This document shows, piece after piece, positions 1 through 64,000 of a DNA stretch of 64,000 nucleotides. The notes under the pieces are model-generated. The model saw nothing but the letters and a program-made list of their open reading frames with translations, had not been told where the DNA came from and did not search any database. The stretch is from Oscillospiraceae bacterium (GTDB taxonomy: Bacteria; Bacillota; Clostridia; Oscillospirales; Ruminococcaceae): contig JALFVE010000005.1 in assembly GCA_022787085.1 (NCBI GenBank), positions 12,142 to 76,141 of the forward strand, given 5' to 3'. Both the position numbers and the translations under genes were made by a program. Positions within the stretch are counted from its first letter, which is position 1, and every line of letters begins with the position of its first letter.

Positions 1-359
1 TCGTCTGCGATCTTGAACAAGGGTCCGTCTACCTCGTTCTGCGGCAGGAGACTCTCACGCTCCTTTTCGGCATTCTTTCTCATGGAACGGAATTTGTACA
101 TGACAAAGATCTTTGAATCCTTCCCCGTTCTTTCCTGCGCATAGATCGGATTTCCGAAATCATCTATCATTATCGCTGCGGCTACTGCGATAAGCAATGG
201 GCTCAGCACTATGAGCGCAAACAGTGAGCAGACAATATCGCCGAAACGCTTTAATACGTCATATACAGGCTTCTCCTTATAGCCTATGTCTGCGGCGGAG
301 ACGCCCTTTCCCTCAGCCGACGCAGCCTGCTCGGCTGATTTTATTTCCTGCAATATCAT
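1..359 (-). CDS. Bacterial sugar transferase (priming glycosyltransferase, Bac_transf family), N-terminal part; runs off the left edge
   Basis: Not in the ORF track; translated by hand from ATG at 359 (SD GGAGGG): MILQEIK...LKRFGDIVCSLFALIVLSPLLIAVAAAIMIDDFGNPIYAQERTGKDSKIFVMYKFRSMRKNAE...NEVDGPLFKIAD; KRxxD/TM/RxG/KFRSM/GPxFKI motifs. Confidence 0.9.
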   Translation of the reverse strand, partial: MILQEIKSAEQAASAEGKGVSAADIGYKEKPVYDVLKRFGDIVCSLFALIVLSPLLIAVAAAIMIDDFGNPIYAQERTGKDSKIFVMYKFRSMRKNAEKERESLLPQNEVDGPLFKIAD

Positions 360-409
360 CCCTCCGTTTTATTGCGGCTTCTTTATCGGAATATACAAAT
401 ACATAATTC

Positions 410-438
410 ATTATAAAGTAAATACGGCTGATTGTCAA
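410..438 (-). promoter_or_regulatory. SigA promoter for the sugar transferase
   Basis: Minus strand TTGACA (438-433), 17 bp, TATAAT (415-410); perfect consensus. Confidence 0.85.
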
Positions 439-538
439 TATGCTAAATGCATAATTTTCTTCGATGTTACCGTCAAAATTGTTAATCGCTCCCTCGCCTG
501 TTTTTGGCTTTTTATCTTTCTCTTTTTCGGTCAAAATA

Positions 539-576
539 AAACAGCACAAATATTTTGAAGAATATTTGTGCTGTTT
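539..576 (-). terminator. Intrinsic terminator after the vWA/anchored-protein operon
   Basis: 16-bp perfect stem AAACAGCACAAATATT/AATATTTGTGCTGTTT, 6-nt loop, T-rich run follows on the minus strand. Confidence 0.75.
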
Positions 577-581
577 GCATA

Positions 582-610
582 TTGACTTGAAACATATATT
601 CTGTTATAAT
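582..610 (+). promoter_or_regulatory. Consensus-like promoter with no downstream plus-strand gene
   Basis: TTGACT (582-587), 17 bp, TATAAT (605-610). Confidence 0.5.
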
Positions 611-667
611 ATTTGTAAACGTTTGTGCTGCATAATTATCTGACTTTTTTGGGGAATATGGATTTTT

Positions 668-1447
668 TTATTTATTCGTTTTTTTCTTTACAAGCGATAG
701 CAGCACTGCTGAGCCTGCTGCTGCTCCCAAGGCAAGAAAGGCGGCTATGGTATATTCTCCGCTTTCGGTGCTTTCCTCATAGATGCTTTGCTCCATCATC
801 GCTCCTGCGGACACGTCCTCCGTGCAGGGAGACGGGTCTGTGGGGTCGTGCAGGTACAGCCAGCCGCTTTCTCCCCAGATATAACCGATATAGCCCCATT
901 CATCGCCCGATTTATCGGTGTAAAGCTTACTTACATAGCTTCCGGGATCCTCGGGATGCTTTTCCATAAGGACGCTTTCCTCGCTGCCCGGGTATTTCCA
1001 GAGGTAAATGGCTCCATCCGCTTTCAGGGAATTGTATTTCTTTTCCGTGTTTTCGGCGATCTCGCTTTTATGCTCCTCGGTGAAGGAAAAATTATCATAG
1101 ACTGCCTCATATCCGTCCAGGCATATCCAGAAAAGCTTATCCCCGCCCGCAGGGTCAAAGCCGCTGCCCCACTTCTTTCCGTTTTTATCGGTATAGAGAT
1201 AATGTATCCACGGTGACTTTCCCGCTGACAGAGTACCAGTCTTCTTTCCTCCCGGCTCACTGTAAACGTCCGTTTCTTCCGTCAGCATATACTGCCGTCC
1301 TGTACGCCCGTCTCCGGGGTATTCGATCTCGGTTCTGTGACTGCTGTAAAAGCTGTCATCGGGCTCGATTATCACATCCGCTGAGACTGCTGCGCTCATG
1401 CTAAGGCACATTACTGCCGCTGCAATTGCGGTTATCAGCTTTTTCAT
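668..1447 (-). CDS. Secreted, C-terminally membrane-anchored protein with two SH3b-like repeats
   Basis: Signal peptide; two internal repeats sharing LYTDK(N/S)GxxWG; C-terminal hydrophobic helix plus KKKTNK tail. Confidence 0.7.
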   Translation of the reverse strand: MKKLITAIAAAVMCLSMSAAVSADVIIEPDDSFYSSHRTEIEYPGDGRTGRQYMLTEETDVYSEPGGKKTGTLSAGKSPWIHYLYTDKNGKKWGSGFDPAGGDKLFWICLDGYEAVYDNFSFTEEHKSEIAENTEKKYNSLKADGAIYLWKYPGSEESVLMEKHPEDPGSYVSKLYTDKSGDEWGYIGYIWGESGWLYLHDPTDPSPCTEDVSAGAMMEQSIYEESTESGEYTIAAFLALGAAAGSAVLLSLVKKKTNK

Positions 1448-1463
1448 GCCGCTGTCCCCCTTT

Positions 1464-3413
1464 TTATTTCTTGTTATTCTTTATATAAAGCTTGATAAGC
1501 TTTTTGAACGCTTTATCATCCGTGAGATTATATGCTTTCTGAGGAGTTGATGTTCCCTTGTATTCGCTGTCTTTAAGATACATTCCGAACACTGCCGCTG
1601 CGCAGGCACGCTTTGTCATTGCCGAGGGTGCCAAACGGTATGCACTGTCATCAACTGCCTTTGTAACAAGCTTGGAGGTTTTGCCTTCGGGCTTCTTATA
1701 GCGTATTTTTACGGTGCACCATTCATCGGAGCCTGAGGACTGCTGATATTTAAGTCCGCTGCTTTCGCTTCCCTCTGCGGGGATCATTTCATAAAGCACG
1801 GTTACGCTCTGTCCTGCTCCTACCTCGCCTGCGTCCTTCTTATCATTTTCAAAATCCTCGTTATTCAGGCGGCGGTTATCGTAGCCGATAAGGCGGTAGG
1901 ACTTTACTCTTGAAGGATTAAATTCCGTTTGCAGCTTTACGTCCTTTGCCATGGTGAATATTGTCTCGGTGCGCTCCTCTGCAAGCACCTTTGATGCTTC
2001 TGCCGCACTGTCGATATAATGATAGCTGCCGTTGCCGTTGTCTGCAAGAGCTTCCATTTTATTATCCTTGATATTTCCCTTGCCAAAGCCCAGAACGGTG
2101 AAATACACGCCGCTTTTTCTCTTCTGCTCTATAAGCTTTGTAAGCTCGTCTTCGTCGGTGATACCTACGTTAAGGTCGCCGTCGGTGCAGAGGATTATTC
2201 GGTTATTGCCGCCCTTTATATAATATTTCTCCGCTATTTCATAGGCTGCGTTTATCCCGCTTTCACCGTTTGTACAGCCCGAGGCTTCCATGCAGGAGGA
2301 TATATCCGTAAATGCCTTTATACAGTCGGCATTTGCTCCTGCAAGCAGCACTCTCTCCTCTCCCGAATAGGTGACGATGGATATTTTATCCTCCTCGTCC
2401 ATATTCTTTGCAAGCTTTAAGATAGATTCCTTTACAAGGGGAAGCTTATCCTCACTGTCCATTGAGCCGCTGACATCCACAAGAAACACAAGATTCGATG
2501 CGGGCAGCTCCTCAGGCTCTGCTGCCTGCACGCCGATATGCAGCAGCTTTGCTTCCTTATTCCACGGACATTCCGTCAGCTCCGTATATACGGAGAACAC
2601 CTCTCCATCTGCGGGGGCGGGATATTCATAATCAAAATAGTTTATCATTTCCTCCACCCTCACTGCGTCCTCGGGTATCTTATCGCCGTCGTTTATCAGC
2701 CTGCGGATATTTGCAAAGGATGCTGTGTCAACATCTGCAGAAAATGTGGAGACGGGGTCGGTATAGGAATTTTTAAAGCCGTTTTCCTCGGTATGGGAAT
2801 ATTCCTCGGTGTTATAATCGGGGTCGGCGGGGAGTTGGACAGGATATGAGGAATTTGCGGCGGGGGCTGTATCATAGGCTGCTTTACCTTCAACTCCCCC
2901 TTCTTCTATCCATTCCCCCTCATCATAGCTTACCTCTTCATCACAGTATATATCATCATCTTCGTATAAGACAGGCTCGGGCTTTTTATATCTGACTGTG
3001 ACTTCGTTTGAGGCGGCGCTGAGGATACGCTCGTCCTCCTCTGTATATGTTACCGCTTTTACTATGTAGGAGGTGGTTCGGGACATGGTCACATAATATT
3101 CCGTATCATAAGTGGCGCCTACCTTTTCATAGACCCTGTTCCCTGTGGGCTTGGCATAGACATAATACAGCAGCGCATTTTCCACGGGCTTCCAGCTGAG
3201 ATTCCTGCCGTTATAATTATAATAATAGCCCGCTTCTTCGGCTGTGAGCTTGGTTTTCGATTTTTTGAATTTTGCTGCGGCGGGGTCGTTCTTTTCGCTT
3301 GACATCAGGGTGGGCAGGTTATCCGTATCTATATAGGAGCGTGCTTCTGCGGGAAATGCTCCGAAACAGGATACTGCCATTACGGCTGCAAGTATTGCGG
3401 GAAGCTTTTTCAT
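1464..3413 (-). CDS. Secreted YfbK-like von Willebrand factor A protein (FN3-like + vWF_A + VWA + DUF3520-like)
   Basis: Signal peptide; LSWKPVENALLYYVY FN3-like strand; STFSADVDTASFANIRR, EEMINYF, MIDAS DVSGSM...T...TDGD, RLIGYDNR, DAGEVGAGQSVT. Confidence 0.85.
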   Translation of the reverse strand: MKKLPAILAAVMAVSCFGAFPAEARSYIDTDNLPTLMSSEKNDPAAAKFKKSKTKLTAEEAGYYYNYNGRNLSWKPVENALLYYVYAKPTGNRVYEKVGATYDTEYYVTMSRTTSYIVKAVTYTEEDERILSAASNEVTVRYKKPEPVLYEDDDIYCDEEVSYDEGEWIEEGGVEGKAAYDTAPAANSSYPVQLPADPDYNTEEYSHTEENGFKNSYTDPVSTFSADVDTASFANIRRLINDGDKIPEDAVRVEEMINYFDYEYPAPADGEVFSVYTELTECPWNKEAKLLHIGVQAAEPEELPASNLVFLVDVSGSMDSEDKLPLVKESILKLAKNMDEEDKISIVTYSGEERVLLAGANADCIKAFTDISSCMEASGCTNGESGINAAYEIAEKYYIKGGNNRIILCTDGDLNVGITDEDELTKLIEQKRKSGVYFTVLGFGKGNIKDNKMEALADNGNGSYHYIDSAAEASKVLAEERTETIFTMAKDVKLQTEFNPSRVKSYRLIGYDNRRLNNEDFENDKKDAGEVGAGQSVTVLYEMIPAEGSESSGLKYQQSSGSDEWCTVKIRYKKPEGKTSKLVTKAVDDSAYRLAPSAMTKRACAAAVFGMYLKDSEYKGTSTPQKAYNLTDDKAFKKLIKLYIKNNKK

Positions 3414-3589
3414 ATTGCATTGTCCTTTCTGTTATGGATTTTGTGATTCTGTTTTGTATACAATTCATAAATCGGATTTTTTTCAGCTTGGGGCAATATT
3501 TGTATATATATCCAATTTTATACATCTATCATTGGATAAAACTGCCAAAAGTCCATTCCCTTTTTTCGGAAAATGGACTTTTCGGATAA

Positions 3590-4369
3590 TTATTTTACAA
3601 AGAAATTTACTGCCATTATTGCGGCGCCAAGAGTGGCAAGAACCACACCTGTGGCACGGTTCAGGGTCTCGGCAGGTGCTTTATTGGCAAATTTTGCGGC
3701 TATCCTTGCCCATATGAGCGTAAAGGCTGCGCACAGCAGAAGCACTGTTATATCGGGCATTCCGCCGATGACCATATGTGACGCCGCTCCCGTCAGCGCT
3801 GTGAATGCCATGATGAACACGCTGGTGCCTACCGCTGTTTTAAGCTCATAGCCCAGCACGCTTGTGAGGATAAGGAGCATCATCATTCCGCCACCTGCGC
3901 CCACAAAGCCGCAGATAAAGCCTATCAGGCTGCCGCATATCACCGACTGCACTGCCCGTTTTTTGGCGGAGACGCTTTTCATGGCTTCCTTTGTGGTCAT
4001 TACGGGCTTTACGATGAATTTTATTCCCAGAAAAAAGGTCATGCAGACGGAAAATCCGCCCATAGTCTCGTTCGGCACCAGGCTTGAGACATAGCTGCCC
4101 ACCATTGTGAACACAAGCACTGCTGCCATCATTATAAGCCCGTTTTTTATATCAAGATTTTTATTCTTTCCATAGGTATATGCCGAGACTGCGCTGGCAA
4201 GCACATCCGACGCAAGGGCTATTCCCACTGCTTCATAGGCGGGGATACCAAGAAAGGTCACAAGCATGGGCGTTATCACTGCTGCTGCGCTCATTCCCGC
4301 AAAGCCCGTTCCAAGCCCTGCTCCCAGTCCTGCAAGAAGGCAGACGATTATTGTTTTTATTATTTCCAA
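3590..4369 (-). CDS. Sulfite exporter TauE/SafE family membrane protein
   Basis: Two Gly-rich repeats (GLGTGFAGMSAA; GFICGFVGAGGG), AVGTS motif, ~8 TM segments. Confidence 0.85.
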   Translation of the reverse strand: MEIIKTIIVCLLAGLGAGLGTGFAGMSAAAVITPMLVTFLGIPAYEAVGIALASDVLASAVSAYTYGKNKNLDIKNGLIMMAAVLVFTMVGSYVSSLVPNETMGGFSVCMTFFLGIKFIVKPVMTTKEAMKSVSAKKRAVQSVICGSLIGFICGFVGAGGGMMMLLILTSVLGYELKTAVGTSVFIMAFTALTGAASHMVIGGMPDITVLLLCAAFTLIWARIAAKFANKAPAETLNRATGVVLATLGAAIMAVNFFVK

Positions 4370-4385
4370 GGCTTTTTTCAGTCCT

Positions 4386-4790
4386 TCATCTTATTTTTAC
4401 GGTGAGCTTTTCGCCGCATTTCGGGCAGACGGCGGTATGCGTTCCGCTGCGCTTCGGCAGTCTGAGATATGCCTTGCAATGTGTACACTTTTTATAGCAA
4501 TGCTCCTTATCGGTAAGCATTGTTTTTGTCATTTTTATTTTTTTCGCCGCCTTCTCCTCTATTCGCAGAAATGCCTGATTCTCAAGGCTGCGCTTATACA
4601 CATTCTTCGAAAAACAGCGGTAGGTCGCCCAGATGAACAGCGCCCACATTATCACGCTCAGCACTGCCGAACGGAGAAACAGATTTATCACTGCCATTGT
4701 AAAATACAGCGCCACGGAGGCTTTATACAGGCTGTCCGCTCCGTTTCTTCCGTACATGAAGGCGATGAATTTATTCCTGAGCTTTTCCAT
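4386..4790 (-). CDS. Conserved hypothetical membrane protein with C-terminal zinc ribbon
   Basis: MYGRNGADSL start, two TM segments, CTHC...CPKC. Confidence 0.75.
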   Translation of the reverse strand: MEKLRNKFIAFMYGRNGADSLYKASVALYFTMAVINLFLRSAVLSVIMWALFIWATYRCFSKNVYKRSLENQAFLRIEEKAAKKIKMTKTMLTDKEHCYKKCTHCKAYLRLPKRSGTHTAVCPKCGEKLTVKIR

Positions 4791-4813
4791 TTTTTTGACC
4801 TCGGTTCTTAATT

Positions 4814-5509
4814 TTAAAATATAAACATCCAGCCGAAAAGGGACAGCAGCATTCTGAGGATAAATATTACCGCAAGAGAGAAGGTCGCTATGGACAGTAT
4901 GGTGGGCATTATCCTGCTTCTTCTGATGGCTGCGTCATACCGCTTATGATACTCTGCGGAAAGCTCCGCATATTCGGGGTCTGACGGGTCCTGCCTTCTC
5001 GCTTCGTCGGCATAGCGCACTGCTTCCCGATATTCCCCTGCCATGCTGCTGAGCTGCGCTGCGTAATAATACCATCTGCTGCTGCGCATTACCATTCGGT
5101 TCAGAAGCGACGCTGCAGAATCAAGGTCGCCCTCGGCAAGATATCTGCTTACCCTTTCATATGCCTCGTTCTCATTCATCTGAGAGGCGGCTGTGCCGAA
5201 ACCGAAGGAGCTGAAGAAGGAATTGAGAAAATCATCCATATCTCCGTACTGATAGGCTCCCGCTCCCGTATATCCGCCTGAGGCGCTCTGTCCTCCTGAA
5301 TTGGATGAGCCCCCTCTGTACGCCTTTGCTTCGCCCGATTTTATCATCTCATAGGCGGCGTTTATCTCGCTCATTTTTCGGGCTGCCTCCGGGTCGTTGG
5401 GGTGCAGGTCGGGGTGGTACTGCTTTACTAAGCTTCGGTATTTCTTCTTTATTTCGTCCTCGTCCGCATTGTAGGGCACGCCAAGCACCTGATAGGGATC
5501 AACGCTCAT
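4814..5509 (-). CDS. J-domain (DnaJ-like) protein with TPR-like helices and C-terminal TM
   Basis: DPYQVLGV...YHPD...INAAY J-domain; likely start ATG 5509 with SD GGAG. Confidence 0.85.
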   Translation of the reverse strand: MSVDPYQVLGVPYNADEDEIKKKYRSLVKQYHPDLHPNDPEAARKMSEINAAYEMIKSGEAKAYRGGSSNSGGQSASGGYTGAGAYQYGDMDDFLNSFFSSFGFGTAASQMNENEAYERVSRYLAEGDLDSAASLLNRMVMRSSRWYYYAAQLSSMAGEYREAVRYADEARRQDPSDPEYAELSAEYHKRYDAAIRRSRIMPTILSIATFSLAVIFILRMLLSLFGWMFIF

Positions 5510-5556
5510 AATCCTGCTCCATTTCAATTAATCGGTTGGTTTATTTTTCTTTTTCC

Positions 5557-5585
5557 ATTGTAGCATATCAGCTTTTTCACGTCAA
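5557..5585 (-). promoter_or_regulatory. SigA promoter for the J-domain/Zn-ribbon/TauE operon
   Basis: TTGACG (5585-5580), 17 bp, TACAAT (5562-5557). Confidence 0.65.
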
Positions 5586-5696
5586 TGGATTTTTCCGAAT
5601 TTTCATTTATCTGTCACCGTCGGAACAGGTTTTTAATCTGTTTCTAATGTTCTTATAAATTATCCCCCGTGCTTTTATTGCACGAGGGATATGACG

Positions 5697-8666
5697 TTAT
5701 ACTTTTCTGAATGCCTGAAATACAAAATACAGGCAGACAAATACAAAATTATACAGCAGGATATTCGTTACCGTCAGCTCTGCCATGGAGCGCAGAAGCA
5801 CCATCGCAAGGGTGAGCAGGATGCCAAGCAGTATTTCCGCTGCCTGTATCGCTATTCCTGCCGAGATCGTTCCCCGCAGGCGGTTTGCTCCCAGAATCAG
5901 CTGCGCAAAGGACGCAAATCTGCCCGAGCAGACAAGGGTCGCAGGTCTTTTGGCGGAATATTCCGTCGATTTTTCGTAATCGGGATGGAGTCTGAACGGG
6001 ATAAGCTTGAACAGCAGCGGCGTTACCTCGAACATCTCCGACAATCTGCTTACCGACAGCATGGAATCCACCGAGCGGAGCATTACTGCCACGCCCCCTC
6101 TTTCAAGCTCCTTGAGCGCCCTCTTTATCTGATAGGAGGCTGTCAGCTCGACTATGAACATGGCGGAAAGCTGTCCCGATATGGACAGATACACGGCTAT
6201 TTTATCACCGTCGGTGTACTCATTTTCCTTTGCGATGGAGGGAAGCCCTTCTATGCTGTGATTCTGCATAAGCTCCCTGTTTCCCAGAAGCACTCGCTTA
6301 TTGTTTATCCAGCCGCAAAGTCCCATGGAATCCTCATAGATATAGCTCTCTACGGGATCAAGCATTTCCGTTTTTCCCACGATGATATCATAGAACATAT
6401 TCTTGAGGACGCTGCCCGACTGGCTTGTCAGACTCGCTGCTTCCACTATCGCTTCATCTATGCTCGAATCGGGGAAGGATTTGATGTTCCTGAGGATTAT
6501 GCTTCCCGGAGGGAACAGGGATGCTGCGTCTATCATTATACTGTTTACGTCCCCGAATTCCTCGATGCTGTCATAGCCCACGATGGCGCCCTGCTTTGAG
6601 CTGTATTTTACCGACGCTTTTTCCATGGGCAGATTTACCACCAGCATCATTCCGAAGCAGGAGCAGATGGACGCACAGGCTGAAAAGGTTGACAATCCTA
6701 CGCAGACTGCTCCCATTGTTCCATGCTCCACTCTTGCAAGAAGCGCTGCAACCACGCCTATTACAAGCCCTGCTGCCGCTATTATGGGGCAGACCATTCT
6801 GCTGAATCTGTCGGTGCTGTCCCCTGCATATGAGGTCTTGAGAAAATCCGTTATCATTTCGGTTTTCTGCATTCCCGCAAGAACGGGAAAATCAGACAAC
6901 GAGCCTCGGGTGAAATTCTGCGCCCGTTCTTCGTCATCTACCACAAAAAGCGCATAGCGGTCGTTATCTCCCGATATAAAGGAGAAGCTTCGCTGGGTCC
7001 TGCTTATTATCAGCAGCTTGCCGATGGTATTGAATATCAGCGAGCCTATGGCTACGGGAGTGAAGATATACACATAGCTGCCTCTGACCATATTTGAATC
7101 CGCAAGGGATATCATTGATGTGAGCAGGCAGGATATGAGCGTCATTGCCGAAAGGGAATCACAGTCCGCCTTTCCCGACAGAAGCTTCGATATTCCGCCC
7201 GATATGGTCTGGGACGCTACAAAGCCCGCTACCACGCCGATAACGCTGTTTATGAACAGGAACACGTCAGGCTGGCTCCTTTTATCTATCAGCGACAGGG
7301 ATTCAAGGACGGGCAGCTTGAAATCATTGGCTACTGCCATATAGGTGGTTGCCGCAAAACAGATGAAAAGCACTGCAAGCCTGAATATCAGCTTGTTTTT
7401 CTGCCCTGTGATATGGTCCTGGATATCGGGGGCGTCTACAAGGCTCTCGAAATCCTCTATTTCGCCGTTATCAGCTGCCTCGGCATTTTCCTCGGGGGTA
7501 TTTTCCTCCTCGCCCCCCATCAGCACAAAGTCCTTTATCTTCTTGCTTCTGCGCTCCTTGAGGGCACTCAGCTTTTCAAGCTCTGCATTTGTTTTATCTA
7601 TATTTATCTGGGAGGTATCCTTTATCATTTTATCGGACAGGTCAAGCCCGATATCCGATATCTTCTTCCTCTCTATCGCCACATCGGAATGCCTGAGCTT
7701 CCTGCTTTCCTCCAGAAGCTCGGATTCCCCTCCCGCTTCTTCCTTTGCCATTATCTTATTGAAGATATCCGTAAAGCCCTTGAGAGGAGAGGTCTCGGAA
7801 CGCTTTAAGGTCTGCGGCTCTTCCTTTCTCTCATACTGACCGAGAATACTGTCGATATCGTCGATGGCTGCGTATTTATCAAGGGGGCTTGCCGCTTCCT
7901 GCTTCTGCGTTACCTTTTCTGGTCTTACCCTATGCTCATGCTTTACTCCTGCAGCGGAATTGTATTTTTCGTTAAATTCCGCTTCCCTTTCGAGCTTTTC
8001 CGACAGGCTGGAGCCAGATGGCGGCGTTATTTCAAAGGGGATCTCATGAAGCTCGCCCCCCATAAGCTCGTCCCGCTCCTCTGCTGTGAACAGCGGCGCA
8101 TTGCCGTATTTGCGCTCAAATTCGTCATCGTCAAAGGAGGAATGTACTCCCTTCAAGCCCTCGCCGAAATCCGATGCGAATTTCTTCTTGGCGGGCTTGA
8201 CCTTTACCTTTTTCTTTGCTGCCTTATCCTCGGCAGGCGCTTCGCTCTGAGCTGCTATCTCCGTCTTTCCTTCGGCTTTAAGCTCTGCCTCGGTTTTCAG
8301 CTCGTCGGGCATATATTTTCTGTCATAATCGCCGCTGATGATCTCGTAATCTATCTGCTTGCTCTTTTTTATCCGCTCTTCCTCGGTGAGCTGATCCTCA
8401 GGGATATCGTGAACGCTGACAGGCTGCTCCTTGCTTCGGCGTATCTCCTCCGGTGTGGGGTAATCCTGCGGCATGGATATGCTTATCCCGCTCAGGTCGA
8501 TATCCGTGGTGGAGCTTCTGCTGTCAAATATCTCCGCAAGTCCCGAATCCTCGTAGTTCTTGGTGGCGGGATAGCTGTTCAATATTTCATCAAGCGACTG
8601 CTCCGAGCTGCCGCCCGAGCCTGAGTATTCGTTCAATATATCGTCAAGGGAAAATTTATCAGACAA
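5697..8666 (-). CDS. Membrane protein: long acidic low-complexity N-terminus plus degenerate P1B-type ATPase-like core
   Basis: TTG start with SD GGAGG; ICSCF in place of CPC, IDAASLFPPG in place of DKTGTLT, AASLTSQS, VLLGNRELM, VYLSISGQL; no TGES actuator motif. Confidence 0.7.
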   Translation of the reverse strand: MSDKFSLDDILNEYSGSGGSSEQSLDEILNSYPATKNYEDSGLAEIFDSRSSTTDIDLSGISISMPQDYPTPEEIRRSKEQPVSVHDIPEDQLTEEERIKKSKQIDYEIISGDYDRKYMPDELKTEAELKAEGKTEIAAQSEAPAEDKAAKKKVKVKPAKKKFASDFGEGLKGVHSSFDDDEFERKYGNAPLFTAEERDELMGGELHEIPFEITPPSGSSLSEKLEREAEFNEKYNSAAGVKHEHRVRPEKVTQKQEAASPLDKYAAIDDIDSILGQYERKEEPQTLKRSETSPLKGFTDIFNKIMAKEEAGGESELLEESRKLRHSDVAIERKKISDIGLDLSDKMIKDTSQINIDKTNAELEKLSALKERRSKKIKDFVLMGGEEENTPEENAEAADNGEIEDFESLVDAPDIQDHITGQKNKLIFRLAVLFICFAATTYMAVANDFKLPVLESLSLIDKRSQPDVFLFINSVIGVVAGFVASQTISGGISKLLSGKADCDSLSAMTLISCLLTSMISLADSNMVRGSYVYIFTPVAIGSLIFNTIGKLLIISRTQRSFSFISGDNDRYALFVVDDEERAQNFTRGSLSDFPVLAGMQKTEMITDFLKTSYAGDSTDRFSRMVCPIIAAAGLVIGVVAALLARVEHGTMGAVCVGLSTFSACASICSCFGMMLVVNLPMEKASVKYSSKQGAIVGYDSIEEFGDVNSIMIDAASLFPPGSIILRNIKSFPDSSIDEAIVEAASLTSQSGSVLKNMFYDIIVGKTEMLDPVESYIYEDSMGLCGWINNKRVLLGNRELMQNHSIEGLPSIAKENEYTDGDKIAVYLSISGQLSAMFIVELTASYQIKRALKELERGGVAVMLRSVDSMLSVSRLSEMFEVTPLLFKLIPFRLHPDYEKSTEYSAKRPATLVCSGRFASFAQLILGANRLRGTISAGIAIQAAEILLGILLTLAMVLLRSMAELTVTNILLYNFVFVCLYFVFQAFRKV

Positions 8667-8712
8667 ATTCTATTTCCTCCTTGCATAGTGTTTAACCTTT
8701 TTTGCGAAAGCT

Positions 8713-9594
8713 TTATTCTCCTGCCGATGCTCTCTGCCTTACTGCCTCGTACATGAATATTCCTGCTGCTACCGACGCATTCAGCGAGGTTATTTTGCCG
8801 TACATGGGGAGCTTTACAAGAAAATCGCACTTCTCCTTTATCAGCCTGCCCATTCCGAAGCCCTCTGAGCCGATAACAAAGGCGGCTGCGCCTGTGAAGG
8901 ACGCTTTTGTGTAATCGCTGCCCGATGCATCGGTGCCGTATATCCACACGCCGTTTTTCTTCAGCTCGTCTATTGCGGCTCCTAAATTTGCTACTCTTGC
9001 CACGGGGAGCCAGCTTGCGGCTCCTGCTGAGGTCTTGAAAACGGTGGCGTTAAGCGAGGCGCTTCGGCGCTTGGGGATTATTATGCCGTCCGCTCCCGCT
9101 GCCTCTGCTGTTCGGATTATGGCTCCCAGATTGTGGGGATCCTCGATCTCGTCGCAGATTATGATAAAGGGGGCTGTGCCCTTTTTCTTTGATATATTAA
9201 GAATATCCTCCACCGTCACATATTCGGCGCAGGCTCCCGAGGCGATTATTCCCTGATGGGAGGCTCCTGCGCACATCTGGGTGAGCTTCTGATCGCTGAC
9301 ATTCTTTATTACTATGCCCTTTTCTCTGGCGATCCGGGTGATGGCGCCTATGCTTCCGCCTGCGTCCCCGTTTACATAAATAGTATCTATGGATCTGCCC
9401 GATTTCAGCGCCTCCATTACGGGATTTCTGCCTACGATAAGCCCTTCTGCGGCACCTGTATCGGCGGCATCGGGTATATTTCTTTCCTGCTCGAAGGCTC
9501 TTTCGGGCTTTCCGCTGCCATGGGGCTTGAAATTCTTTTCCTTCCTGCCTGCGTTCCTTCTGTCTTTATTTTTATCAAACTGCTGATAAGCCAT
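8713..9594 (-). CDS. rlmB: 23S rRNA (guanosine2251-2'-O)-methyltransferase
   Basis: GRNPVMEAL, HQGI, DEIEDPHNLGAIIRTA, GSEGFGM, SLNASVA SpoU motifs; likely start ATG 9594. Confidence 0.93.
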   Translation of the reverse strand: MAYQQFDKNKDRRNAGRKEKNFKPHGSGKPERAFEQERNIPDAADTGAAEGLIVGRNPVMEALKSGRSIDTIYVNGDAGGSIGAITRIAREKGIVIKNVSDQKLTQMCAGASHQGIIASGACAEYVTVEDILNISKKKGTAPFIIICDEIEDPHNLGAIIRTAEAAGADGIIIPKRRSASLNATVFKTSAGAASWLPVARVANLGAAIDELKKNGVWIYGTDASGSDYTKASFTGAAAFVIGSEGFGMGRLIKEKCDFLVKLPMYGKITSLNASVAAGIFMYEAVRQRASAGE

Positions 9595-9818
9595 AATTTT
9601 TTCTCCGTTCTGCCGCAATTCGGGCGGCATGACAAATAAGCATATTTTCCTATACTAATATATTATACAGCATACGGCGGCTTTTTTCAATAGCGATTAT
9701 TACAAAATTCCTATGGGGCGCAGGGCGGATTGTACAGCAATATAACGCAAAAAACCGATGAATGTATTTTTTGCCGTGTGGCACGGAAAAAATTTTTTGA
9801 GAAATTTCAAAAAAACTC

Positions 9819-9847
9819 TTGACAAACATTTTCTTATATGATATAAT
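9819..9847 (+). promoter_or_regulatory. Strong SigA promoter of the tRNA-Leu gene
   Basis: TTGACA (9819-9824), 17 bp, TGnTATAAT (9842-9847). Confidence 0.9.
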
Positions 9848-9852
9848 AGCAT

Positions 9853-9909
9853 AGTCGGCTGGAAGTCCGACAGTTGGCTGAAAGTCCGACATTTGGCTGA
9901 AAGTCCGAC
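9853..9909 (+). repeat. Three tandem 19-bp repeats in the tRNA leader
   Basis: AGTCGGCTGGAAGTCCGAC / AGTTGGCTGAAAGTCCGAC / ATTTGGCTGAAAGTCCGAC, no spacers. Confidence 0.95.
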
Positions 9910-9918
9910 GCTTAATAT

Positions 9919-10002
9919 GCGAGAGTGCTGGAATAGGCAGACAGGCACGTTTGAGGTGCGTGTGTCTTTGACGTGTGGGTTCAAGTCCCATCTCTCGCAC
10001 CA
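9919..10002 (+). tRNA. tRNA-Leu (anticodon GAG)
   Basis: Acceptor GCGAGAG/TCTCGC, D-loop GGAATAGGCAGAC, anticodon arm CACGT-TTGAGGT-GCGTG, long variable arm, GGTTCAAGTCC, 3' CCA; 84 nt. Confidence 0.97.
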
Positions 10003-10009
10003 AGGCTTG

Positions 10010-10047
10010 ATATCCGCAGACCTTTTTCGGGTCTGCGGATATTTTTT
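10010..10047 (+). terminator. tRNA terminator
   Basis: 13-bp stem ATATCCGCAGACC/GGTCTGCGGATAT followed by T-run. Confidence 0.85.
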
Positions 10048-10101
10048 GTCATATAATGTCTGCCCCTGCCCAAAGGCGGTCATACTGCAACATATAGCTA
10101 T

Positions 10102-10478
10102 GTGCTGATTTTAACATCAGCAATTCAAACGGTGAGGCGATCTATCTGCAGATCGTAAACCAGATCAAGTCTCTGATACTCGAGGGCAAGCTCAAAGAGG
10201 GGGAAATGCTCCCTTCTATGCGAAATCTTGCTGTCGAACTCCATATCAGCTTTATGACCACCAAGCGTGCTTACGAGGAGCTTGAGCGTGACGGCTTTAT
10301 TGAATCGTTTACAGGCAAAGGCTCGTTCGTTAAGGTACAGAATTTAGAGCTGCTGCGTGAAGAACAGATCAAACAGATCGAAGCCCTGCTTATGGAGGCA
10401 GGCGATAAAGCACGAAAAACAGGTATCACTATACAGGAGCTTCACGAATTGCTCGACCTTGTAAACGGAGGAGAATGA
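10102..10478 (+). pseudogene. GntR (YtrA-like) regulator, frameshifted at the 5' end
   Basis: Frame reads NISNSNGEAIYLQIVNQIKSLILEGKLKEGEMLPSMRNLA..., but the only plausible start (GTG CTG ATT at 10102) is out of frame and an in-frame TAG lies at 10095. Confidence 0.75.
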
Positions 10479-10480
10479 CC

Positions 10481-10956
10481 ATGAATGCATATGAAAATGC
10501 AATTGAAATTTCAGGCGTTACCAAAAAATACAGAGGCTTTACGCCGGATAACTCTGCTTCAATGTGCCTAAAGGCTCTATTATGAGTTTTATCGGTCAGA
10601 ACGGCGCAGGCAAGACCACAACGATACGCAGTCTGCTGAACATCATAAGCATTGACGAGGGTGAAATAAAGCTGCTGGGTCTTGACCATCTTCGGAACGA
10701 AACTGAGATCAAGGAACGGATCTCCGTTGTTTTTGATGAATTGCCGTTCCACGATGTTCTGAGTGCAAAGGATATGGCTCGAATATTTGAGGGGATTTAT
10801 CCGAAGTGGGATAACACTGTTTATGCTCAGTATTTAGAGCGTTTCGGACTTCCGATGAAAAAGAAGATCGGCGAGTTTTCAAAGGGTATGAAAATGAAGC
10901 TTCAGATAGCCTGCGCCCTTTCTCACAATGCCAAGCTGCTTATAATGGACGAGGCT
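10481..10956 (+). pseudogene. ABC ATP-binding protein, frameshifted and 3'-truncated
   Basis: MNAYENAIEISGVTKKYRGFT changes frame near 10553 before FNVPKGSIMSFIGQNGAGKTT; signature FSKGMK present; homology ends at Walker B IMDEA. Confidence 0.85.
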
Positions 10957-11082
10957 AACACCACGCTTCTTGGTAGAGTTAACCTTGATTTTGTTCATAT
11001 CGCTGTCATAGGCGTAAATATAGGAGTTTCTCCATACTTTTGACATAAGATCAAAGCTCTCATTCTGAACAGCTGTTAACAT
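10957..11082 (-). pseudogene. Fragment of a surface-protein C-terminal module
   Basis: LTAVQNESFDLMSKVWRNSYIYAYDSDMNKIKVNSTKKRGV aligns with TAVRNETFALMSKAWSHSYVYSYDGDMNRIKVSSDSRRGV of the 62494 protein. Confidence 0.85.
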
Positions 11083-11229
11083 AAGATATTTTTTTCAATT
11101 TATCATATCCAAAAATATTTTTTTTATATTTTATCATAATATCCGATGATTTTCAAGTTTTTCTTTCAACCATGAAAAAACCGAATTTTTTCGTCTGTTT
11201 TCTTGATAATTCTGTTTATATATAAAAAA

Positions 11230-11265
11230 CATATGAGCATCACAACGATCTGTGATGCTCATATG
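11230..11265 (-). terminator. Terminator downstream of hisC
   Basis: 15-bp perfect stem CATATGAGCATCACA/TGTGATGCTCATATG, T-run on the minus strand. Confidence 0.8.
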
Positions 11266-11326
11266 CTTAATTAAGCTTTGCGTTTTAAACAACACCAATT
11301 TCGATAATCATATTATATCTTTATCC

Positions 11327-12382
11327 TTATTTTATGTACTCTTTTAATGCGGAGATCAGCGCATTTATTTCTTCATCGGTTCCGATGGTTATTCTGAGAT
11401 GGTTATCTATCCTCGGCTTATTGAAAAATCTTACATAGATATCCTTTGTTTTTAAATAGGCGCTGATATCGGGGGCTTTATATTTCGGGTGAGCGGCAAA
11501 GAGAAAGTTGGTACTGCTGTTCTTTACGTCAAAGCCCATTTCCCGAAGCTCTGATGTCAGCCTGTCCCTCGTTTTTATTATCCTTCCAACCGTTTCTCTG
11601 AAATATGCCTCGTCGGCTACGGACGCACAGCCCGCTTCTATGGCTACGCTGTCTACGGGATAGGAATTGTAGGAGTCCTTTGCCGCTCTGAGAGCATTTA
11701 TAAGCTCAGCTCCCGCTGCGCAGAAGCCTATTCTCATTCCTGCCATGGAGCGGGATTTTGAGAAGGTCTGAACCACTGCAAGATTCGGATATTCCTTCAG
11801 AAGCGGCAGTGAGGATATGCCGCCGAAATCTACATATGCTTCGTCCGCTATTACCACACTGTCGGGATTGGCGTCGAGTATCTCACGCATAAAATCAAGA
11901 TCTCTGCCGATGCTTGTGGGGGCGTTGGGGTTGCAGATTATCACGCCGCCGTTTTCTCGTTTATAGTCCTCCGCTCTTATATTGAAGCTCTCGTCTACGG
12001 GCACAAGCTCATAGGGTATTTTCAGCATACTGCACCAGACGGGATAAAAGGAATAGGTGATATCGGGGTAAAGCACAGGTCTGCCCGAATTGAAAAAGGC
12101 TCGGAATGACAGCGCAAGCACATCGTCTGAGCCGTTTCCGATAAAGATATTTTCCTCCGATAATCCCAGCCTGCCTGCGATCGCCTTTACAAGCGGCGCT
12201 GCGTTTGCATCGGGATATTTACAGAGCCCCGAGGCTTTGAAGCTGTTTATTGCCTCGATCACCTTCGGTGAGGGGGGATAGGGATTTTCATTGGCGTTAA
12301 GCTTGATAAAATCAGTTTTATTCGGCTGCTCCCCTGCCACATAGGGGGCTATATCAATCAGATTATCCTTCCAGCTGCTCAT
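11327..12382 (-). CDS. hisC: Histidinol-phosphate aminotransferase
   Basis: KLNANENPYPP, GNGSD, CNPNAPT, DEAYVDF, QTFSKSRSMAGMRIG, LRITIG. Confidence 0.95.
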   Translation of the reverse strand: MSSWKDNLIDIAPYVAGEQPNKTDFIKLNANENPYPPSPKVIEAINSFKASGLCKYPDANAAPLVKAIAGRLGLSEENIFIGNGSDDVLALSFRAFFNSGRPVLYPDITYSFYPVWCSMLKIPYELVPVDESFNIRAEDYKRENGGVIICNPNAPTSIGRDLDFMREILDANPDSVVIADEAYVDFGGISSLPLLKEYPNLAVVQTFSKSRSMAGMRIGFCAAGAELINALRAAKDSYNSYPVDSVAIEAGCASVADEAYFRETVGRIIKTRDRLTSELREMGFDVKNSSTNFLFAAHPKYKAPDISAYLKTKDIYVRFFNKPRIDNHLRITIGTDEEINALISALKEYIK

Positions 12383-12518
12383 TATTTTTTCTTCCTTTCA
12401 AGAATAAAGCTGATGATATTATAGCACAATTTCCCACAGGTTTCAAGACGAAATAAAAAAAATTGCGGCAATTTCAGCATTATCTCTGTAAATTCCACCG
12501 CTCCCCCGCCGAAAACAC

Positions 12519-12547
12519 TTGACAAATCCGCTCAATTATAGGATAAT
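12519..12547 (+). promoter_or_regulatory. SigA promoter of the GH4-like gene
   Basis: TTGACA (12519-12524), 17 bp, GATAAT (12542-12547). Confidence 0.65.
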
Positions 12548-12585
12548 ATTATACAGAAATATAAGGTGAAAGGAACTTCTTTTAA

Positions 12586-13950
12586 ATGAACGGTGACAGG
12601 CTGAATATCGCTTATATCGGCGGAGGCTCCTGCAATTTCGGCTGGAGGCTTATCCCCGAGCTTGCCGACACTGAGCTTTGCGCTATGGTGAAGCTTTTCG
12701 ATACGGACAAAACCTGCTCCCTCGCTAACGAGGTCATTGGCAACAACATTCACGACAGGGGAAATACTCGGGGAGATATTGTTTATCTCGCCTGCGATGA
12801 GGCGGAGGAGGCGCTCAGAGACGCTGATTTCGTTATCCTTGCATTTGAGCCCGGTGAGCTTGACGAGCAGGCTGCACAGCTCCATCTCCCCGAGACTTAC
12901 GGCATTTTTCAGACGGGAGGCGAAAATTCCGGGCTTTCCTCCGTTATCAGAGCGCTGAAAATTATGCCCGTTTGCGCCGAGTATTCCCATATGATAGAGC
13001 ATCTTTGCCCCGAGGCTTGGGTCATTAATCTATGCACTCCTATGGCTGAATGTATGACTGTTCTTAAAAGAGAATTTCCCGCTATGAAGCTGCTTGGCAC
13101 CTCCTCCGACTCCTTCGCTTCAAGAGAGCTTATTGCTACCATGGTCTGCGAAAGCAGGGGCATCAGCGGTGTGCGCAGGCGGGATATCAAGACAAATCTT
13201 CTGGGTATAAGCGGCTTTTCATGGTATGATGAGATCACCTACGGCGGCGAGGACCTTATGCCCATGTTCAGGGAATATGCTGAGAAATACAGCGATTCGG
13301 GCTATGAATTTCGGATAAACGAGTTTAAGACCAATCCCGACGCTGACGCTCACAGGGTCAAATTCGATCTGTTTCTTCGTCTCGGTATCATTCCTGCGGT
13401 GAATGACCGCTCTGCGGCGGAATTCTGTCCTCCGTGGTACACCAAGGACACCAAGGAAATGGCTGCATGGAAATTCTCTCCCATGACGGTCAATTACAAG
13501 AAAAGGATCTTCTCCGACAAGACTGCTAAGGTCAAGAAATACATGAACGGCGATATTCTTCCCAAATCCGTTGATTCTACAGAGGTCCCCGAAATTATCA
13601 GGGCATTATGCGGCGGCGGCAATCTCATTTCGGCGGTTTCTCTCCCCAACAGGGGGCAGGTGGAAAATCTCCCTCCCGACACCATTGTGGAGACGAACGC
13701 TCTTATCAGCCGAGGCAGTGTGAGAACCGTCTGCGCAGGCAGGCTCCCAGACAGCGCTGCGGGGCTTTCTGTCCGCCATGCATATAACAGGGCTGCTGTG
13801 GTGAGGGCTTTTGAAGAGAAGGATCTTGACATTGCTTTCAATGCTTTTCTGAATGACCCTGTTATGACCTGCGGGCTGACTGAGGCTACCGAGCTTTACA
13901 GGGAAATGCTTTCCGCTGTAAGGGCACATTTGCTTTATTACTGCGAATGA
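12586..13950 (+). CDS. Glycoside hydrolase family 4 homologue (LplD/alpha-galacturonidase-like) with degenerate metal site
   Basis: IAYIGGGS Rossmann motif, HLPETYGIFQT, PEAWVIN, LPNRGQVENLP...VETNA, AFLNDP; expected NYTNP, CH and GINH motifs altered. Confidence 0.85.
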   Translation: MNGDRLNIAYIGGGSCNFGWRLIPELADTELCAMVKLFDTDKTCSLANEVIGNNIHDRGNTRGDIVYLACDEAEEALRDADFVILAFEPGELDEQAAQLHLPETYGIFQTGGENSGLSSVIRALKIMPVCAEYSHMIEHLCPEAWVINLCTPMAECMTVLKREFPAMKLLGTSSDSFASRELIATMVCESRGISGVRRRDIKTNLLGISGFSWYDEITYGGEDLMPMFREYAEKYSDSGYEFRINEFKTNPDADAHRVKFDLFLRLGIIPAVNDRSAAEFCPPWYTKDTKEMAAWKFSPMTVNYKKRIFSDKTAKVKKYMNGDILPKSVDSTEVPEIIRALCGGGNLISAVSLPNRGQVENLPPDTIVETNALISRGSVRTVCAGRLPDSAAGLSVRHAYNRAAVVRAFEEKDLDIAFNAFLNDPVMTCGLTEATELYREMLSAVRAHLLYYCE

Positions 13951-14016
13951 GGCGGGACACACTGCGGCGATAGGTATTGCAACAGCCCGACAAATCGGAA
14001 GTTGGCAGGTGTTTTT

Positions 14017-14463
14017 ATGAAACAAGATTACAATAGTAAAACGTTTACCGAAAAAGAGAAAAAACTTATTTCGGCGGCTAATTGGTTAACATCTTTGGGG
14101 GTGCTATTTAATGGCATTATAGTTTTGATTATTAACAAATTTGATAGAATTGGCAGCCTGTATCTTTATTCGTATATTGCGGCATTGGGTTTATTCGCAA
14201 TATCGGTATTAAGCTACCTTGTATTGTATATCGTTGGCTTGCGGAAAATAAAGCCTTATTTGTTGAGATATACCGTAATAGCTGTATTGCTTGCTTTACT
14301 TTTAGCTATGCATTCGAAAGATATTGCTTCACAGCTGTGCGATAAATCATTGGAAAGCAAGATTTCTTTGTCGGAAAATTATCTTATAATTCACTCAAGT
14401 TCAATTAAGGTTGAATACTATCCAAATTCAGAAATTTTTTTGAGTGTTGATATTGGTGATTAA
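14017..14463 (+). CDS. Low-GC hypothetical membrane protein (about 3 TM)
   Basis: Open frame with hydrophobic stretches; three sampled 60-nt lines 27-38% GC versus ~53% in a ppk line. Confidence 0.65.
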   Translation: MKQDYNSKTFTEKEKKLISAANWLTSLGVLFNGIIVLIINKFDRIGSLYLYSYIAALGLFAISVLSYLVLYIVGLRKIKPYLLRYTVIAVLLALLLAMHSKDIASQLCDKSLESKISLSENYLIIHSSSIKVEYYPNSEIFLSVDIGD

Positions 14464-14547
14464 ACAGCATTATAAATTTCAATTTATCAAGCAGATCATG
14501 ATGGATAATATAATAAAGCAATTTCTAAAAAAGTGAGGTTATATACT

Positions 14548-16659
14548 ATGACAAGCTGTTACGATAACAGAGAGCTTAGCTGGCTCAAATTTAATGAGAG
14601 AGTTCTTGAGGAGGCAAGAGACAGGTCTGTTCCCCTTTGCGAAAGACTGCTTTTTTCTCGCATTTATCAGTCCAATTTGGACGAGTTCTTTATGATAAGA
14701 GTAGGATCCCTCTGCGACAGGGTGCTGGTGGACGACAACAAGGAGGACAACAAAACCGGTATGACTCCCACAGATCAGCTCAGAGCTATTTACAAGCGGG
14801 TGGCAGAGCTGGGTCCCATTAAGGACGAGGCTTATTTCTCCGCCATTAAGGAGCTGGAGGATATCGGCGTGGAGCACGTTAAGATTTCTTCTCTGACTCC
14901 CGATGAGGAGGGCTATCTCAAGGCTTATTTCAATTCGGAGATAAGACCGCTTATTTCCCCTCAGGTGGTTGACAAGAGACATCCTTTCCCTTTCCTCAAA
15001 AACAAAGAAATATATGCTGTTACCCATCTTGAGTCAAAAAACTCCGTTAAGCTGGGTATCATTCCCGCTCAGGGAAGCTTTCCCCGAATGATACCCCTCC
15101 CCGACAGAAGCAGATTCAGATTCCTGCTTGCTGAGGACGTTATCCTTCACTACTGCGGCAGCGTTTTTGAGAATTACCGTATTCTCAGCAAGGGGCTTAT
15201 CCGTATCACACGAAATGCGGACATTAACATGGAGGAAGGTCTTTACGATCACGAGGTTGATCTGAGGCAGGTCATGGAGGAACTGCTTAAAAAGCGCAAG
15301 AAGCTTGCTCCCGTTCGTCTCGAGGTCTCGGGTGAGCTGGGCTCGGAGGCTGCGGCTTTCCTCTGCCGTCATCTTGAACTGGAAAAGGCTCAGATTTTCC
15401 ACTGCTCCTCTCCCCTTGATCTGGATTTCGTTTTCTCACTCAGAAACCGCATTGAGAGGCCTCATCCCGAGATGTTCTTTGAGCCTGTTTATCCTCAGAG
15501 ACCTGCCATGCTTTCCCATGGCGTTCCTATGATCCCTCAGATCCTTCGCAGGGATATTCTGCTTTCATATCCTTATGAGAGTATTCGTCCTTTTATCAGC
15601 CTTTTAAATGAAGCGGGAAACGACCCCGATGTTATTTCTATCAAGATCACTCTTTACCGTGTGGCTTCAAATTCAAAGATTGTTGAGGCGCTTATCAATG
15701 CTGCCGAAAACGGCAAGGAGGTTTTTGTTCTCGTTGAGCTTCGTGCCCGTTTTGACGAGGAAAACAACATTGAATGGTCAAAGCGCCTTGAAAGGGCAGG
15801 CTGCAAGGTTATGTACGGTCCCGAGAATCTGAAGGTCCATTCTAAGCTTATGCTCATTACCCGTAAAAACGGCGCCGAGCTTCAGCACATCACTCAGATA
15901 GGTACAGGCAATTACAATGAAAAGACCTCCGAGCTTTACACCGATCTTTCCCTTCTGACCGCCGACCCTCAGATAGGCGAGGAAGCGGGAACGGTTTTCA
16001 ATGCTCTTTCCATCGGCAATCTTGTGGAGAACACTTCTCATCTGCTTGTTGCTCCCCTGTCGCTCCAGAACAAGATAATCGACTTTATTGACGAGGAAAT
16101 TTCTGCTGCAAGGAGCGGGGATAACGGCTACATTGGTCTCAAGCTCAATTCCCTTACCGACAAGGTGCTTATCGACAAGCTTATTGAGGCAAGCTGCGCA
16201 GGCGTTAAGATCGAGATGGTTATCAGAGGAATATGCTGCCTTGCGGCGGGCGTTAAGGGAATGACGGAGAATATCACCGTAAGAAGCATTGTGGGCAGAT
16301 ATCTTGAACATTCGAGAATTTACATATTCGGAAACGGCGACAGGCAGAGGATATTCATTTCCTCCGCAGATTTCATGACCAGAAACACCCTGCGCAGAGT
16401 TGAGGTTGCCGCTCCCGTTAAGTCGCCCGAGCTGCGCAAAAGAGTTCTTCACATCTTCGACATTATGATGAAGGATAATCTCAAGGCAAGGATACAGCTG
16501 CCCGACGGCACCTATGAACGAATTGCTCCCGCAGAAGGCGAAACGCCCCTTTCCGCTCAGCAGTATTTCATTGACGAGGCTGCTGAGGCTGCGACACGCT
16601 GCGCTCTCAAAAAGCCCGTTAAGGTCAGGGTCAGAAAGCGCAGAAGCTCTCGTATATGA
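14548..16659 (+). CDS. ppk1: Polyphosphate kinase 1
   Basis: NRELSWLKFNERVL, SNLDEFFMIRVG, HPFP, TLYRVA, ELRARFDEENN, KVHSK, GTGNYNEKT, RYLEHSR, SADFMTRN. Confidence 0.97.
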   Translation: MTSCYDNRELSWLKFNERVLEEARDRSVPLCERLLFSRIYQSNLDEFFMIRVGSLCDRVLVDDNKEDNKTGMTPTDQLRAIYKRVAELGPIKDEAYFSAIKELEDIGVEHVKISSLTPDEEGYLKAYFNSEIRPLISPQVVDKRHPFPFLKNKEIYAVTHLESKNSVKLGIIPAQGSFPRMIPLPDRSRFRFLLAEDVILHYCGSVFENYRILSKGLIRITRNADINMEEGLYDHEVDLRQVMEELLKKRKKLAPVRLEVSGELGSEAAAFLCRHLELEKAQIFHCSSPLDLDFVFSLRNRIERPHPEMFFEPVYPQRPAMLSHGVPMIPQILRRDILLSYPYESIRPFISLLNEAGNDPDVISIKITLYRVASNSKIVEALINAAENGKEVFVLVELRARFDEENNIEWSKRLERAGCKVMYGPENLKVHSKLMLITRKNGAELQHITQIGTGNYNEKTSELYTDLSLLTADPQIGEEAGTVFNALSIGNLVENTSHLLVAPLSLQNKIIDFIDEEISAARSGDNGYIGLKLNSLTDKVLIDKLIEASCAGVKIEMVIRGICCLAAGVKGMTENITVRSIVGRYLEHSRIYIFGNGDRQRIFISSADFMTRNTLRRVEVAAPVKSPELRKRVLHIFDIMMKDNLKARIQLPDGTYERIAPAEGETPLSAQQYFIDEAAEAATRCALKKPVKVRVRKRRSSRI

Positions 16660-16670
16660 CAGAAAATAAT

Positions 16671-16712
16671 TATCCCCGAGCCGCATTCCTTTTTCACTGC
16701 GGTTCGGGGATA
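16671..16712. terminator. Bidirectional terminator between ppk1 and the GGDEF gene
   Basis: TATCCCCGAGCCGCA/TGCGGTTCGGGGATA stem. Confidence 0.7.
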
Positions 16713-16715
16713 TTG

Positions 16716-17828
16716 TTATCTTCGTGAACGTCTGTCATTGCCATTTTGCTCATAGTAAAGTCTTTTTACCTTGTACATTTCGCTCTCTGCGCTTCGGATA
16801 AGCTCCTCCATGCTAAGCCCTTCCTTCAGTCGGACTTCTATTCCCACCGAGATATGATAGCCCTCCTTTTCCGATGCCTCTGTTATCAGCCCGGTCCGCC
16901 TTTCTGTTTCGTCACGGCTCATATCCGCTGCAAATGCCACAAATTCGTCTCCGCCGATACGGAAGGTGCTTTCTCCAAACTGTTTTTTAAGCTCATTCGC
17001 TATGAATTGCAGCATCCTGTCACCCATCTCATGCCCTTTTGAATTATTAAGCTCATGAAGTCCGTTTACATCTATATATACACAGGATACCGTTCTTTCG
17101 GCGCTTTCGGGAAATGTTTCCATACTATTCTCATAGGAATTTCTGTTGTGAAGCCCTGTAAGCACGTCTATCTCGCTCAGCACCACTGCCTTTCGCTCAT
17201 ATATGAACCTTTCGCATTTCACGCTCATCATATAGGAGCTGACGATGGCACTGATCGCTCCGAATATACAGCCATCCATTATATCTATTTCTGCCAGATC
17301 GGCGGTCTTTGTGGCTGCTGAGGCAAAACTGAATACTGCGGTATAGAATATGATCGCTCCGATCATTCTTATGGGTCTGTCCGTAAACAGCATCGGAACT
17401 GTCAGCAGCAAGGCTATAAATGCTGTCGATATATTATCGGGATTTTTCCATGTGCCGATCACTATTCCGAATATAAACAGCAGGCTTATAAATCCATAGA
17501 CGCATATCAGTATCAGCTTCCTGCTTTTTTCCCCGAACACCTGCGATATTATCATTATTGCTGCCATGATGACCATTGACCCCAGATATATTATCCTGTT
17601 CTTCTCTATATCCGATATAAAGCAGGAAAGCACAGTCATTATCATCAGAAAAAATGCCGATACAATAGTGAACACTGTGAGATTCTGCCTGTTGCTGTTA
17701 TGTATCTCAAGGGAAATGCTCTTGTATTCCTCTTCCGATAATCCGCCGTTCATCACCAGCCTGCCAAGCTTTTTTCGCATTTCAAACATGACCCTGAGCT
17801 CCTTAAAATTATCATAAATTTTTTTCAT
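16716..17828 (-). CDS. Membrane-bound diguanylate cyclase
   Basis: About 6 TM helices then DVLTGLHNR, DVNGLHELNNSKGHEMGD, FRIGGDEF; no RxxD I-site; start uncertain (17828 or 17789). Confidence 0.88.
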   Translation of the reverse strand: MKKIYDNFKELRVMFEMRKKLGRLVMNGGLSEEEYKSISLEIHNSNRQNLTVFTIVSAFFLMIMTVLSCFISDIEKNRIIYLGSMVIMAAIMIISQVFGEKSRKLILICVYGFISLLFIFGIVIGTWKNPDNISTAFIALLLTVPMLFTDRPIRMIGAIIFYTAVFSFASAATKTADLAEIDIMDGCIFGAISAIVSSYMMSVKCERFIYERKAVVLSEIDVLTGLHNRNSYENSMETFPESAERTVSCVYIDVNGLHELNNSKGHEMGDRMLQFIANELKKQFGESTFRIGGDEFVAFAADMSRDETERRTGLITEASEKEGYHISVGIEVRLKEGLSMEELIRSAESEMYKVKRLYYEQNGNDRRSRR

Positions 17829-17892
17829 TATAGCAAATTCCCCCGAAAATGTCAATCGCTTCGAAAAATTTCATAAACCGAGAAGAAAAATA

Positions 17893-17921
17893 TTGCAAAA
17901 TTCTCCGAAATATAGTATAAT
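17893..17921 (+). promoter_or_regulatory. SigA promoter of the FtsA-like gene
   Basis: TTGCAA (17893-17898), 17 bp, TATAAT (17916-17921). Confidence 0.7.
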
Positions 17922-17959
17922 AGAATAAACACCGATTTTTTTATAAAGGAATGATTTAA

Positions 17960-20119
17960 ATGCCTAACAGCAAAGCTTCGGGCTCCTCTGTGATGCGCAA
18001 GGCTCAGAGATCTCCCCAGGGTGAAAACGACATTTTCGCTCTTGATATAGGCACCCGCAACGTGGTCGGCGTTATCGGGCATATGGATGACGGCGTTTTT
18101 GTGGTGACTGACGCTTACTCCGTTCCTCATGTCCGCCGTGCCATGCTGGACGGTCAGATCGAGGATATTGTGGAGACCGCAAGGATCGTGGGCAAGGTCA
18201 AGGCTGCTCTTGAGGAAAAGGCAGGTATGCTCCTCTCCAGAGTCGCTATCGCTGCCGCAGGACGTGCGCTCAAAACCAGACGTGCTTCCCTTGAGGCTGA
18301 GCTTGACGGCAAGGAGAGCATTACCGAAAATATGCTCAAATCCCTGGAGCTTGAGGCTGTTGCCAAGGCTCAGTCCGAGCTTGACAAGGAAAATACCGCT
18401 GAGGGTGAGGGCATTCCATTTTACTGCGTGGGTCACACTGTTATCAGATATTCTCTGGACGATTATCCCATCAAGAGCCTTCTGGGTCACAAGGGCAAAA
18501 AGGTTTCTGTGGAGCTTATTGCCGCATTTCTCCCCGGACTTGTGGTGGAGAGCCTTTACACGGTCATGGATATGAACGGTCTTGATGTCTGCAGCCTCAC
18601 TCTTGAGCCTATTGCCGCTATGAACGTTATTATCCCTCCCGAGGTGCGGCTCATTAACATCGCTCTGGTGGATATCGGCGCAGGTACTACAGATATCGCA
18701 GTTTCAAGAGGCGGAAGCATTGTGGCTTATGCTATGGCTACCATTGCGGGCGATGAGATAACCGAGGAAATTATTCAGAAATACCTGGTGGATTTTGAAA
18801 CTGCCGAGAACATGAAGCTCTCTCCTCCCGATGAGGATGTTGTTTTTACCGATATTCTGGGCTTTGAACATACTGTCAGCTCCGAGGAATTTTACTCGAG
18901 CCTGTTCCCTGCTGTGGAGCAGCTGGCGGATACCATTGCAGATAATGTTCTGGAGGCTAACGGCGAGGCTCCTGCGGCGGTTTTCCTTGTGGGCGGCGGC
19001 AGCCTTATCCCCGAGCTTTCCTCCCTTGTTGCCGAAAAGCTGAATGTCCCCGAAAACAGAGTTGCCATCGGCGGTCAGACCTTCCGCAAGACTATTGATC
19101 TCAGCCGTGTGGATATTTCGGGTCCCGAATATGTTACGCCCATCGGCATCGGCATTACTGCCACTCTTCAGAAGGGCTATGAGTTCTCTCAGGTCACTCT
19201 CAACGGCAGCAAATTCCGTATTTTCGACACAAAGACCATCACCGCTGCTGATGTGCTCATAAATGCCGGCTTCCAGACTCCTCAGATAATCGGCAAATCG
19301 GGCAGAGGTCTTATCTTTACCCTGAACGGCGAGAAGCAGACACTCAGAGGCGAGACCTCCGCTCCCGCTCAGATAATTGTGAACGGTCTCCCTGCCGCTC
19401 TCGAATACACCGTTAAGCATGGAGATGTTATTGATTTCACCCCTGCTACCATCGGTGCAAATGCCGCTGTTACCGTAAGCGATATTGCAGGCGAGGTCAT
19501 CAAGAAGAAGATAATCATTGACGGCGAGGAATACTCCTTCGGCAAGACCGTTCGTGCAAACGGCACCATCGTTACGGGCAGCTACAGCGTTCAGAATTAC
19601 GATAACATTGAGATAGAGACTATTGAAACTCTGGGCGACCTTATTCTTTCCCTGCCCTTCGACTGCTCACGCATTGCCTTCTATAAGAATGACAGGCTGG
19701 TCAAGAATGACTACATACTTGAGGAAAATGACTCCTTTGTTACTAAGGACAGAAAGCCTTCGGAGAATAATCTCCCGAATCAGGCTCGTGATATCGCTCT
19801 GAAGGATGAAAAGGCGAACCGCACTGTTGAAACTCTTTCGGGCATTCCTATGGCTGCTCCCGAGCCTGCCGAAGCTCCTCAGCCTCAGAATGACAATGCC
19901 GGCGGCATTACCGTTATCTTAAACGGCAGACGCACTCCCCTTGAAGCACGTTCCGACGGCTCTCCCCATGAATTTATCGAGCTTATGGCGCTGGCGGATA
20001 TCGACATCAGCGATCCCCCTCCGGGCGGTAACATGATACTTACCATCAACGGCAAAAATGCTGCTTTTATGGACACTATTAATGAAGGCGACAGCATTGT
20101 TATTAAGTGGGATAAGTAA
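17960..20119 (+). CDS. FtsA/PilM-like actin-fold ATPase with C-terminal beta-grasp (ubiquitin/MoaD-like) repeats
   Basis: ALDIGTR, DGQIEDI, TLEPIAA, DIGAGTTD, AGDEIT, LVGGGS; then repeats ending in NG...L..G D.I. Confidence 0.8.
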   Translation: MPNSKASGSSVMRKAQRSPQGENDIFALDIGTRNVVGVIGHMDDGVFVVTDAYSVPHVRRAMLDGQIEDIVETARIVGKVKAALEEKAGMLLSRVAIAAAGRALKTRRASLEAELDGKESITENMLKSLELEAVAKAQSELDKENTAEGEGIPFYCVGHTVIRYSLDDYPIKSLLGHKGKKVSVELIAAFLPGLVVESLYTVMDMNGLDVCSLTLEPIAAMNVIIPPEVRLINIALVDIGAGTTDIAVSRGGSIVAYAMATIAGDEITEEIIQKYLVDFETAENMKLSPPDEDVVFTDILGFEHTVSSEEFYSSLFPAVEQLADTIADNVLEANGEAPAAVFLVGGGSLIPELSSLVAEKLNVPENRVAIGGQTFRKTIDLSRVDISGPEYVTPIGIGITATLQKGYEFSQVTLNGSKFRIFDTKTITAADVLINAGFQTPQIIGKSGRGLIFTLNGEKQTLRGETSAPAQIIVNGLPAALEYTVKHGDVIDFTPATIGANAAVTVSDIAGEVIKKKIIIDGEEYSFGKTVRANGTIVTGSYSVQNYDNIEIETIETLGDLILSLPFDCSRIAFYKNDRLVKNDYILEENDSFVTKDRKPSENNLPNQARDIALKDEKANRTVETLSGIPMAAPEPAEAPQPQNDNAGGITVILNGRRTPLEARSDGSPHEFIELMALADIDISDPPPGGNMILTINGKNAAFMDTINEGDSIVIKWDK

Positions 20120-20128
20120 GCTTTATGC

Positions 20129-20165
20129 GTCCCTCTCCGATCATTTTCGGAGGGGGACTTTTCTT
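20129..20165 (+). terminator. Terminator after the FtsA-like gene
   Basis: GTCCCTCTCCGA/TCGGAGGGGGAC plus T-run. Confidence 0.8.
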
Positions 20166-20224
20166 TATTTTACATAAATTTCACCTTTCGGAAGTTATAA
20201 TTAAGGCAAATATTGTTCTTTTCC

Positions 20225-20268
20225 GATTTTACCCCGATTTTACATAAGGCGGGTTTCGGATTTTACAT
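20225..20268 (+). promoter_or_regulatory. Candidate Pho box upstream of pstS
   Basis: GATTTTAC direct repeats at 20225, 20236 (11-bp period) and 20259; resembles PhoP TT(A/T/C)ACA repeats. Confidence 0.6.
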
Positions 20269-20355
20269 TGCGGGTATATTATTAAAATGTACCGCAGATA
20301 AGCGATAAATGTTGTAAATGTAAATCGGACGATTTACCGAAAGGAAGTATTTAAA

Positions 20356-21282
20356 ATGAAAAATTCAGCAAAAAAATTTCTGGCTTTTGCAGCAGCAATG
20401 ACAATGGCAGCTTCATTCTCAGCCTGCGGCGGCACCGCAGAGGGCGGAGCTTCCTCAGAAGGCAGCGCTGCTCCCGCAGCAAGCAGCAGCTTTAAAAAGT
20501 CCTCCGACATTGCCGTTATCTCAAGAGAGGACGGCTCGGGCACAAGAGGCGCTTTTGTAGAGCTTTTCGGTGTTGAACAGAAAAACGACGCAGGCGAGAA
20601 GATCGACTACACTATTGACACCGCTGCTATCACTCAGAGCACAGGCGTTATGAAAACCAGCGTTTCTCAGAATGAGTATGCTATCGGCTACATTTCTCTC
20701 GGCTCCCTTGACGACACCGTTAAGGCTGTTAACATTGACGGCGCAGAAGCTACCGTTGACAACATCAAGAACGGCAGCTACAAAATTTCCCGTCCCTTTA
20801 ACATCGTGACCACATCGAATATTTCTCCTCTTGCTCAGGATTTCATCGACTTTATCATGTCCGCTGACGGACAGGCTGTTATCGAGGGCGAGAAGTACAT
20901 TCCCGTTTCCGACGCTCCCGCTTATTCGGGAACAAAGCAGAGCGGCAAGATCACCGTTGCAGGCTCCTCCTCCGTCACCCCCGTTATGGAAAAGCTCAAG
21001 GAGGCTTATGCGGCTGTAAATCCCGACGTTACCGTTGAGATAAATCAGAGCGATTCCACCACGGGCGTTAACAGTGCGGTTGATGGTATCTGCGATATCG
21101 GCATGGCTTCAAGAGAGCTTAAAAACAGCGAGGTCGAAAAGGGCGCTGTTTCCACCGTTATTGCTATGGACGGCATTACCGTTATCGTAAGCAACGACAA
21201 TCCCGTTACCGAGCTTTCCGCAGACGAGGTCAAGGACATTTACACAGGCAAGATCACCACTTGGGATTCGCTTGTTGACTAA
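20356..21282 (+). CDS. pstS: Phosphate ABC transporter substrate-binding lipoprotein
   Basis: Lipobox FSAC; SREDGSGTRGAF, AGSSSV, SDSTTG, IGMASR, IAMDGI. Confidence 0.93.
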   Translation: MKNSAKKFLAFAAAMTMAASFSACGGTAEGGASSEGSAAPAASSSFKKSSDIAVISREDGSGTRGAFVELFGVEQKNDAGEKIDYTIDTAAITQSTGVMKTSVSQNEYAIGYISLGSLDDTVKAVNIDGAEATVDNIKNGSYKISRPFNIVTTSNISPLAQDFIDFIMSADGQAVIEGEKYIPVSDAPAYSGTKQSGKITVAGSSSVTPVMEKLKEAYAAVNPDVTVEINQSDSTTGVNSAVDGICDIGMASRELKNSEVEKGAVSTVIAMDGITVIVSNDNPVTELSADEVKDIYTGKITTWDSLVD

Positions 21283-21345
21283 TATAATATGAGAGGAGCG
21301 TTCCGCCTCTTGCCATCAGACAAGGAGCGGAACGATTTTTAAGCT

Positions 21346-22200
21346 ATGAATAATTTTAAGGAAAAGGCTATGCATATTGTTTTCGCCGCCTCTGCCTGCA
21401 TTTCTATCCTTGCGGTGGCTCTCATATGCATATTCCTCTTTGCAAACGGAATACCTGCCATCGGCAAGATAGGCGTCGGGGATTTCCTCACAGGCAGGCA
21501 GTGGAAGCCCTCTAACGATATTTACGGCATTTTCCCTATGATCATCGGCAGCCTTTATGTCACTGCGGGCGCTGTTATCATCGGCGTTCCCATCGGTATT
21601 CTCACCGCTATTTTTATGGCAAGATTCTGCCCCAAGGAAATCTATAAAATTGCAAAGCCTGCTATTGAGCTGCTTGCGGGTATTCCCTCGGTGGTGTACG
21701 GCTTCTTCGGGCTGATGGTAATCGTGCCCCTAATCAGAAGTCTTTTCGGCGGAAACGGCACAAGTATGCTGGCTGCCTCGGTGGTTCTCGGAATTATGAT
21801 ACTGCCCACCATTATCGGCGTTTCCGAAAGCGCCATCAGGGCTGTTCCCGAAAGCTATTACGAAGGCTCCTTAGGTCTTGGAGCAAGCCATGAGAGAAGC
21901 GTTTTTTTCGCTGTTCTCCCTGCGGCTAAATCGGGAATTTTAGCAGGCGTTATCCTCGGGATAGGCCGTGCCATCGGCGAGACTATGGCTGTTGTTATGG
22001 TTGCGGGAAATCAGGCTGTCCTCCCCGAAAAGCTCACTCAGGGCGTGAGAACTATGACCGCTAATATCGTTCTTGAGATGGGCTATGCCGCTGATCTTCA
22101 CAGAGAAGCTCTTATTGCTACGGCGGTGGTGCTTTTCGTGTTCATACTTATTATCAACCTCTCATTCTCCGTTATCAAGAGAAAAACAGCTGACAATTGA
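21346..22200 (+). CDS. pstC: Phosphate ABC transporter permease
   Basis: LAGIPSVVYG, MILPT, RAIGETMAV; operon position. Confidence 0.95.
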   Translation: MNNFKEKAMHIVFAASACISILAVALICIFLFANGIPAIGKIGVGDFLTGRQWKPSNDIYGIFPMIIGSLYVTAGAVIIGVPIGILTAIFMARFCPKEIYKIAKPAIELLAGIPSVVYGFFGLMVIVPLIRSLFGGNGTSMLAASVVLGIMILPTIIGVSESAIRAVPESYYEGSLGLGASHERSVFFAVLPAAKSGILAGVILGIGRAIGETMAVVMVAGNQAVLPEKLTQGVRTMTANIVLEMGYAADLHREALIATAVVLFVFILIINLSFSVIKRKTADN

Positions 22201-22215
22201 GAAAGGAAAATTTTT

Positions 22216-23097
22216 ATGAACAACACTTCTGCCGCAGCAATTCCTGCTGTGAAGGACAACAGCACTTCCAAAGCTCACTTCACCTCGAAGCTTCAGTCGG
22301 TGCTGCTGGGGGGCGCTGTATGGGTAGCCGCAGGTATTACTCTGCTGTCGCTTCTGAGCATTATTATCTATATTCTTTACAAGGGAATCCCGAATCTTTC
22401 CCTTGAGCTTTTTGCTCCTCAGTACACCACCGAAAATCTCTCCCTTTTCCCTGCTCTCATAAATACGGTCACTATGACCCTGCTTTCTCTGGTCATTGCT
22501 GTGCCTCTCGGGGTGTTTTCGGCGGTTTACATGGTGGAATATGCCAAAAGAGGCAACAAGCTCGTTACTGCTGTGGGTATTACCACAGAGACCCTTTCGG
22601 GCATTCCCTCCATCGTTTACGGACTTTTCGGATATCTTCTTTTTGTATCTCAGCTCAAATGGGGCTACTGCATGATGGCGGGCGCTCTTACCCTGTCTAT
22701 TATGATTCTCCCCCTTATTATGCGGACAACTGAGGAGGCGCTCAGAAGCGTTCCCGACAGCTTCCGTGAGGGCAGCTTCGGTCTGGGTGCGGGCAAGCTC
22801 AGGACGGTTTTCAGGATCGTTCTCCCCTCTGCCGTTCCCGGAATACTTGCGGGCGTTATCCTTGCCATCGGCAGGATCGCAGGCGAGACTGCCGCTCTTA
22901 TTTTTACCGCAGGCACGGTGGCTCAGATACCCGACAGCTTTATGGGCTCGGGCAGAACTCTTGCTATTCATCTATATGCTCTCTGGAACGAGGGGCTTGC
23001 TGCGGAGCAGTCCTATGCCACAGCTGTTGTTCTGCTGGTAATCGTTGTGCTCATTAATATGCTCTCCTCCTTTATCGCTAAGAAAATATCCAAATAA
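22216..23097 (+). CDS. pstA: Phosphate ABC transporter permease
   Basis: [32 protein letters not shown]. Confidence 0.95.
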
Positions 23098-23113
23098 AAG
23101 GAAAGGTATTAAG

Positions 23114-23863
23114 ATGTATAAATTTGAAATTGATAAGCTGAATCTCCATTACGGCAAATTCCACGCATTAAAGGACGTTTCCATTAACATCCCCGCAGGC
23201 GAGATAACCGCCTTTATCGGTCCCTCGGGCTGCGGAAAATCTACTCTGCTCAAAAGCCTCAACCGCATGAACGACCTTGTGGAGGGCTGCGTTATCGAGG
23301 GAAAGGCGCTCCTTGACGGCGAGGATATTTACGGCAGCATTGATGTGAATCTTCTGAGAAAAAAAGTAGGTATGGTTTTTCAGAAGCCAAATCCCTTCCC
23401 AATGAGCGTTTATGACAATATCGCTTACGGTCCCCGGACACATGGTATCCATTCAAAGGCAAGGCTTGACGAGATCGTCGAACGCTCACTTACCGACGCT
23501 GCCATCTGGGACGAGCTTAAAGACAGGCTCAAAAAAAGCGCTCTCGGTCTTTCTGGCGGTCAGCAGCAGAGGCTTTGCATTGCAAGAGCTCTGGCGGTGG
23601 AGCCTGATGTGCTGCTCATGGACGAGCCCACCTCAGCTCTCGACCCCATTTCCACCAACAAGATCGAGGACCTTGCCATCAGTCTAAAGGACAAGTACAC
23701 TATTGTAATTGTAACTCATAATATGCAGCAGGCAACAAGAATTTCCGACCGCACTGCGTTTTTCCTCCTTGGCGAAGTGGTGGAATACGACAAGACCGAA
23801 AAGCTCTTTTCTTCGCCCTCCGACAAGCGCACCGAGGATTATATCACAGGACGCTTCGGCTAA
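23114..23863 (+). CDS. pstB: Phosphate ABC transporter ATP-binding protein
   Basis: [42 protein letters not shown]; start ATG 23114 with SD GAAAGG. Confidence 0.97.
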
Positions 23864-23915
23864 GCATTGCGCTTATTTCCGAAATAATTTTTGATTTTCC
23901 CGAAAGGAATTTGCT

Positions 23916-24560
23916 ATGAGAAACAGATTTGAAATGCAGCTTGAAGAGCTGAACGTTGACCTTATCAAAATGGGCGCTGCCTGCGAAACTGCCATTTCCA
24001 TGGCTGTCAAGGCGCTCCTTAACAACGATACCGCTCTTGCGGAGGACGTTAAGGAAACTGAACGGGAAATAGACCATATGGAAAGAGCCATTGAGGGTCT
24101 TTGCATGAAGCTTATCCTTCAGCAGCAGCCCGTTGCAAGAGATCTGCGCACCATTTCCTCCGCTCTCAAAATGATAACCGATATGGAGCGTATCGGCGAT
24201 CAGGCGGCGGATATTGCGGGGCTTATCAAATTTTGCAGTGTTGACGACGCAGGCAGCAGATGCAGAGAGGATATCGCTAAAATGGCGGAGGCGGCTATTA
24301 AAATGGTCACTGCCAGCGTTGACGCTTTTGTTAAGCTCGATATGGACGGCGCCAAGAAGGTCATTGCCGCAGATGATGAAATTGACGGCTTGTTTATCAA
24401 GATAAAAGGTGATATAATAAATATAATAGCGGAAAATGCCGCTCTGGGCGAAACGGTATTCGATATTGTAATGATTGCCAAATACCTGGAAAGGATCGGC
24501 GATCATGCCACTAATATTGCCGAATGGGTGGTCTTTTCCATTACGGGAGAGCATGAATAA
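23916..24560 (+). CDS. phoU: Phosphate signalling complex protein
   Basis: QQPVARDLR, ERIGD twice, ATNIAEWV. Confidence 0.96.
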   Translation: MRNRFEMQLEELNVDLIKMGAACETAISMAVKALLNNDTALAEDVKETEREIDHMERAIEGLCMKLILQQQPVARDLRTISSALKMITDMERIGDQAADIAGLIKFCSVDDAGSRCREDIAKMAEAAIKMVTASVDAFVKLDMDGAKKVIAADDEIDGLFIKIKGDIINIIAENAALGETVFDIVMIAKYLERIGDHATNIAEWVVFSITGEHE

Positions 24561-24595
24561 TTTCCGCTCAGCTCTCGGAAAGGAATGACTTAACA

Positions 24596-25270
24596 ATGAT
24601 TTTTTACGCTGAGGACGACAGCAGTATCAGGGAACTCGTGCTGTACACGCTCAAAACCACCGGCTTCGATGCTAAGGGCTTTGAAAGCGGTGAGGGGCTT
24701 TTTGCGGAGCTTGCGGCGGGGAATATCCCTGAGCTGCTGCTGCTTGACATAATGCTCCCCGGAGAGGACGGCATTGAAATAATTAAGCGGCTGAAAAGAG
24801 AGGGCTTCGATTTTCCCGTTATTATGGTCACTGCCAAAAATTCCGAGTATGACAAGGTCACGGGGCTTGACTGCGGTGCAGATGACTACATTTCCAAGCC
24901 CTTCGGAATGATGGAGCTTATTGCCCGTATCAAGGCGGTGCTCAGGCGTTCGGGACGGGGCGGTGTCGCTGACTCGGGGAATGTGCTTTGCTCAGGCTCG
25001 GTCGAGCTTGATGTCCGCAGCCATATTGTTACCGTCAACGGTGTTCCCGCAGAGCTTACGCTTAAAGAATTTGAGCTTCTGAGGATTCTTATGAAAAATA
25101 AAAATGCCGTTCTCACCAGAGATATGCTCCTTGAAAGCATCTGGGGCTATGACAGCGCAGGCGAAACAAGGACTGTGGATGTTCATATCAAGACCCTCAG
25201 GCAAAAGCTGGGCGCAGGTGCGGAAATTATCAAGACCGTCCGAGGCGTGGGCTACAAGGTCAGCGAATAA
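24596..25270 (+). CDS. phoB: OmpR-family phosphate response regulator (PhoB/PhoP)
   Basis: AEDD, LLDIMLP, GADDYISKPF, LTLKEFELL, RTVDVHI, TVRGVGY. Confidence 0.9.
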   Translation: MIFYAEDDSSIRELVLYTLKTTGFDAKGFESGEGLFAELAAGNIPELLLLDIMLPGEDGIEIIKRLKREGFDFPVIMVTAKNSEYDKVTGLDCGADDYISKPFGMMELIARIKAVLRRSGRGGVADSGNVLCSGSVELDVRSHIVTVNGVPAELTLKEFELLRILMKNKNAVLTRDMLLESIWGYDSAGETRTVDVHIKTLRQKLGAGAEIIKTVRGVGYKVSE

Positions 25271-25286
25271 GAAAGGCTATTTTGAT

Positions 25287-26966
25287 ATGAAGATGCAGAA
25301 ACGTATTTTTTTAAGCATTTTTTCGGGTTCGTTTATTTCACTGATACTCTCCATCGCCTGCATTATGCTCGTTATGTACAATGCCATGACCGCTGAGCTG
25401 AGAGCGGAGATACGAAACGAGGCTGAGCTTGTCTCCTATGCCATAGGCTCCATGGACACCCATGAAGCCGTGGATGAATACATATCCGAGGCAGGCAGAA
25501 AAAGCGGAAACCGTATCACCTATATCTCCCCCGACGGAACGGTGCTTTTTGATAATTATTCAAAAATTTCCGAAATGGAAAATCACCTTGACCGCCCCGA
25601 GATAGAGGACGCTCTCAAAAACGGCATGGGCACCGCTCTCAGAGCCTCCGATACTCTCGGGGAAAGCACCTATTACTGTGCGGTCAGGCTCGAAAATGGC
25701 AGCGTTATCCGCATTGCTAACACTGCAAAAAGCGCTCTGGGTATCCTCAGCCATCTGACTGTCTGGATCTTCCTGATATGCATTCTGATTTTTGCAGCCT
25801 CCGCAATTATTGCAGGGCTTTTGACCCGCTCCATTATCCGTCCCATAAACGAGCTTGATCTTGACTCCCCCACTGAAAATGAGACCTATGACGAGCTGAC
25901 TCCCCTGCTTTCCCGTATGGACAAGCAGAATGAGAAGATAAATGCTCAGATCGAAAAGCTTTCCGAACAGAAAAGCGAGCTTTCCTTCATTACAGGCAAT
26001 ATGAGCGAGGGTCTGGTGATATTCGGCAGCGGCGGGAATATCCTGTCCGCCAATGCTGCGGCTGTTAAAATCCTCGGAAGCAGCGCTGAGGGCAGCTATA
26101 CCCATCTGTGCCGTGACAGGGAATATCTTGAGGCGGTGGAAGCGGCGCTCAGAGGCGAGGCGGCGGACAGGCTTCTTGAAAAAAACGGCAGATATTACCG
26201 TCTCACCGCAAGCCCCGTTCCCGAGGCAAGAAAATACAGCGCTGTTCTTTTTATCGTCGATATCACCGACAGGGAAAATTCCGAGAAAATGCGCAAGGAA
26301 TTTTCCGCAAATGTTTCACACGAGCTGAAAACTCCTCTGACCTCCATTATGGGTGCGGCGGAGATAATCGAAAAGGGAATCGTCAAGCCCGAGGATATTC
26401 AGCATTTTGCGGGGCGGATACATTCCGAAGCCCTTCGCCTGCTGGCGCTTATCGAGGATATAATCAAGCTGTCAAGGCTTGACGAGGGCGGTCTGAAGCA
26501 GGAATTTGAAGAGGTAAGCCTTGACGGCATCTGCCGCAGCGCTGCGGCGGAGCTTTCACAAAAGGCGGCGGACAGGGGCGTTTCCATTGATCTGAGCCTT
26601 GAGAAGGTCAATATCATGGGGGTAAGCTCCGTTCTTCACGAAATGGTTTATAATCTCTGCGACAACGCTGTTTCCTACAACAAAATGGGCGGCAGAGCGG
26701 AGATATCCCTTGAAAAAACGGAGCAGGGCTGCATCCTGAAAGTCTCGGACAACGGAATCGGCATCGCTCCCGAGCATCACGAAAGGATCTTCGAGCGCTT
26801 CTATCGTGCTGACAAGAGCCATTCAAAGGAAACGGGCGGCACAGGTCTGGGATTATCCATCGTTAAGCACGGTGCTGCTCTTCACGGCGGTGTTATCAGC
26901 CTGCAGAGCGAACCTCAAAAGGGAACGGTAATAAGTATAGAGTTCGGAAATAAGATAAGTACATAA
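25287..26966 (+). CDS. phoR: Phosphate sensor histidine kinase
   Basis: 2 TM, ENHLDRPE, PAS-like region, SHELKTPLT, NLCDNA, DNGIGI, GGTGLGL; start ATG 25287. Confidence 0.9.
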   Translation: MKMQKRIFLSIFSGSFISLILSIACIMLVMYNAMTAELRAEIRNEAELVSYAIGSMDTHEAVDEYISEAGRKSGNRITYISPDGTVLFDNYSKISEMENHLDRPEIEDALKNGMGTALRASDTLGESTYYCAVRLENGSVIRIANTAKSALGILSHLTVWIFLICILIFAASAIIAGLLTRSIIRPINELDLDSPTENETYDELTPLLSRMDKQNEKINAQIEKLSEQKSELSFITGNMSEGLVIFGSGGNILSANAAAVKILGSSAEGSYTHLCRDREYLEAVEAALRGEAADRLLEKNGRYYRLTASPVPEARKYSAVLFIVDITDRENSEKMRKEFSANVSHELKTPLTSIMGAAEIIEKGIVKPEDIQHFAGRIHSEALRLLALIEDIIKLSRLDEGGLKQEFEEVSLDGICRSAAAELSQKAADRGVSIDLSLEKVNIMGVSSVLHEMVYNLCDNAVSYNKMGGRAEISLEKTEQGCILKVSDNGIGIAPEHHERIFERFYRADKSHSKETGGTGLGLSIVKHGAALHGGVISLQSEPQKGTVISIEFGNKIST

Positions 26967-27014
26967 AAAACGACAAAACCTCGCAGTATCACTCTGCGAG
27001 GTTTTGCCGTTTTT
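26967..27014 (+). terminator. pst-pho operon terminator
   Basis: AAAACGACAAAACCTCGCAG/CTGCGAGGTTTTGCCGTTTTT. Confidence 0.8.
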
Positions 27015-27016
27015 GA

Positions 27017-27107
27017 ACTTAACTGAATAAAGTGTTTCTCTCCGCCTGCGGCGGGGAGAAACACTCTCGGATATGTTGAAAAACGATTTATTCAGCGTTT
27101 TCCTAAG
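27017..27107. repeat. Palindromic intergenic element (GC hairpin flanked by CTGAATAAA/TTTATTCAG)
   Basis: GTGTTTCTCTCCGCC-TGC-GGCGGGGAGAAACAC core at 27032-27064; outer inverted 9-mer at 27023-27031 and 27087-27095. Confidence 0.55.
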
Positions 27108-27110
27108 GTT

Positions 27111-28373
27111 TTATTCATATCTCAAAGCCTCGATGGGATCGAGCTTTGCAGCACGGTTTGCGGGATAGTAGCCGAAGAATACTCCTATCGCCATGGAGAA
27201 GCCCACCGCAAGCACAATGGAGCCGATGGTGGGAGGTGCTGTGGTTCCCACTATAAGTCCTGCAATGTTTCCGAGGAGGACTCCAAAAAGGATTCCGATC
27301 ACTCCGCCGATAAGGCAGATGATGATGGATTCCACGATAAACTGCATCCTGATCGCAGAATTTGGGGCACCCATTGCCTTTCTGACGCCGATCTCCCTGG
27401 TTCTCTCGGTAACGGACACAAGCATAATGTTCATTACGCCGATTCCGCCTACAAGCAGGGAAATTCCCGCAATTACGGAGATCGCAAGCTGGAGCATACC
27501 GAGAACCTGATCTATCATATCCATCTGGGACTGAGCTGTCATATACATTATTTCGATGGAGTCATTGTCACGGTAATAGCTGTTGTTTAAGTAGTCTCTG
27601 ACCTCAGCAGAGAATCGGTCTGCGTCAACTCCTGTTTTGGTATTGACATAGAAATAGTAGAAGGTGTCGTCATTTACGCCCTGAAAACGGTTGAAAGTGG
27701 TGTAGGGCATATATATCTCGCTGTTCCAGTCATCACCCATCATATTTACCATTGCAGACATTATTCCCGAAAGCTGATACTTATATACGCCTACAATGGT
27801 GAGGTCGATCATGCTGCCGTCGTTCATTGTCAGGGCGATGGTCTTGCCTATGGCGCCTCTTTCCGAGCCGAATATTTTACTTGCCTGCTTATCGGAAATA
27901 ACTGCTGTACTGCGGAACTGCTCACAATCCTTGTCGGATATGTAGCGCCCTGCGATCACCTTTGTCATACTCTGTTTAATGTATCCGGGGTTTACTCCGT
28001 AAAGGCTGATATCATATTCCTTGCGGCGGATATTCATTTTTCCCGAATTGCTATCGGTGTTCAGCGCCACAGCATCTATATCGTCAGCAAATTTCTGCTC
28101 TATGTCCTTTATCATTTCAGCGGTGATGAAGTCCTCGTTCATAATATAGTCACGCTGAGCGTCGTCCTTCATATTAAGCTGAAATGCAACCAGATTTGCT
28201 CCGCCCTGGGAATTGAATATATCCATAACGCTGTTTTCCATAATGCTTCCCAGGGTGCTGATGGCAATTACCGAGCCGATTCCGATTATGATTCCGAGCA
28301 TTGTAAGAAATGCTCGCATCTTATTGGAGCGAAGTCCCGAGATAGCAAGCATTACATTTTCAAAAAATCCCAT
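27111..28373 (-). CDS. MacB/YknZ-like ABC permease
   Basis: [55 protein letters not shown]. Confidence 0.95.
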
Positions 28374-29161
28374 TACGCTTCGCCCTCCTCTCGGGTGAGA
28401 CTGCGGTTCCCCGTATCTCCGATAATATTGCCGTCAGAGATGGTGATTATCCTGTCGGTCTCGGCGGCAAGCTCGTTGTTATGGGTGATAAGCACGATTG
28501 TCTTGCCCTGCTCCTTGTGGAGCTTGTGGAAAAGATCCATAACAAGCCGTCCCGTTTTACTGTCAAGGGCTCCCGTCGGCTCATCCGCAAGGATGATGGC
28601 AGGATCGTTTGCCATGGCTCTCGCAATGGCGATTCGCTGCTTCTGACCGCCCGAAAGCTCATTGGGCATATGCCCTGCACGGTCGGACATCTCAACTATC
28701 TCCAGCAGCTCCTTTGCCCTTTCCCTGCGCTGCTTTGCGGGGATACCGCCGTAGAGCATGGGAAGCTCGATATTTTTAAGAGCGGAGGTCCTGGCGATAA
28801 GGTTAAAGGTCTGGAATACAAAGCCTATCTGCTTGTTTCTGATGGCAGAAAGCTCCTTGTCGTTTGCTCTCGATACATCGGTGCCGTCAAGGAAATAGCT
28901 GCCCGAGGTGGGTCTGTCAAGAGCGCCGATGATATTCATAAGTGTGGATTTTCCCGAGCCTGACTGTCCCACGATGGAGACAAATTCGCCCTTTGGAACA
29001 TTGAAGGTCATGCCGTGAAGTATCTCCAGCTCATTGGGCGTGCCCAGATAGAAGCTCTTTACGATATCCTTGGCGCAGATAACGTATTTTGATGCCTCCT
29101 CGGGAACGACATTGCTCTGAGCCTTGTACGAGTAGGTGGGCGGTGTGATATTCTTTTTCAT
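28373..29161 (-). CDS. LolD/YknY-like ABC ATP-binding protein
   Basis: [28 protein letters not shown]; likely start ATG 29161. Confidence 0.95.
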
Positions 29162-29174
29162 GGAGACACCCCCA

Positions 29175-31106
29175 TTACTCAGCCGCAGCTGCGCCCTGAA
29201 CAGCTTCTCCCAGCGCACTGCTGATGATTACAAGTCCGCCGTCTGTAATGTCTCCCGCATTGGAGATAAGCTCCATGCCCTCTGTAAGCTCGTCGGAGGA
29301 TATCTCTATCTCGGCATCGCTCTCAAAGCCTGTATCTACCTTTATCCTGCGGGCAGTGGCGGTGCCGTTTCCTTTTTCGATCATATCGGCTGTGTAAACA
29401 TAGCTCTGACCGTCCTCATCCTCAACGATGGAATCATAGGTTACGGCAAATACATTCTCTGCGCTGCCTGTTACAGCGGTGCATTTTGCTGTCATGCCTA
29501 TAAGAACGCCGCTGTCCTTGGTGTTTCTGATAAGCACCTCCACCTCAAAGGAGGACGAACCGTCGCTCTTGCCGTTCGCTGCCTTGACGCCTGTGGGTGC
29601 TATGCTGCTGATAACACCTTCAAACTCCGCATTGTTAAGGGAGGGAATAGTTACCGTTACCTTCATATCGGGTTTAAGTGAGCTTACGTTATACTCCTTT
29701 ACAGATGCCTTCATCTGGAGATTTTCAAGATCCTCGATGATGAAGAGCACGCCCGATGCGGGAGAGCCCTCTACTGCATACACGGCTGTTACGGTGCCGT
29801 CGCAGGGTGCCTTGATAACGCAGTCATCAAGCTTTCCTTTAAGTATCTCAAGGTTTATCACCTGTGAATCATTTGTGGAAAGCACCTTTTCTCTGTCTGC
29901 CTGCGCCTTGAGTGTGGCAAGAGTGGATTCAGCATTTCTGCGGGCAAGCTCATAGCTTTCTCTTGCGGTGTCAACAGCGGTCTGAGCATCGTCCACAGCC
30001 TCCTTGTAGCTCTTGATGGAGGTATCGTTGCCGTCCTCGATGGACTTGAGAGTGTTCTTGGCATTCTCATAGCTTACCTTTGCCCTCTCGTAATTGCGCT
30101 CTGCATTCTTCAGTGCAATGGAATTTGCGGAATCAATGTCTGCTTTTGCCTTTGTATATGCCTCGAGAGCGTCCTCGTAAACGTCCTCGGTGGTCTTTAC
30201 ATCATATTTCTTCTCAAGCTCCGAAAGCTTGCTCTTTGCCTCGGTAAGCTCCTGCTGAGCCGCTGTCACAGAGCTTTGATCCACATATGCCGCATTGTAC
30301 TCAAGCATTGAGGAGAGATATGTATAATTGGAAAGAGCAGTCTCATAAGCTTCTCTTGCCTTTCGAAGCTCCTCGCTCTTGATGGAGCTGTAACGGGTGT
30401 TATACTCCTTCTTTGCGTCATCATAGGCCTCCTTTAAGGACTTGATATCGCTGTAATCCTCGTTTTCCTTGTCGTCCTTCGCCTCAAGATAATCAGCCTC
30501 TGCGCAGTCAAGCTCGTACTTTGCGGACTCAACGCCCTTCTGTGCGCTTATAAGCTGGCTGTCACGGTCGCTGCCCTGGATATCAAGCTGCTCGTTATAT
30601 TTATCCTGCGCCTTTCTGAGAGCCTCCTCCGCATTGTCAAGAGAAAGCTTGGCATTTCTTATCTCGGGATATGAGCCGTCGCTTATCTGAGCGAGAGCGT
30701 CATTGTAATTCTTTTCGGCGGTGGTGAGAGAATATTCCGTATTGGCATTGGTGCTGTCAATATTGCTCTGCTGCTGGAGTATCTGATCCTGAATATCGCT
30801 GGAATCGAGGATAGCGAGAACATCGCCCTCCTTTACCTTGTCGCCCACCTCAACATTAAGGTCAGAAACATTGTAGCCCTGCAGCTTGGAGCTTACCTGA
30901 GTGAAGCTCTGGCTTTCCACAAGTCCGCTGACGGAAACCTTGTTTTCAATATTTTTTCTCTCAAGTGTGAACACATCGGACATTGTCATGCCCGACATCA
31001 TGGATGCACTGCTTACCATCATGAAAATAAATGCTCCGATGAGGGCAAGCACGGCGATCAGAATAATGATCTTGACCTTTGAGCCCTTTTTCTTTTCCTT
31101 ACTCAT
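29175..31106 (-). CDS. Efflux membrane-fusion (YknX/MacA-like) subunit with very long helical insert
   Basis: N-terminal TM, VEVGDKVKEGDVLA and IKAPCDGTVT lipoyl halves separated by ~340 aa of heptad-rich helix. Confidence 0.88.
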   Translation of the reverse strand: MSKEKKKGSKVKIIILIAVLALIGAFIFMMVSSASMMSGMTMSDVFTLERKNIENKVSVSGLVESQSFTQVSSKLQGYNVSDLNVEVGDKVKEGDVLAILDSSDIQDQILQQQSNIDSTNANTEYSLTTAEKNYNDALAQISDGSYPEIRNAKLSLDNAEEALRKAQDKYNEQLDIQGSDRDSQLISAQKGVESAKYELDCAEADYLEAKDDKENEDYSDIKSLKEAYDDAKKEYNTRYSSIKSEELRKAREAYETALSNYTYLSSMLEYNAAYVDQSSVTAAQQELTEAKSKLSELEKKYDVKTTEDVYEDALEAYTKAKADIDSANSIALKNAERNYERAKVSYENAKNTLKSIEDGNDTSIKSYKEAVDDAQTAVDTARESYELARRNAESTLATLKAQADREKVLSTNDSQVINLEILKGKLDDCVIKAPCDGTVTAVYAVEGSPASGVLFIIEDLENLQMKASVKEYNVSSLKPDMKVTVTIPSLNNAEFEGVISSIAPTGVKAANGKSDGSSSFEVEVLIRNTKDSGVLIGMTAKCTAVTGSAENVFAVTYDSIVEDEDGQSYVYTADMIEKGNGTATARRIKVDTGFESDAEIEISSDELTEGMELISNAGDITDGGLVIISSALGEAVQGAAAAE

Positions 31107-31112
31107 AACACG

Positions 31113-31493
31113 TTACTTTCCTTTCTTGCTGCTGTCATTAAGCTTATCGGAAATGAAGCCCAAAGCCTCATTTTCCGAATACCCCAGCCGATTCATAGCG
31201 CCGAGAAAATCGAAAACGACCTTATCCGCAAGCTCCTCTCTCAGCTCGGCGATCCTTTGGGGATCGTCGGTGATAAAGCGCCCCGATGTTCTGCGGGTGT
31301 AAACTATTCCCCGATTTTCAAGCTCGGTGAGCGCCTTCTGCATCGTGTTGGGATTTACATTTGCCTGAGCGGCAAATTCCCGCACGGACGAAAGCTTGTC
31401 ACCAGGGGATAACTGCCCCGAAGCGATCATCTGCTCAAGCTGATTCACGACCTGAAGATATATGGGGGTATCGGGTGTAAATACCCAATGCAT
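31113..31493 (-). CDS. GntR family (YtrA subfamily) regulator
   Basis: PIYLQV, LSSVREFA, VNPNTMQKA, RTSGRF. Confidence 0.92.
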   Translation of the reverse strand: MHWVFTPDTPIYLQVVNQLEQMIASGQLSPGDKLSSVREFAAQANVNPNTMQKALTELENRGIVYTRRTSGRFITDDPQRIAELREELADKVVFDFLGAMNRLGYSENEALGFISDKLNDSSKKGK

Positions 31494-31506
31494 TACGATC
31501 CTCCTT

Positions 31507-31533
31507 TGTATTATTGTGATAGTACAATAATAC
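31507..31533. promoter_or_regulatory. Candidate YtrA-type operator
   Basis: TGTATTA-N6-TAGTACA (31507-31526), also GTATTATTGT/ACAATAATAC inverted repeat; directly upstream of the GntR SD. Confidence 0.6.
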
Positions 31534-31787
31534 TACAACAGAACTTATTTTTCAATAACTATAATGCACAATTTTTTTGCACACTTCCCATATCTTTTTG
31601 GAATATTATTACACCATCGGCATAAAGCTTTTTTATATTACCACACTGTAATTAAAATGAGAATTGATTTATATTAAAATCTGATTAAAAATATTCCCTT
31701 GGACATTTACAAATAATTAACAAGTTTCCGTGCAATTTTTTCAAGCTCTCAGTTGTATTATAAGTAAAAGAAACGGGAGGAATAAAA

Positions 31788-32861
31788 ATGAAATTCAAGA
31801 AATTGCTTATCCCCGCAGCAATGCTGATACTCACCGCCTGTTCGGCGCAATACTCCGAAATAAACGAAATATCGGAAATATCCGAAACGTCAGTGCTTAC
31901 CATATCGGAAACCGTCACCGAAATGAAAACTGAAACATCTCCCGAAACCGAATGGATAAATCCCGCTCTTGCCCCCGCAAGGCTTGCAGACCGCAGTCTG
32001 TCGGCATTTACAGTAAAGGGCAGCATAACCATCCATGACGAACAGAGCCGCACAATCACCGAATACTCAGGAGAGATCACAGACGAGGAGGATATCGCTG
32101 CAGTCCGTGACTTTATCACATTTACGGAATCCGCTCCCTCCTGCGAAACGAACGAATACTATCGCACCGAAAACAGCGTGCTTGTTTCCCTCATTCTGGA
32201 AAATGACAACGGAGAGAAATTTTGGTATCACGAAAAAAGCTTCAGGGAAAACGGTGAAGAATCGGGCTTTATTTTCCGCTCGGGCGTTTACGGCAAGGAT
32301 ACCATTTGTATCCCCACCCACGGCCCGGAGGGAAATCTTTATTCGCTGATGGAAAAAATCATTGCAAAAGAGGATAATATTATATCGCAGGAATCCTATC
32401 CCGTGGATGGATACCCCAAGGGAGCTGTGCTTATCCGGGAATATCGGAATTGGGCATGGGGATATCAGCATATGGGAGATTTGATTGATGAAAACGGCAA
32501 TGTGTACCCCTTTGATTTTTCCGATGATGACCTCGAAAACGAAGTCAGGAGCGAGAAGGAGCTTCTGAGCCGCATAATGAAAATATACGCAGAAGGCAAC
32601 CCCGAATCGGCACAGTACGAAAATTATTCCGATACACTGAAAAAAATACCTGCCCTTGCGGATAAAGTGGACAAACGTGCAAAGCTTGTCTCCGAGAACA
32701 CCGCCTGCGACGCAGGGCAGTACACAATATATGCCCTGACCTCCGATTTCAGGCTGATAACCGTCTGCTCTGAGGGCGACAGCAGCATCATAAGTACAGA
32801 TGAAAATGCCTCGGAGATCCAAAGGCTTTGCGGAGAAATAGGCATTTTTTCACTTTCCTGA
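31788..32861 (+). CDS. Hypothetical lipoprotein
   Basis: SD GGAGG, lipobox LTAC, E/T/S-rich linker; no recognised family. Confidence 0.75.
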   Translation: MKFKKLLIPAAMLILTACSAQYSEINEISEISETSVLTISETVTEMKTETSPETEWINPALAPARLADRSLSAFTVKGSITIHDEQSRTITEYSGEITDEEDIAAVRDFITFTESAPSCETNEYYRTENSVLVSLILENDNGEKFWYHEKSFRENGEESGFIFRSGVYGKDTICIPTHGPEGNLYSLMEKIIAKEDNIISQESYPVDGYPKGAVLIREYRNWAWGYQHMGDLIDENGNVYPFDFSDDDLENEVRSEKELLSRIMKIYAEGNPESAQYENYSDTLKKIPALADKVDKRAKLVSENTACDAGQYTIYALTSDFRLITVCSEGDSSIISTDENASEIQRLCGEIGIFSLS

Positions 32862-32994
32862 TATCATTTTTTCTCTTCGTAACAAGCGCATACAATCGGG
32901 ATCCCAAGCTCAACAAGCTGTGTGGTTTATGCATCTCACGAAAAAAATTGCTGTTTACTGACAAATTTATTCCGTTGACATTATAAGACATATC

Positions 32995-33023
32995 TTGAAA
33001 ATATAAATAAACTGTGCTATAAT
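32995..33023 (+). promoter_or_regulatory. SigA promoter of the Rpn gene
   Basis: TTGAAA (32995-33000), 17 bp, TGnTATAAT (33018-33023). Confidence 0.8.
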
Positions 33024-33053
33024 GAAGATAATAAATCGAAAGGAGCCGAACCG

Positions 33054-33899
33054 ATGCCAAGAGATGTAATATCCGCAAAGCTGGACATAATATTCAAAAA
33101 GCTGTTTACCGAGAACGAAGATATGCTTTATTCCTTTGTGGCAAGTATGCTTGATATTCCTCAGGAAAGCATTTCCGAGATAAAAATCACCAATCCCGAG
33201 CTGCCTCCGGAAACTCTGTCCGGGAAATTCAGCCGTCTTGATCTGAGCCTTAAAGTGGATAATCGCCTTGTTAACGTTGAAATTCAGGTCAAGAATGACA
33301 ATGATTACCGTGACAGAACGCTTTTCTACTGGGCAAAGCTATATTCATCCGAGCTAAAAAGCGGCGAGGACTACAGCGAACTGAAACAGACCATTACCAT
33401 AAATATCATCAATTTCAATATGTTTGAAGGCAGCGATTATCACACCGAGATCGCGGCAATTATCAAGGGAACGGACGAGATCTTTTCCGACAAATTCAGT
33501 ATTCATTTCTTTGAACTGAAAAAGGTCGGAAAAAAGCCCGATCCCCATAATCGCCGGGAATTGTGGCTGCAATTTATTAATGCTGACAGTGAGGAGGATT
33601 TTGAGATGATCAGTCAGACAAATGTTCCTATTATGCAGAAGGCTGTGAATGTGATCTACGATATGTCCGAGGACACAAGAATTAGAGAAATTGCCCGCCT
33701 GCGGGAAAAGGCTCTTCACGATGAGGCTTCTGCTCTTAAAAATGCTAAGGCTGAGGGAAGAGCCGAGGGAAGAGCCGAGGGCAAAGCCGAAGGAAGAGCC
33801 GAAGGAAGAGCCGAAGAGCGAAATGCAGCTATTAAGAAAATGAAGTCATTAGGCTTTACCGATGAACAGATCAAGGCAATTTATCCCGATTTGGTGTAA
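33054..33899 (+). CDS. Rpn family recombination-promoting nuclease / PD-(D/E)XK putative transposase
   Basis: DIIFKKLF, RLDL...VNVEIQ, RTLFYWAKLY, TITINIINF, HFFELKK, WLQFI, EGRAEG tail. Confidence 0.93.
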   Translation: MPRDVISAKLDIIFKKLFTENEDMLYSFVASMLDIPQESISEIKITNPELPPETLSGKFSRLDLSLKVDNRLVNVEIQVKNDNDYRDRTLFYWAKLYSSELKSGEDYSELKQTITINIINFNMFEGSDYHTEIAAIIKGTDEIFSDKFSIHFFELKKVGKKPDPHNRRELWLQFINADSEEDFEMISQTNVPIMQKAVNVIYDMSEDTRIREIARLREKALHDEASALKNAKAEGRAEGRAEGKAEGRAEGRAEERNAAIKKMKSLGFTDEQIKAIYPDLV

Positions 33900-33902
33900 G
33901 TT

Positions 33903-34124
33903 ATGTATAATGTTATTTACGATAATTCAGAAGAAACAAGAATTAGAGAAATTGCCCGCCTGCGGGAAAAGGCTCTTCACGATGAGGCTTCTGCTCTTAA
34001 AAATGCTAAGGCTGAGGGAAGAGCCGAGGGAAGAGCCGAAGAGCGAAATGCAGCTATTAAGAAAATGAAGTCATTAGGCTTTACCGATGAACAGATCAAG
34101 GAAATTTATCCCGATTTGGTGTAA
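33903..34124 (+). CDS. Stand-alone copy of the Rpn C-terminal domain (RpnS-like, 73 aa)
   Basis: ATG 3 nt after the Rpn stop; MYNVIYDNSEETRIREIARLREKALHDEAS...IYPDLV. Confidence 0.7.
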   Translation: MYNVIYDNSEETRIREIARLREKALHDEASALKNAKAEGRAEGRAEERNAAIKKMKSLGFTDEQIKEIYPDLV

Positions 34125-34127
34125 GTT

Positions 34128-34221
34128 TTATATAATATACGATAATTCAGAAGAAACAAAAATTAGAGAAATTGCCCGACTGCGGGAAAGGGCTCCGCAT
34201 AATCAAGCTTCCGAATATTAA
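34128..34221 (+). pseudogene. Degenerate third Rpn C-terminal copy
   Basis: IYDNSEETKIREIARLRERAPHNQASEY*, no start codon. Confidence 0.75.
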
Positions 34222-34228
34222 TAAAAAA

Positions 34229-34270
34229 ATCGGCTTCGGCAGCCATTCCTGCCGAAGCCGATCATTTTTT
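34229..34270. terminator. Bidirectional terminator between the Rpn array and the surface-protein gene
   Basis: ATCGGCTTCGGCAG/CTGCCGAAGCCGAT with A-run before and T-run after. Confidence 0.85.
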
Positions 34271-34289
34271 GAAATTTGCAGAGAGGAAA

Positions 34290-37200
34290 TTACTCAACAA
34301 CAGCTGTGTAATTCATTCCTGCGGAAACGATAAAGGATGCATTACCGTCCTCGTTAAGGGTCTTGGAAGCAACCTTTACGGAAGTATTCTTTCTGCCCTT
34401 GTAGAGAGTGATAGTCTTGCCTGCGTATTCCTCGCCAAGCTTAACTGTGATCCTGCCCTCGCCGTTCAATCCTCTGGTAGAACCGTTGGTCTTGATGTAG
34501 TTCATATCGGAATCATAAACGAAGATGTAGGAATTGGGAAGAGCCTTCTTCATTGCGGAGATATAGCCGTTGTCAACGGAAATGATCCTTACATTGCCTG
34601 CGGGCATTACAAAGGAGTCTCTGTCGCTGACAACTGCGATTCTTGCGCCGCCGCAGTAAACCTCTGCATCATAGCCGAAGTCTGTTCTTACGGTAACTAC
34701 GGTGCCTGCTGCTGCGGTGGATACATTTGCATTTGCATGGCTGTCTGTTGCGATATTGTAGTAGATAACTACAGGAGTAGGCTCAGGAACGATCTCCTCA
34801 GCCTCTTCCTCCTCTTCATATACGATTGCATATGTGGAGAAAAGATCGGAGGAAACTGTGATAGTCTTTGTAGCGCTGTCAAAGGTTCCGCCGATATTCA
34901 TTGCCTCGTCGCCGTGGATCCTTACAACAGAGTAAATTCTGCCGTCAGCAATAATTGAGTCGGGAACGGAAATGCTGAAGGAAATAGGCTTGTTTGTCTG
35001 TACAACAGTATCGGCATCTCCGTTATATGTACTTACAAGTGCAATATCGAGAATAAGTCCGATTTTCTGACCATCGGAAAGGAAGCTCTTAAGGATTTCC
35101 TTATCCCCATCAGAAACAGCACTCTCGTCCTTAACTGTCATAACAACGTCAAGCTTTGCGCCGTCCTCAACGTACTTTGCGTAATTTTCGCCGAATACTG
35201 CTGCGAGAACGTCTTCCTTGCTGCCTGCAAAGCCGATATCAACTCCATCGGGAGCCACAACCTCGGCGTCTGCTGTGCCGGGAAGATTCTTGAAGGCTAC
35301 AGAAACAATAACGTTCTTTGCGGGCATTGTGAAGGTTGTGCCATCGAGCTTCTCACCGTTAACGGTGATCTTTTCAACCTCATAGCCATCTGCGGGTTTT
35401 ACTGTAATTTCGATAATGTCGCCCATGTTAGCGAGGGGCTTGTTTACTGAGGCATCACCGCCAACAACAGTAACCTCGACCTCAACATTGTATGTTGACT
35501 TCTTGAATACGGGAGTAATTGTAACCGCTTCATCAGGCATTGTAAACTTGTTGTTTGTGATAACAACTGTTTCGGGAGATACTATCCACTTGTCGAACTC
35601 GTAGCCTGTTTCGGGCTTAACTGTAAGTTCTATTTCAGTGTCCTTAACTGCGGACTTCTTGCTTGCAGAAGCTGTACCGCCATCTGCAGTCTTTACTGTA
35701 ACAGCGTGCTCGCCTGCGGGGATCTCCTCAAATGCAGCCTTTGCTGTAACAGCAGAAGCGGGCATTGTAAAGGTTACATTTTCAGCTGTATCATCTTCGA
35801 GTGTAACGCCTGTTACAGTCCACTTAACGAATCTGTAGCCGTCCTTAGGCTCTGCGGAAAGAGAAACCTTCTTGCCTGCAACGACCTTTGCGGGAGCTGC
35901 AGCACCGTCAACCTTTGCGGAAGCAGTTCCGTTCTCGTCGCTTGTTACGGTGAGAGCGTAGGAATCCTCCTCAAATACTGCGGTAACTTCAACTGCCTCT
36001 GCGGGCATTGTGAATTTATTATCTGTGATAACAAGACTCTCGGGAGAAACAACGTTCCACTTAACAAATCTATAACCATCATTTGCTTTAGCTGTAAGTG
36101 TTACATCGGTTCCCTCTGCTGCTTCTGCAGGAGCTGCGGAAGCTGTACCCATTGTCTCGTCAGTGGATACATTTACTGCAAAGGTGTTCTTTTCAACTGT
36201 TACCTTGCACTCTGCGGACACAGAACCTGCTGTTGCGGTGATTGTTGCTTCACCGGGAGCAACTGCAGTTACTACACCGGATGCAGCGCCAACAGTTGCA
36301 ACGGTAGTATCGGAAGAACTGAATACTACTTCATCTGTAGTATTTGCAGGAAGAACTGTTGCTTTTACAGTGAATGTCTCGCCAACGTTAACTGCATTTT
36401 TGACAGGATCAACTGTAATTGATTCTGCGGGAACAGTCTTTACAAGGCTGACCTTAAGATCTTCGTAGTAAAGCTTGATCTTTTCTGTAGCTGTCTCCTT
36501 TGCGGCTGCACCAACAATGCTTATACCCTTAAAGACATACTTATCATTGATATATTTTTTATCAACAAGTGAAGAAAGATCAGCAGAAATAGTAACTACG
36601 CCATCCTCATAGGTGTATGTTCCGCCGACAAGCCAAGGCCAATCTTTTTCAGTTGCAGAATCACAGCAGGAAAGTCTCATCTGCCATGAGATCTGAGAAA
36701 TGTCATACTTTAAATTTGTTCCGCTTGTTGCACCGTTTGCCTTAAAGGAAACCTTTATGGTAGAAGCCTTTTCATAGACCTTTGCCATTGTCATTCCATC
36801 TGCAAACTCTGTCTGATTAACATTAAGTGTACCCTGCCAATTGTATTTCGTTTCTCCGGTGGAATTGTCAGTCCATGAATTGGTGGGGAGTTCCATTACG
36901 CTGCCTTTATAGGGTACCTCACCGGGTTCAATTTTTACAATAGATAAAGAATCAATCGTAACAGCGTCTGCTGCTCCCGACTGAATATTACCTGCTATTC
37001 CTCCCCAGCTCGTCCTTTTAAAATCAGAAATAGGAAGATATGCAACCGCACTTTCTGATGTACTTGTACTATTTGGAACAAAAGCGGCTTCAAAATTTGC
37101 GGTTGTATCCGTGGTATCATTGTTGTACCATTTTACAACAGTTGCCCAACTACTATAATTTTCCCAGCCCCAGCTTATCAGTGTATCGTAGGATTTAAGT

Positions 37201-37490
37201 CCGTCATCTGTGGAAACCTTTCCAATATTTGACATCTTCATTTCAACATACACATCGGCATCAGTCATCCAAGAGCTATCAACGCCTTCGATCTGCACCC
37301 AATCACCGTTTTCATACGAACTTGTGAAGCTTGTCTTTACTTTAGAAAGGTTAGCCGAAGCAAGAACAGTGCGTATGCCTTCAGGCGTTGATTTGAGTGC
37401 CTCTGCACTGACACTCACCGGCGCAAACGCCATGGTGGTAACAGCCAAAGCTGCCGCTGTCAAAGACGCTAAAATCTTTTTCAGCTTCAT
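34290..37490 (-). CDS. Large secreted surface protein: signal peptide, ~320-aa unknown passenger, Big_2 Ig domain, four divergent InlB-B-like repeats, linker domain, uncharacterised C-terminal module
   Basis: VxFSSSDTTVATV...GVVTAVAPGEATITAT; repeats of G.V.L.A.P..GY.F.KW...FTMP...V.V.A.F; ends NYTAVVE*. Confidence 0.85.
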   Translation of the reverse strand: MKLKKILASLTAAALAVTTMAFAPVSVSAEALKSTPEGIRTVLASANLSKVKTSFTSSYENGDWVQIEGVDSSWMTDADVYVEMKMSNIGKVSTDDGLKSYDTLISWGWENYSSWATVVKWYNNDTTDTTANFEAAFVPNSTSTSESAVAYLPISDFKRTSWGGIAGNIQSGAADAVTIDSLSIVKIEPGEVPYKGSVMELPTNSWTDNSTGETKYNWQGTLNVNQTEFADGMTMAKVYEKASTIKVSFKANGATSGTNLKYDISQISWQMRLSCCDSATEKDWPWLVGGTYTYEDGVVTISADLSSLVDKKYINDKYVFKGISIVGAAAKETATEKIKLYYEDLKVSLVKTVPAESITVDPVKNAVNVGETFTVKATVLPANTTDEVVFSSSDTTVATVGAASGVVTAVAPGEATITATAGSVSAECKVTVEKNTFAVNVSTDETMGTASAAPAEAAEGTDVTLTAKANDGYRFVKWNVVSPESLVITDNKFTMPAEAVEVTAVFEEDSYALTVTSDENGTASAKVDGAAAPAKVVAGKKVSLSAEPKDGYRFVKWTVTGVTLEDDTAENVTFTMPASAVTAKAAFEEIPAGEHAVTVKTADGGTASASKKSAVKDTEIELTVKPETGYEFDKWIVSPETVVITNNKFTMPDEAVTITPVFKKSTYNVEVEVTVVGGDASVNKPLANMGDIIEITVKPADGYEVEKITVNGEKLDGTTFTMPAKNVIVSVAFKNLPGTADAEVVAPDGVDIGFAGSKEDVLAAVFGENYAKYVEDGAKLDVVMTVKDESAVSDGDKEILKSFLSDGQKIGLILDIALVSTYNGDADTVVQTNKPISFSISVPDSIIADGRIYSVVRIHGDEAMNIGGTFDSATKTITVSSDLFSTYAIVYEEEEEAEEIVPEPTPVVIYYNIATDSHANANVSTAAAGTVVTVRTDFGYDAEVYCGGARIAVVSDRDSFVMPAGNVRIISVDNGYISAMKKALPNSYIFVYDSDMNYIKTNGSTRGLNGEGRITVKLGEEYAGKTITLYKGRKNTSVKVASKTLNEDGNASFIVSAGMNYTAVVE

Positions 37491-37555
37491 TTTAATCTCC
37501 TCCTTAATATAAAATGTGAGTCGTTTTCATGCATGAATGGCTGCACGAACCCGAT

Positions 37556-37607
37556 TGTAAAAATAGTTTTACACTGTAATTATAACATTTTCAGCCCTTT
37601 AATTCAA
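37556..37607 (-). promoter_or_regulatory. Surface-protein promoter with downstream TGTAAA-N6-TTTACA palindrome
   Basis: TTGAAT (37607-37602), 17 bp, TATAAT (37584-37579); palindrome at 37556-37573. Confidence 0.65.
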
Positions 37608-37808
37608 TTGGCATATTAACAAATTGAGCCTGTTATTTTAGTGCAATTATCCAACATTATTCCTATTTATGTCAAACTCATAAACATTTTTTGTAATAAG
37701 TGATTCATCAAAATAATTCTCATTTTCCTATTGCATTTTTCCGAAAAAAATAGTATAATTGAAATGTATATGTATAATTTCAATTTACACAAAAGGAATG
37801 ATAAAAAA

Positions 37809-39152
37809 ATGTCAGTAAGAGTTGGAATGGTATCTCTCGGCTGCTCGAAAAATCAGGTGGACGCAGAGAGAATGTTATATAAGCTGAATGAAAAGGGCTA
37901 TCAACTGGTGGGTGACGCCGCACTTGCAGACGTGGCGATAATCAACACCTGCGGCTTTATCGAGTCCGCCAAGCAGGAGGCTATCGAGACTATCCTCGAG
38001 TTTGCCACCCTCAAAAAAGAGGGACGTATCAAGAAAATAATCATCACAGGCTGCCTTGCCGAGCGCTACAAGGAAGAGGTCCTTTCCGAGATACCCGAGG
38101 CGGACGCTGTTGTGGGGATCGGCTCAAATGACCACATCTGCGATATCGTTGAAAAGGTCATGAACGGCGATCAGCTCACAAGCTTCGACAGCAAATTAAA
38201 TCTGGGTCTGACAGGCGGCAGGATACAGACCACCCTTTCATTTTATTCATATCTGAAAATTGCGGACGGCTGCTCAAACTGCTGCTCCTACTGTGCTATC
38301 CCCTCTATCAGAGGAAAAATGCGCAGCGTTCCCATGGAAAAGCTGGTTGAAGAAGCGCAGGAGCTTGCTGTCAACGGCGTGAGAGAGCTTATCGTTATCG
38401 CTCAGGACAGCACACGCTACGGCGAGGATATCTATGGAAAGCCCATGCTTCCCGAGCTTCTTACAAAGCTCTGCGGCATTCCCCAGCTCAAGTGGATAAG
38501 AGTGCTTTACTGCTATCCCGAGCGCATTTCCGACGAGCTTATTGACGTAATGGCAAAAGAGGAAAAGATTGTTAAATACATAGATATGCCCATTCAGCAC
38601 TGCGACGGGGAGATCCTTTCCCGAATGAACCGCTCGGGTGACGAGGCTTCTCTCAGGGCGCTTGTTGCAAAGCTCAGAGAGCGTATTCCCGGAATAATCC
38701 TCAGAACCACCCTTATAACAGGCTTCCCCGGGGAGACCGAGGAGCAGTTTGACCGCTTAGCTCATTTTGTTAAGGATATGGAATTTGACAGGCTGGGCTG
38801 CTTCCCCTATTCCGCCGAGGAGGGCACAAAGGCGGCTCTCATGGACGGTCAGCTGGACGATGAAACAAAGGAGCACCGCTCCGACATTATCATGGAGCAG
38901 CAGATGGTCATTATGAACGAGAAAAATCACAAGCTCCGTGATAAGGTCATCGAGGTGGTTGTGGAGGGCTTCGACCGTTACGGCGAATGTTATTTCGGAA
39001 GAAGCGCTGCGGACGCTCCCGATATTGACGGAAAGATTTTCTTTACCTCGAAAAAGCGCCGCCTTGTTCCCGGGACCTTTGTAAACGTTCATATCAACGA
39101 GATAATGGACTACGACCTGATTGGAGATGTTACAGATGAATCTGCCCAATAA
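37809..39152 (+). CDS. rimO: Ribosomal protein S12 methylthiotransferase
   Basis: SLGCSKNQVD, NTCGFI, GCLAERY, KIADGCSNCCSYC radical-SAM motif, DAPDIDG TRAM; start ATG 37809. Confidence 0.95.
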   Translation: MSVRVGMVSLGCSKNQVDAERMLYKLNEKGYQLVGDAALADVAIINTCGFIESAKQEAIETILEFATLKKEGRIKKIIITGCLAERYKEEVLSEIPEADAVVGIGSNDHICDIVEKVMNGDQLTSFDSKLNLGLTGGRIQTTLSFYSYLKIADGCSNCCSYCAIPSIRGKMRSVPMEKLVEEAQELAVNGVRELIVIAQDSTRYGEDIYGKPMLPELLTKLCGIPQLKWIRVLYCYPERISDELIDVMAKEEKIVKYIDMPIQHCDGEILSRMNRSGDEASLRALVAKLRERIPGIILRTTLITGFPGETEEQFDRLAHFVKDMEFDRLGCFPYSAEEGTKAALMDGQLDDETKEHRSDIIMEQQMVIMNEKNHKLRDKVIEVVVEGFDRYGECYFGRSAADAPDIDGKIFFTSKKRRLVPGTFVNVHINEIMDYDLIGDVTDESAQ

Positions 39153-39702
39153 GCTTACTGTGGCAAGAGTTGTGCTTGTGCCCTTCTTTATTTTCTTCCT
39201 GCTGACGGATATCGTTCCTATGAGCTGCCTGTGGGCGCTTATCGTGTTTGCTCTCGCTTCAATTACCGACGCTCTGGACGGGCATATCGCAAGAAGCAGG
39301 AATCTTGTGACCAATTTCGGAAAATTCCTTGACCCCTTAGCTGACAAGGTGCTTGTAATCTCGGCGCTGGTCTGCTTTGTGGAGATGGGGCTTGCGGGAG
39401 CCGTTCCCGTTATCATCATTATCGCAAGGGAATTTATGGTTTCGGGGCTGAGACTCGTTACCGCAGGAGAGGGCGTTGTTGTGGCTGCGGGCATCTGGGG
39501 CAAGCTCAAAACGGCTTTTACCATGGCGGCGATCGTTATTATCCTGCTGTTTGCGGTCCTGTTCGGAACAGACCCCGCAGGATATGCGCCTTGGGCTGTG
39601 ATAACCGAGCAGGTGCTTATCTGGATATCAACCGTTCTGACTATCATTTCGGGTCTTATCTACCTGAACGGCTACAAGAGCTATATCAATACCGATAAAT
39701 AA
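39136..39702 (+). CDS. pgsA: CDP-diacylglycerol--glycerol-3-phosphate 3-phosphatidyltransferase
   Basis: MNLPNKLT, TDALDGHIAR...GKFLDPLADK, GKLKT. Confidence 0.96.
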   Translation: MNLPNKLTVARVVLVPFFIFFLLTDIVPMSCLWALIVFALASITDALDGHIARSRNLVTNFGKFLDPLADKVLVISALVCFVEMGLAGAVPVIIIIAREFMVSGLRLVTAGEGVVVAAGIWGKLKTAFTMAAIVIILLFAVLFGTDPAGYAPWAVITEQVLIWISTVLTIISGLIYLNGYKSYINTDK

Positions 39703-39706
39703 AATA

Positions 39707-39741
39707 ATCCCCCGAAATTTTCCGTTTCGGGGGATTTTTTT
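39707..39741. terminator. Bidirectional terminator pgsA/iscU
   Basis: ATCCCCCGAAA/TTTCGGGGGAT plus T-run. Confidence 0.8.
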
Positions 39742-39745
39742 AATC

Positions 39746-40174
39746 TTATTCGTGGCAGGCTTCACATTCTGCGATCTTTCCCACAATAGGCTCCGGGTCA
39801 ACGCCCTGCCTTTTGTAATAATCCGCAATTGCGCTCTTGAGCGCCTGCTCCGCAAGCACCGAGCAGTGTATCTTTGAAGCGGGGAGACCGTCAAGGGCTT
39901 CAACCACTGCCTTATTTGTGAGCTTCAATGCATCGTCAATGCTCTTGCCCATTATCATCTCGGTAGCCATTGAGGATGTGGCAACAGCCGCTCCGCAGCC
40001 GAAGGTCTTGAATTTCACATCGGATATTACTCCGTTGTCCACTTTTATATACATTTTCATAATATCGCCGCACTTTGCATTTCCCACCTCGCCGATTCCG
40101 TCGGCGTTTTCAATCTCGCCCACGTTGCGGGGATTGGCAAAATGGTCCATTACCTTTTCGCTGTACAGCATCAT
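39746..40174 (-). CDS. iscU: Fe-S cluster scaffold (NifU/IscU type)
   Basis: YSEKVMDHF.NPRN, CGD, FGCG, KIHCS. Confidence 0.93.
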   Translation of the reverse strand: MMLYSEKVMDHFANPRNVGEIENADGIGEVGNAKCGDIMKMYIKVDNGVISDVKFKTFGCGAAVATSSMATEMIMGKSIDDALKLTNKAVVEALDGLPASKIHCSVLAEQALKSAIADYYKRQGVDPEPIVGKIAECEACHE

Positions 40175-40188
40175 AATTATCAGACTCC

Positions 40189-41415
40189 TTATTCTACGGG
40201 GGAAACAAAGCTCAGAAGCTTTTCCGTTCCCGTCCTTTTGTTTTTGATATCCTCCCAGAGAGGAGACATATTTCTTATCTTTTCAACCACGCTTGTTACC
40301 GTCTCGATGATATAATCGCCGTCCTCCATGGTGATGGGGTCGGCAATAGAGAGCCTCATTGAGCCGTGTGCTACCTCGTGGGGCAGTCCAAGAGACAGCA
40401 GAACATGAGAGGGGTCAAGTGAGCCGCTGGTGCAGGCAGAGCCGCTGGAGGCACATATTCCGTTCATATCCAGCATGAGCAGAAGAGACTCGCCCTCAAC
40501 GCCAAGGAAGGAAATATTGATATTTCCCGCAAGGCGGTGCTCCCTGTCGCCGTTTAAGCGGGCTGCGGGGACATTTTTCAGAATACCGTCAATGATGTGA
40601 TCTCTGATTTTGGTGATACGTTCGGTCTTTTCGGGGATATTTCCGCAGGCGTCCTCAACGGCACGGGCAAGTCCCACAATTGCAGGGACATTTTCCGTTC
40701 CCGCACGTCTGCCCTTTTCCTGACCGCCGCCGTAAATGAGATTCGGCAGGACGATCCCCTTTTTCACATAGAGAAAGCCGATGCCCTTCTGTGCGTGAAT
40801 CTTATGACCCGACATACTCATCATGTCAATGCCCTGCTCCGCCACATTTATAGGAATATTTCCCACTGCCTGAACGGCGTCGGTGTGGAAAAGAACGCCC
40901 TTCCTGTGGCAGACCTCAGCAATTTCGGGGATAGGCATGATCGTGCCGATCTCGTTATTTGCGTACATTATTGTAACAAGAGCGGTGTCCTCCCTGATGG
41001 CGCTTTCCACCTGCTCGGGGGTCACAATGCCCTTTTCGCCCACGGGGAGATATGTTACCTCAAAGCCCCGCTTTTCAAGAAGCTGACAGGTGTGGAGGAC
41101 GGCATGATGCTCGAAAGCAGTTGTGATAATATGCTTTTTGCCCTTCTGAGCCATTTTCTCCGCAGCGCCTCTGATAGCCCAGTTGTCCGACTCGGAGCCG
41201 CCGCCTGTGAAGTATATTTCCGCAGGCTGACAGCCGAATACTGCCGCAATACGCTCTCTTGCAGTCTCGATGGCACGTCCTGCGTTTCTTCCCAGCCTGT
41301 AAATGCTTGAGGGATTGCCGTAATTCTCGGTAAAATAGGGCAGCATTTCCTTTAAAACGCTTTCGGAAACCTGCGTTGTTGCCGAATTATCGGCGTAAAT
41401 AAATCGTTTTTCCAT
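40189..41415 (-). CDS. iscS: Cysteine desulfurase (NifS/IscS type)
   Basis: [38 protein letters not shown]. Confidence 0.96.
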
Positions 41416-41513
41416 TTCTGCTCGACCTTTCGGAGTTATTTATTATAATTCCTTTCGGATTAGTATGATTTACACAGATAAAAAAGCTCTGCATCTTTAC
41501 CTGCTCTGAATTT

Positions 41514-41542
41514 ATTATATACCTTTTCAGTGTGAATTACAA
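41514..41542 (-). promoter_or_regulatory. SigA promoter of iscSU
   Basis: TTGTAA (41542-41537), 17 bp, TATAAT (41519-41514). Confidence 0.65.
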
Positions 41543-41609
41543 TAGCTTTGCAGTTATTTTTACCTTTTGCACAGTTTTTATACCTATTTTTTGACACTGT
41601 TTTGCTAAT

Positions 41610-42386
41610 CTATCTCCCTCTGTACTCGCTCGGGGTCATTCCCATTCTCCGCCTGAACAGCCTCATGAAGCAGACGTCATTTTCATAGCCGCAGAGGGCG
41701 GCGATTTCTCTGACGGTGAGGGCGGTGTTTTTCAGATAATACTTAGCCGCCTTTATCCTTGCGGAAAGCAGGTCATCATAGCAGCTCACCCCGAACTGCT
41801 CCCTGTAAAGCTGCTGAAAATGGCTGGGGCTCAGATTTACCGCTCGGGCAAGGTCGGACACAGAGCCGAAGCTTCCCGCATTGCTGTAAAGCTCGGCTCT
41901 CAGAGCGCCCAGAGCTGAGCTGTGAACGCCGAACGGCTCAGCGGTATTTTTCTTTTTCAGACCTTCGGCAATTTTTAAAATCAGCATTTTTATCAGCATA
42001 TCCATATAGCTCCCCTTGAAGGGCGAATCGGACATTTCCTCCCTGCTTATCATCCGCATAAGCTCCTCCGCCTCGCTGCAGTCCCCGAGGGGAATCACCC
42101 TGTTAAGAGGAAACCCCGCAGAGGCAAAAAAATCCTCCTCCCCTGTGCAGTCCATATGAAGAAAATGATTTACATACCTGTTTCCGCAGGCTTTATATCG
42201 CTGTGGAACGCCCTTTTTATATAAAATTGCGCTGCGGGGCGGGGCGATCACATCGCCGTCCTCAAGAGATACCATTGCTTCGGTCATAAATATCAGCAGA
42301 AGCTCGTCCCCCGAGCCGCAGGGACGGTCAATGGAAAAATCCCTGTCATGGCAGTAGCTCAGTCCCATTGCATGGAAAGTCATCAT
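41610..42386 (-). CDS. AraC family transcriptional regulator
   Basis: Cupin-like N-terminus; LARAVNLSPSHF...ARIKAAKYYL...CGY...F.R.F...G.TPSEYR. Confidence 0.93.
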   Translation of the reverse strand: MMTFHAMGLSYCHDRDFSIDRPCGSGDELLLIFMTEAMVSLEDGDVIAPPRSAILYKKGVPQRYKACGNRYVNHFLHMDCTGEEDFFASAGFPLNRVIPLGDCSEAEELMRMISREEMSDSPFKGSYMDMLIKMLILKIAEGLKKKNTAEPFGVHSSALGALRAELYSNAGSFGSVSDLARAVNLSPSHFQQLYREQFGVSCYDDLLSARIKAAKYYLKNTALTVREIAALCGYENDVCFMRLFRRRMGMTPSEYRGR

Positions 42387-42503
42387 ATCGGTTCACCTAT
42401 AATCGTAGGATTTATCAGTATAATAATATGATACGTCATTGCAAATCATTTGTCAAGGTGGGATAATATAATCAGTAAAAATTTTTCGGAAAGGAAAACC
42501 GCC

Positions 42504-43979
42504 ATGAAAAAAATATCCATGCTCATTAACGCACAGGACAGAATTTCCCACATCAGCCCCGAAATTTACGGGCATTTCTCCGAGCATCTGGGCAGATGCA
42601 TCTACAACGGCATTTACGTTGGTGAGGATTCCCCTATCCCGAACACCGACGGAATCAGGAACGACATTATCGAGGCATTCAAAAAAATTAAGCTCCCCGT
42701 ACTCCGCTGGCCCGGCGGCTGCTTTGCGGACGAATATCACTGGAAGGACGGAATCGGAGAAAAAGCAAGCCGCAAGAAGATAATCAACACCAACTGGGGC
42801 GGCGTTTCCGAGGATAATTCCTTCGGCACCCATGAATTCATGCGCCTTTGCGAGCTGGTGGGCTGCGAGCCGTACATCTCGGGAAATGTGGGCAGCGGAA
42901 CCGTTCAGGAGCTTTCCGAATGGGTGGAGTACATGACTCTGGAGGGCGGCTCTCCAATGTCCGAGCTTCGCAGGAAAAACGGTAGAGAAAAGCCATGGAA
43001 GCTCAGATACTTAGGCATCGGCAATGAAAACTGGGGCTGCGGCGGAAATATGCGTGCGGAATATTATGTTGACGAATACCGCCGTTATCAGAGCTTCTGC
43101 AAGAATTACTCGGGCAACGAGCTTTTCAAGATTGCCTGCGGTCCGAGCAGCGACGATTACAGCTGGACCGATACTATTATGAAAAATCTCGGCAGCTGTC
43201 AGACCCGAGGCATATCTCTCCACTACTACACCATTCCCACAGGCGAATGGAGCAAAAAGGGCAGCGCAAGGGAATTTGACAGCGAGCTTTATTACAGCAC
43301 TATTTCAAAGACCCTTTACATGGACGAGCTTATCACCCGTCACAGCGAAATAATGAACCGCTATGACCCCAAAAACGAGATAGGTCTGATGGTTGACGAA
43401 TGGGGCTGCTGGTATGACGTTGAGGAGGGCACAAATCCCGGCTTTCTCTATCAGCAGAACACCATGCGTGACGCCATTGTTGCAGCCTGCAATCTGAACA
43501 TCTTCAACAGGCACAGCAGGAGAGTTGTAATGGCAAATCTTGCGCAGGCAGTAAATGTACTGCAGTCGCTTATCCTCACCGAGGGCGAAAAGCTTGTAAA
43601 AACTCCCACATATCACGTTTTCGATCTATTCAAGGAGCATCAGGACGGCGAGCTTGTTTACTGCTTCAGCACCAACGAGATGATCGGCGAAAAGGACAGG
43701 ATACCTCTTCTCTCAAGCTCCGCTTCCCTCAAGGACGGCGTAATGACCATCACTCTGGCAAACTGCTCTATCGAGGACAGCGCAGAAATATCCTGCGATA
43801 TCAGAGGCTTTGAATGTTCCGAGGCATCCGCCCGTATTCTTACGGGAGAGGTGCATACCTGCAATGATTTTGACGCTCCCGACAGAATTTCACCCGACGA
43901 ATATGCCGTTAAGCTTGAAAACGGCGTTCTCTCCGCTGAGCTGCCTCCCTGCTCGGTCGTTACCGTTACCGTAAGATGA
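42504..43979 (+). CDS. Intracellular alpha-L-arabinofuranosidase, GH51
   Basis: [39 protein letters not shown]; no signal peptide; start ATG 42504. Confidence 0.95.
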
Positions 43980-44230
43980 ACAGACATTTCTGCAAGAGAT
44001 GCTTTTTTGCGGAGCTTGATCCGAGCGGCATTTACAGGGAAATATCCGACCTGATATCCGCTCTCCCCGCCGAAAAAAGGACGGATGAAAAGGAATACCG
44101 CCGCCGCCTTGAGCTATGCGGCAGATGTTCCTCTCTCGGGGAAGGCACCTGCGGAAAATGTGGCTGCTTCGTTGAGCTTCGGGCTGCAAAAAAGGATATG
44201 CACTGTCCCCACGAAATATCAAAATGGTAA
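43976..44230 (+). CDS. Small Cys-rich protein (DUF6171-like)
   Basis: CKRC...RLELCGRC...[14 protein letters not shown]...CP; ATGA overlap with the GH51 stop. Confidence 0.75.
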
Positions 44231-44269
44231 AAAAATGCGGCGTTCATTTCAAAATGAACGCCGTAATTA

Positions 44270-45358
44270 TTATTCAAAAACCACCTTATTCTTGCCCGAT
44301 TTCTTACCGCAGTAAAGGCGGTCGTCCGCAAGACCGATTATCTCCTCAATGCTTCCCGCCTCGGTGCTTTCTGCAGCTCCCGCAGTGACGGTACATTTGA
44401 TGATATTATCCTCGCTCTTGATCTCCAGCCCTTCGATCTGCGCCCTGATACGCTCGGCAACAAGCGCAGCGCCGCTGAGAGGCGTTCCCTCCGCAAGAAT
44501 AAGTATCTCCTCGCCGCCCCATCGACAGACTGAATCATTCTCTCTCAGTATGGAAATAATAGCTTCCGAAAGCTTTCTCAGGACCTCGTCTCCGCTGTTA
44601 TGACCGTAGGTGTCGTTTATTCTCTTGAAATCATCAATATCACAGATGATGACCGAAAAGGTCTTGCCCGAAGCGGAGGCATTTCCTAAGATTTTGTCCA
44701 TGCTTCTGCGGTTGTAAAGCCCCGTAAGAGCGTCAATACCTGCGATCTTGTCAAGTCTTGCATTCTGCTCCTCGAGAACTGATCTTGAAAATTGTATCTC
44801 CCGCAGGAAAAACAGGGAGAAAAACAGCAGAAGTCCGAAAACAATGAAGGTATTAAAGATATAAATATATGTAGCCGCTCTTTCGGAAATGACATAAATC
44901 GGCTCTATCCTGTAGGAAATGACCTTGCAGATAACAAAGGTCAGCAGGCAGCACAGACCGATAAGCAGGGATTCATGCAGCCCTGCGCTTTCGTCCAGCG
45001 AAAAATGCATATAGAATATCACAGGCATGATACCGATAATGTACAAAGGAAAACCGGGCGCCCAGCCCACAAGAATAGTGGCAATGTATGAATGAAGGCA
45101 TATTTCCACAAAGGCTATGTAATAAAACAGGATATATCGTTCCCGCTTTACGAGAATACCGCAGAGAAGATAACAAATTGTGCTTCCGATATTGAAAAGC
45201 ACCATGCTGTAAACGCCCACCGAGGCGAAAATGAATATCAGCAGGAAATGTACCACAGCGGCGCACCATTGAAGAATGGTGTATTTTATCCTGTTGGTGA
45301 CAGCAGCTCCGTCAACAAATATTTTTGAGAAAAACTTGGTTTCTATTCCTTCCTTCAA
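44270..45358 (-). CDS. Membrane-bound diguanylate cyclase
   Basis: About 6 TM; DALTGLYNRR, DIDDFKRINDTYGH, REND I-site, RWGGEE. Confidence 0.92.
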   Translation of the reverse strand: MKEGIETKFFSKIFVDGAAVTNRIKYTILQWCAAVVHFLLIFIFASVGVYSMVLFNIGSTICYLLCGILVKRERYILFYYIAFVEICLHSYIATILVGWAPGFPLYIIGIMPVIFYMHFSLDESAGLHESLLIGLCCLLTFVICKVISYRIEPIYVISERAATYIYIFNTFIVFGLLLFFSLFFLREIQFSRSVLEEQNARLDKIAGIDALTGLYNRRSMDKILGNASASGKTFSVIICDIDDFKRINDTYGHNSGDEVLRKLSEAIISILRENDSVCRWGGEEILILAEGTPLSGAALVAERIRAQIEGLEIKSEDNIIKCTVTAGAAESTEAGSIEEIIGLADDRLYCGKKSGKNKVVFE

Positions 45359-45690
45359 TGTGCCGTTCCTCCTGTCTGATGGGATACTTTAAACAATATA
45401 TCGGCAAAGCAATTGTAAAACTTTAGTAAAATTCCCGCATTTTCTGTCAGGTCATTCCCGATTTGTTGATTCTGACAATTATATAAATCAATTTTCATGC
45501 AAAATATGGAACGAATAAATCTCCCTGCAATATCAGATAATAAACTCGAGGAAGATCCTCAGGGTTTGCATTTTCCGCAGAAAGGCACAGTACATTCTCT
45601 GCGGAGATCACAGGAGCGCCGTCGGGCATTTTCAAGGTTTGACAAAGCCTGTCGGCGTTCCATTATATTATATAAAGGTAGGTCTAAAAT

Positions 45691-45903
45691 ATGTTTGACA
45701 AGATAGCTCTGATCCTGCTGATAATCGGCGGACTCAACTGGGGTCTTGTGGGAATATTCAGCTTTGACCTTGTAGCATGGCTTTTCGGCGGAACAGGTGC
45801 GCTTCTGAGCAGAGTAGTGTATATCTTAGTCGCTCTGTCGGCGGTATGGTGCATCACACTGCTTTTCAGAGAGCCTGCGGGAGCGGAAGCAAGAGGACAC
45901 TGA
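45691..45903 (+). CDS. DUF378 small membrane protein
   Basis: IIGGLNWGLVGIF.FDLVA.LFG...SRVVYILV; TTGACA at 45639 upstream. Confidence 0.9.
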   Translation: MFDKIALILLIIGGLNWGLVGIFSFDLVAWLFGGTGALLSRVVYILVALSAVWCITLLFREPAGAEARGH

Positions 45904-45965
45904 CGCAAATCAGAAAACTAAAGGGACGGGAAATAAGCCGTAAAAAGCCTGTTTCCCGTCTCACC

Positions 45966-48900
45966 TTATTCAGCCAATCCCAAAAGATTATATGGATCGT
46001 CAAATCCGGGGGTAACAGCCACATCCTCAGAAGTCATAGGCTGTGATTCCTCGGCAGCGGGAGCTTCCTCGGGAACGTCCGCAGAATAAGCAGCGCCGCT
46101 GTTTGTAAACTCTGCGGAGCCGTCTCCGTAGCAGGAATATTCGCACCTGCCCAGATAATCAGCCGCTCCCCTGACAATTGCCTCGGCAATGCCGTTCTGA
46201 TGGGTAGGGTCTGCAAGAGCCATAGCCTCGGTGTAATTGGTAACGAATGCACATTCGATAAGCACAGAGGGGAAATCCTGCTGCTGGGTCACAAAGAAAT
46301 AGTTATACTGCTCACCTCTGTCCATTCCCTCCGCCATGTCAACATTATTGCCGAGATATGAGCCGATACGCGCGGAAATTCGGTCGGCAAGGGGCTGAGA
46401 GAAGGGCGTGAAGTAATAAGCCTCCGCTCCCCTTGCGCTTTCTCCTGCGGCATTGCAGTGAATGGCGAGGAAAAGATCGGGATTATACTGCCTTGCAATG
46501 GAAGCTCTCTGAGCCGTTACATAAGTCTCGCTCTCGGTTTTCAGGCGGATAACATTGGCGCCCTCCGCCTCAAGCTTTGATGCCACAAGCTTTGCAATGG
46601 CAAGATTTGCCTCCTGCTCCTTGATATGACCCACGGCTCCCGGGTCAAACTGTGACGCACCCGTATATCCGTGACCCGGGTCAATGACAACAGTAGCGCC
46701 GTTTAATGAGCTGCGGCAGCCGTTAAAGCGGAAGGTGAGATTTCCCTCACCGTCATAGGACGAGGTAACTCCCCCGAAAATACCCGACTGTCTCAGAGTA
46801 AGGGTGAGCCTTGTTTTTGTAAGCTCTCCCGATTCATAGGTATCCCACACGCCCTCGGTAAATACGGCGCTGTCCGGGAATTTAATGCTGCTTGCGGAAA
46901 TGCTCGTAACATAATCAAAGGTGATAACAAGGGCTGTGGCATTAAATGAGGATACATAATGCCCGCCGTTGTTTCCGTCGGTATAGTTTACCCCCGAAAA
47001 GGACATTGCAAAGGGCACCCTTGAATTTGTGCGAAGCTTTAATAATGTGTCCGTGCCGTCCTTCCCTGCGCTTGCAACACTGATGGGATTTGAGCCTAAG
47101 GGCTTGTTGTCAAGGACATTCACATCGCTGACCCTTATTCTCTTTCCCGAATTTGTAAGGTAATAATCCGTTCCCGAATAGCTAACGGTCTTGACCTGAT
47201 AATCAAGAGTTCCCGCAGGGAGCCTTGCCATATCGGGAGTGGGATTGGTGCTGGTGGTCTTTGCATTATAGACCATGGTATTGTCATTTTTTACTTCAAG
47301 GAGTTTTCCGCTGTAATCGTTAAGTATCTCAGCAAGTGCGTTTACAATAATTCGGCTGCCTGTCCTTGTCTCGTTGAAATCACCCGTTTTCGTGTGATAG
47401 CAGCCGTAGAAGGTCACACTGCCAAGGTCTATATCCTGCCCCTTGATGCCTGCGGGAGCGATATAGGTGCCCACATATTTTGTATAATTGGAGTTGGGGT
47501 CAAGCTCATCTGTCTGACCGTCAACAGGCTTTAATTCAACGCTTTTGCCGTTTATCTCCGCAGTAACGTCAGAGCCTTTATAAGCAATTGCACTGAAGGT
47601 GATGGCAGACTGCTCCTCCACACGCATTTCCGAAACATCGGGCTCAACGCTTTTGAGAACGTTCACCGTTCTTGTTATCTTGTATGTAACGCTCTTGCCC
47701 TTGTTTTTGAATGTAAAGGTGTTCACGCCCACGTCAAGGTCCATATTGAAGTAGAAGCGTCCCGCCTCATTCAGCTCGATAGGCTCACCCTGAAAATAAA
47801 TTGTGAAATTGGGGTCAAAGGAGCCTGCGAAAATAACAGTCGGCTCCTCCGTCTTGAAGGTGGTCGTAAGAGGGAGGGTCATTTCCAGCTCGTTGTTCAG
47901 ACCCTCTCGGTCTATCTGGTCGTTGAAATGCTTCACAAGCACCGTGGTAGATTCCTCTGCATTTGCCTCAAGGGATGAAAGGGAATTGAAAACGCTGCCT
48001 ATGCAGGAATCAAACTCATCCGCCTTTATGACCTGCTTTACAAGCTCATCGGGAGAGCCCCAGCCTGTGTAATCCGAGCAGACTCTTTCATTGATGTGGT
48101 CAACGATCATGGGAACGCCCGCAGCCTGAGCCTTTTCGTTCCACCAGCTGACCACGTCCTCGAAGGGCATTGTCTCGCTGCCGAAGGAGCCCTCCGCCTT
48201 AACGAGGATAAAGTCCGCATAGCCCTTGTTTATGTATCCCAGAGTGTCCGCATATCCATCGGTGAGAGCCTCGAAGCTCACAGATGTCTCGCTGCCGCCC
48301 TCTGCAGTGGTGTAATTCGCCCAGATATCGTTAATGGAAATTCCCACGGGAACGCTGTTGCTTGTCCTTCTCACAGCGTCGGAAACAAGGCTGAAAACAT
48401 AGGCGCCGTTATCCATGAGCCAGTTGTCATAGCCAATTCCCGAACCGTTTTCGATATAATTTGCAAAGCTTGCGCCATCCCGCTTGGAATAGTAGCCGTC
48501 AATAATAATTCCGTCAACGGGATATTTTACAGTAAAGCTGTGAGCGTCAAGAGCAAGGCGGTCTATCCTTGCCTTGGCGGTCTCCTCGGTTATCCCCGCA
48601 AGAGCGGAGGCGATATTGAAGGTAACATACACATACATACCCCGCTCCGAGGCTCTTTCCACGCATATCTCCGCAGGAGAGCGCAGAGCGGTCTTGTTGA
48701 CGTTTAAGCTGTAATAAATGTCATTCTCGTCGGATGTGGAAATGATAACGGCATTGAGGCTCTTTTCCTGAGCCATATCGAGAGCCCTGTCAATGCCCGC
48801 AGCGATCTCCTCCTCGGAAAGCATTTCCCCGTTTTCGTCCGTAACGGAAAAATCCTTCTCGGGATTTATGTAAACACCTCTCACCTCATCTGGGAAGGAG

Positions 48901-49097
48901 TACATTGGTACATACTCAGGCTCGGTAAATGAATCAAGCTCCTCGTCTCTCTGCGTCTCGGGGATTATCTCCTCATATGAAGCCTCGCTTTCAGCGGAAA
49001 CGGTCATTCCAAGAGACATATCTCCCCACAGGGGCACCGACATCAGCGCAGCGCAGAAAAGAGCGGCAAGCCTTTCTGAAAATGTTTTCTTTTTCAT
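45966..49097 (-). CDS. Secreted N-acetylmuramoyl-L-alanine amidase (Amidase_3) fused to an N-terminal GHL10/DUF187-like domain
   Basis: C-terminal DPGHG...E.EAN...IHCN...IECAF zinc/catalytic set; N-terminal EVRGVYI...VDGIIIDGY...YADT...WW; likely start ATG 49097. Confidence 0.85.
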   Translation of the reverse strand: MKKKTFSERLAALFCAALMSVPLWGDMSLGMTVSAESEASYEEIIPETQRDEELDSFTEPEYVPMYSFPDEVRGVYINPEKDFSVTDENGEMLSEEEIAAGIDRALDMAQEKSLNAVIISTSDENDIYYSLNVNKTALRSPAEICVERASERGMYVYVTFNIASALAGITEETAKARIDRLALDAHSFTVKYPVDGIIIDGYYSKRDGASFANYIENGSGIGYDNWLMDNGAYVFSLVSDAVRRTSNSVPVGISINDIWANYTTAEGGSETSVSFEALTDGYADTLGYINKGYADFILVKAEGSFGSETMPFEDVVSWWNEKAQAAGVPMIVDHINERVCSDYTGWGSPDELVKQVIKADEFDSCIGSVFNSLSSLEANAEESTTVLVKHFNDQIDREGLNNELEMTLPLTTTFKTEEPTVIFAGSFDPNFTIYFQGEPIELNEAGRFYFNMDLDVGVNTFTFKNKGKSVTYKITRTVNVLKSVEPDVSEMRVEEQSAITFSAIAYKGSDVTAEINGKSVELKPVDGQTDELDPNSNYTKYVGTYIAPAGIKGQDIDLGSVTFYGCYHTKTGDFNETRTGSRIIVNALAEILNDYSGKLLEVKNDNTMVYNAKTTSTNPTPDMARLPAGTLDYQVKTVSYSGTDYYLTNSGKRIRVSDVNVLDNKPLGSNPISVASAGKDGTDTLLKLRTNSRVPFAMSFSGVNYTDGNNGGHYVSSFNATALVITFDYVTSISASSIKFPDSAVFTEGVWDTYESGELTKTRLTLTLRQSGIFGGVTSSYDGEGNLTFRFNGCRSSLNGATVVIDPGHGYTGASQFDPGAVGHIKEQEANLAIAKLVASKLEAEGANVIRLKTESETYVTAQRASIARQYNPDLFLAIHCNAAGESARGAEAYYFTPFSQPLADRISARIGSYLGNNVDMAEGMDRGEQYNYFFVTQQQDFPSVLIECAFVTNYTEAMALADPTHQNGIAEAIVRGAADYLGRCEYSCYGDGSAEFTNSGAAYSADVPEEAPAAEESQPMTSEDVAVTPGFDDPYNLLGLAE

Positions 49098-49330
49098 AGT
49101 TCTCCTATATAATTTATCCCTTGTTCGTTTGTATTTCTTTATCATTTCCTTGCCGGAAATTATGATAATATTATACCACATTCTCCGAATAATTTCAACA
49201 GCGGCAGGGATAAAAAAACGGAGAATATATTCCCCGAAAAATGTCATTTTGCCGAATTTTTCAAAAGGAATATTTCCCATTACAGTGAACATAATATTAC
49301 AAGATAAACTTAAAATATCAAGGAGGAGCC

Positions 49331-50401
49331 ATGAGCAGACAGAGCTTCAAGAAATACCTGTTTCCATTGCTGGCGGCATTTGCGGCTCTGGCAGTGCTTT
49401 TGCGCCCCGAGGAGGTAAGAGGGCTATTATCCGTGATATTTTCAGCCGCTGCACCCTTTATAACAGGGATACTGTTTGCGGCGGTGACAGACCCTGCGGT
49501 CTGCCACTTTGAGAACCTGTTCATCCGAAAAATGAGCAAAAAAAACGCCAGAGCGACGGCGATACTGATCGTTTATCTGATGATCGCAGGCATAGCAGCC
49601 GCAGCAGCAGGGCTTATCCTGCCGAAGCTGTGGGAAAGCGCAGCCCTTTTTGTAAACAGCGTTGACGGCTATTACAGCGATTTCAGAAGCCGCTATGAAA
49701 GCAGAGGAGCGGACGCCCCAATCCTTGTCAGGATGCTTGACAGTATAATAAAGCAGCTCTCGGGCAGGCTTCCGGGGCTTTTTGACCGCACCTTTCAGGT
49801 AACAGCGGACTTTCTGCGGGGAACAGCCTCCTTCCTTGTGGGAGCGGTGCTGTCGGTTTATATACTTGCCCAGAAGGACACTCTTCTCGACTTCATAAGC
49901 TCTGCCGCAAAAGCGGCAATGAGCGAGGGGACATACAAAAAAGCCGCCAGAGTCACCCGCACTGTGAACTCCTGTCTTGTGAGCTTCATAGCGGGGCAGC
50001 TTACCGAAGCGGCTATTCTGGGCACTCTCTGCTTTATCGGGATGGTACTGTTCGGATTTGAATATTCCCTGCTTATCAGCGCAATAATTGCGGTGACAGC
50101 GCTTGTTCCCGTGGCAGGGGCGATCGCGGGAGCAATACCCTCCGCACTGATACTGTTTCTTGCCAAGCCCTCGTCTGCGCTGTGGTTTCTTGTGTTTATA
50201 GTGATACTTCAGCAGCTTGAGAATAATTTCATATATCCGAAGGTAGTGGGAAAGAGCGTAGGAACACCGCCGATACTTATTCTGGCGGCAATAATCGCAG
50301 GAGCGGAGCTATGGGGCGCAGCAGGTATAATGCTTGGCATCCCCCTTGTATCCGCAGCCTACACGCTCATAAAGGAACGGCTGGAGCGGGAACGCCATTA
50401 G
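49331..50401 (+). CDS. AI-2E family transporter
   Basis: FIAGQLTEA, LVPVAG...GAIP, QQLENNFIYPKVVG. Confidence 0.9.
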   Translation: MSRQSFKKYLFPLLAAFAALAVLLRPEEVRGLLSVIFSAAAPFITGILFAAVTDPAVCHFENLFIRKMSKKNARATAILIVYLMIAGIAAAAAGLILPKLWESAALFVNSVDGYYSDFRSRYESRGADAPILVRMLDSIIKQLSGRLPGLFDRTFQVTADFLRGTASFLVGAVLSVYILAQKDTLLDFISSAAKAAMSEGTYKKAARVTRTVNSCLVSFIAGQLTEAAILGTLCFIGMVLFGFEYSLLISAIIAVTALVPVAGAIAGAIPSALILFLAKPSSALWFLVFIVILQQLENNFIYPKVVGKSVGTPPILILAAIIAGAELWGAAGIMLGIPLVSAAYTLIKERLERERH

Positions 50402-50643
50402 CCCTTGGATTTGGCAGCTTCGGGATATCGCTGCTTGATATCGGTAATTCCCAGGATATAATCCACGCTCACCCCGTAAAACTCCGACAGCGTAACCAGA
50501 TGTTCCAGTGGGATATCCCGCCGTCCGATCTCATAATGGGAATAACTCACCTGAGAGCATTTGAGCAAAGAGGCTATCTGTTTCTGAGTGTAGTCATTAT
50601 CCTCCCTCAGAGCTCTGATACGTTCCGCAGCAGTATAATTCAT
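50398..50643 (-). CDS. XRE-family HTH regulator
   Basis: RIRALRED..TQKQIA...YSHYE.G.R.IP...L..FY.VS.DYILG. Confidence 0.9.
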   Translation of the reverse strand: MNYTAAERIRALREDNDYTQKQIASLLKCSQVSYSHYEIGRRDIPLEHLVTLSEFYGVSVDYILGITDIKQRYPEAAKSKG

Positions 50644-50877
50644 AGCTTAAAAAATTCAATCCTTTCAGCAAAGCTTTTTTCTGTTACTTTATATTATAAC
50701 TTATTTTTTTCGCTAAATGGAATTATATAACAAAATGGAATAAAAAAATTGTCGAAAAAAGGAGAATAAGAAAAAATATGTGATTTTAATGTAATATTTA
50801 TGCCTCTTTTTGTAAAAAATGCGCATACATTTTTTCACCCGTCTACCATGATTCTCGTCATAATAATAAAAAAACAT

Positions 50878-50942
50878 TTGACAATACGGTAAAAATATGA
50901 TAAAATAACAATGAAAGCTTTGACTTTACAAAAAATGTAAAG
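50878..50942 (+). promoter_or_regulatory. SBP promoter plus palindrome CTTTACA-N5-TGTAAAG
   Basis: TTGACA (50878-50883), 17 bp, TGnTAAAAT (50901-50906); perfect palindrome 50924-50942. Confidence 0.75.
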
Positions 50943-50968
50943 CAAAGCCGGAGTGAGGAAAGGAATGT

Positions 50969-52429
50969 TTGAAGATGAAGAATGTAAAAAAATCAATTGC
51001 GGGTCTGTCCGCAATGGCTCTGACCGTGAGCCTCACAGCCTGCGGCGGCGGCTCAGAAGGCGGCAGCGCAGAGCAGACCTCAGACACCACAGTAACCACC
51101 ACCACAGCAGCAACCGTTGAGATCAACACAGCAACTGTTGCCGAGGAAGACCAGAAAACTCTGGATCAGGTTGCAGAAGAAAACCTCCGTGATGTTGAGC
51201 TTGAGAACAAGACCATCAAGTGGCTTGCTCACTACGATATCAACCCCTCCGGTTCAGGTAACTCCGAGTCTGTTCCCCTTAATCTCTTCAAGAGCAAGTA
51301 CGGCGGAGAGGTAGAATATCATGCTACTACATGGAACAGCCGTTATTCCGATCTTTCCACAGCAGTTCTGGGCGGCGAGGGAATCGACTTCTTCCCCTGC
51401 GATACTGCAGCTCTTCCCAAGGGCGTTATCAACGGAATGTTCCAGCCCATCGACGAATACATAGACATGGATTCTGCTCTCTGGGCAGATATGAAGACTG
51501 CTATGGAGATATACAACTTCAACGGCAAGCACTATGCGCTTGTCAACAGCGTTTCAGCTGAGCAGATCGTTATTTACAACAAGCAGACAATTGAAGAGCA
51601 GGGCTTTGATGATCCCTGGGAGCTTTACGAGGCAGGCGAGTGGAACTGGGATACCTTCACCTCCATGCTTGAGCAGTTTGTTGACCCCGACAATGAGCAG
51701 TACGGTCTTGACGGCTGGTTCAATGAAAAGGCTCTGCTTCTTTCCGCAGGTGTTCCCTCTGTTTCCTCCGTTGACGGTACTCTTACCGTTAATCTGAGCG
51801 ATCCTACTATTGAGAAAGCTATGAACTGGAGCTATGACCTTTACAATAAGGGTCTTGTTTTCGACCTTTCCCTCTATGACTGGAATATCCAGCCTCAGTT
51901 CATGGGCGAAGGCAAGGAGCTTTTCTACATCGTAGGCTCATGGGATGTTCAGGCTAATCCCGAAACATGGGCAACCGGCATTTCTCCCGAAAATCTGGGC
52001 TTTGCACCCGTTCCCTCTCCCGCAGGCTCCGATCCCTATCAGTCAGCAACTCTTGACGGCTGGGTAATCTGCAAGGGTGCGGCTAACCCCACAGGCGTTG
52101 CTCTCTTTGCTGAGTGCACACGTCTTGCAAACACCAACGACGAGGCTATCGCTATCGGCGACCAGAAGATGAGAGACGATTACGGCTGGTCCGACGAGCT
52201 TATTGCAAAGAACAAGGAGATCAACCAGCTTGCTCAGAAGTATCCCGTTGTTGACCTTGCAACAGGCGTTTCCACCGATGTTGCCACCCTCACCACCGAC
52301 GGCGGCGCCGAGATCGGTCTGAGAGCTGCATTCCACGGCTATGACTGGGCTACCACCAAGGAGTCCATTTCCGAAGTCGTTGAAATGCTTGTTAAGGAAG
52401 CAGACGATCAGATCAAGGCTCTTGGCTGA
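50969..52429 (+). CDS. Orphan extracellular solute-binding lipoprotein (sugar ABC type)
   Basis: Lipobox LTAC, T-rich linker, SBP_bac_1-like motifs (YNKQ, WNWDTF, GFAPVP); no permease adjacent. Confidence 0.85.
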   Translation: MKMKNVKKSIAGLSAMALTVSLTACGGGSEGGSAEQTSDTTVTTTTAATVEINTATVAEEDQKTLDQVAEENLRDVELENKTIKWLAHYDINPSGSGNSESVPLNLFKSKYGGEVEYHATTWNSRYSDLSTAVLGGEGIDFFPCDTAALPKGVINGMFQPIDEYIDMDSALWADMKTAMEIYNFNGKHYALVNSVSAEQIVIYNKQTIEEQGFDDPWELYEAGEWNWDTFTSMLEQFVDPDNEQYGLDGWFNEKALLLSAGVPSVSSVDGTLTVNLSDPTIEKAMNWSYDLYNKGLVFDLSLYDWNIQPQFMGEGKELFYIVGSWDVQANPETWATGISPENLGFAPVPSPAGSDPYQSATLDGWVICKGAANPTGVALFAECTRLANTNDEAIAIGDQKMRDDYGWSDELIAKNKEINQLAQKYPVVDLATGVSTDVATLTTDGGAEIGLRAAFHGYDWATTKESISEVVEMLVKEADDQIKALG

Positions 52430-52454
52430 TAAAAAAACAGCATAAAAATAATAA

Positions 52455-52491
52455 AAGCTGCGGCAGGGAGATCTCTGCCGCAGCTTGTTTT
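52455..52491 (+). terminator. Terminator after the SBP gene
   Basis: AAGCTGCGGCAG/CTGCCGCAGCTT plus T-rich tail. Confidence 0.85.
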
Positions 52492-52547
52492 GTATTGTTA
52501 TAAAAAGCCGCCCCAATCGAGGCGGTTAAAATTTTTTATGAAGCAGC

Positions 52548-53012
52548 CTAATCCGAAGCCATCTCATCCGAAGCAAATCTCAACATCAGAAACATTGCCG
52601 CAGCAGAAATAAAAATTCCGATGATGCCGCCAACAGTCATGACCGTTCCATAGATCTCACCGCTAATAAAATACGTTGCCCACTTGAGCAGCCCCATTGT
52701 TATATTCACAAGTAAGCACAGCTTCAGATCGCCGAATTTATACTAATAACCATTTGTTCTATGGATAAAGACGGTGGATAGAATACGTCCAGTCAAGGAA
52801 AACGACCGCAGCAAGGCTTGCCGCCTTGCAAGGGAGTTTGACGCAGAGTGGGCGTATTATAGACACCGTATTTTGTCCATAGGTTAAATGGTTATTAGTA
52901 TTAAATCGGATAAACATGAGAGAAGCAATTGCGCCTAAAATTATAACTACGAGCTGCGTTCCGAAATAAACAAAGAACGGGACCATTGCTGTCAGGAAGT
53001 CAAAACCTTCAT
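52548..53012 (-). pseudogene. Small (~100 aa, about 3 TM) membrane-protein gene interrupted by a MITE-like insertion
   Basis: Removing 52741-52903 joins ...GAIASLMFIRF to KFGDLKLCLLVNITMGLLKW...ASDEMASD*; SD GGAAAGG and ATG at 53012 need one extra T to enter the frame. Confidence 0.8.
52741..52900. mobile_element. 160-bp MITE-like element
   Basis: 15-bp perfect TIR TACTAATAACCATTT (22/25 when extended), TTA duplicated at 52738-52740 and 52901-52903, no coding capacity, internal hairpin GCAAGGC/GCCTTGC. Confidence 0.85.
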
Positions 53013-53038
53013 TTTTAACTGACCTTTCCTTTAGTTTG

Positions 53039-53067
53039 GGCATAGAAGAAACCCGTTCTTCTATGCC
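53039..53067 (-). terminator. Terminator of the phosphorelay operon
   Basis: 12-bp perfect stem GGCATAGAAGAA/TTCTTCTATGCC, 17 nt after the stop; poor U-tail. Confidence 0.65.
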
Positions 53068-53083
53068 TTAACGAATAATCTTA

Positions 53084-56000
53084 TCAGAGCTTTTCCGAAA
53101 ACTTTTCAGCTGTTTCGGCGGCAGCCTCGTACTCAAAATCCTCCGCCGAAGCCATGATCTCATCGAGAACGGGTCTGAGAGGCACACCGCCCACCGAGCA
53201 GTCCGATATCTCGCCGCACAGTCTTTCGGCTTCATCTGCGTCAAAAGCAAGGCAGGCATTTCTGATATTTTCAAAATATTTCCTTGCCTTTTCCGCCTCA
53301 AGCTCCGTAAGCTGCTCATTTTCGGCAGGAGCTTCCTCCTCAGGAGCCTCATTTTCGCCGAGATATTCCCTTCCAAGCTCAGTGACCCTTTTGTAAAGCT
53401 CCAGAAGTCCGCTGTTTTTCTCTTCGATCACGCCGAAATTACCCTCCTTGCCCGAAAGCTCAAGCTCCTTGGCAAGGCTCGACAGCTCCTTTGAGCCAAT
53501 GTTAAGAGAGGAGCTTTTCAGCGCATGGACCTCGATAACATAATTTTTCCAGTCCTTTTCATTGAAAAGTCTTTCAATGCGCTCGGAAAGCTCGGGAGCC
53601 TTGCGGACGAAAAGTGCAAGTATCTCCTTATAAGCGTCCATGTCTCCGCCGGTGTATTTAGCTCCCTCCTCGGGACTGAAAAGCTCATTGCATTCCCCTT
53701 CATCCCGCTTTTGGACAGGATCTTCGGGAATCTGCTCCTCGCTGCGGACATATTCCCACAGTCTTTCGGGAAGATGACCGAACAGACATTTTTCAATATC
53801 CACGCCTGTAAAGGGCTTAGAAAGATAATCGTCAAAGCCTGCGTCAAGATAATCCTGCCTTGCCCCGTGTATCGCATTTGCGGTAAGAGCGATAAAGCAG
53901 GTACTCTGAGCAATATTTTCCTCTTTGATTTTTTTGAGAGTTTCAATTCCGTCCATTTCAGGCATCATGTGATCCAGGAAAACAATGTCATAATCGCCTT
54001 TTTTCAGCATCTCAATGCACTTCTGACCGCTTGCAGCCGTATCCAGCTTGACCATAGTACGTTTAAGCAGGCTCTTGGCAACAAGGAGATTAGTCTCATT
54101 GTCATCCACCACAAGAACTCTCGCATTGGGAGCGGTGCGTGCAGCAGCGTCAGTGTCCTGATGCCCTGCCGCAGCCTTGAAGCGCTGTTCAAAATCACCG
54201 ATAGGCTCAGCCTTAATAATGCGCTGCTCTATCTCGAAGGAGAAGGTGGAGCCCGAGCCGTAAACGCTGGAAACCTTCAGCTCGCTGCCCATCATATTGA
54301 GCAGGCGCTGAACGATAGACATACCCAGACCCGTTCCCTCAATGCTGCGGTTTTTTTCCTGATCGAGGCGCTGGAAGGAGGCAAAAAGCTTTTCCATATC
54401 CTCTTCCCTGATGCCGATACCCGTATCGGTCACGCTCACCTCAAGCCGCAGGATATCGTTTTCGATATGAAGCACCTTCATTCTGAAGCGGACATATCCC
54501 TCGGGAGTATATTTAACAGCATTTGTCAGAATATTTGTAATGACCTGCCTTATTCTCACATCGTCTCCGTAAAGCACCGACGGGATATTTTCGTCGATCT
54601 CGTAAATGAACCTGAGCTTTTTCTTTTCAGCCCTTATCCTGACCATATTAACAATATCGTTCACAAGGGAGCTGACATCGTATGAAACAGGCACGATCTC
54701 CATGTTGCCCGATTCGATCTTAGAGAAATCCAGGATATCATTGATGATAGACAAAAGCGTTCTTCCTGCGCTCCGGATATTAGCGGCATATTCGACGATC
54801 TGTTTTTCGCCCGATTCACGCATTATCATCTCGTTCATTCCGAGAACGGCGTTAATGGGAGTTCTGATCTCATGGCTCATATTAGCGAGGAAATCGTTCT
54901 TGGCTTTGCCTGCGCTGATAGCCTTGTCGGCAGCCTCTTTAAGCTCCTTGTTGACCTTTGCCTGCCAGCGAGTGATGCTGAGCATGATCGCATTAACGAT
55001 AACAATGCACAGGAAATAAACGCCGATATAAATAAGGTCGGAGTAAACAGTGCTGCCATAGGAATCATAAAAGCTTCTCACAACAAAAACATTGAAGCCC
55101 GATATCTCTTCCTTCATAGCAAGACAGCCCTTCTGAAAGCCGTCGTAATCGGTAAAAATCACCGAATCGCTGTCGATCTGTGAAAGAGCGGTCCTGTAGC
55201 AGATATCAGCGGCATTGACCGAGTAGCCGGGCTTCATCTGATACTCCTCATAGGGATGATTGAGGATATTTCCGTCAATATCGGTAATAAAGGCGTAGCC
55301 CTTGTCGGTATAGCTTTCGCCAAGGATACCGATAAGCTTGTCAAGGTAATAGTCGATACCCAGAACGCCTATAAAATTGCCCTTATCATCATAAACGATC
55401 TTGCTGAGAGTAGTGCAGTAAAGTCCCGTCTGCTCATCGAGATAGGGAGCGGAAACATTGAAATTCTCCCTTGAAACGAGGGTATCAATATACCACTGCC
55501 GCTCCTCAACGTGCCAGTTTGCGTCAGGCTCCCAGCCGTTGTTCATAAACACCGTATGCTCCCATTCGGGATTGCAGATGTAGACAACGGAAATATCATC
55601 ATATTTTGAAGCGATGCTGTCAAGATAAACGATAGCCGAAGCATAGTCCTCAGTAAAATGTGGCTGTGCGGCAATGCTGTCAGCGATCACATCCAGAACA
55701 GTCTTGTTGGTAAGCGCCCAGTCCCTGACCTGATCCAGATATATCTCAGTCTCCTGCTCCATTCTGACATTGCTCAGCTCAGTGTGAGTGATGGTGTTAA
55801 TAATAAATGTAACAACTCCTGTTGCCACCAGAACAAAGGTGACAAGAGCGATCATCAGCACATGATTAACAGGACTTGAATTATCCTTTTCATCGTTTTT
55901 CTCAGCCTTGTGGGAATTGGATTTATCCGACTCGGTGAACATTTCGTCCACCATGCGATTGAGATCATTAGCCGAATCGCCGATCTCTGCAGCTGCGCTT

Positions 56001-57064
56001 CCCTCACCCGAGGACGTACCCGAAAGGATATCCGCACGGCTGATTATTCTTGAAATGGGAAGTTTCAGCTCATTGCCCATGTCCTTGAGGAATTTATCCT
56101 TTGCGGCAAGCCTTCTTTCCGCCTCCGCCTTTTTTCGGCAGATACAGATATAGAATATCACAATAGCAGCGGACAGAATGAGCATAAACACAGCAATAAG
56201 CAGTGAATTGCCGGTAAGCGACGAGTATTCCTCGCCCCGTTTCACGCAGACAACAAGATACCAGTCATAATTGGTCTTGTCGGAAAAAACATTGTATATC
56301 TCGCCGTCCGACCTGTAATCGAAGGAATTGCCGTAAAGCATAAAGACCTTGTTGACAAGCTCGTAATAAAAATCCAGTTCTCTGTAATCTCTGCCGATGT
56401 ATTCCGAATTGGAATGGCCCACTATCATGCCGTTGGCGTCAACGATAAAGCTTGTTCCAGAACTGTTTGAGTTCATCTCCTCGATATACTGCTGAATGGC
56501 GCTCAGATTGAAATCCAGTCCCACAATGGTGGAGCCGTCGGAAAGGAGCTTTGAAATGCTGTAGCACATCTCCCCGGTGCTGGCGTCGATATAAGGCTCG
56601 GTAACGTTGACAGCGCCCATGCGTCTCTTAGCGCCAAGATACCAGGAGCGCTCGTCAAGCACGAAATCATCATCGGGAACAAAATCATTTATGTACAGCC
56701 TGCCGTCATAGGCAGCATATGCGCTGAAGCAGCTGCCGTCGGACTCGCTTCTGATATCCGCAATAGTCTCGGAGCAGAAATAATCATCAAGAAGCTCCGA
56801 GGTATCCCCGCCCATGGCAAGGATCTGCTCGATCTGCATAGCAACGCTGTCCAGAAGACATTCCGAACGATAAAGGCTGTTGCCCACACGTCCCGCAATG
56901 CTGCTGAGTCTGGTCTGACCCTCGGCTTCTATGCGTGCCGTGTCCGCACGTCTTATCAGAACGACATTCATAACAATGATGATACCGAGAGCAAGCATAA
57001 TAAAGAATAACGCCGCCCGATAGCCGCCGCTTAATTTAATCCTGCTTTTTTTCAATCCGATCAT
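53084..57064 (-). CDS. Hybrid sensor kinase: TM-dCache-TM-(pseudo-DHp)-TM-dCache-TM-HisKA-HATPase-REC-Hpt
   Basis: Two RSWY/RQWY...PY.D...G.....SK Cache motifs; MSHEIRTP, NAVKY, DTGIG, GTGLG; FLDHMMP; VHALKS; start ATG 57064 or TTG 57055. Confidence 0.92.
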   Translation of the reverse strand: MIGLKKSRIKLSGGYRAALFFIMLALGIIIVMNVVLIRRADTARIEAEGQTRLSSIAGRVGNSLYRSECLLDSVAMQIEQILAMGGDTSELLDDYFCSETIADIRSESDGSCFSAYAAYDGRLYINDFVPDDDFVLDERSWYLGAKRRMGAVNVTEPYIDASTGEMCYSISKLLSDGSTIVGLDFNLSAIQQYIEEMNSNSSGTSFIVDANGMIVGHSNSEYIGRDYRELDFYYELVNKVFMLYGNSFDYRSDGEIYNVFSDKTNYDWYLVVCVKRGEEYSSLTGNSLLIAVFMLILSAAIVIFYICICRKKAEAERRLAAKDKFLKDMGNELKLPISRIISRADILSGTSSGEGSAAAEIGDSANDLNRMVDEMFTESDKSNSHKAEKNDEKDNSSPVNHVLMIALVTFVLVATGVVTFIINTITHTELSNVRMEQETEIYLDQVRDWALTNKTVLDVIADSIAAQPHFTEDYASAIVYLDSIASKYDDISVVYICNPEWEHTVFMNNGWEPDANWHVEERQWYIDTLVSRENFNVSAPYLDEQTGLYCTTLSKIVYDDKGNFIGVLGIDYYLDKLIGILGESYTDKGYAFITDIDGNILNHPYEEYQMKPGYSVNAADICYRTALSQIDSDSVIFTDYDGFQKGCLAMKEEISGFNVFVVRSFYDSYGSTVYSDLIYIGVYFLCIVIVNAIMLSITRWQAKVNKELKEAADKAISAGKAKNDFLANMSHEIRTPINAVLGMNEMIMRESGEKQIVEYAANIRSAGRTLLSIINDILDFSKIESGNMEIVPVSYDVSSLVNDIVNMVRIRAEKKKLRFIYEIDENIPSVLYGDDVRIRQVITNILTNAVKYTPEGYVRFRMKVLHIENDILRLEVSVTDTGIGIREEDMEKLFASFQRLDQEKNRSIEGTGLGMSIVQRLLNMMGSELKVSSVYGSGSTFSFEIEQRIIKAEPIGDFEQRFKAAAGHQDTDAAARTAPNARVLVVDDNETNLLVAKSLLKRTMVKLDTAASGQKCIEMLKKGDYDIVFLDHMMPEMDGIETLKKIKEENIAQSTCFIALTANAIHGARQDYLDAGFDDYLSKPFTGVDIEKCLFGHLPERLWEYVRSEEQIPEDPVQKRDEGECNELFSPEEGAKYTGGDMDAYKEILALFVRKAPELSERIERLFNEKDWKNYVIEVHALKSSSLNIGSKELSSLAKELELSGKEGNFGVIEEKNSGLLELYKRVTELGREYLGENEAPEEEAPAENEQLTELEAEKARKYFENIRNACLAFDADEAERLCGEISDCSVGGVPLRPVLDEIMASAEDFEYEAAAETAEKFSEKL

Positions 57065-57143
57065 TTCCTTAGTATAAAGTTTCGGCAAACAGAGCCTTAG
57101 AATAATTGGAATATATCATCAGTCTGCACAAAGGCAAAAATCA

Positions 57144-58535
57144 TCAGTCCTTATTGATTGCCAAAACGCTGTTTCCTTCCATTCTTGCGATGCCGTATTC
57201 CAGCTTCAGCTGCTTGCCGATGTACAGCTTTTCAAAGCACCTGATGATCCTCTTGGCAACAAGATCGCCGTTTTGAGTGTTGGAATCCATCAGAATAACA
57301 ATGATCTGCTTGCTTGAATATCTGGTTGAAACATCCACACGTCTGAGAGATGTGTAGATTGCCTTGTCAAGCATTTCCAACGCAGCCTCCACCTCATCGG
57401 GAGCAGGCTCGCCGACGCCGTCAGCGGGAACAACGGTGAAAAGGATAGTCTGCACCTCTCTGCCGCTTCTGCTGACGAATCTCTTGATGAAATTGTAAAC
57501 ATGGTGGAAGCTTTCAAAATCCAGAAGATAAGCGCCTTTACCGCTGTCAGCACGGCTGAAAAGCTCACTGAGATAAGCAAGGTCAACGTTTTTAGCAGAG
57601 CGCTTCTTCTCCGACTCACTCTGATCGCTGAAGAAATGGTAAGAATTTTTGCCGTTCTGCTTAACGTAATAAAGTGCCTTATCAGCAGCATTGTAGAGCT
57701 TGCTGAAATCCGTACCGTCCTCGGGGGTCTGAGCGATACCGATGGAAACGGAGGAATTTGTCTCAAACTTGCACTGCTCCAGCTTGTAGCACAGGTCGGA
57801 TATAATGTCGGAAGCACGGTTGCCTATCTCGCTCTTTGAGTAAATATCCTTAGCAAAAACCACAAATTCATCACCGCCGATACGGCAGAGAATATCCTCC
57901 TCGGAAGCATATTTTCTGAGAGTGTCGGCAAACATAATCAATGTCTGATCTCCTGCGATATGACCGTAATTATCATTGATCGCCTTGAAATTATCCATAT
58001 CTATCATCATCAGAGCGCCCCTGACGCCCTCGGAGATCATATTGTTGACAGTTTCCTCGGTGTGAGCCCTGTTCCATAGCCCCGTAAGAGCGTCCTGACG
58101 GGATTTGCTTTTGATATCCGATACCTCTTTGGTTTTCTGCTCAAGTCTGTCCGCCAGATTGCGGCGCAATTCCTCCAGCTCAAGCACCCTGCCTATTCTT
58201 GAAAGCATGACCTCCGCAACGAAGGGCTTTGCGATAAAATCAACAGCGCCCTCCTTAAAGCAGCGGGTCTCAGTCTCGGTATCGTTGTCCGCCGTAAGGA
58301 AAATAACAGGGATATGCTTACAGCGCTCCATCTTTTTGATCCTGTCAAAGACCTCGAAGCCGTCCATTTCAGGCATATTGATATCCAGCAGGATAATGTC
58401 GCACTCACCGTTCTCAAGGTATGTAAGCGCCTGTTCGCCCCTCATAACGGGAATGACCTTATATTCACCGCTGAGCACCTTGCGGGCAGAAGCAAGATTA
58501 AGCTTGTTATCATCAACTATCAGAATATTTTTCAT
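57144..58535 (-). CDS. REC-GGDEF diguanylate cyclase with a second, degenerate GGDEF domain
   Basis: ILIVDD, LLDINMP, KPF; DALTGLWNR, RIGGDEF; C-terminal RRVD...RYSSKQ; start ATG 58535 with SD GAGGTG. Confidence 0.92.
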   Translation of the reverse strand: MKNILIVDDNKLNLASARKVLSGEYKVIPVMRGEQALTYLENGECDIILLDINMPEMDGFEVFDRIKKMERCKHIPVIFLTADNDTETETRCFKEGAVDFIAKPFVAEVMLSRIGRVLELEELRRNLADRLEQKTKEVSDIKSKSRQDALTGLWNRAHTEETVNNMISEGVRGALMMIDMDNFKAINDNYGHIAGDQTLIMFADTLRKYASEEDILCRIGGDEFVVFAKDIYSKSEIGNRASDIISDLCYKLEQCKFETNSSVSIGIAQTPEDGTDFSKLYNAADKALYYVKQNGKNSYHFFSDQSESEKKRSAKNVDLAYLSELFSRADSGKGAYLLDFESFHHVYNFIKRFVSRSGREVQTILFTVVPADGVGEPAPDEVEAALEMLDKAIYTSLRRVDVSTRYSSKQIIVILMDSNTQNGDLVAKRIIRCFEKLYIGKQLKLEYGIARMEGNSVLAINKD

Positions 58536-58545
58536 AAAAGCCACC

Positions 58546-59406
58546 TCATTCATCAATAATATACAAAACTCCGATCGCACCGGGACCGCAGTTGCTCGAA
58601 ACTGTTGCAGAAGCAGTTGTGACGATCACCTCGTCAAAGCTGTACAGCCGTTCGATCTCCGCCTTTAAAGCGTTTATCATCCTGACGGTACAGCCCGCAT
58701 GGGTGATAAAGAGCCTTTTTTTGTTGATTTTCCTGTTGTGCCGAAGCTCGCTTTTAATATACCTGACAACAGATTTTTCATAGCTGCCCGTCTGAACATT
58801 TTTCAGAGTCATCCTGCCGTTTTTCATGGTAAGCACAGGGTAGACCCTGAAAGCAGCGGAAAAATCCCGAACCGATTTGCTCACCCTGCCGTTGCGGTAA
58901 AGGTAGTCAACATTTCTTGTAATAAAGCTGGTGGAAACTCTCTTTTTAAGTGACTCCATTTCCGAGACGATCTCCTCTGCCCCTGAGCCCTTGTCCCGCA
59001 TATCCACAGCTCTTATGATCATATGCCCCATCCCCGTAGACAAATGATGGGAATCAATAACATGGACCCGACTGCTCATATCGCCCATCAGCTCCAGACC
59101 CTCGCAGGCGTTTTTGTAAGCGGCGCTTGTATCGCTGCTGATGCAGATATGAACGATCTCGTCGTATTTTCCGAGATATTGCTCAAAAAGCTCCTTGTAT
59201 TCGTCGGGAGTAGGCTCAAAGGTCTCCGCCTTTTCTCCGCCTTCCTCGAGATACTCGATAATATTTCTTGAATCGATCTCTTCGCCGTCACGAAAGCGAC
59301 CGGTTGCAGTAATGATGTAAAAATATGCGATCCCGATATCATGGAGCTTCAGATATTCCTCGGGAAGGTCGCAGACGCAGTCTGTGGAAATTCCTGTTTT
59401 CATCAC
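58546..59406 (-). CDS. DegV (EDD) family lipid-binding protein, atypical
   Basis: TDCVCDLP, ICISS..SAAY, IDSHHLSTGMG, L.RNGRV, ITHAG, NCGPGAIG. Confidence 0.88.
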   Translation of the reverse strand: MMKTGISTDCVCDLPEEYLKLHDIGIAYFYIITATGRFRDGEEIDSRNIIEYLEEGGEKAETFEPTPDEYKELFEQYLGKYDEIVHICISSDTSAAYKNACEGLELMGDMSSRVHVIDSHHLSTGMGHMIIRAVDMRDKGSGAEEIVSEMESLKKRVSTSFITRNVDYLYRNGRVSKSVRDFSAAFRVYPVLTMKNGRMTLKNVQTGSYEKSVVRYIKSELRHNRKINKKRLFITHAGCTVRMINALKAEIERLYSFDEVIVTTASATVSSNCGPGAIGVLYIIDE

Positions 59407-62090
59407 ATAACCTCCTCCGTTTCCGCTTCAAGCCTGGCGATCTCCTCTGAGGCAGCGTCGTATTCAAAATCCTCCGCCAGCTCAGCCGCCCTGCCGAAAA
59501 TTTCAGAAAGAGGTCTGCCCTTGCAGGAAAATCCCGCAGTCTCCTCAGCAACAGCCTTGACAGCGTCGCCGTCAAAGCCACGGCAGGCTTCCTTAGCCCT
59601 CAGTATGTATTCGGCAAGCTTTTCGGGTTCAATTTCCACAAGCTCGGCGCTGCTGATCTCCTTAGCCTGAATATCGTCATCCTGAGAGTCCTCACCGAGA
59701 TAATCCCTGATAATATCAATTACCTCGCCGTAAAGCCTTGACAGAGTGGCGTTTTTCTTTTCAATGGTGCGGTAGCTCTGCGCCTTGCCCGCAGCCTCAA
59801 GCTCCTTGGCAAGCCCTGAAAGCTTGACAGCGCCGATGCTCATTGAAGTGCTTTTGAGCGCATGGACCTCGATGATATAATTCTTCCAGTCCTTTTTTTC
59901 AAAGAGCTCATCAATATACTCTCTCTTTTCGGCGCCCTTTTTCACATACAGCTCAAGGATCTCACGATAAGCCTCCATGCTGCCTCCCGTGTACATAAGA
60001 CCCTTGTCGGGATCGAACATAGCCGAGCCTTCATTATCCGTTCTGCCTGCATTTTTGCGCCTGTCCGCACCCGAATATTCCGAAGCGGAGGGAGCCTGGA
60101 TATACTCCTTGGGAAGATAATTTCTGAGTATCCTGTCAAGAGCGGAAAGCTCGATGGGCTTTGCAAGGAAATCGTTAAGCCCCTCTCTGATAAACATCTC
60201 CCTGACGCCGTTGACAGCATTAGCGGTAAGAGCCACAATGGGCAGCTTTTTGTAATAATCGCCCTCCATCTCCCTGATTAGCTTAGTAGCCTCAACGCCG
60301 TCCATCTCGGGCATCATATGGTCCATAAACACAAGATCGATATCCTTGGAACGTAGCATATTTATAGCCGCAGGACCGCTTTCGGCAGTCATGACCTGCA
60401 TATGATAGGGCTGCATAAGACCCACAGCCACCTTGAGATTGATGGCATTGTCGTCCACAATAAGAATCCTTGCCTTAGGAGCGGAAAAGCGGATATCGGA
60501 GCCTCTCCGTTCATTTATGTTGATAACAATATTTTCATTGTTAAGCGCCGACACAACAGATATCGCATAAAAGGGCTTGAAAATGCACTTGATATTGTCG
60601 GGAAGATTGATAGCGTCCATTCTGTCCTGAATGACAAAGACCTCTGCCTTGTCAGCAATGCCCCCGAAAATGTCGGCATTTTCGATATATTCCTCCTTGC
60701 CCGCAAAGAAGTGGGTAAATTCGCCGCTTTCCGCCATAGCCTTCAGCTCGTCGCCGCTGCCGCAGCATCTGAAATCCACATCAAGCATCTCGCCCATTTC
60801 GGAGAAATGCCTCTGATAAACGTCATTCTTACCTGTTTTTCCGAAAAGACCCGCCGCATGTATAGCCTGAGGCTCCCTGACAGTGATAAAGGGTCTTTCG
60901 TCCGAGACCTTCATAGGGATAACAAAGCGAAATTCTGAGCCTCTTCCGTATTCGCTCCTTACGCTTATAAAACCGCCCATCTGACCGATAAGGCGCTTTG
61001 AAATGGCAAGACCCAGACCTGTGCCCTCAACGGAGCGGTTCTTCTTGGTATCCACCTGACGGAAGCTTGTAAACAGCTTTTCAATATTCTCCTCAGAAAT
61101 ACCGATGCCCGTGTCCGCCACAGAAACCAGAAGATTGATTCCGTAATCCTGCTTGGACCTGGAAACGGAAAGAGTAACAAAGCCCTTTTCGGTGTATTTG
61201 ATGGCATTGGTCATAAGGTTCACAATGACCTGCCTTATTCTCACCTCGTCGCCGATAATGCCTCTTGGGATATTGGGGTCAGCCTTGACGATAATGTCGA
61301 TCTTCTTGTTGCCCTTTCTCGCCTCGGACATATTGATAACCGTGTTCAGAGTGGAAGCGATGTTAAATTCATCGGGTATAAGCTCCAGCTTGCCCGATTC
61401 GATCTTTGAGAAATCCAGGATATCATTGATAATGGAAAGCAGACTTCTGCCCGAGGTCTGGATATTGAAGCAGTTCTCACGAACGCTCTCGCTGAGTCCG
61501 TTTTCACGGAGAATAAGCTCGCACATTCCCACAATAGCGTTCATAGGGGTGCGTATCTCATGGCTCATGTTAGCAAGGAAATCCGACTTGTAATGCTCCG
61601 CCTGCCTTGCCTCCATAACGCTCTGAGTAAGCTCCTCCTCGTTCTTATCCATACTCGTGATAAACACCATCAGGAAAAACAGCGCCGTGACCATAACGGA
61701 AATTCTGACAATGAAATGGGTAATATCCGTAATAGTCGCAAAGCTTACGCTTTCCATCACAAAAATATGGAAAAGGATCCCGCCCAGAATAAGCAGAGTA
61801 TATCCCAGCAGCAGCTTTGAATCCTTATAAACTGAAATAAGGATGGCAGCGCCCATAAAAACCATAATGGAGGGATAAATATCATTTTCCATAATGCTGC
61901 ACATAAAAATATTGGAAAAAGAAAATATCATTAGCACCACAGACTGCGCCTTGACGGAGAACTTAGGATAAAAAGTAATAACAGTCAGCACAGCGGCATG
62001 GAGAATAAGCATCCTGATGACCCGGGGATCCCAGCCGCTGAACACGCTCATAGCGCACATAATAGCCGTGCAGAATAAAAAAACCAGCAA
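59403..62090 (-). CDS. Hybrid sensor kinase: about 5 TM-HisKA-HATPase-pseudo-REC-REC-Hpt
   Basis: MSHEIRTP, NAIKY, DTGIG, GTGLG, FMDHMMP, VHALKS; TTG start at 62090 uncertain (frame open to 62150). Confidence 0.9.
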   Translation of the reverse strand: MLVFLFCTAIMCAMSVFSGWDPRVIRMLILHAAVLTVITFYPKFSVKAQSVVLMIFSFSNIFMCSIMENDIYPSIMVFMGAAILISVYKDSKLLLGYTLLILGGILFHIFVMESVSFATITDITHFIVRISVMVTALFFLMVFITSMDKNEEELTQSVMEARQAEHYKSDFLANMSHEIRTPMNAIVGMCELILRENGLSESVRENCFNIQTSGRSLLSIINDILDFSKIESGKLELIPDEFNIASTLNTVINMSEARKGNKKIDIIVKADPNIPRGIIGDEVRIRQVIVNLMTNAIKYTEKGFVTLSVSRSKQDYGINLLVSVADTGIGISEENIEKLFTSFRQVDTKKNRSVEGTGLGLAISKRLIGQMGGFISVRSEYGRGSEFRFVIPMKVSDERPFITVREPQAIHAAGLFGKTGKNDVYQRHFSEMGEMLDVDFRCCGSGDELKAMAESGEFTHFFAGKEEYIENADIFGGIADKAEVFVIQDRMDAINLPDNIKCIFKPFYAISVVSALNNENIVININERRGSDIRFSAPKARILIVDDNAINLKVAVGLMQPYHMQVMTAESGPAAINMLRSKDIDLVFMDHMMPEMDGVEATKLIREMEGDYYKKLPIVALTANAVNGVREMFIREGLNDFLAKPIELSALDRILRNYLPKEYIQAPSASEYSGADRRKNAGRTDNEGSAMFDPDKGLMYTGGSMEAYREILELYVKKGAEKREYIDELFEKKDWKNYIIEVHALKSTSMSIGAVKLSGLAKELEAAGKAQSYRTIEKKNATLSRLYGEVIDIIRDYLGEDSQDDDIQAKEISSAELVEIEPEKLAEYILRAKEACRGFDGDAVKAVAEETAGFSCKGRPLSEIFGRAAELAEDFEYDAASEEIARLEAETEEVM

Positions 62091-62296
62091 AGCAGCCTTA
62101 GCCGCAGTTTTTTTATCGGTAACGATATCGGTATATCTTGTTATAATAGATCATCCCTTTTCTGAGAGCAAAGTAATTCCGAAGGATGGCACACCTCTGA
62201 AGCTAAAAATAAAGCCTTCCCGTGCGCCGGTTGTAAACGGTTTCCATCTGCCGCAGCAGAGGAAATCAAGGGAAAAAAGCAGTTCTTATTATTCCT

Positions 62297-62325
62297 ATTT
62301 TACTATATTTCAGGCTAATAAGCAA
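62297..62325 (-). promoter_or_regulatory. SigA promoter of the phosphorelay operon
   Basis: TTGCTT (62325-62320), 17 bp, TAAAAT (62302-62297). Confidence 0.6.
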
Positions 62326-62493
62326 GATTTTTTTTGCAATTAAAGAAAAAAAACGATCTTTTTATACTTTTACCTCAAAAAACTCTTCCCAACAGCCCCG
62401 CTCCTTGTCGAATGTTAACGATAAGCATCAGAAATAAAAAGAGCAGAAAAAGACAGCCGAGCCGCATCGCAGCCCGACTGTCCTAATAAATAA

Positions 62494-64000
62494 TTATTCA
62501 ACAACGAGAGTATAATTCCTGCTCTCATCGGTCTTGAAGGAAAATCTTCCGTACTTGTCGAGAGTGCCTGAAATAATGACCTTCTCGGTGTTCTTTCTTC
62601 CGCTGTAAATGGTAAATGCGGAATTAGCATACTTGTCGCCCAGATCAATAACGATCACACCCCGCCTGCTGTCGGAGCTGACTTTGATGCGGTTCATATC
62701 GCCGTCGTAGGAGTAAACATAGGAATGGCTCCAAGCCTTTGACATAAGAGCGAAGGTTTCGTTCCGCACCGCAGTAACATAAATCTTTGAAGCAGGCATG
62801 ATAAAGCTGCCTTTTTCATTGATCTGAATGATCTTCTGACCGTTTTCAGCAGTAACGATGATGTCATAACCGAAATCGGTCTTAACATTAACGGTATCGC
62901 CCGCAGCCGCCATGGATTTGTCAGTGAAAGCGTTTCCGCTTGTAATAACGGGATAGTAAATCACAGGGTCAGGCTCAGGAATGGGAAGCCTGCTGATAAC
63001 GAGTTTCTTATCCACCGTTTCAGTTCTGCCGTTTTCATCGCTGACAGTGACAGTAACAATGATCATGCCGTCATTCTCGGAAGTGGAGGGAATGATATCA
63101 AAGCTGTCAACATTAACAGTGACATCATCGCCTGCCGCAGATCTTGAAGTCTCGAGAATGTCCTCCATAGAAGTGTCGTTGTCAGGATCGAAGCTGTCAA
63201 GTGCACCGTCAATAGCCTTAGCAGCGATCATCACCTTATCGGGACCGTTGTCGGTGTCAGCGTACGCAATGGCATAGGATGAGAATTTGTCTGTATTGAA
63301 TATACCCTTTCCCGAATCTGCGTCATATTCGCAGTCAAGGATGTCCGCCCTTCCGCTGTGAACACGAATGATGGAGTACTCTCTTGAAACATTCATATCT
63401 GAGCATATAAGCTTCTCGGGCATCTCAAAGGTGATCTTAGGGCTGACCACCTCATCGGAGCCGTTTGTGAATATAGGAACAGCATTAGTATACTCTCCCG
63501 ACTTTTCCTTAACAGAGCCGCCGCTGATCACAAAATTATTGCTTTCATTTGCATTGCGGCCGCAGCCGATACCCATACCCCAAGAGCCGCCTTGAGCGGT
63601 AACGGTTCCGCCGCTGATTGTAATGTTGGAACCTTTGTTATAGGCTCCGCCGCCGATACCTGCACCCCAATATCCGCCTGTTGCACTAACAGTGCCGCCG
63701 CTTATGGGTATGTATGATGCACTGGCGTTGTATCCTCCGCCGATACCTGCGCCGCCGTCTGCATTAGTTACGGAGCTGCCACCTTTTGCAATAACATTGC
63801 CGCCGCTTATGGATATGTATGAAGCGCTGCCGCCGTTTCCACCGCCGATACCCGCAGCACTTGTGCCGCCGTTTGCGGTAACAGTGCCGCCGCTTATTGT
63901 AATATTCGAGCCGTTATTTTTACCGCCGCCTATACCTGCGCCACCGGAACCGCCCTGTGCGTAAATAGTACCGCCGCTTATGGTGATATTTGAAGCGATG
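62494..64000 (-). CDS. Large surface protein, C-terminal part: Gly-rich GIGGG/ITISGG beta-helix-like repeats, linker domain and the shared C-terminal module; runs off the right edge
   Basis: Hand translation shows the frame open from 63999 with no stop (IASNITISGGTIYAQGGSGGAGIGGG...); the ORF-track start at 63576 is only the first internal Met; ends NYTLVVE*. Confidence 0.88.
   Translation of the reverse strand, partial: IASNITISGGTIYAQGGSGGAGIGGGKNNGSNITISGGTVTANGGTSAAGIGGGNGGSASYISISGGNVIAKGGSSVTNADGGAGIGGGYNASASYIPISGGTVSATGGYWGAGIGGGAYNKGSNITISGGTVTAQGGSWGMGIGCGRNANESNNFVISGGSVKEKSGEYTNAVPIFTNGSDEVVSPKITFEMPEKLICSDMNVSREYSIIRVHSGRADILDCEYDADSGKGIFNTDKFSSYAIAYADTDNGPDKVMIAAKAIDGALDSFDPDNDTSMEDILETSRSAAGDDVTVNVDSFDIIPSTSENDGMIIVTVTVSDENGRTETVDKKLVISRLPIPEPDPVIYYPVITSGNAFTDKSMAAAGDTVNVKTDFGYDIIVTAENGQKIIQINEKGSFIMPASKIYVTAVRNETFALMSKAWSHSYVYSYDGDMNRIKVSSDSRRGVIVIDLGDKYANSAFTIYSGRKNTEKVIISGTLDKYGRFSFKTDESRNYTLVVE

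Follow-up and report, generated by a model that had tools for sequence, protein, structure and literature searches.

The locus described here is best read as a toxin/antitoxin module of the Rpn family, built like the published RpnL-RpnS-RpnSs systems and carried by a gut Oscillospiraceae/Ruminococcus-like bacterium, and from comparison of the sequences we put the probability of this reading at roughly 80%. It lies within a 64,000-nucleotide stretch of DNA (hereafter, the window), where a free-standing duplicate of the tail of a nuclease gene lies just downstream of that gene, ahead of the decayed remnant of a further copy. In the proposed mechanism, one promoter would drive a single transcript ending at the hairpin at 34229-34262, from which three products would be made. 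RpnL, the full 281-aa PD-(D/E)XK nuclease, would be a toxic, DNA-cutting defence protein with a presumed anti-phage role. RpnS (97 aa), translated from Met185, would be the tail alone, length-matched to RpnL by construction; if it acts as its E. coli counterpart does, it would attach to the tail of RpnL by way of the long helix that carries the repeats, and so inhibit the nuclease. RpnSs (73 aa), whose Shine-Dalgarno sequence (GGTG) is weak, would for that reason probably be made by termination-reinitiation coupling. The two-gene module with its dead third copy is old and common to another organism at a different chromosomal site. Gene conversion would keep the downstream body near-identical to the upstream tail, while the 12-nt repeat arrays would slip independently, so that the copies differ by three 4-aa units.

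The Rpn nuclease identity proposed for the 281-aa protein in a preliminary description of this DNA is supported by two profiles. The protein matches PF12784 (PDDEXK_2) with an E-value of 9e-52 and 176.5 bits (cut-off 27.4), over positions 2-229 of the 229 of the profile. It also matches NCBIfam TIGR01784, whose full name is 'Rpn family recombination-promoting nuclease/putative transposase', with an E-value of 2e-44 and 152.4 bits (cut-off 52.1), residues 10-276 falling on profile positions 2-262. E. coli RpnE scores 172.4 bits against TIGR01784, over nearly the full length of the model as for the window protein. The residues D63, E76 and Q78, which form the putative nuclease core (RLD...VEIQ), show at least 95% conservation among 65 full-length homologues, and RpnE carries a similar D...E-H-Q pattern. 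BLASTP of the window Rpn against RpnE returned no pairwise similarity, and the link between the two rests on the common NCBIfam profile. The small proteins fall on the same model: the 73-aa ORF matches TIGR01784 at positions 199-263 (E 1.4e-7, 31.6 bits), the predicted 97-aa RpnS at positions 186-262 (E 1.4e-7), and E. coli YpaA at positions 220-271 (E 1.7e-7, 31.4 bits). As both nucleases match TIGR01784 and both free-standing small proteins match its C-terminal section, the window locus belongs to a known arrangement.

That arrangement was described by Zhong et al. (2023, PNAS, PMC10400941), an article on which we draw in part. The full-length nucleases (RpnL) are toxic and are inhibited on binding by RpnS, which is translated from an internal start; RpnS products were shown experimentally for E. 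coli rpn genes and for one C. difficile rpn (PMC10400941). The first helix of the Rpn tail is long and contains 4-aa repeats whose number varies; with E. coli RpnC, the addition of one repeat to only one of the partners abolishes inhibition (PMC10400941). The same source reports 'small protein homologs encoded downstream' (RpnSs), with ypaA as that of rpnE and rpnCSs as that of rpnC; of these, RpnESs is translated. Such genes have independent origins, each from its own upstream gene, and can disappear again, either deleted or fused to the N-terminal region of rpn (PMC10400941). No binding or toxicity data on any RpnSs are given in the portion of Zhong et al. 2023 drawn on here (PMC10400941). 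The downstream tail gene of the window is thus no new kind of element, such genes having already been published with ypaA after rpnE (PMC10400941), a precedent absent from the preliminary description. In K-12, ypaA lies 12 nt past rpnE, is 75% identical to the RpnE tail, has one extra 4-aa unit and is annotated as a pseudogene.

In the window, rpnL occupies 33054-33899, with its TAA stop at 33897-33899; the features of the module are all on the forward (+) strand, except for the terminator, which is bidirectional. A Shine-Dalgarno sequence (AAGGAG) is present at 33040-33045. The strong SigA promoter that had been proposed upstream is real as a pattern: at 32995-33023, TTGAAA, a 17-nt spacer and TGcTATAAT give 11 of 12 consensus matches with an extended -10. 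Homology with the rpn modules of other genomes starts at about 32993-32994, so that the promoter moves along with the gene. At the other end, an inverted repeat (I1) at 34229-34262 forms an intrinsic terminator hairpin of 14-15 pairs, including 9 G-C pairs, and T runs are present on either strand; the hairpin serves both the end of the module and a convergent surface-protein gene.

The module is flanked by a lipoprotein-like gene on one side and by the surface-protein gene on the other, and these flanks are common to none of the genus relatives compared. The ten neighbouring proteins have housekeeping, transport or surface-protein domains in Pfam, among them an ABC exporter, a GntR regulator, the surface protein and a MiaB-like enzyme; no known defence genes were found among these ten, and the locus is therefore no defence island. 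None of three proteins scanned with PADLOC 2.0 gave a match (Rpn, the 73-aa ORF, and the lipoprotein-like ORF upstream), and PADLOC contains no model for this locus. A search for contigs encoding an exact copy of the 281-aa or of the 73-aa protein found none besides that of the window.

At the level of sequence, rpnL fits the published RpnL/RpnS type by its internal ribosome-binding site and in-frame start, which the preliminary description had overlooked, and by the varying number of 4-aa units in its tail. The site, GAGGAGGA at 33592-33599, lies about 6-7 nt 5' of an in-frame ATG at 33606-33608 (Met185), with its GGAGG 7 nt from that ATG, the predicted start of an RpnS of 97 aa encoded at 33606-33899 in frame within rpnL. 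The prediction follows from the conservation of this Shine-Dalgarno sequence and ATG, with the published RpnS proteins of E. coli and C. difficile as precedents. The motif (G/A)AGGAGG precedes the conserved ATG by 7-8 nt in 25 of 25 distinct homologous genes from relatives, and E180, E181 and M185 are conserved in at least 95% of the 65 full-length homologues. The two Glu codons that form the internal Shine-Dalgarno sequence are GAG in 55/55 cases, whereas in the rest of these 30 genes GAG makes up 55% of the Glu codons, a comparison to which no formal probability is attached because the genes are related. A promoter-like site at 33583-33610 was considered as an internal promoter for RpnS and rejected, as it has only 9 of 12 consensus matches and its -10 overlaps the internal ATG.

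A direct-repeat search and a MAFFT alignment identified three copies of the tail in the window, the first at about 33642-33899, and the twofold downstream recurrence of the Rpn tail noted earlier is hence confirmed. Copy 2 is rpnSs, an intact free-standing ORF of 73 aa at 33903-34124, as had been stated, and its ATG lies 3 nt past the rpnL TAA in the same frame. From 33939 onwards it differs from copy 1 by one substitution (C33877 against A34102, changing Ala to Glu) and by a 36-nt gap, which corresponds to three 12-nt units. This bears out the body match reported in the preliminary description, with its single substitution and changed repeat count, and supports the view that the ORF is a free-standing copy of a C-terminal, RpnS-like module. 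The 12-nt arrays responsible for the gap lie at 33753-33814 in copy 1, where the unit GAGGGAAGAGCC is present in 5.2 copies (TRF) and encodes AEGR/AEGK units, and at 34014-34039 in copy 2, with 2.2 copies (TRF), i.e. three units fewer. The helix of the 73-aa protein is correspondingly 12 residues shorter than that of its upstream partner. Over the 36 nt of the 5' junction, copy 2 equals copy 3 at 30/36 positions and copy 1 at 23/36, so the earlier claim that its junction is nearer to that of copy 3 also stands. Copy 3, at 34125-34211, is a decayed remnant with a 5-nt deletion, a shifted frame and no start codon; its resemblance to the other copies ends after about 29 codons, and the 3' part is missing. 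A 44-aa ORF at 34087-34221 is not a gene, being the mechanical read-through of copy 3 in a shifted frame.

The age of this arrangement can be judged from a second genome. A small homologue of the 73-aa ORF (P0004) led to an Oscillospiraceae MAG contig (L036, GCA_017829005.1) with the same order of parts: an rpn gene of 289 aa, 3 nt, an 85-aa ORF starting MFNVIYDNSEDT, a decayed copy 3 and a terminator. An ENA scaffold contains this same sequence. In L036 the module lies between a DUF4830 gene and a histidine-kinase gene, a context unrelated to that of the window. The two modules are approximately 86% identical, and their alignment begins at the -35 box and ends inside copy 3. Copy 2 of L036 has the junction type of the window, M-F/Y-N-V-I-Y-D-N-S-E. 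Copy 2 with this junction and the copy 3 remnant recur in this other context and are therefore ancestral, and the three-part state predates the split between the modules. The preliminary description had seen an expanding array, a claim that fails for this lineage, since L036 has the same ancestral three-part module.

The junctions and the bodies of the copies have separate histories. Between genomes, the 36-nt junctions agree at 32/36 positions for copy 1 against copy 1 and at 29/36 for copy 2 against copy 2, whereas copy 1 and copy 2 of one genome agree at 23/36 and 27/36. The body blocks show the reverse, with 30/30, 45/45 and 86/87 identical positions between the copies of the window and 24/30, 39/45 and 70/87 between genomes; the 73-aa ORF and its orthologous L036 copy are 70-81% identical. 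Junctions thus group by position and bodies by genome, the pattern of an old two-gene module evolving in concert. The near-identity of the bodies within each genome indicates gene conversion, the putative tract of which begins just past the junction. In the copy 2 junction, 7/36 nt differ between the window and L036 with only 2 amino-acid changes. In both lineages copy 3 retains neither start nor frame and only a minor part of its length, and copy 2 is intact. Copy 3 may accordingly be regarded as an internal control for neutral decay, against which the intact start and the unconverted junction of copy 2 would count as signs of selection.

Similar pairs are common in related genomes. At least seven further rpn genes of the same genus have a tail ORF directly downstream, and a protein search with the 73-aa ORF returned 385 small homologues (40-128 aa, E <= 1e-3) from Oscillospiraceae and Ruminococcus MAGs, which have no Pfam domain or model and are annotated as 'hypothetical protein'. 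The start position is kept among them as M-x-K/N-V/F-I-Y-D, and the four that were looked up all sit 2-5 nt past a PF12784 gene or a truncated remnant of one. The genome search for rpn genes with self-homologous 3' ORFs, proposed at the outset, found an rpn gene followed by a free-standing copy at 24 of 79 related loci in species-representative genomes. With these 24 pairs and the three-part layout of L036, the duplication is not unique to this assembly. Four loci (L048, L049, L086 and L115) have an rpn gene plus two intact small genes each, and the two downstream copies of L049 have different terminal tails. A partial third copy, recent and near-identical, is present at L038. At L039, the tail and rpnSs are those of L038 and are joined, at a point inside the repeats, to a very divergent rpn; this join could be a chimera of metagenome assembly.

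The length of the helix was measured in both copies of 20 modules as the distance from the HDEA motif to the G-F/M-S/T motif. Upstream and downstream lengths differ in 19 of them, each time by a multiple of 4 residues: in 15 modules the downstream helix is the shorter one and in 4 the longer, and a single module has equal lengths. In four related genomes sharing a GH95-rpn-rpnSs-DUF6440-GH130 locus, the upstream helix measures 37, 49, 37 and 25 residues and the downstream one a constant 29. In the window genome itself, contig C39 ends in a partial rpn paralogue, in which 12 residues separate KNAK from the next conserved block, as in the 73-aa ORF. Taken with the E. coli RpnC experiment, the frequency of the mismatch suggests that RpnSs may in most cases be non-cognate to the RpnL upstream of it; slippage without selection could give the same picture.

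Several results count against the module reading: the weak Shine-Dalgarno sequence of the 73-aa ORF, its shorter helix in view of the RpnC mismatch experiment, the PADLOC and neighbourhood results, and the following models and searches of the tail. The AlphaFold2 monomer model of the 73-aa protein is of moderate confidence (pLDDT 71, pTM 0.37) and features one long helix (residues 10-57), which holds the repeats, and a short one, rather than a compact three-helix bundle. Foldseek of this model against the PDB gave insignificant matches only (best E 2.4), with 7TH0, the crystal structure of RpnA-S, absent from them, and a sequence-profile search of PDB sequences likewise found no match between the tail and 7TH0. 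A comparison with RpnE-S/YpaA by hhalign reached 38% probability, over the repeat and the motif M-x-x-x-G-F-x-x-E/D-Q-I/V. No match to DUF4351 (PF14261) at E <= 1 was found in a Pfam scan of the 73-aa ORF and 65 family members.

Other origins for the downstream gene have been weighed against an old RpnL-RpnS-RpnSs module. One, after the preliminary description, is that an unequal crossover not long ago joined copy 1 to an already old third copy and so created the gene, in an array now expanding like an accordion. Recombination between copies does explain the mosaic nature of copy 2, with its junction like that of copy 3 and its body like that of copy 1, and this part of the proposal stands; arrays with two intact copies exist elsewhere, and L038 documents a recent, near-identical partial third copy. 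The new birth of a free-standing gene from copy 3, however, is already contradicted for this lineage by L036, where the same copy 2 junction and decayed copy 3 occur in another context, and we consider a recent crossover quite improbable. It is also conceivable that a repeat was collapsed or mis-joined during assembly, given that the genome is a MAG draft of 56 contigs, one of which (C39) ends inside an rpn paralogue. The three copies nonetheless differ from one another in junction, repeat number and decay, which a duplicated read path does not explain, and the same layout is found in two records of a related organism, an NCBI MAG contig and an ENA metagenome scaffold, which may share read data. 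The mutual differences between the copies and the occurrence of the layout in these two other assembly records make an artefact very unlikely, to the point of being negligible.

The remaining alternatives concern what the 73-aa protein does. It may be a non-functional by-product of tandem duplication, kept intact only through gene-conversion repair from the upstream tail. With 99% identity to copy 1, the body would stay intact without being selected for itself, the Shine-Dalgarno sequence is weak, and ypaA is annotated as a pseudogene in K-12. We nevertheless consider this improbable, in that the start codon and junction lie outside the converted tract and are yet conserved with L036, the differences being mostly synonymous; the unconverted copy 3, by contrast, decayed in both lineages. 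Moreover, the start position M-x-K/N-V/F-I-Y-D and the spacing of 2-5 nt recur across many lineages, and the E. coli counterpart is translated (PMC10400941). A further alternative, which we regard as possible but doubtful, is that the protein gives no extra dose of the cognate antitoxin and is a deliberately non-cognate variant, either a spare tail cassette with which recombination could replace the RpnL/RpnS tail or a protein neutralising Rpn proteins other than its own, for instance paralogues or those of incoming elements. It would account for helix lengths that differ by multiples of 4 in 19 of 20 modules and also between E. coli rpnE and ypaA, and a one-unit mismatch abolished inhibition in E. 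coli RpnC (PMC10400941). The spacing of 12 residues in the C39 paralogue equals that of the 73-aa ORF, the downstream copies of L049 differ in their terminal tails, and at L039 another rpn is grafted onto the L038 tail and rpnSs. Repeat slippage alone, however, would make most arrays differ without selection, the repeat sequence of C39 is unlike that of the 73-aa ORF, and L039 is possibly a chimera. We would rate as rather unlikely the more specific proposal that RpnSs acts as a stable reference or donor cassette or as a cross-neutraliser, with conversion and slippage, and with AEGR-coding repeats as portable crossover sites (as at L039), diversifying toxin/antitoxin specificity.

The reading of the locus as an old Rpn toxin/antitoxin module leaves the known picture of how Rpn systems work unchanged; what it adds is the prevalence of the arrangement in Oscillospiraceae, its concerted evolution and the repeat-mismatch rule. 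The arrangement published for E. coli is common in Oscillospiraceae of gut and rumen and is thereby extended to their Rpn genes of the PDDEXK_2 type, and hundreds of small 'hypothetical' proteins gain a name. The module is also a clean natural example of the concerted evolution of a gene tail with its free-standing copy. Finally, it makes tangible a testable question left by the E. coli work, i.e. whether a repeat-mismatched downstream copy can neutralise its own nuclease at all.

Among known systems, tandem spare variable C-terminal modules, located downstream and exchangeable by recombination, are a feature of the orphan C-terminal toxin/immunity arrays of Rhs and CdiA. Those orphans have no 5' part and code for toxin tips together with immunity genes, whereas the intact tail copies of the window are complete small antitoxin-like domains and its remnant lacks the 3' part. 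Stand-alone RpnS-like proteins with DUF4351 (PF14261) resemble the window ORF in being small, separate genes for Rpn tails, as noted by Zhong et al. (PMC10400941), and differ in that PF14261 is matched neither by the 73-aa ORF nor by any of the 65 family members scanned. The C. difficile Rpn, according to its published description, is a Firmicutes Rpn in which an internal ribosome-binding site and start give a small C-terminal protein in E. coli, and variation in 4-aa repeats was reported for it as well; it differs in that no downstream copy is described in the part of Zhong et al. 2023 drawn on here (PMC10400941). A close likeness is seen with E. coli rpnE-ypaA and rpnC-rpnCSs, in which an internal start for the tail is followed, a few nucleotides downstream of the gene, by a small gene copying that tail. 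As in the window, ypaA is closest to its own upstream gene and differs from it by whole 4-aa units, with one extra in ypaA and three fewer in the window copy. The N-terminal domain of RpnE is PF04754 (YhgA-like) and that of the window protein PF12784 (PDDEXK_2), while ypaA has a strong Shine-Dalgarno sequence (AAGGAGA) and a 12-nt gap in place of the weak one and the 3-nt gap of the window ORF. To the rpnE-ypaA arrangement the window adds a dead third copy, in a module that is demonstrably old and evolving in concert.

The nuclease gene of the window is accompanied by several paralogues elsewhere in its own genome. A second full copy, on contig C2 (61874-62731), is 86% identical, contains 8 repeat units and has no tail copy downstream. 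A third, on contig C39 (63752-64035), is cut off by the contig end, and the spacer in its tail is equal in length to that of the 73-aa ORF, the free-standing tail copy which follows the window gene. A remnant with an internal deletion is located on contig C16 (28889-29051).

In related genomes, a locus with the order GH95-rpn-rpnSs-DUF6440-GH130 carries traces of a further tail. A truncated third copy (MVKFIYDTSEETRIKEIKL*) was identified in two of these loci (L038:2720-2830 and L040:2717-2790), in both of which it runs precisely up to the AAGGAG ribosome-binding site of the DUF6440 gene that follows. In L043, which represents the same locus, this remnant is absent. In L040-L042 (2091-2716), the upstream rpn is shortened to a product of 134-138 aa devoid of the nuclease domain, and the 71-aa downstream gene is retained. 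At another locus, L034, the end of the upstream rpn is masked by a run of N (about 2250-2345).

The PDDEXK_2 gene of locus L039 (1623-2725; 291 aa) is very divergent, with an N-terminal sequence unrelated to that of L038. The two loci nevertheless share 98.3% identity from within the 12-nt repeat array through to the contig end, a stretch that covers the tail as well as a 72-aa gene downstream, which is identical in both. Recombination at the repeats may have grafted the tail onto the L039 gene; the alternative is that the contig is a metagenome assembly chimera joined at the shared stretch.

At the 5' boundary (window 32993-33053), the likeness to the rpn loci of several relatives from other species begins at the -35 box, at about 32993-32994, and upstream of it the window has nothing in common with them, so gene and promoter move together. 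Neither inverted repeats nor target duplications were seen. Just upstream of the module, on the minus strand (27111-31493), lie genes for a GntR regulator, an HlyD-like adaptor (643 aa, containing a long coiled-coil insertion), an ABC ATPase and a MacB/FtsX permease, apparently forming one operon.

In a further related locus (L048:980-2326), rpn shares a single reading frame with the two 81-aa genes that follow it; between consecutive genes lie just one stop codon and one further codon ahead of the ATG. In the window, rpn and the 73-aa ORF are likewise in frame (TAA GTT ATG), so that read-through of the stop codon would yield a tandem-tail protein.

Follow-up and report, generated by a model that had tools for sequence, protein, structure and literature searches.

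RUP, a MITE of about 107 bp in Streptococcus pneumoniae, is attributed to IS630-Spn1, and both RUP and the IS630 elements duplicate TA at their target. The same dinucleotide is duplicated by the Correia elements of Neisseria, for which we know of no autonomous partner. Zator was reportedly described by Bao and coworkers in 2009 as a eukaryotic superfamily related to Tc1/mariner and with a 3-bp duplication. RUP (repeat unit of pneumococcus) is named in a review where the Correia elements (CREE/NEMIS) are presented as MITEs of about 100–155 bp, found in tens to hundreds of copies, which can disrupt or regulate genes and whose RNA hairpins are cleaved by RNase III when co-transcribed (PMC10969869).

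The element analyzed here lies in a 64-kb window (the whole stretch of DNA that was analyzed) from an Oscillospiraceae bacterium. It is of a known kind, a MITE inserted in a small ORF, and the finding itself is ordinary. Like RUP, it is a short, high-copy, non-coding and mostly intergenic repeat that forms a hairpin, inserts into other repeats and has TIRs matching those of an IS630-family IS of the same host. Unlike RUP, it is 160 bp long, duplicates TNA, contains a module missing from the IS and is hosted by gut Oscillospiraceae. With the Correia elements it shares the short length, the multiple copies and the long hairpin, but it differs from them in having an IS630-type partner with matching ends and in the TNA duplication. 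The 3-bp TNA/TWA duplication and the preference for TTA/TAA are common to the Tourist/mPing MITEs (PIF/Harbinger) and to bacterial IS5-family elements (IS1031/ISL2), and this likeness is what had led an earlier note on this DNA to IS5/PIF-Harbinger; the transposases are, however, different (DDE_3 against DDE_Tnp_1/4) and so are the ends, which in the IS5 elements of this genus begin with GAAC. The likeness to Zator, by description only, is that of an IS630/Tc1/mariner relative duplicating 3 bp and not TA, although Zator is eukaryotic and the present element bacterial. Two traits are unusual: an IS630 lineage leaves a 3-bp TNA footprint, and a conserved module, biased to one strand, occurs across MITE families.

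The 160-bp MITE and its probable IS630-family partner

The 160-bp stretch at positions 52741–52900 of the window is a true MITE. Perfect 15-nt TIRs with TTA on each side were read directly from the sequence, as the earlier note had claimed, and the count of the TIR agrees with it: TACTAATAACCATTT matched twice in the 64-kb window, once per strand, against 0.07 matches expected, and none of 100 shuffles reached two. This left TIR (52741–52755, plus strand) consists of a conserved TACTAAT tip and an 8-nt box that differs between subfamilies, and the right TIR (52886–52900, minus strand) is its perfect reverse complement. At the left junction GCCGAATTTA is followed by TACTAATAACCATTT, and at the right junction AAATGGTTATTAGTA by TTAAATCGG; the longer reads into the element are TACTAATAACCATTTGTTCTATGG and CCATAGGTTAAATGGTTATTAGTA, respectively. 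The arms pair well past the 15 nt (38-nt arms at 84%), and the whole 160 nt forms a single long hairpin (-87.9 kcal/mol, z = -13.4). No ORF lies inside the element apart from a chance one of 37 aa and the read-through of the host frame. Based on the related loci, the folding energy and the pairing, the element was annotated on the plus strand, the better-folding one, which is antisense to the interrupted ORF.

The TTA trinucleotides at 52738–52740 and 52901–52903 were annotated as target-site duplications from the sequence, the matching flanks found family-wide and the single TNA of empty sites. Identical 3-bp flanks were observed in 76 of 85 distinct full copies from other genomes (TTA in 57, TAA in 13, TCA in five and TGA in one). 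Since the middle base varies and yet matches on both sides, the three bases are duplicated target and not element sequence. Empty sites carry a single TNA, so that 3 bp and not 2 are duplicated. A copy in a deer-gut MAG (locus L046) reads GAGCTGAGC TGA, MITE, TGA, and the orthologous site in the window's genome (contig C24:30930-31214; C designates the contigs of this genome) is empty with a single TGA; likewise, the site on C50 is filled (TCA) inside a repeated sequence whose paralogues on C8 and C43 are empty with a single TCA. These flanks and empty sites bear out the proposal of a non-autonomous element mobilized in trans with a real 3-bp duplication. The target sequence is T-rich directly upstream, and the insertion orientation favors TTA over TAA by about 4 to 1, which indicates that the two ends of the element are not equivalent. 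A role of the 8-nt variable box as a guide matching the target flanks was rejected by eye, as copies with the same box were found in unrelated flanks. The repeated sequence that was the MITE target on C50 is about 360 bp long (84–88% identity) and occurs in at least four places (C8:32667-33029, C33:51710-52070, C43:82308-82435 and the C50 flanks).

The search for other genome copies, proposed in the earlier note, returned about 45 related loci in the window's genome (2.53 Mb, 56 contigs), many of them at contig ends. Four own-genome loci, on contigs C47, C33, C39 and C3, showed at least 90% identity to the window copy. About 20 contig ends of this genome stop inside near-identical copies of sister subfamilies, an example of how short-read assemblies are broken by these repeats. 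In four relatives the ends were counted 62, 101, 164 and 189 times, against 0–5 for a control pattern, which gives about 30–95 copies in each. The TIRs were conserved across 76 distinct copies. Among species-representative genomes, a pattern scan identified as hosts Huintestinicola, 'uncultured Ruminococcus' and Oscillospiraceae MAGs from human, deer and other guts. The MITE is also present in the cultured H. butyrica Sanger_06, which we infer, on the basis of identical contig hits, to be of the same genus as the window's genome. Additionally, two unannotated human-faeces contigs labeled 'Bacteriophage sp.' contain MITE copies with 72–76% identity (MT836087.1:6780-6937 and MT837242.1:6-123); either phages of these bacteria carry the MITE or the contigs are bacterial.

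The other search proposed, for an autonomous IS with the ends of the MITE, was also successful. An apparently intact element of 1129 bp with the same TNA duplication (TCA on both sides) was located at C3:41015-42143, 1.5 kb from another MITE copy (C3:39308-39466). Its tips are TACTAAACACCATTTAAAAACAGGATAAAAT and TACTAACCACCAATTAAACTATAGACAAAAT, its TIRs begin with TACTAA, and its tip TACTAAACACCATTT at C3:41015 is matched by the left TIR tip of the window copy. In ungapped comparison, the arms of the window MITE and the ends of the IS were identical at 21–26 of 34 positions, the right arm read inward reaching 26 of 34 with the transposase-proximal IS end, and the two IS ends were identical to each other at 25 of 34. 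An HTH ORF is followed by a DDE_3 ORF, and both overlap at A_AAA_AAA (TC A AAA AAA TTA), which reads as a standard slippery site, and a -1 shift there would fuse them. The Pfam matches were DDE_3 (85.6 bits; C3:41124-41534), HTH_23, HTH_33 and HTH_29, and the NCBIfam model NF033545, 'IS630 family transposase', scored 142.4 bits on ORF2 (cut-off 100), with ORF1 covering model positions 1–129. The transposase type with its HTH domains and the size of about 1.1–1.2 kb with short TIRs agree with the IS630 family, and the target duplication departs from it: IS630-family elements are expected to duplicate a TA target, and the 3-bp TNA footprint of the C3 lineage is therefore atypical. Five further copies of the IS were flanked by TTA, TTA, TCA, TAA and TAA. 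One variant of the IS shares its 8-nt box, CTTCAATC, with a matching subfamily of the MITE, and for this reason the hypervariable yet complementary box is best read as co-variation of the TIRs with transposase lineages. It speaks against the pairing that the assemblies of seven of the 11 other genomes searched, most of them MITE-rich, show no DDE_3 gene, and that the C3 transposase would need the putative -1 frameshift.

According to the mechanism proposed, the TACTAA... ends that the MITE shares with an IS630-family IS would let the DDE transposase of the latter move it in trans by cut and paste. This transposase lineage would insert at T-N-A, with a preference for TTA, duplicating all three bases, and one copy would have landed in the TTA of ...CGA TTT AAA TTC... 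inside a small membrane-protein ORF of about 110 codons. Judging from the ends and the footprint, the C3-type IS lineage is probably the actual mobilizer, and it would define an IS630-family lineage that duplicates TNA and not TA. The explanation as a whole, an IS630-moved MITE with a TNA duplication inserted into a small three-segment membrane-protein ORF, is considered highly likely.

Longer elements with the same ends were also looked for. TIR pairs no more than 6–7 kb apart were searched for in the window's genome and in 755 kb of foreign loci, and all that emerged were MITEs, their mini derivatives and one 719-bp non-coding element; a self-BLAST of the window's genome for multi-copy IS elements found none assembled. 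The 719-bp element (L121:3830-4548) has TACTAATATTCGTC as its inverted ends and is flanked by a TCA/TCA duplication; its longest ORF does not exceed 95 aa, and none of the transposases tested resembles it. Between two truncated copies on C43, the 14 kb are housekeeping genes, which rules out a large composite transposon there. Nor do the left-end-only copies at C43:507 and C13:62601 delimit a longer element: they are truncated remnants that adjoin a T-box/pheS leader in one case and a LytTR-type regulator in the other.

The mini derivatives, of 59–82 bp, consist only of the arms and keep TNA duplications (C49:8762-8827, C51:5524-5589, C3:13693-13751, C14:20414-20492 and C29:4008-4089). Two near-identical minis of 66 bp have different duplications, TTA and TGA, which would mean either that minis can themselves transpose or that one deletion between GCCGA repeats has arisen more than once. 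TNA duplications also occur in a third MITE family, which is about 100 bp long (TACTAAACACCATTAGAATTATGG...; C56:~2520-2620, C29:~11390-11500, L075:4701-4800 and L080:2250-2349); its TIR is almost identical to that of the C3 IS630-type element, and it inserts into other repeats.

The interrupted reading frame

When the flanks were joined with one TTA, they read ATG TTT ATC CGA TTT AAA TTC GGC GAT within an open frame of 110 codons, MPKLKERSVKNEGFDFLTAMVPFFVYFGTQLVVIILGAIASLMFIRFKFGDLKLCLLVNITMGLLKWATYFISGEIYGTVMTVGGIIGIFISAAAMFLMLRFASDEMASD. The in-frame fusion of two hydrophobic half-ORFs on removing the element and one TTA, claimed in the earlier note, was thus confirmed: the removal of 163 nt (1 mod 3) is what the frames of the two halves need. 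The claim that a TA-duplication boundary fails to restore the frame also held by arithmetic on the ORF coordinates, since that boundary removes 2 mod 3. The joined ORF has three hydrophobic segments, and the element cuts after the first one. The 5' half (MPKLKERSVKNEGFDFLTAMVPFFVYFGTQLVVIILGAIASLMFIRF..., 52904–53043, minus strand) contains this first segment and, as it stands, continues for 47 more codons, one over the duplicated TTA and 46 inside the element, before a stop. The 3' half (52548–52740, minus strand) ends with ...KFGDLKLCLLVNITMGLLKWATYFISGEIYGTVMTVGGIIGIFISAAAMFLMLRFASDEMASD and a stop, just downstream of which lies an intrinsic-terminator-like hairpin with a T-run (CCGCCTCGATTGGGGCGG then CTTTTTATAA; 52508–52525, minus strand). 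The ORF, on the strand opposite to the plus strand of the MITE, is located downstream of a gene for a 1334-aa hybrid histidine kinase, with a convergent ABC-binding-protein gene beyond.

Whether the insertion hit a gene is the point on which the alternative to this part of the explanation turns, namely that the insertion was effectively intergenic, in an ORF that is a chance frame or long dead, and disrupted nothing functional. Several observations fit it. Homologues of the restored protein were searched for in 40 relatives (24 of the same genus) and in 5.8 billion proteins, and none was found. The only in-frame ATG is part of the hairpin after the kinase gene and is not preceded by a Shine-Dalgarno sequence. 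The copies of the family are mostly located between gene ends, with enrichment between convergent genes, and one of 97 lies inside an ORF by crude ORF calls. Moreover, compatible frames are expected by chance alone in one case out of three. Against this, both halves are coding-like when read in the joined frame, whereas the other frames are strongly non-coding: the 5' half scored +0.10 (other frames, -1.26 and -0.82), the 3' half +0.27 (-1.46 and -0.46) and the joined frame +0.19 per codon (-1.36 and -0.64), on a scale where real genes score 0.42 ± 0.13 and off-frame sequence -0.78 ± 0.24. The open joined frame of 110 codons, the three hydrophobic segments and the dedicated terminator after the stop also oppose a chance frame.

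The empty allele, which the earlier note had proposed to look for, would read GCCGAATTTAAATCGG at this site, and the empty-site 22-mer was absent from the JGI metagenomes. With neither homologue nor empty allele, the restoration of a gene is argued from the frame, the codon usage and the terminator, and, as there is also no convincing in-frame start with a ribosome-binding site, the ORF may be dead or spurious. A real or recently real gene is nevertheless favored by the codon usage, the hydrophobic segments and the terminator, and the ORF would then be a formerly working gene; the intergenic reading is considered possible but doubtful.

Regarding the start of the ORF, a stretch at 53002–53029 (minus strand) contains in its sequence an SD-like AAAGGAAAGG, an out-of-frame ATG (53010–53012) and a run of four T (53002–53005). 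The out-of-frame ATG reads ATG AAG GTT TTG ACT TCC TGA, with a stop after six codons; the insertion of a single T would bring it into the long frame. The poly-T frameshift near the ORF start that the earlier note had proposed is thus possible, the basis being an SD-like sequence placed before the out-of-frame ATG. The hairpin right after the stop of the kinase gene (53031–53075) has 20-nt arms and no T-run.

The strand-biased fold and the central module

The pairing of the element was analyzed on the 76 distinct copies, and 97.7% of the cells were paired, a value reached by none of 500 shuffles; slid controls paired at 30–41%. In 30 of 55 pairs both sides had changed, including pairs of the inner stems outside the TIRs. 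All 76 copies fold better on the plus strand (mean, -77.5 vs. -62.8 kcal/mol on the minus strand), and in the window copy the minus strand likewise reaches -62.8 kcal/mol, compared to the -87.9 of the plus strand. G-U cells numbered 243 (27 columns) against 19 A-C cells (13 columns), and a GTT/GTT loop at positions 16–18 from both ends was kept, with G-U in 76 of 76 copies and U-G in 73 of 76. The strand bias, the excess of G-U and the kept loop point to selection on a single-stranded form, RNA or DNA.

The center of the element is occupied by a module of 61 nt (52790–52850, plus strand), matched by covariance model R1 with 85.6 bits at C47:64931-64991 and absent from the IS. Roughly, it is laid out as CAAGG-N8-CGCAG, a GC hairpin and a second CAAGG-N8-CGCAG, the two units being direct. 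In the folded form, as we read it, the N8 segments pair as an 8-bp helix, and the CAAGG and CGCAG parts form two mirror-image internal loops. Pairing in this structure reaches 96.5%, and both partners have changed in 11 of the 17 pairs. A survey of the family with the covariance model detected the module in 48 of the 251 genomes and 39 of the 166 genera sampled, and the copies were usually numerous. The palindromic repeats that contain it form at least five families whose arms are unrelated: that of the window copy (fam1, TACTAAT...), fam2 (TATAGCAATACAAG..., the TATAGCAAT family), fam4 (AGAACCTGTCTTCACAAG..., with ends matching those of an IS5-family element), fam5 (AGAGCCTGTTCAGAATC...) and the GC-rich fam6. 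Between families, helix P2 of the module shows covariation (AAAAC/GTTT, AAAGC/GCTT and AAAAATCC/GGATTTTT). A K-turn reading of the tandem G.A of the module was rejected, because both positions are Watson-Crick in sister families and the motif is therefore not conserved. One unannotated fam2 repeat with the module lies on plasmid pRUMAL02 of Ruminococcus albus 7 (NC_014825.1:268390-268610; L192:2444-2612), between hypothetical genes and a P4-type primase gene.

On these data, it could be argued that the element has a further function, perhaps its main one, as a structured nucleic acid (RNA or a hairpin of single-stranded DNA) in which arms and module are selected beyond recognition by the transposase; a protein-binding or RNase-processed RNA module riding on several MITE families would be a candidate. 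The bias of all 76 copies with its G-U excess, the changes on both sides in inner stems outside the TIRs, the sharing of a module absent from the IS among families with unrelated arms and the covariation of P2 all speak for it. On the other side, no Rfam match was obtained on the element (E up to 1) or on four sister families (E up to 0.01), the copies showed no orientation bias relative to neighboring genes, and a consensus scan detected no promoter inside the element or near the host ORF. Palindromic DNA can, moreover, hold its arms complementary through DNA-level processes, and the common ancestry of the copies means that the cell counts are not independent. Insertion does not require the module, since TNA duplications also flank the minis, which are devoid of it.

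From the strand bias and the pairing, we infer that the hairpin and its central module have been selected as single-stranded RNA or DNA. That the element as a whole functions as a structured nucleic acid is a tentative proposal, possible but doubtful, and that the module is functional as a fold in its own right is put at about the same low level. A broader version, in which such a single-stranded fold, e.g., the binding site of a dimeric host or element protein, is carried or exchanged among MITE families of different transposases and is accompanied by an IS630 lineage duplicating TNA, is similarly speculative. The carriers of the module would then span IS630-type (TNA), TA-type and IS5-type MITE families across many Oscillospiraceae genera.

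Other candidate mobilizers and significance

The parentage proposed in the earlier note, mobilization by an IS5/PIF-Harbinger-type transposase, was argued from the 3-bp TWA duplication. IS5-family (IS1031/ISL2-like) elements do exist in the genus: one at L183:1481-2297 has the TIR GAACTTGTCCACATAGAA and TTA/TTA flanks, TNA flanks were found in seven of nine copies of such elements, and a fragment lies at a contig end in the window's genome (C33:81394-81553), where only the last 160 bp are assembled, abutting the TTA of a MITE copy. In addition, the sister family fam4 (e.g., C56:2470-2736) has ends nearly identical to those of a variant IS5-family IS (GCTTGTGAAGACAGGTTC vs. GCTTGTGAAGACAAGTTC). 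The tips of the IS5-family elements of the genus (GAAC..., GAACTTGTCC...) are, however, unlike TACTAAT, and PF01609 and PF13359 (DDE_Tnp_1 and DDE_Tnp_4; IS4/IS5) gave no match in the assembly of the window's genome, whereas the IS630-family element of the same genome agrees with the MITE in its TACTAA tips, subterminal motifs and TNA duplication. The 3-bp TNA/TWA duplication is indeed found here, but it is not exclusive to IS5/PIF-Harbinger, since the IS630-type element makes the same one. The proposed parentage did not hold up and is considered very improbable.

Individual IS5-family candidates were also discarded. The DDE_Tnp_1_2 route reached IS5-family elements that use TNA and have the wrong tips (GAACTTGTCCACATAGAA), and a weak likeness of an IS5-family tip to the MITE subterminal TTGTCCATAGG was in the wrong orientation and was attributed to chance. 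A further candidate from H. butyrica, an IS427-like IS5-family element, was rejected as parent, as it has a TA duplication and GAG tips and merely inserts into MITE ends. This element (TIR GAGYGTATCTGAAAA) occurs in H. butyrica and a relative (L166:~905-1790, L068:~121-996 and L082:~4700-5600), and in two of the three cases it is inserted in or right beside MITE termini (TTAG context).

A REP/REPIN-like palindrome moved on single-stranded hairpins by an HUH enzyme (RAYT or IS200/IS605-type) would fit the strand-biased hairpin, the compensatory changes and the location at gene ends, but it can be considered already refuted, because such elements make no target duplication while a 3-bp duplication is seen here in flanks and empty sites, and because a DDE element with the ends of the MITE exists.

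The IS630-family lineage remains the preferred mobilizer, and its apparent 3-bp TNA duplication bears on the evolution of target choice and cut spacing in the IS630/Tc1/mariner superfamily. A very abundant repeat of Oscillospiraceae from human and animal guts, which can reach about 95 copies in a genome of 2.6 Mb, is paired with an apparently intact IS630-family element, and, since the cultured H. butyrica also carries the MITE, the system is testable at the bench. Should the module prove to work as an RNA or as a protein-binding fold, a regulatory part would be spread around the genome by these elements.

Follow-up and report, generated by a model that had tools for sequence, protein, structure and literature searches.

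A DegV-family protein encoded with hybrid histidine kinases and a predicted diguanylate cyclase in Clostridia

DegV proteins and comparable ligand-sensing systems

To our knowledge, the only role described for DegV/FakB proteins is that of carrying fatty acids for fatty acid kinase. The closest described systems are the FakA-FakB pairs of S. aureus, S. suis and S. pneumoniae, with the carriers FakB1 and FakB2 (PDB 4X9X, 5UTO, 7W7H). In these carriers a conserved arginine (Arg205 in FakB1, R202 in FakB2) is required for FakA binding, where it docks on FakA_C, the R202A substitution abolishing both binding and activity (PMC8892158, PMC10848957). A second one (Arg173/R170) is required for catalysis.

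Fatty acids and signalling already meet in S. aureus, where cellular free fatty acid is tied to the activity of SaeRS, a system with an intramembrane-sensing histidine kinase (PMC5539427). There the Fak system acts indirectly, by way of the fatty-acid pool, and FakB has no place in the signalling system itself, whereas the DegV protein described below is genetically hard-wired to a kinase. Other regulators have also recruited, as ligand-sensing partners, paralogues of the EDD-fold subunit with which a kinase binds its substrate. For instance, this is the case for DhaQ-DhaS of Lactococcus lactis and DhaK/DhaL-DhaR of E. coli, and DhaQ has been called a 'macromolecular inducer' of DhaS (PMC4325133). 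The Dha systems differ from the present one in their ligand, dihydroxyacetone, and in their partner, a TetR-type or AAA+ transcription factor rather than a phosphorelay; DhaQ (2IU4/2IU6) is nevertheless among the structural neighbours of our DegV model, at a distance (TM ~0.5). H-NOX proteins are encoded beside histidine kinases that control c-di-GMP enzymes. They too are small stand-alone ligand-binding proteins, co-transcribed with a kinase and modulating a relay that ends in c-di-GMP turnover, but they have a haem-protein fold, bind NO and show other gene orders and fusions.

Organisation of the locus

The window analysed here is a 64,000-nucleotide stretch of an Oscillospiraceae genome (GCA_022787085.1, contig JALFVE010000005.1, positions 12,142 to 76,141). 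Between positions 53084 and 62090, its minus strand carries four co-oriented genes, for the hybrid kinase HK1, a DegV protein, a REC-GGDEF cyclase and a second hybrid kinase, HK2 (Table 1). Gene calls and domain searches agree with the first-pass annotation on this arrangement, and also on the two junctions that it had described. The TGA stop of HK1 (59405-59403) shares the DegV start in a TGATG overlap within GTGATG, with a Shine-Dalgarno sequence (GGAGGAGG) just 5' of the DegV start, and 10 nt separate the DegV stop from the ATG of the cyclase. A 55-nt gap without a terminator then leads to HK2.

Table 1. Features of the kinase-DegV locus and its flanks, in window coordinates.
Feature	Position	Strand	Description	Basis or remark
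HK1	59403-62090	minus	895 aa; unorthodox hybrid histidine kinase	Profile and motif searches
DegV	58546-59403/59406	minus	285 aa from ATG 59403 or 286 aa from GTG 59406	Kinase-linked clade
Predicted REC-GGDEF response regulator diguanylate cyclase	57144-58535	minus		Domain search and sequence motifs
HK2	53084-57088	minus	1334 aa; dCache, HisKA, HATPase, REC, Hpt	
Intrinsic terminator of the unrelated upstream beta-helix-repeat gene	62450..62484	minus	16-bp stem, 9 GC pairs, T-run	
Putative promoter	62297..62325	minus	TTGCTT-17 nt-TAAAAT	By-eye reading; absent from sigma-70 scan list
Hairpin directly after HK2 stop	53039..53067	minus	12 bp, without T-run	Not called a terminator by scan
Two consecutive terminator-like hairpins	52455..52525	minus	With T-runs	First clear terminators beyond HK2
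Hydrophobic ORF	52759-53043		94 aa; between HK2 and the two terminator-like hairpins	No match in Pfam

The 5' boundary of the predicted operon is marked by the strong terminator of the upstream gene, which Pfam identifies as a beta-helix-repeat gene; 360 nt of intergenic sequence separate this terminator from HK1. The locus had been read as having one promoter and one terminator, a description checked here in part. A promoter-like site can be picked out by eye and would give a leader of ~200 nt, but it is absent from a sigma-70 scan whose 16 promoter-like sites, against 14.7 in shuffled sequence, make it uninformative on the promoter. At the 3' end, the hairpin after HK2 might terminate transcription weakly or stabilise the RNA, and clear terminators follow only after the additional 94-aa ORF. 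An Rfam search of the 5' leader and operon found no riboswitch or other known RNA, its sole match being sub-threshold (E 0.69) and located at the downstream terminators.

Both kinases carry the H-box histidine, ATPase domain, receiver aspartate and Hpt histidine of unorthodox hybrid kinases (Pfam and motifs). The membrane part of HK1 (aa 1-148) consists of about six TM segments with almost no loops and no periplasmic domain. It is followed by HisKA (aa 168-233, H-box HEIRTP at 177), HATPase (280-394), a CheY-like pseudo-receiver (~401-520) with a KPFY motif and no acceptor Asp, REC (542-654, DLVFMDHMMP at 583), Hpt (710-772, HALKS at 743) and a conserved C-terminal domain of ~95 aa. The pseudo-receiver is restricted to the two DegV-linked kinases of the genome. 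Lying between HATPase and REC, it was considered as a candidate docking domain of FakA-like or DegV-like type, which was ruled out: it folds as a CheY-like pseudo-receiver, with weak similarity to receivers (TM 0.5-0.58). HK2 begins with two periplasmic Cache-type regions (double Cache) and continues with HisKA, HATPase, REC and Hpt (motifs at 739, 1032 and 1188).

The gene between DegV and HK2 encodes a predicted response-regulator diguanylate cyclase, for which the PleD/WspR type offers the comparison. Its REC domain (aa 4-114) has the acceptor Asp in DIILLDINMP and its GGDEF domain (147-297) an intact GGDEF motif, followed by a conserved, degenerate GGDEF-like domain (306-463). The position of the RxxD I-site is occupied by SEED, and the I-site is thus absent.

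Elsewhere in the genome, fakA lies on contig C14, a housekeeping-type DegV/FakB on contig C2 and a second kinase-DegV pair, with a Cache-kinase and a 4-nt overlap, on contig C39. The earlier observation that the window holds no fakA is correct, but it means little because fakA is present elsewhere in the genome.

A kinase-linked DegV clade

The window DegV belongs clearly to its family, matching PF02645 over residues 3-283 (E 6.5e-52, 177 bits, cut-off 27) and TIGR00762 with 185.4 bits (cut-off 99.7). Its AF2 model (pLDDT 86.9, pTM 0.86) has the predicted two-domain EDD/DegV fold shared with FakB1 and FakB2, and Foldseek places it at TM 0.84-0.88 to the lipid-loaded DegV/FakB structures 2DT8, 1PZX, 4X9X and 5UTO. 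Despite this likeness and the full-length HMM match, identity to FakB1/FakB2 is only 17-24%, and the FakB1 equivalog model NF038249 gives 80.2 bits where its cut-off is 350.

The motifs noted earlier, TFEP (62-65), the Ser94 of SAAY, the Arg174 of NGR and NCGPG (272-276), were all seen. In an alignment to S. aureus FakB2 (4x9x), T62, S94, R174 and N272 correspond to T61, S93, R170 and H266, the last being replaced by Asn. Thr62, Ser95 and the catalytic or latch arginine at the tunnel entrance (FakB1 R173, FakB2 R170) thus all have counterparts in the protein. From the carboxylate network Thr62-Ser95-His270(-Ser171) it has T62 and S94, but Asn272 for the histidine and Asn172 for Ser171. Because T62, S94 and R174 are kept, residual FakB-like chemistry may remain. 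The change from HxGPG to NCGPG had been taken as a sign of repurposing, which proved unspecific: Asn also occurs in the genus-wide housekeeping FakB (TDSASDI...AANSGPD) and in 16 of 38 unlinked DegVs, so that His-to-Asn was discarded as a diagnostic change. The most telling features had gone unremarked, namely the loss of the FakA-docking arginine, whose position is T206 here, and a clade-specific Cys-x-Cys.

For a wider comparison, 73 loci from Oscillospiraceae and Lachnospiraceae were collected by the DegV-internal motif DCVCDLP, which makes the invariance of that motif within the set circular. The only unbiased set is a small census of 25 genomes, comprising all 51 DegV genes of the source genome and 24 relatives, 16 of them kinase-linked and 35 not. 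Within this census, Cys-x-Cys is found in 14/16 linked and 0/35 unlinked proteins (Fisher p 9e-11), and arginine at the FakA-docking position in 0/16 linked and 32/35 unlinked ones (p 1.4e-10).

The order of the genes is conserved far beyond this strain, across both families. A co-oriented hybrid kinase lies immediately upstream of DegV in nearly all 73 motif-selected loci, its stop falling within 10 nt of the DegV start in 52 of 61 pairs, and a REC-GGDEF gene lies downstream in 52 of 86 loci. When the 780 neighbouring ORFs of the 86 loci were clustered, the only widespread families were the kinase, DegV and REC-GGDEF, with no conserved lipid-metabolism gene among them. The conserved core is the kinase, the DegV and a c-di-GMP response regulator; the clusters usually include a REC-GGDEF cyclase or a REC-HD-GYP phosphodiesterase. 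HK2 falls outside it: orthologues occur only at L009, L010 and L029, with fragments at L005 and L112, and the 'dual kinase' layout of the first-pass annotation is limited to the closest relatives.

Fusions of the kind anticipated were also found. At 22 Lachnospiraceae loci, TM, HisKA, HATPase, REC and DegV form a single protein whose annotation goes no further than 'DegV family protein' (Pfam confirms the domains for Roseburia zhanii, locus L047 8159-10834), and HisKA-HATPase-REC-DegV proteins make up at least 892 clusters in the protein database. The H-box is intact in 22/22 and the REC Asp motif in 20/22 of the fused proteins, and the linker from REC to DegV is a constant 25-29 aa. Their DegV domains fall in one fully supported clade with the window DegV, sharing C-x-C, C239, N272 and the lost docking arginine, and they occur in the same setting, beside a c-di-GMP response regulator and a partner kinase that has pseudo-receiver, REC and Hpt domains. 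In the window, by contrast, the DegV is a separate polypeptide translationally coupled to its kinase; its response regulator is a REC-GGDEF cyclase, whereas the fusions mostly accompany REC-HD-GYP, and it retains more FakB-like head-group residues than they do.

Phylogeny agrees with synteny. All 39 linked DegVs in the tree fall in one split (UFBoot 100, SH-aLRT 100), with the housekeeping FakB of the genus elsewhere, and the window DegV sits inside this clade, separate from ordinary FakB (support 100/100). Kinase-linked DegVs are thus a monophyletic branch, translationally coupled to or fused behind the receiver of one hybrid histidine kinase family, and always adjoin or are fused to these kinases, never to fakA or pls genes.

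The branch carries a signature of its own: [TA][DE]C-x-C-DLP, C239, S266, N272, a hydrophobic residue for the docking arginine and a one-residue insertion after G207. It is present in the window DegV as TDCVCDLP (C10, C12), C239, S266, N272-C273, V204/T206 and S208. In the wider set, the docking position is Arg in 0/91 kinase-linked and 35/38 unlinked DegVs, and the arginine at the R174 position is kept in 46/91 and 38/38, respectively. C10 is Cys in 90/91 linked proteins, while unlinked ones have Ser in 32/38 and never Cys. C12 (89/91 against 7/38), C239 (83/91 against 8/38) and C273 (60/91 against 5/38) follow the same trend. Aligned with FakB, the clade has replaced the basic K-x-R patch, by which FakB docks on FakA and membranes, with hydrophobic residues (V204 and T206 in the window), and has gained Cys-x-Cys in place of Ser-x-Ser, C239 and N-C at loops bearing FakB head-group residues. 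Most stand-alone members retain T62, S94 and R174. In fused members, S94 is Gly in 12/22, and R174 is Tyr, Lys or another residue.

A literature search for DegV with a histidine kinase, fusion, c-di-GMP or receiver returned no description of this link, although coverage of subscription papers was thin and such absence is not proof.

Possible roles of the DegV protein in the relay

On balance, we lean towards the DegV being a dedicated accessory subunit of HK1, which would hold a ligand and modulate the relay, and not a subunit of fatty acid kinase; this and the other functions considered here for kinase-linked DegVs are drawn throughout from comparative genomics. Given the loss of the FakA-docking residue, the protein is most likely the ligand-binding part of a signalling relay, and its ligand is probably a lipid. 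Since the closed DegV fold is predicted to persist and the window protein still has T62, S94 and R174 for the head group, the ligand would still be of amphipathic carboxylate type, most likely a fatty acid or related lipid. The remodelled surface would bind HK1 on its cytoplasmic side, at the receiver or pseudo-receiver, and occupancy of the pocket would alter phosphate flow from His to Asp, Hpt and REC-GGDEF, thereby setting c-di-GMP synthesis. With six TM helices and no periplasmic domain, HK1 fits a membrane- or lipid-directed input, for which DegV would be the soluble ligand-holding partner, and in this lineage the same cyclase may receive a separate extracellular signal through the Cache regions of HK2. 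The first-pass annotation had proposed a DegV repurposed as a lipid sensor that feeds fatty-acid status into a phosphorelay controlling c-di-GMP. Synteny, fusions and the tree uphold its core, a relay component distinct from ordinary FakB. Head-group residues decay in fused members, so a carboxylate ligand is not guaranteed clade-wide.

An ordinary FakB paralogue that delivers fatty acids to FakA and sits in a signalling operon by chance is highly improbable. The genome does encode FakA, the DegV HMM scores lie well over their cut-offs, and T62, S94 and the catalytic Arg174 are kept; against this, the docking arginine, needed by FakB2 for binding and activity (PMC10848957), is missing in all 91 clade members. 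The lost arginine, the fully supported separation from the genus's housekeeping FakB and a kinase linkage kept across two orders and hundreds of fusions strongly disfavour this reading, as does the low equivalog score. More attention is due to the place of the DegV in these proteins. In response regulators, REC followed by an effector is the normal order for outputs. The DegV follows REC in every fused protein, behind the short constant linker, and in split systems its gene follows a kinase ending in REC(-Hpt). This usual output position, always C-terminal to the receiver, counts against a sensor. DegV could then be an output module, in which receiver phosphorylation controls its uptake, holding or hand-over of lipid, so that, instead of responding to lipid, the relay would adjust lipid handling or membrane composition alongside c-di-GMP. 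This is rather unlikely, as no plsX, plsY, fakA or acyltransferase gene is conserved nearby and the conserved terminal outputs are c-di-GMP enzymes; moreover, because the arginine for meeting FakA is lost throughout the clade, it is not apparent what would accept a lipid that DegV carried.

The conserved cysteines hint at other chemistry, involving a metal, redox or a covalent ligand. Through C10, C12, C239 and C273, the former head-group site might have been re-tooled to sense a metal ion, redox state or a thiol-reactive small molecule instead of a lipid. All four are far commoner in linked than in unlinked DegVs, and they are placed on or adjoining the carboxylate-network loops of FakB by the 4x9x alignment and the description in PMC8892158. 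Moreover, the single fused member without C10 (L121) also lacks C12. A non-lipid sensor nonetheless seems unlikely, given that the modelled fold matches lipid-loaded structures well, down to the layout of the acyl tunnel, and that T62, S94 and R174 persist in most stand-alone members. Receiver domains autophosphorylate from small acyl phosphates such as acetyl phosphate. Acyl-phosphate is the product that FakB-type proteins carry (PMC9136124). A DegV-bound acyl-phosphate might therefore serve as phosphodonor to the receiver Asp, or a bound fatty acid as phosphate sink, letting the relay read the acyl-phosphate pool directly. The tether of the fused DegV behind REC and the head-group residues and catalytic arginine of the window DegV are in keeping with such an exchange, but many fused members have lost these same residues and there is no precedent, leaving the idea with very little probability. 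Scarcely more credible is a broader form, in which the DegV would be a chemical participant in the relay, its acyl-phosphate or fatty acid lying beside the receiver Asp and phosphorylating or draining it, or, in a variant, its Cys-lined head-group site binding a ligand covalently or through a metal. If true, c-di-GMP control would be connected directly to the pool of acyl-phosphate used in phospholipid synthesis.

In summary, two-component signalling in Oscillospiraceae and Lachnospiraceae, abundant Clostridia of the gut and rumen, has recruited a large and well-separated DegV branch, which is tied to enzymes that make and break c-di-GMP. This also serves as a warning for annotation, as genes of the clade, now annotated as 'DegV family protein', would be counted in error as FakB paralogues. 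The split form in the window is convenient experimentally, because its DegV can be produced on its own, with ligand added or removed, and then titrated against the kinase, and the natural fusions indicate the kinase region beside which DegV works. If lipid sensing by the accessory subunit is true, a cytoplasmic fatty-acid input to the phosphorelay would be a direct, hard-wired counterpart of the indirect SaeRS effect. Such an input would also hint at the way in which gut anaerobes link lipids from host or diet to the lifestyle choices governed by c-di-GMP, namely motility, adhesion and biofilm formation.

Operon layout and kinase domains

HK1, DegV, a REC-GGDEF response regulator (the cyclase) and HK2 form four co-oriented open reading frames on the minus strand at 53084-62090, as determined by ORF calls with Pfam and NCBIfam. 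The junctions described in the first-pass annotation are borne out by the sequence: the HK1 stop TGA sits within the GTGATG that contains the DegV start, with GGAGGAGG just 5', and 10 nt lie between the DegV stop and the cyclase ATG. The gap between the cyclase and HK2 is 55 nt and holds no terminator. A strong terminator of an unrelated upstream gene marks the 5' boundary of the unit. Downstream of HK2, a hairpin without a T-run is followed by a hydrophobic ORF with no Pfam match, which may be non-coding or may belong to the transcript as its fifth gene, and the first clear terminators lie beyond it. The intergenic region ahead of HK1 contains a candidate promoter-like site (TTGCTT-17-TAAAAT) and a leader of ~200 nt, and matches no Rfam family, c-di-GMP riboswitches included.

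Features of the operon and related loci (window positions unless a contig or locus is named)
Feature	Position	Strand	Description
Terminator of upstream gene	62484-62450
Intergenic region	62091-62449	minus	360 nt
HK1	59403-62090	minus	895 aa; HisKA, HATPase_c, Response_reg, Hpt (Pfam/NCBIfam)
HK1 pseudo-receiver	60531-60890	minus	residues ~401-520
HK1 post-Hpt domain	59406-59693	minus	residues 800-895
DegV	58546-59406	minus	PF02645 E 6.5e-52; TIGR00762 185 bits
Response regulator (cyclase)	57144-58535	minus	REC + GGDEF, then ~160 aa
Cyclase C-terminal domain	57147-57620	minus	residues 306-463
HK2	53084-57088	minus	1334 aa; two Cache-type regions between TM segments, HisKA, HATPase, REC, Hpt
HK2 post-Hpt domain	~53084-53380
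Hydrophobic ORF	52759-53043	minus	94 aa
Downstream terminators	52525-52455
Housekeeping DegV, contig C2	59407-60276
Second cassette, contig C39	32919-37021
Orphan response regulator, contig C4	89948-90994		349 aa
Tandem cassettes, locus L035	2541-11713

Catalytic motifs are intact in both kinases (H-box HEIRTP, receiver Asp, Hpt HALKS), and the cyclase keeps its GGDEF motif, with SEED at the position of the RxxD I-site. The conserved C-terminal domain of the cyclase (47-83% identity across the family) has a weak, partial GGDEF match (E 2.5e-5) without the motif, and may therefore be a degenerate domain for regulation or dimerisation. In HK1, the N-terminal 150 aa consist of about six hydrophobic segments, almost loop-less, ahead of the kinase domains. 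Every DegV-associated kinase of the BLAST-annotated loci shares the conserved segment of ~135 aa that separates HATPase from REC; it ends in a receiver-like KPFY motif, lacks an acceptor Asp and folds as a CheY-like alpha/beta domain, with weak structural matches (TM 0.5-0.58). Among the source genome's roughly ten hybrid kinases, only the two linked to DegV carry this pseudo-receiver, which makes it a candidate site for DegV docking. At their C-termini, HK1 and HK2 both have a conserved domain of ~95 aa, acidic and helical (...EDFEYDAA...), without a Pfam match, which is common to the HK1-type kinases of most loci and, in HK1, stands directly ahead of the DegV start.

Distribution and descent of kinase-linked DegVs

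A scan with alignment of orthologues, one genome per species, retrieved 73 loci by the peptide pattern DCVCDLP, and BLAST comparison with the window proteins' domains served to annotate their ORFs. Wherever upstream sequence exists, an HK1-type hybrid kinase lies immediately 5' of DegV on the same strand. A protein with REC, GGDEF and the C-terminal domain follows in most Oscillospiraceae loci, and HK2 occurs in the nearest relatives only. In split systems, 52 of 61 pairs have the kinase stop and the DegV start within 10 nt of each other. When 780 neighbouring ORFs of 86 loci were clustered, only three widespread families emerged, namely the kinase (82 loci), DegV and REC-GGDEF (52 loci), and no conserved lipid-metabolism gene near DegV.

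In 22 loci, mainly from Lachnospiraceae, a ~890-aa TM-HisKA-HATPase-REC-DegV protein has DegV at its C-terminus, an architecture confirmed by Pfam for Roseburia zhanii, where a REC-HD-GYP protein and a kinase containing pseudo-receiver, REC and Hpt precede the fused protein. The fused proteins retain the H-box (22/22) and mostly the receiver Asp motif (20/22), and have a REC-DegV linker of 25-29 aa. A search confined to the fusion's DegV portion yielded at least 892 database clusters within the fusion's length range; the best 120 of them all combine HisKA, HATPase, REC and DegV, and are named, if at all, just 'DegV family protein'. An intermediate architecture is present at L065, L069, L070, L073, L075, L077 and L124, where a ~700-aa kinase ending at REC, without Hpt, precedes a stand-alone DegV. 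Separate REC-Hpt and x-REC proteins come next at L065 and L077, and in the DegV tree the DegVs of these intermediate loci cluster with the fused forms. Within the source genus, L035 (the same as L115, from genome G013) has a tandem kinase-DegV-kinase-DegV-REC-GGDEF array on one strand, showing that the pair duplicates as a unit.

Since the 73 loci had been selected by DCVCDLP, motif conservation within them is circular, and a census of all DegV matches in 24 related genomes, each with 5-kb flanks, was made as a control. One of its 49 matches is only a 128-aa fragment, located where a contig ends; the 48 usable DegVs comprise 13 kinase-adjacent, one fused and 34 unlinked. Together with the three DegVs of the source genome, this gave 16 linked DegVs (directly behind, or fused to, a hybrid kinase) and 35 unlinked ones, with Cys-x-Cys in 14/16 versus 0/35 (Fisher p 9e-11). 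At least one cassette was found in 9 of 16 genomes of the source genus, some with up to three, and none in the nine census genomes of the order's other families.

Phylogeny was inferred with IQ-TREE (LG+C20) from 77 DegVs, comprising the census, three solved-structure DegVs (from the alignments to them) and a sample of motif-derived loci. A single branch separates all 39 linked DegVs, split and fused alike, from the remainder (UFBoot 100, SH-aLRT 100), a partition recovered in 100% of 200 bootstrap trees. Four unlinked DegVs of other families (DSTCDLP...SHCG), in which the docking Arg is kept, are sister to them. The housekeeping FakB clade sits elsewhere, so the clustering with ordinary FakB that the first-pass annotation had raised as evidence against repurposing is not what the tree gives.

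The source assembly (2.5 Mb, 56 contigs) encodes one FakA/YloV and three DegVs. That on contig C2 is the genus-wide housekeeping type (TDSASDI...AANSGPD; orthologues L094-L108). On C39, a 292-aa DegV (TDCGCDLP; 49% identical to the window DegV; locus L003 spans this portion) has a 4-nt overlap with the stop of a Cache-type hybrid kinase of 1077 aa. This kinase includes the pseudo-receiver, REC, Hpt and C-terminal domain, and its core shares 67% identity with HK1. The genome thus has two kinase-DegV cassettes, that on C39 with no adjoining response regulator. In its receiver, the orphan regulator on C4 is 63% identical to the operon cyclase. In other genomes, such proteins have a REC-HD-GYP architecture and are located within DegV clusters (L019, L029, L034, L047); the C4 protein may serve the same relay as its phosphodiesterase arm.

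A conserved fold with a remodelled surface

The AF2 model of the window DegV is confident (pLDDT 86.9) and resembles lipid-loaded DegV/FakB structures (TM 0.84-0.88). In FakB1, the carboxylate is held by a Ser171-His270-Thr62-FA-Ser95 network, Arg173 is needed for catalysis, and the 'completely conserved' Arg205 is key to FakA binding and first membrane contact (PMC8892158). FakB2 of S. suis neither binds FakA nor is active when it carries R202A, and is likewise inactive with R170A (PMC10848957).

Residues of the window DegV, their S. aureus FakB2 equivalents (phmmer alignment to 4X9X), and their state in a 129-sequence alignment of 91 kinase-linked (motif-retrieved loci included) and 38 unlinked DegVs
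Window	FakB2	Role	Linked	Unlinked
T206		FakA-docking Arg	Arg 0/91; mostly Ile/Val/Met/Phe	Arg 35/38
V204		preceding Lys	mostly Ile/Val/Phe	Lys 36/38
R174	R170	catalytic Arg	Arg 46/91	Arg 38/38
S94	S93	Ser95 equivalent	Ser 74/91	Ser 38/38
T62	T61
C10			Cys 90/91	Ser 32/38
C12			Cys 89/91	Cys 7/38
C239			Cys 83/91	Cys 8/38
S266			Ser 87/91	Gly 28/38
N272	H266		Asn 87/91	His 19, Asn 16

Judged by this alignment, the basic FakA/membrane patch is turned hydrophobic in the linked clade, as would be expected for a new protein-protein interface. The Ser95 equivalent is Gly in 12 of 22 fused members. All four motif statements of the first-pass annotation (TFEP and NCGPG altered, the SAAY Ser and NGR Arg kept) agree with the FakB2 alignment, but the His-to-Asn change that it emphasised does not single out the clade, given the mixture among unlinked DegVs. 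The genus's housekeeping FakB (C2, L094-L108) also has Asn (AANSGPD) at the carboxylate-network His of FakB1/FakB2, and His is thus not universal even among presumably functional FakBs.

A possible role in c-di-GMP signalling

The best-supported model, built on sequence comparison, is that DegV may act as an HK1 partner that tunes phosphate flow. DegV would be a stoichiometric partner, through translational coupling here and a covalent tether in other lineages. Its retained DegV pocket would bind a lipid-type ligand, and its remodelled surface would modulate phosphate flow from His to Asp to Hpt to REC-GGDEF, and with it c-di-GMP. The input region of HK1, with six TM segments and no loops to speak of, would fit a membrane- or lipid-directed system. 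HK2 would supply a second, extracellular (Cache) input in the window's lineage only.

That DegV always comes after the receiver would fit an output role, instead of sensing, equally well. The cysteines conserved in the linked clade leave room for non-lipid or covalent chemistry as a less probable alternative to a lipid ligand; a phosphoryl-exchange model has a low probability.

In the literature searched, no link of DegV to a histidine kinase, receiver domain, c-di-GMP or a fusion thereof was found. The connection between the Fak system and SaeRS two-component signalling is indirect, via the fatty-acid pool (PMC5539427). Conceptually, DhaQ-DhaS comes closest as a precedent: there, DhaQ, an EDD-fold paralogue, acts as a ligand-sensing co-activator of DhaS (PMC4325133); DhaQ is also a structural neighbour of the window DegV model. 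What appears to be new here is a dedicated phosphorelay module recruited from an already known ligand-binding family and fold, a function that we infer purely from comparative genomics.
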